From the NCBI RefSeq assembly GCF_006345805.1, contig NW_021827184.1, positions 1 through 11,022 of the forward strand: a stretch of DNA of 11,022 nt, given 5' to 3'. The notes below the pieces were generated by a model. The model saw only the letters and a list, made by a program, of their open reading frames with translations. It was not told the DNA's origin and did no database searches. Made by a program: the position numbers and the translations under genes. The number at the start of each line of letters is the position of its first letter. Positions within the stretch are counted from its first letter, which is position 1. Positions 1 to 11,022 of this stretch are shown piece after piece. This DNA comes from Octopus sinensis. Its lineage: Eukaryota.

Positions 1-417
1 AAAAATTTTCGAAAAAAGAGGAGAAAGAAAAGTGAAAGTGAGTGGTACTGTAAATGTGCCAATAACTATGCCCAAAAACATGTATTTTCCGTTGACAAAT
101 AGGGCTGTGTGCATCACAAATATACTCATAACACTGCATTGTTGCATTTTTTACACCAAAAACATTAAAGCTGGCAACATCGATTAGAAGCAAATCAGAA
201 TATTTTCCCTGGAATTGACCTCAAAATTATGTGATCCGACCTTGTTTTCGAGTTATTTTTGTAATAAAAAAAGAGTTGTCGTGCAAAAAACATAGTTTAT
301 TTAGAGGCCGAAAGATTACTGAATCATACATCAAAATCGGCAATTCAATTTACGAATCTATAAAGAACGTTCGCACCACACTCAGACAAACAAACACACA
401 AATTCTGTTTTATAATG
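1..417 (+). mobile_element. Possible 3' part of a non-autonomous Helitron/Helentron-like repeat
   Basis: The end (CATCAAAATCGG...CAGACAAACAAACACACAAATTCTGTTTTATAAT, ~329-417) resembles the CAAAATCGG / (CAAA)n / TTTTATA terminal pattern common in invertebrate Helitron-related repeats. Pattern recall only; the 5' boundary is unknown. Confidence 0.3.
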
Positions 418-640
418 CCTCAATAATTTTGGGATATATTACAGGGGGCCCTGGGGAACTAAATGTTTTAATTATGGACAGACGACAACCCTGTACAAAT
501 CTCTCGCACGCAACATTACGCTGCGCATACCACAAGGCAGTTTATCATTGACGATATCGCCTCTGTTAATCCACAGACGAACAATATAGAAAATAATTAC
601 AATGTTTTGTTCTCGGGACCATCAGAAACGTGAATCTAAA

Positions 641-873
641 AGGCGGTGAGCTGGCAGAGACGTTAGCACGCCGGGCGAAATGCTTAGTGGTATTTCGTCT
701 GCCGTTACGTTCTGAGTTCAAATTCCGCCGAGGTCGACTTTGCCTTTCATCCTTTCGGGGTCGATTGAATAAGTACCAGTTACGCACTGGGGTCGATATA
801 ATCCACTTAATCCGTTTGTCTGTCCTTGTTTGTTCTCTCTGTGTTTATCCCCCCTTTTGGGTAGTAAAGAAAT
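641..873 (+). mobile_element. tRNA-derived SINE, family A (octopus-type), near full length
   Basis: A-box-like TGGCAGAGACG and B-box GTTCAAATTCC (716-726). Body GTCGACTTTGCCTTTCATCCTTTCGGGGTCGAT...AAGTACCAG; tail ends GTAAAGAAAT. Homologous copies at 5162-5345, 6127-6644 and 10862-10886. Confidence 0.9.
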
Positions 874-1720
874 GGACTTGGGTAGACTATAGATGAGGAA
901 AAGGGTACGTAATAATCAGTAACGTAGACCTAAAGGCCTAAACCAAGATACCGAAGTAGCAAGGTAGCAAAAGCCTGATGAGTAGCAACAGAAAATCACA
1001 GAGTTGAGACAGAAAGTCTAGGGTGAACAACTTCTTAGTATGTTTGTTGCCTGTGTTGGTATTACTTATGTTTTTAGAAATAGTGAGGTGCTGTGAGCTT
1101 TTGCAGTTTAACCGTTTATCGAGTCATGCAACTTCTAAATCGGATTCAAGTTTGAGATTTCATTTTATATTGTTATTTTAAATGATGTTTTCTTTTTCTT
1201 ATCTTACATTTAAATCATTATATAAAAGTAAGAAAAAAATATAGAAAGAAATGTAACGTGGAAAGAACGGCGGTAAAACGACGATTAATACACGACAAAG
1301 CAGGAAATAACTTAATTCCACAAGACAACAGCAACAACAACAATAAATGGAATATCAGAATGAACAAGCTACATGAATTTGAAGTAAGAATACGTGTCTC
1401 AAACTTAAATCATTAAGAAGGATTCTCCAGATAACGGTAGCAAAAGAGAACAAAAGCATCAGTGTGTGTATAGCGAGATTCTTATCGAGTTCCTTAAGAA
1501 ACTCAGTTATTTTAACTAGATTATTTACATGGAGATGCTTGCACTGATAACTACGCTTCTACAGGGTGTGAGAGAGAGACTGTCAACGTAGGTGTGAACG
1601 TTGTGTGTGTGAGAAGATGAGGGCGGTGCGGGTGGTGGTGGTGATGCTGATGTCACTGTTTAAACTTGTTTAAATATATATTTTTTCTAGTTTTTTCACT
1701 GATGGTTTTGGCTTTTGCTT

Positions 1721-1794
1721 ATGTATGTATCTATATGTGTATATATATATATATTATATATACATACACATGCATATATACATACATACATACA

Positions 1795-1827
<33 letters not shown>

Positions 1828-1992
1828 GTGTGTGTGTGTGTGTATGTGTATGGGTATACTCACACACTTATATATAAGTGTGTGTGTATACATATACACA
1901 CATGCATACATACACACATACACATACACACACATATATATGCATACACACAGTCATACATACATAATTACATACATACGTACATACATACA
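1721..1992. repeat. Compound microsatellite (TA)n/(TACA)n/(TG)n/(CA)n
   Basis: Directly visible simple repeats; they explain the YIHT/VCMY ORFs. Confidence 0.95.
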
Positions 1993-2010
1993 TCCACCTT
2001 CTTACTAGTA

Positions 2011-2105
2011 CTATTATTACTGCTGCTGTTGCTACAACTATCATTGTTAATACAACTATAAACAACAAAACCTACTACTACTACTACTACTATCAGTAAC
2101 AACAA
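2011..2105. repeat. Degenerate trinucleotide repeats (CTA/CTG/CAA)n
   Basis: ctattattactgctgctg...aacaacaa...ctactactactactactactat. Confidence 0.85.
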
Positions 2106-2117
2106 TGACTTTTTCTT

Positions 2118-2126
2118 ACTCACCTC
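2118..2126 (-). other. Candidate 5' splice donor GAG|GTGAGT (exon would end at 2124)
   Basis: Consensus-quality donor on the minus strand, close to where unique sequence gives way to microsatellites. No transcript evidence. Confidence 0.35.
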
Positions 2127-2881
2127 GACTCCCCTAAATGCAAGGACATTAGAAGGACAAGCTTTGAGAAAAGAGGGAAGTGTTAAACTTATAAAAGATT
2201 GTAAAGAAATACAACCCACGTAACAATAAAATTTAACAAAGGTAATTTTCCAAAGGAGAGAGAAACTTCCTAGTGTATATACGTAGAAATCCCACAAAAT
2301 CCACGACCATTGTTTCTACTTATGGTATCTACTTGTCGTCCTTCCTCAACCCATAGCTGCACGCAGAGAGTGGGTCCGTTTATTAGGTCCATGTTTAGAG
2401 CACCCTCGTGCACCTCTGAACAAATATGTAGGAAGGCAAAAAGTCCCTTCTCCACTTTGGTTAGTCTTTATAAGGAACATGGTGTAAAAATTAACACTTC
2501 CTTCTCCAAGCCTAGATTCGAAACCGAATCTAAGAATTCTCGGTTGTCCAAACTACGACGATCAACAGGCGCGAAAAAAGGTTTTCTTTGTCCTGTCAAA
2601 CAGTGGTTGATCATCTCCCTTTGACCTACGACCTCAGCCATGTCGGGCGAAGTTCAAATGGACAGGAGCTGACCATATTTACGTACAAACTCTACTGCAG
2701 TATGTCTGTCCTTCTAGCTGCCACGTTTATTATAAACACGGTGGTCAGCAGACAGACAAAGAAGAAAGGCCTAGCAGGCAATTGAGAAAGATCTACGACA
2801 CGACATGTTTTGGTGGCAGACCGCCGAGACCGAGAGAAATGTTCGAAGTTCCATGGTAGACTACTGTCTCAGATGAACTAC

Positions 2882-2944
2882 GCACACACACACACACAAA
2901 TATATATACACACACACACACACACGCACAAACACACACACAAA
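2882..2944. repeat. (CA)n microsatellite with TA interruption
   Basis: Directly visible. Confidence 0.95.
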
Positions 2945-3208
2945 CATATTCATTTCTGACATATCACCTCCACAGATGTATCATTTTTCTATTTCTAGCA
3001 ACTCGTTGCAGTTGCCAACATTTTGCATGTAGTGAAGACAAATTAAGTCCAGTGAATAAATTAGTTTTTGACTATGAATCGATTCACTCATTCCTTTACT
3101 TCAAAGGCAAACACATTCCTTTTGCCCCTGTTTACCTGATACACACATTTAAACCACTACAAGGGTTTGCTCAAAGAGTAAGTTGTCTCTCTTCAGCCCT
3201 TTCCATCT

Positions 3209-3295
3209 CTTCCGCCACACAACTTCTTCCCGTTAAACAGTTTGCTAGCTATTTCCGGCCAGAAAAGGGGACAGTAGTTTGAAACATCACGTGAC
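3209..3295. promoter_or_regulatory. Candidate promoter motif cluster (ETS-like GCGGAAG and CCGGAAAT; extended E-box GTCACGTGAT)
   Basis: Minus-strand GCGGAAG at 3209-3215 and CCGGAAAT at 3251-3258; ATCACGTGAC at 3286-3295. The surrounding DNA is unique and comparatively GC/CpG-rich. These short motifs could be chance matches. Confidence 0.25.
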
Positions 3296-3573
3296 ACCAG
3301 TTGTTCACAACTTCACTAGTCATCAATGTTCGGGTACTGGACGAGTGCGTGCAGGAAGGTTCCATCCCTCTCACCGCATTTCGGAAGGGCTCGGTTAAGT
3401 GTACTTCGGGATCTGTGGAGTTTATTTCGTACCAGCAATGCCCCACCCCACGAAACCGTCCTGGCCAGTCAAATATTGACTTATGGCACGAGTGGCGAAA
3501 GCACTATGAGGGCTTTCGCCACGCATGTCCATCGAATGGATTTTGTCCCCTCTTTTTCACATTTCGATTTCGA

Positions 3574-3755
3574 TTTACTCTTTACTATTTTACTTGTTTC
3601 AGTCATTTCGATCCAAGTACTTATTATATCGGTCTCTTTTGCCGAACCGCTAATGTTACGGGGACGTAAACACACCGGCATCGGTTGTCAAACATGTTGG
3701 GGGGAAACACAGACACACAAACACACACACACAACACACACACACACCACATATA

Positions 3756-3837
<82 letters not shown>

Positions 3838-4005
3838 CTATACGACGGCTTCTTTCAGTTTCCGTCTACCAAATCCATTCACAAGGCTTTGGTCGGCTCG
3901 AAGCTATAGTAGAAGACACTTGCCCAAGGTACCACGCAATGGGACTGAACCCGGAACCATGTGGTTGGTAAACAAGCTACTTACCACGCAACCACTCTTG
4001 CGTCT
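3574..4005 (-). mobile_element. tRNA-derived SINE, family B (CORE-like motif), with internal (TA)n/(TG)n tract
   Basis: The reverse complement aligns with 4732-5134: head AGACGCAAGAGTGGTTGCGTGGTAAGTAG, B-box GGTTCAGTCCC, CORE-like CCTTGGGCAAGTG, tail GACTGAAACAAGTAAAA. Part of the 3' region is deleted. Confidence 0.9.
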
Positions 4006-4541
4006 ATAACGTTCATGATATTGTTATTTTTGTCTTACCTTCGTCTCTAACCTTGTTTTGAATGGTGGTCAGTTTGGAAAGCCTTGACAGTGATTTCAAC
4101 TCACAACAAATGTGTAACCAAAAGAGATCAATCACTTAATTTGGTTTATATTTTCTGACAATCCAAATTATAACAGTAATCATATTCATCTCAATTGAAT
4201 TACTAATTAATCAGTCTTACAATAGATTCATTAGTCAATACATAAGCTATTAGAAATGGGTCTCTCTACTTGATCGTTCCACGAATAAAAAATACTGGGC
4301 ACCTCTCTTCCAGTCCACATCCTTGTGTCTCATACAAGAATATGATAGACTAAATATTATTTAGTGGAATCATGTATTTGTATTAAATATCTCTTTTAGA
4401 TAAAGTGATCAATATACATATATTTTGAATGAAACAGTTCTAGTCCTGTAGAAGCTCCTTCTATAAAATAAATTAATTTACTCTGCTATGTATTGAGTAC
4501 CTTATTTACTGTGGTTAACCCCGAATCAACCCGGGACCTAC

Positions 4542-5134
<593 letters not shown>

Positions 5135-5161
5135 ATATACATATATATTGGGTTATCACAT

Positions 5162-5345
5162 TTAGCGGCATTTCGTATGTTTGTACGTTCTGAGTTCAAA
5201 TTCCGCCTAGGTCAACTTTGTCTTTCATTCTTTCACGGTTGGTAAAATAAGAAATAGACGAGCACTGGTGGATCAATGTCAACATCACAGAGTTAGCCCT
5301 TTGCTCTCAATTGCTGGCCTGGTGTCAACATTTTAAACCGATACT
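5162..5345 (+). mobile_element. Older family A-related SINE fragment with a different 3' tail
   Basis: TTAGCGGCATTTCG...TACGTTCTGAGTTCAAATTCCGCCTAGGTCAACTTTGTCTTTCATTCTTTC matches 684-757; the sequence diverges after GCACTGG. Confidence 0.8.
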
Positions 5346-5765
5346 ATTAGTGCGGGAATTGATCAATTCATCATGTGGTCTAAAGAATACTCAGCACTTT
5401 TTTTGTTTCTGGTTTGTAAATTCGTATCTGACCTTACTCAATTTGGTTCTTCAACCATACTGTAAGTCTGCATTAAGAATTAGCATTACGGTGAATTTAT
5501 TTAGAGCGCAGACAATTATTAAAATGTGCAGATCGCTGTAGGAATTGATTAAAGGAATTTATTTCCGTCCATCTATATTCTCAAGTTATTGAACGGTCGA
5601 ACCAATTTCTTCTTCCCCTTCCATTCACAGAATTAAATATATATATCACTGTTCTATTGAATAAATTCAATCTACAGCGACACAAATACAATACAAACCA
5701 TTTTATTATAAGCCTTATCAGAGGAAATTAAATTACCAGGTTTATTTGATAAATTATACGGAACA

Positions 5766-5915
5766 GGCATTGTAGTGCGATAAAGTAGTGAATTTTGCAA
5801 CTATATGCTCCGGTTTCGATTCCGTAACGCATTTTTTGGACCAGTGTCTTATGCTAAAGCCTGGAGTTCATTATTAATTTGTTTGTGAAATTTGGTCGAC
5901 GAACTGTACACGTGA
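5766..5915 (+). mobile_element. Highly degenerate family B SINE 5' half
   Basis: CAACTATATGCTCCGGTTTCGATTCC, CAGTGTCTTATGCTAAAGCCTGG and ATTTGGTCGACGAACTG are collinear with the matching motifs in 4770-4872. Confidence 0.6.
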
Positions 5916-5961
5916 TTCTCTGTGTGTGCCCCTCTTATTCCACTCTCTCTCTCCCACTGTG

Positions 5962-5999
<38 letters not shown>

Positions 6000-6000
6000 G

Positions 6001-6128
6001 AGGAGTGGCTGTGTGGTAAGTAGATTGGAACCGAAAGAAACCCGTTACACACACATATATGTATGTGTGTGGATGCATGCGTATATATGTTTGTTTGTGT
6101 TTGTCCCCACCAACATCGCGTGACAACC
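6001..6128 (+). mobile_element. Family B SINE with ~100-bp internal deletion, 3' truncated
   Basis: AGGAGTGGCTGTGTGGTAAGTAGATTG is joined directly to GAACCGAAAGAAACCCGT...GTGTTTGTCCCC...TGACAACC. Confidence 0.8.
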
Positions 6129-6644
6129 AGTGCGTAACTGGTACTTATTTAATCGACTCCGAAAGGATGAAAGGCAAAGTCGACCTCGGCGGAATTTGAA
6201 CCCAGAACGTAGCGGCAGACGAAATACCTATTTGTTTATTGCCCACAAGGGGCTGAACATAGACGGGACAAACAAGGATAGACAAACGGATTAAGTCGAT
6301 TACTTCGACCCCACTGCGTAACTGGTACTTAATTTATCGACCCCGAATGGATGGAAGGCAAAGTCGACCTCGGTGGAATTTGAACTCAGAACGTAGCAGC
6401 AGACGAAATACCTATTTGTTTATTGCCCACAATGGGCTGAACATAGACGGACAAACAAGGATAGACAAACGGATTAAGTCGATTACATCGACCCCAGTGC
6501 GTAACTGGTACTGAATTTATCGACTCCGAAAGGATGAAAGTCGAAGTCGATCTTAGTGGAATTTGAACTCAGAACGTAAGGACAGACGAAGTGCCGCTAA
6601 GCATATCGCCCGGCGTGCTAACGTTTCCGCCAGCTCTTCCGCCT
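6127..6644 (-). mobile_element. Family A SINE with head-to-tail tandem units, period 183-184 bp
   Basis: CCA(G/C)TGCGTAACTGG recurs at 6127, 6311 and 6494. There is a single A-box head at ~6600-6644; the units align to 689-873. Confidence 0.92.
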
Positions 6645-7785
6645 TGCTCCAACCTAATAACGACTTGTCACTTTTATCGACTGAATATGTATGTTGCGGC
6701 ATAGAATCCATTAGCTTTGAAACGACTTTGAAGAATGAACGTTCAGCTCTGTTATTCCGGGCTTGAATCCTACTTTCATACAAGAATAAATATTCATACA
6801 ACATAATGTGAATAAATATTGATTCGTATTCTATTGCTACTTACTGTTAGGAATTAATGAAACCAATATTACGTACATTATTTAGAGGCATTCATTATGT
6901 GTACTGTTAATATGCGCTTCAGACTAGCTCATTAATTAGCAAATTTTATTAATCATATTTTATATTGCGTATTGTTTGCTTTTAATACATATACTTATTT
7001 TAATTTTTATTAACCTCGTCCCCAAATTTTATTGCCCGCTTCTAATTTACTTTTATTTTATTGCTTTCTGGTTTTAAATAAGATCAATTTAATGTTTGTC
7101 TTATTATAATTACATATAGCGCTGTATGGGAATAGTCATCGCTTTTAATTTCACCGTCCATTTAATCCCTGAATACATATGTGAAAGTACTTACTCCAAG
7201 ATAATTATTTCAGTTTAGCCAGAATTCTCCCCATACGACAGTCTACAATGTCATTTCCTGCTGCTGCACGCCGTACATTATTAAAAGCGAGATTCTTGTT
7301 GCTTGTTTCCTTTTCTGAAATTCCAACTCGTAATATTTCGGTTTGAAAATCCAATCATCTCTATAACCATGCCGTATATACTGATTGCTTTCTCAGTTAA
7401 TTAGAAGATCAATTACTTATCTCGCTGAGAGGATATTTCGTGTACATTGAAGGTTAATTAGAAATTTGCACAAGAATCAGTTGGTCATTAAGAGATGGAA
7501 AGATATTAAAAAAAAAATCACTGAATGTAATATGATTGGATGATGAGGTGTGTAAAATAGAGGAAGATGGGGCTGGAGGGGGCTTCGTGTCGGTTTAGGG
7601 AAATAATGAGGATCTATAGTTGTGAGTTGTTGTATATTGGGAAATGAAGAAGTGTATAAGAAGGATATCAATTTGAATTGAAAGGTGAAAGCAATAATCA
7701 CATTGCGTGTATGTATGCATAGAAGCATGTAAGGGTGTATATAGGAGCTTGAACCTGCCGCAATGCTGTAATGTATATGTATATA

Positions 7786-8095
7786 TAAATAAATAATAAA
7801 TAAATAAATAGATAAATAAATAAATAAACACACACACACATATATATATACACACATCCACTTAAAGAATACAAACATATATTCTATAACATACAAACAC
7901 AGGTGTGCGTACACACGCATACACACATACACTCATACACACTGAGGCGTATAATATACATCTAGATACATATTTACACACACACACATACACACATACA
8001 GACACACACATGTACACACGTATGTACATGTATATATGAGCGTGTATGTATGTGCATGTGTGTGTGCATGTGTGTGTGTATGTATGTATGTGTGC
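7786..8095. repeat. (AAAT)n followed by degenerate (CA)n/(TG)n/(TA)n
   Basis: Directly visible. Confidence 0.9.
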
Positions 8096-8117
8096 TCAAT
8101 ATATATATTTTTCGGTC

Positions 8118-8205
8118 TTTCATTCTTTTACTTGTTCCAATCATCACTCTGCGGCCATACTGGGACACTACCTTCAAGTATTTTAGCCGAAAAGATCGAC
8201 GACAA
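8118..8205 (-). mobile_element. Family B-type SINE 3' tail fragment
   Basis: The reverse complement GTCGATCTTTTCGGCTAAAA...GAAGGTAGTGTCCCAGTATGGCCGCAG...GATTGGAACAAGTAAAAGA resembles 5065-5132. Confidence 0.7.
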
Positions 8206-8320
8206 TATTTCTAAATATTTCTAAATATCTCAGAGAGCTAGAAGCAGTAGTGGAACGATAGTGATATTTAGAAAGTTAATACTTCTATTTTTCGTGATCA
8301 GCGAATATACTTCACTGAAA

Positions 8321-8378
8321 TCATGCCCCAGCATGGCCATAGCTTGTGAGCTGAAACTAGATAAAATAAAAAAAAAAT
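8321..8378 (+). mobile_element. SINE 3' tail fragment (family B-related)
   Basis: TGCCCCAGCATGGCCATAG...GCTGAAACTAGATAAAATAAAA resembles TGCTCCAGCATGACCGCAG...GCTGAAACAATTAAAA at 5089-5130. Confidence 0.6.
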
Positions 8379-8396
8379 ATATATATATATATATAT

Positions 8397-8706
8397 GTTT
8401 ACAAAGTCTAGACAGGTATCTTCAGCTAGCCGGCCATGGTACTCCAGACTGATGACGAGCAAGACTCTGAAACATGTCTCTGGTGGCAGGCTTAGCTGGA
8501 TGGGGGTGCTTATCTCCCCATTGTAAACATAAGCACACAGGAAATGTGTTAAGGCCGACAGAAAGCGTTGATGCTTCCTAGGGCTAAATAGCGGTGGTGT
8601 GATTCCCTTTATGGGACTGTCACGTTAAGTTGTCAGTATACAACTGTTCTATCGTTCCACCACTGCTTATATCTCTCTGAGATATTTAAAAATTTAATAT
8701 TTCATC
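8397..8706 (+). mobile_element. ~310-bp hammerhead-bearing non-coding retroelement (PLE pLTR or retrozyme-like monomer) inserted in (TA)n
   Basis: Unique block bounded by (TA)n on both sides, with an HHR near its 5' end. Its 3' segment 8649-8688 has an inverted copy at 8222-8261 (37/40). Confidence 0.65.
8423..8498 (+). ncRNA. Type I hammerhead ribozyme
   Basis: Stem I CCAGA(8444-48)/TCTGG(8479-83); core CTGATGA(8449-55); stem II GAG-CAAGA-CTC; GAAA(8469-72); palindromic stem III ACATGT; GUC site with cleavage after 8478. Stem I is extended by GCCA/TGGC, GCC/GGC and CAGCTA/TAGCTG. Confidence 0.85.
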
Positions 8707-8806
<100 letters not shown>

Positions 8807-8843
8807 CAAAGTAAGCAACAGCGTACATGCAAAACTGAGGACC

Positions 8844-9060
8844 GGAGTAGACAGAATCCATACTACATATGTTTCATAGCTAGCAGGAGTTTCGATCGAA
8901 AGTTTTTCAGTCGAATTTCTTCGATGACAATATTAACTTCATTTAATTAAGGTATTCTTGGTCCGATGTGTAGCTAGCGAATTAACCCTCGTTTGGATAA
9001 TTGCTACTTCCAACGTTCTACTAGCTATGAAATATATGTAGTCTGAATTTTATCTACTCC
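8844..9060. repeat. Imperfect 45-bp inverted repeat (8844-8888 / 9016-9060), probably two opposed fragments of one repeat family
   Basis: 38/45 identity by manual alignment; 6 of the 7 differences are transitions. Confidence 0.8.
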
Positions 9061-9366
9061 ATTCCCTAATTCTGGATTTCTATTCGCATGCATAGCAACC
9101 CCTGCTGCTAATCATAAGCTATGAAAACATTTTTTCAGCTTATGGGACTTCCATACGGGAAAAACTTATCTTCTACATCAATAAACTACTATTGTTCCTG
9201 AAAGTATGTACTGCTCTTTACCTGCGTGATTTGTAGAGCATTGCTTTCTGGGAGATATCTTATGGTAGTAGAATAGTATTTTAGCTGCTATTTCTAAATT
9301 TCAGTATGTGGTGAAGCAAATTTTGCTGAACCCTAATTATAATTATCCTCATAATTATAGAATTTT

Positions 9367-9402
<36 letters not shown>

Positions 9403-9409
9403 TATATAT

Positions 9410-9623
9410 AAAGTTAATCCAAACAAGAATGCACAAAAAAGACACAACAACGCGAGGACGTGGAGCAAATATAGTATTATTGGACACTCAGGAAAGAAGG
9501 AAAGAAGGAGGGTTTAGCGTTTCGAGCGGAGCTCTTCGTCGGAAACATAGGAGAAAGAAAGATCCAAAGAAGGTAAGACAGAGGGAAAAAAATCGCCAAC
9601 GGTACACACGTGGTCACATTTTG
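9410..9623 (-). mobile_element. Penelope-like pLTR fragment between (TA)n tracts
   Basis: ~210-bp block flanked by TA-rich microsatellites, carrying a minimal hammerhead motif on the minus strand. Confidence 0.6.
9512..9546 (-). ncRNA. Minimal hammerhead ribozyme motif, two core deviations
   Basis: Minus strand reads GTTT-CCGACGA-A-GAGC-TCC-GCTC-GAAA-CG-CT-AAAC. Stems I and II pair perfectly; U4 is C and U16.1 is C. Confidence 0.7.
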
Positions 9624-9889
9624 TATATAAATATATATATATTTACATATATACGTACGTATATACATACATATATATGTACATACATACATACATATGT
9701 ATGTATGTACGTATGTATATATATTTAAAGTATGATTATAGATATATGATTTATAAATATAGGGGCTTGAGAGACAGAGCCTGTACGCTTGAAATAGACG
9801 TCAAACGACTACAAACCATTTATGTTAATACTCCGTTCATCCCATGGCTGTATGAGAGGAAGATGGACAAAAAACGGATTTATAAAAAT

Positions 9890-9967
9890 ATTGTGGACAA
9901 CCCTGTATCTTAAAATTTCATGTTTTGCAATATTAAAACTGATTTACAATCTTCAGTAGGGTACACT
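9890..9967 (-). ncRNA. Decayed type I hammerhead ribozyme
   Basis: Minus strand reads AGTGT-ACCCTA-CTGAAGA-TTGTAA...TTGC-AAAA-CATGAAATTTTAAGATA-CAGGGT. The partner arm supplies TTAACGTA-TAGGGT-TGTGC-ACACT (10574-10597), which restores stem I, stem III and a GUA site. Confidence 0.6.
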
Positions 9968-9977
9968 GAAATACGAA

Positions 9978-10030
<53 letters not shown>

Positions 10031-10032
10031 TA

Positions 10033-10069
<37 letters not shown>

Positions 10070-10488
10070 ATATTTCGTAGTAAAACCCCATCACCCATTT
10101 CAGCCATGTGAGTATTTATTCAGAATAATACCGCAGTAAATATGTTTATGCAATGAATAAAGATATATTTATACATAATTAGGATAAAATCATTAATTAA
10201 TAAGTTACCTGTGGCCAGCGTACTTAAATGACTTTATTCTAATTATGTATAAATATATATATATTTATAATTATACTTTAAATATTAATTTAACTTATAT
10301 GGTTTTATTGTACGCCGGCCTCTGATAAATCATTAATTAATGACTTTATCCTAATTATGTACAAATATATATTTATTCACTCCGTAAACATATTTACTGT
10401 GGTATTATTCTTAGTAAATACACATATGGCTGAAATGGACGATGGGGTTTCGTATATATATATGTGAAATATATGTATATACTAGTAT

Positions 10489-10577
10489 TTGTAGAAGTAA
10501 TTCAAAACTTATGAAAGCAAGACATTTGTATTCAGAGCCAGAGACGATTTCAGCCAAGTTGGTAACGAAAGGGTTAA
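10489..10577 (-). mobile_element. piggyBac-like/MITE terminal fragment at a TTAA site
   Basis: Minus strand reads TTAA|CCCTTTCGTTACC, i.e. a TTAA target plus a CCC terminus typical of piggyBac. The block has no counterpart in the other palindrome arm, which keeps TTAA at the homologous position (9910-9913). The second end is not seen. Confidence 0.55.
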
Positions 10578-10861
10578 CGTATAGGGTTGTGCACACTATT
10601 CTTATAAATCAATTTTGTCCATTTTCCTTGCATACAGCCTTGTGATGAACGGAGTGGTAACTTAAATGGCTTGTAGTCTTTTGACATCTATTTCAGGCGT
10701 ACAAGCGCTGTCCTTCCAGCGCCCTTAGTTACAATTATATATTTATAATTATACTTTAAATAGTAATTTAACTTAGACGGTTTTTTTTTGTACGCTAGCC
10801 GTTGATAAATCATTAATTAAGGACTTTATCCTAATTATGTATGTATATATGTATGTATACG

Positions 10862-10886
10862 AGGCAGTAAGCTGGCAGAGTTGTTA
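10862..10886 (+). mobile_element. Family A SINE head, interrupted
   Basis: AGGCAGTAAGCTGGCAGAGTTGTTA matches 641-665 (AGGCGGTGAGCTGGCAGAGACGTTA). Confidence 0.65.
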
Positions 10887-10888
10887 AA

Positions 10889-11022
10889 GGAGGCGCAATG
10901 GCCCAGTGGTTAGGGCAGCGGACTTGCGGTCGTAGGATCGTGGTTTCGATTCCCAGACCAGGCGTTGTGAGTGTTTATTGAGCGAAAACACCTAAAGCTC
11001 CACGAGGTTCCGGCAGGGGGTG
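10889..11022 (+). mobile_element. tRNA-derived SINE, family C, 5' part (runs off the window)
   Basis: A-box TGGCCCAGTGG (10899-10909) and B-box-like GTTTCGATTCC (10943-10953). The tRNA-like head lacks a good acceptor stem and continues into a non-tRNA body. Confidence 0.8.

What the first reader, a model, noticed from the sequence alone, without database searches (positions are those of the whole stretch)
9722..10841. Kilobase palindrome of a circularly permuted, hammerhead-containing ~500-bp unit
Seen: reading outward from the centre (~10225), both arms show the same segment order c-d-(TA)n-a-b, where a is the HHR. The right arm then repeats c (10736-10841 vs 10255-10361, offset ~480). The arms are visibly diverged, so the structure is old. 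A 32-bp piece is additionally duplicated at the centre (10227-10258 vs 10339-10370). Inference: a more-than-unit-length tandem or circular template with one HHR per unit, integrated in both orientations. This fits a retrozyme or PLE pLTR multimer with fold-back or template switching.
Basis: partly seen in the sequence, partly recalled or inferred. Interest (0 to 1): 0.75.

Follow-up and report, generated by a model that had tools for sequence, protein, structure and literature searches.

The report
Old two-armed hammerhead retroelement insertion
This 1.1-kb palindrome is one worn, back-to-back insertion of a 509-base non-coding repeat that carries a predicted self-cutting RNA and was likely pasted in by a borrowed Penelope-type retrotransposon enzyme copying RNA from both sides of a DNA cut; only the left half still holds the ribozyme.

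Summary
The palindrome is real and old (arms 17-20% apart). It is one head-to-head insertion of a 509-nt non-coding family, seen at 55 places of this genome, whose segment order closes on itself. The family carries a type I hammerhead with covarying stems (36 copies).

In the right arm it is replaced by the 80-bp end of an unrelated TTAA-type MITE.

Of 36 two-orientation places, 35 are head-to-head. Their outer ends fall at two fixed points about 80 nt apart, one each, in 23 of the 23 places classifiable (12 were not), mostly next to TA-type microsatellites. This is the known one-sided 'tail' of Penelope-like elements (30-40 nt in print; 36 nt in a coding PLE of this genome). In 10 of 23 insertions the short-end arm holds sequence the other arm lacks, which argues against fold-back and for two priming events.

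A circular template, cleavage and the partner enzyme are not shown. This scan has already reported the same pattern for other repeat families of this genome. Verdict: a new member of a known kind (retrozyme-like non-autonomous PLE).

The parts
9624..9721 (.). Left flank, (TA)/(TACA) microsatellite: likely target of the insertion
9722..10223 (-). Left arm: unit positions about u207>509>182; outer end at End A (no tail)
   Evidence: 16% from the family majority sequence over 399 sites
9893..9967 (-). Type I hammerhead motif. CUGAAGA at 9956-9950; extended stem II; palindromic stem III; predicted cut between 9906 and 9905. Worn: A-C mismatch at the first pair of stem I
   Evidence: no Rfam match
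9977..10066 (.). (TA)n expansion inside the left arm, in place of segment e (about u385-445)
10224..10265 (+). Extra copy of u~233-270 (distal tail up to End B) at the centre; likely a template jump through a shared TA run
   Evidence: 30/32 identical to 10339-10370
10258..10493 (+). Right arm, first lap: u155-398 (c, d, start of e)
10498..10577 (+). 3' terminal 80 bp of an unrelated ~229-bp MITE with TTAA-CCC...GGG-TTAA ends (piggyBac-like by recalled hallmark). Its TTAA (10574-10577) lies where the stem III loop of the hammerhead was; unit u399-501 and the MITE's left part are missing
   Evidence: (1339 candidates, 40 scored, 88-95% identity)
10578..10842 (+). Right arm, second lap: u~506>509>261; outer end at End B
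10763..10842 (+). One-sided ~80-nt tail (between End A and End B), holding a ~27-nt near-palindrome
10843..10859 (.). Right flank, (TATG)/(TA) microsatellite

Best explanation
The stretch is one old head-to-head insertion of a 509-nt non-coding repeat family with a predicted type I hammerhead, likely mobilised in trans by a Penelope-like retrotransposon whose enzyme would prime reverse transcription from both ends of a cut in a (TA)n microsatellite, at two fixed points of the RNA about 80 nt apart. Shown: the family, its closed segment order, covarying ribozyme stems, head-to-head geometry, the A|B end pairing, microsatellite flanks, arms that are often not nested, and the MITE replacement in the right arm. 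Inferred: transcription; hammerhead cleavage; a template longer than one unit (RNA circle, or uncleaved partial tandem); two target-primed cDNAs, one from u~261 and one from u~182, each running back through the ribozyme junction and joined at their truncated ends in the centre; one template jump making the central duplicate. Later events, inferred from the sequence: a TTAA MITE landed in the stem III loop of the right arm, a deletion removed the ribozyme core and most of the MITE, and (TA)n expanded in the left arm. The copy is likely inert.
For: Family: 55 places after merging and dropping one segmental duplicate; a 28-nt tail word matches 92 times vs 0 for the control. A natural 510-nt lap from cut site to cut site is at G000:C10. 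Ribozyme (36 copies): 83.2% of cells paired vs 75.1% shuffled (0/500); 70 cells with changes on both sides vs 29 (0/500); slid controls 28-46%. Unit folded as a circle: z -11.2 (majority sequence) and -3.8 (natural unit), 40 shuffles each; ribozyme strand -140 vs -108 kcal/mol for the other strand. Geometry: 35 head-to-head, 0 tail-to-tail, 1 complex, 19 one-strand of 55; both ends classifiable in 23 of 35, all 23 A|B. In 13 new places found later, 3 were head-to-head, each with End B on one side and u183, u166 or u152 on the other. 48 of 70 outer ends are followed by an alternating purine/pyrimidine run vs 698 of 4415 background. Arms of one insertion differ by 18.0% vs 22.8% between insertions and share more non-majority letters, 5.6% vs 2.0% (30 vs 3670 comparisons). 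A coding RT + GIY-YIG element of this genome has the same geometry with a 36-nt tail: tail | no tail in 8 of 8 complete head-to-head copies among 30 loci. One unit copy is fused in the same sense directly behind a GIY-YIG coding piece of a second PLE family (G000:C1, L111). Literature: inverted 5'-truncated copy, one-sided tail and (TA)n bias are PLE hallmarks (PMC8557442; PMC3846280).
Against: No Rfam hammerhead match. The window's motif does not adopt the hammerhead fold as its minimum-energy structure (z 0.8). The number of pairs with a change on both sides (10) does not exceed shuffles (259/500), and relatedness among subfamilies inflates the other measures. No array of two or more complete units and no sequence shared with a coding PLE was found; the PLE fusion is a single case. 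The A and B windows (u155-200, u255-283) were drawn after seeing the data; both lie in AT-rich stretches where alignments end loosely, and End B is inside the unit's own TA run, which inflates the flank count. 12 of 35 head-to-head places have an end elsewhere. One of the 30 within-insertion pairs is a recent duplication (1.8% apart). Later deletions could make arms look non-nested. Searches scored only the best 38-40 candidates each.
Confidence: 0.72

Rival explanations
1. Fold-back or self-priming: one cDNA is made from End B, folds back or switches to its own strand, and is copied forward to End A, so one arm is a copy of the other.
For: Proposed for EN+ PLEs from palindromes at inverted junctions (PMC3846280, passages). 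In this window the left arm (about 480 unit positions) fits inside the right arm. Arms of one insertion are closer to each other than to other copies. In 13 of 23 insertions the A arm is nested in the B arm.
Against: The A arm has at least 40 unit positions that the B arm lacks in 10 of 23 insertions, by 300 or more in 6; neither arm contains the other in 7 of 23. Centre start points are spread over the unit.
Confidence: 0.12
2. The pieces are terminal-repeat (pLTR) stubs of an autonomous Penelope-like element that was not found, not an independent non-coding element.
For: The geometry equals that of coding PLEs. Retrozymes and pLTRs are related in frogs (10.64898/2026.07.22.740005). Only the best candidates were scored.
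Against: Every junction of the unit is crossed without an intervening reading frame (d>e in 25, e>a in 39 of 55 places). Long-range b:d pairing spans the monomer. No RT or GIY-YIG frame is joined to the unit in the expected place among 118 of 171 frames scanned or by tblastn over 160 loci, apart from the single fusion.
Confidence: 0.12
3. The palindrome arose after insertion (inverted duplication, chance neighbouring insertions) or is an assembly artefact.
For: The window is a whole 11-kb contig. No laid contig spans the stretch, and none bridges the centre with 31 letters on both sides. A recent inverted duplication of this family exists elsewhere (C6, arms 1.8% apart).
Against: The arms differ by 17-20% and by different later insertions, which an assembly fold-back would not produce. 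The same geometry recurs in 35 places. Contigs of two studies cross the centre joint with 0-1 differences (43-58 letters left, 15 right), and one covers 10549-10835 with 2 differences.
Confidence: 0.04

Closest known systems
Metazoan non-LTR retrozymes (Cervera and de la Pena 2020, PMC7229834: passages plus sections 13 and 17 read; Li, Clavereau and Pollet, bioRxiv 10.64898/2026.07.22.740005: parts 1-3 of 5 read, supplements not seen)
   Same: Non-coding unit of a few hundred nt, low GC (31%), type I hammerhead, highly self-paired predicted circle, co-occurrence with PLEs; U-U at the base of helix II as in axolotl HHR_Amex2.
   Different: No tandem array of two or more complete units among 55 places; copies are dispersed, at most about 1.6 units per arm, mostly head-to-head with two fixed ends. 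Inverted insertions are not mentioned in PMC7229834 (0 hits for 'inverted'). Cleavage, expression and circles are untested here.
EN+ Penelope-like element insertions with inverted 5'-truncated copy and one-sided tail (Craig et al. 2021, PMC8557442: passages and section 15; Arkhipova et al. 2013, PMC3846280: passages)
   Same: Head-to-head inverted copy, tail at only one end, (TA)n targets, no readable target-site duplication, partial tandems, hammerhead in the repeat.
   Different: No RT or GIY-YIG frame; tail about 80 nt instead of 30-40; hammerhead with extended stem II rather than minimal.
L1 twin priming
   Same: Two target-strand 3' ends prime cDNA, giving an inverted 5' part.
   Different: In L1 the two parts do not overlap on the RNA and the second site is variable. 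Here 19 of 23 arm pairs share 40 or more unit positions and both sites are fixed.

Membership tests
Type I hammerhead ribozyme | Core CUGANGA / GAAA / UH with stems I-III, stem I open | tested here: met
   36 family copies, stems covary; window left arm 9893-9967. Not matched by Rfam. Absent from the right arm.
Type I hammerhead ribozyme | Self-cleavage at the predicted site | not testable with these tools
   Indirect only: one copy begins at the cut site; 6 of 52 centre starts lie within u495-u16 vs 3.2 expected.
Non-LTR retrozyme | Non-coding unit of 50-1000 nt, low GC, no LTR | tested here: met
   509 nt, GC 0.31; no Pfam hit for the few long frames that overlap the unit.
Non-LTR retrozyme | Tandem repeats with at least two consecutive complete hammerheads | tested here: not met
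   Longest segments are 818 and 807 nt, with one complete hammerhead each; only top candidates were examined, so arrays may exist elsewhere.
Non-LTR retrozyme | Highly self-paired predicted circle | tested here: met
   z -11.2 and -3.8; AT-rich palindromes contribute.
Non-LTR retrozyme | Expressed as linear and circular monomer RNA | not testable with these tools
   No RNA holder listed; no evidence either way.
EN+ PLE insertion product | Head-to-head inverted 5'-truncated copy | tested here: met
   35 of 36 two-orientation places.
EN+ PLE insertion product | One-sided tail of 30-40 bp | tested here: inconclusive
   One-sided in 23 of 23 classifiable places, but about 80 nt long.
EN+ PLE insertion product | Microsatellite target bias | tested here: met
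   48 of 70 ends vs 698 of 4415 background, partly inflated at End B.
Autonomous PLE | RT plus GIY-YIG reading frame | tested here: not met
Autonomous PLE (partner) | Sequence shared with the pLTR of a coding PLE | tested here: inconclusive
   None with two coding families; one direct fusion to a GIY-YIG piece. Other PLE families were not examined.

The most novel reading that the evidence does not exclude
The PLE 'tail' is the distance between two fixed priming sites used at once by the two cut target strands on one circular, hammerhead-processed RNA. Each reverse transcriptase runs round the circle, so the overlapping, non-nested arms are a fossil record of double-primed rolling-circle retrotransposition and exclude self-priming. 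The single fusion to a GIY-YIG piece would name the borrowed enzyme.
Probability: 0.35. Interest if true: 0.6.

Novelty: new member of a known kind. Interest (0 to 1): 0.33.

Why it matters
How Penelope-like elements make their inverted repeats and one-sided tails is stated to be unresolved (PMC8557442, section 15), and PLE mobilisation of animal retrozymes is proposed but not shown (PMC7229834, Discussion). This family gives countable constraints: strict A|B end pairing, an unusually long tail of about 80 nt, and non-nested arms that argue against fold-back. The copy itself is old and damaged. The same pattern was already reported by this scan for younger families in this genome, which are better material for tests.

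Tried and rejected
Rfam, whole window and 9860-9985: no hammerhead family; only microsatellite-driven or chance hits. Hammerhead in the right arm: rejected. GIY-YIG frame 1.2 kb from the C10 copy: it belongs to a young, abundant coding PLE with no similarity to the unit beyond TA runs; rejected as partner and used as comparator. The RVT_1 frame in L101 lies on the opposite strand and was not followed. Second coding PLE family (670 candidates, 40 scored, 19 loci read): no similarity to the unit at E<0.01; only the one fusion remains. Pile-up of 5' starts at the cut site: 6 of 52 vs 3.2 expected, not convincing. Target-site duplications are unreadable in microsatellites. Sequencing runs: no RNA holder listed. 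Reads could be laid only on 10068-10835, all as contigs; parts without cover prove nothing. No genome-wide count of the ribozyme was obtained. Paper searches: hammerhead + Penelope + octopus gave 1 paper; Penelope-like + twin priming + inverted gave 2 unrelated papers; searches found no description of this family or of double priming on retrozymes. Subscription papers and bioRxiv supplements were not searchable and may bear on this. Rows dropped before counts: C8_83495162 (segmental duplicate), hits under 45 nt or 55 bits, hits over 70% TA, and AT-rich unit positions in the divergence counts. The 546-nt 'left arm' printed for the window is inflated by alignment through the centre; about 480 is right.

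Full report
Observation. The window is a whole 11,022-nt contig of a 2.72-Gb genome; its short repeats look like octopus SINEs (recalled, not tested). A self-comparison gives an inverted match 9722-10481 / 10762-10052 at 73% (E 1e-121) and a direct match 10258-10370 / 10736-10850 at 88%. The arms differ by 16.9% over 142 sites and 20.5% over 219 sites, so the structure is old and unlikely to be an assembly fold-back. Contigs from two studies cross the centre joint with 43-58 letters on the left and 15 on the right, below the tool's 31-letter bar, and none spans the stretch.

The unit. Four searches of the genome with parts of the repeat (38-40 candidates scored each) gave 56 places, 55 after dropping a segmental duplicate. 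A natural copy on C10 runs 510 nt from one predicted cut site to the next; the majority sequence is 509 nt, 31% GC. Numbering from the cut site (u1), the order b-c-d-e-a closes on itself: a>b is crossed in 40, b>c in 37, c>d in 22, d>e in 25 and e>a in 39 of 55 places. In the 39 places from queries without the ribozyme core, 25 cross the cut site. Copies are a median 13.5% from the majority sequence (93 segments). Folded as a circle the unit is more stable than dinucleotide shuffles (z -11.2 majority, -3.8 natural; 40 shuffles), with b pairing to d, and the ribozyme strand folds better than its complement (-140 vs -108 kcal/mol; G-U 323 vs A-C 256 among changed pairs).

The ribozyme. Segment a is a type I hammerhead: stem I, CUGANGA, an extended stem II with an internal loop, GAAA, a 3-bp stem III in a palindrome, and an AUA cut triplet. 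On 36 copies, 83.2% of cells pair (shuffles 75.1, 0/500) and 70 cells change on both sides (29, 0/500); slid controls give 28-46%. The count of covarying pairs (10) does not beat shuffles (259/500), and subfamily structure inflates these measures. Rfam does not detect it, and the window copy does not fold into it at minimum energy. A model of the motif finds one hit in the window, 9893-9967 minus, and none in the right arm. The left copy has an A-C mismatch at the first pair of stem I.

The right arm. 10498-10577 matches a separate family (1339 candidates; 39 other hits at 88-95%). In 10 of 11 loci read, an upstream TTAA-CCC end is present, at 226-229 bp in 8; piggyBac-like by recalled hallmark. 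Its TTAA sits where the stem III loop was, and u399-501 plus the element's left part are missing.

Insertion geometry. Of 55 places, 35 are head-to-head, none tail-to-tail, 1 complex and 19 one-strand. Outer 3' ends cluster at End A (u~175-184) and End B (u~258-267). With windows drawn after inspection (u155-200, u255-283), both ends are classifiable in 23 of 35, and all 23 are one A and one B (nominal p 1e-7); the other 12 have one or both ends elsewhere. Three further head-to-head places among 13 found by a later pattern search agree, one with its short end at u152, just outside the window. The window is A (9722) | B (about 10842), giving an 80-nt one-sided tail at 10763-10842. 48 of 70 ends run into an alternating purine/pyrimidine stretch, against 698 of 4415 background samples; End B lies in the unit's own TA run, which inflates this. 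A young coding PLE of the same genome (RVT_1 E 8e-7, GIY-YIG E 0.003, both just under Pfam's cut-offs) shows tail | no tail in 8 of 8 complete head-to-head copies among 30 loci, with a 36-nt tail, plus one tail-to-tail case. This is the arrangement described for PLEs (PMC8557442; PMC3846280).

Mechanism. Fold-back predicts that the A arm lies within the B arm. It does not in 10 of 23 insertions (40 or more extra unit positions; 300 or more in 6); neither arm contains the other in 7; 19 of 23 pairs overlap by 40 or more positions. Later deletions could mimic part of this. Arms of one insertion are closer to each other (18.0%) than to others (22.8%) and share more non-majority letters, as expected from one source. 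The best reading (inferred) is that both target 3' ends prime cDNA on the family RNA, at u~261 and u~182, through AT-rich microhomology; each cDNA runs back, often through the ribozyme junction, and the truncated ends join in the centre. The central duplicate (10224-10265, u~233-270) joins u155 through a shared TA run and reads as one template jump. Circle versus uncleaved tandem RNA is open. Eleven segments exceed one unit (the window's own entry is inflated) and one passes the cut site twice, but one copy starts at the cut site and spans about one lap plus End B, as a linear cleaved RNA would. I give the circle about even odds.

Partner. No reading frame is part of the unit (118 of 171 frames of 95 aa or more scanned; tblastn over 160 loci). 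At one place (L111, G000:C1) the unit starts 1-2 nt after a same-sense piece of the GIY-YIG frame of a second PLE family. This may be a template switch onto the helper's RNA, but it is 1 of 56 places and that family shares no detectable sequence with the unit.

Comparison and novelty. It works like an animal non-LTR retrozyme and lands like an EN+ PLE. It meets the retrozyme features of size, non-coding state, type I hammerhead and self-pairing, but not the tandem-array criterion of the Li et al. preprint in the places read; expression and cleavage are untested. I therefore call it retrozyme-like and do not file it as a proven retrozyme. My searches found no description of this family. Earlier notes of this scan report the same two-fixed-end, head-to-head pattern for other 467-560-nt families in this genome; none matched this sequence. 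They are unchecked AI notes and not support; my A|B reading was written before I saw them. Verdict: real, partly misread, a new but old and damaged member of a known kind; interest 0.33.

Noticed in passing
window 8444-8486 (+): A second, minimal type I hammerhead-like motif (CUGAUGA, GAAA, palindromic stem III) of another repeat, seen by eye; it does not fold as such at minimum energy.
   Followed up: partly
window about 9410-9600 (-): Another PLE-like terminal repeat with a degenerate hammerhead-like core near 9515-9550, seen by eye.
   Followed up: partly
L107:3300-4030 (G000:C10) and L143-L172: Young (93-98%), very abundant (5303 candidates) RT + C-terminal GIY-YIG PLE with a Cys-rich linker, (TA)n targets and a one-sided 36-nt tail.
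   Followed up: partly
L111:3490-4590 (G000:C1): Piece of an older GIY-YIG PLE family fused in the same sense directly to unit position u307; possible template switch between helper and parasite RNA. Locally rearranged by a recent inverted duplication.
   Followed up: partly
window 10498-10577; L062-L072: High-copy ~229-bp MITE with TTAA-flanked CCC...GGG ends; the TTAA loop of palindromic hammerhead stem III is a ready target for it.
   Followed up: partly
L178, L182, L189, L194: Diverged subfamily of the 509-nt unit with a different b segment but the same tail palindrome and End B.
   Followed up: no
window 6127-6590 and 648-833: 2.5 tandem copies of a 184-bp SINE-like unit (91% matches), inverted relative to a copy at 648-833.
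   Followed up: no
L104 (G000:C6) and L105 (G000:C24): Recent local duplications (98% identical) that carry old copies of the unit; not primary insertions.
   Followed up: partly
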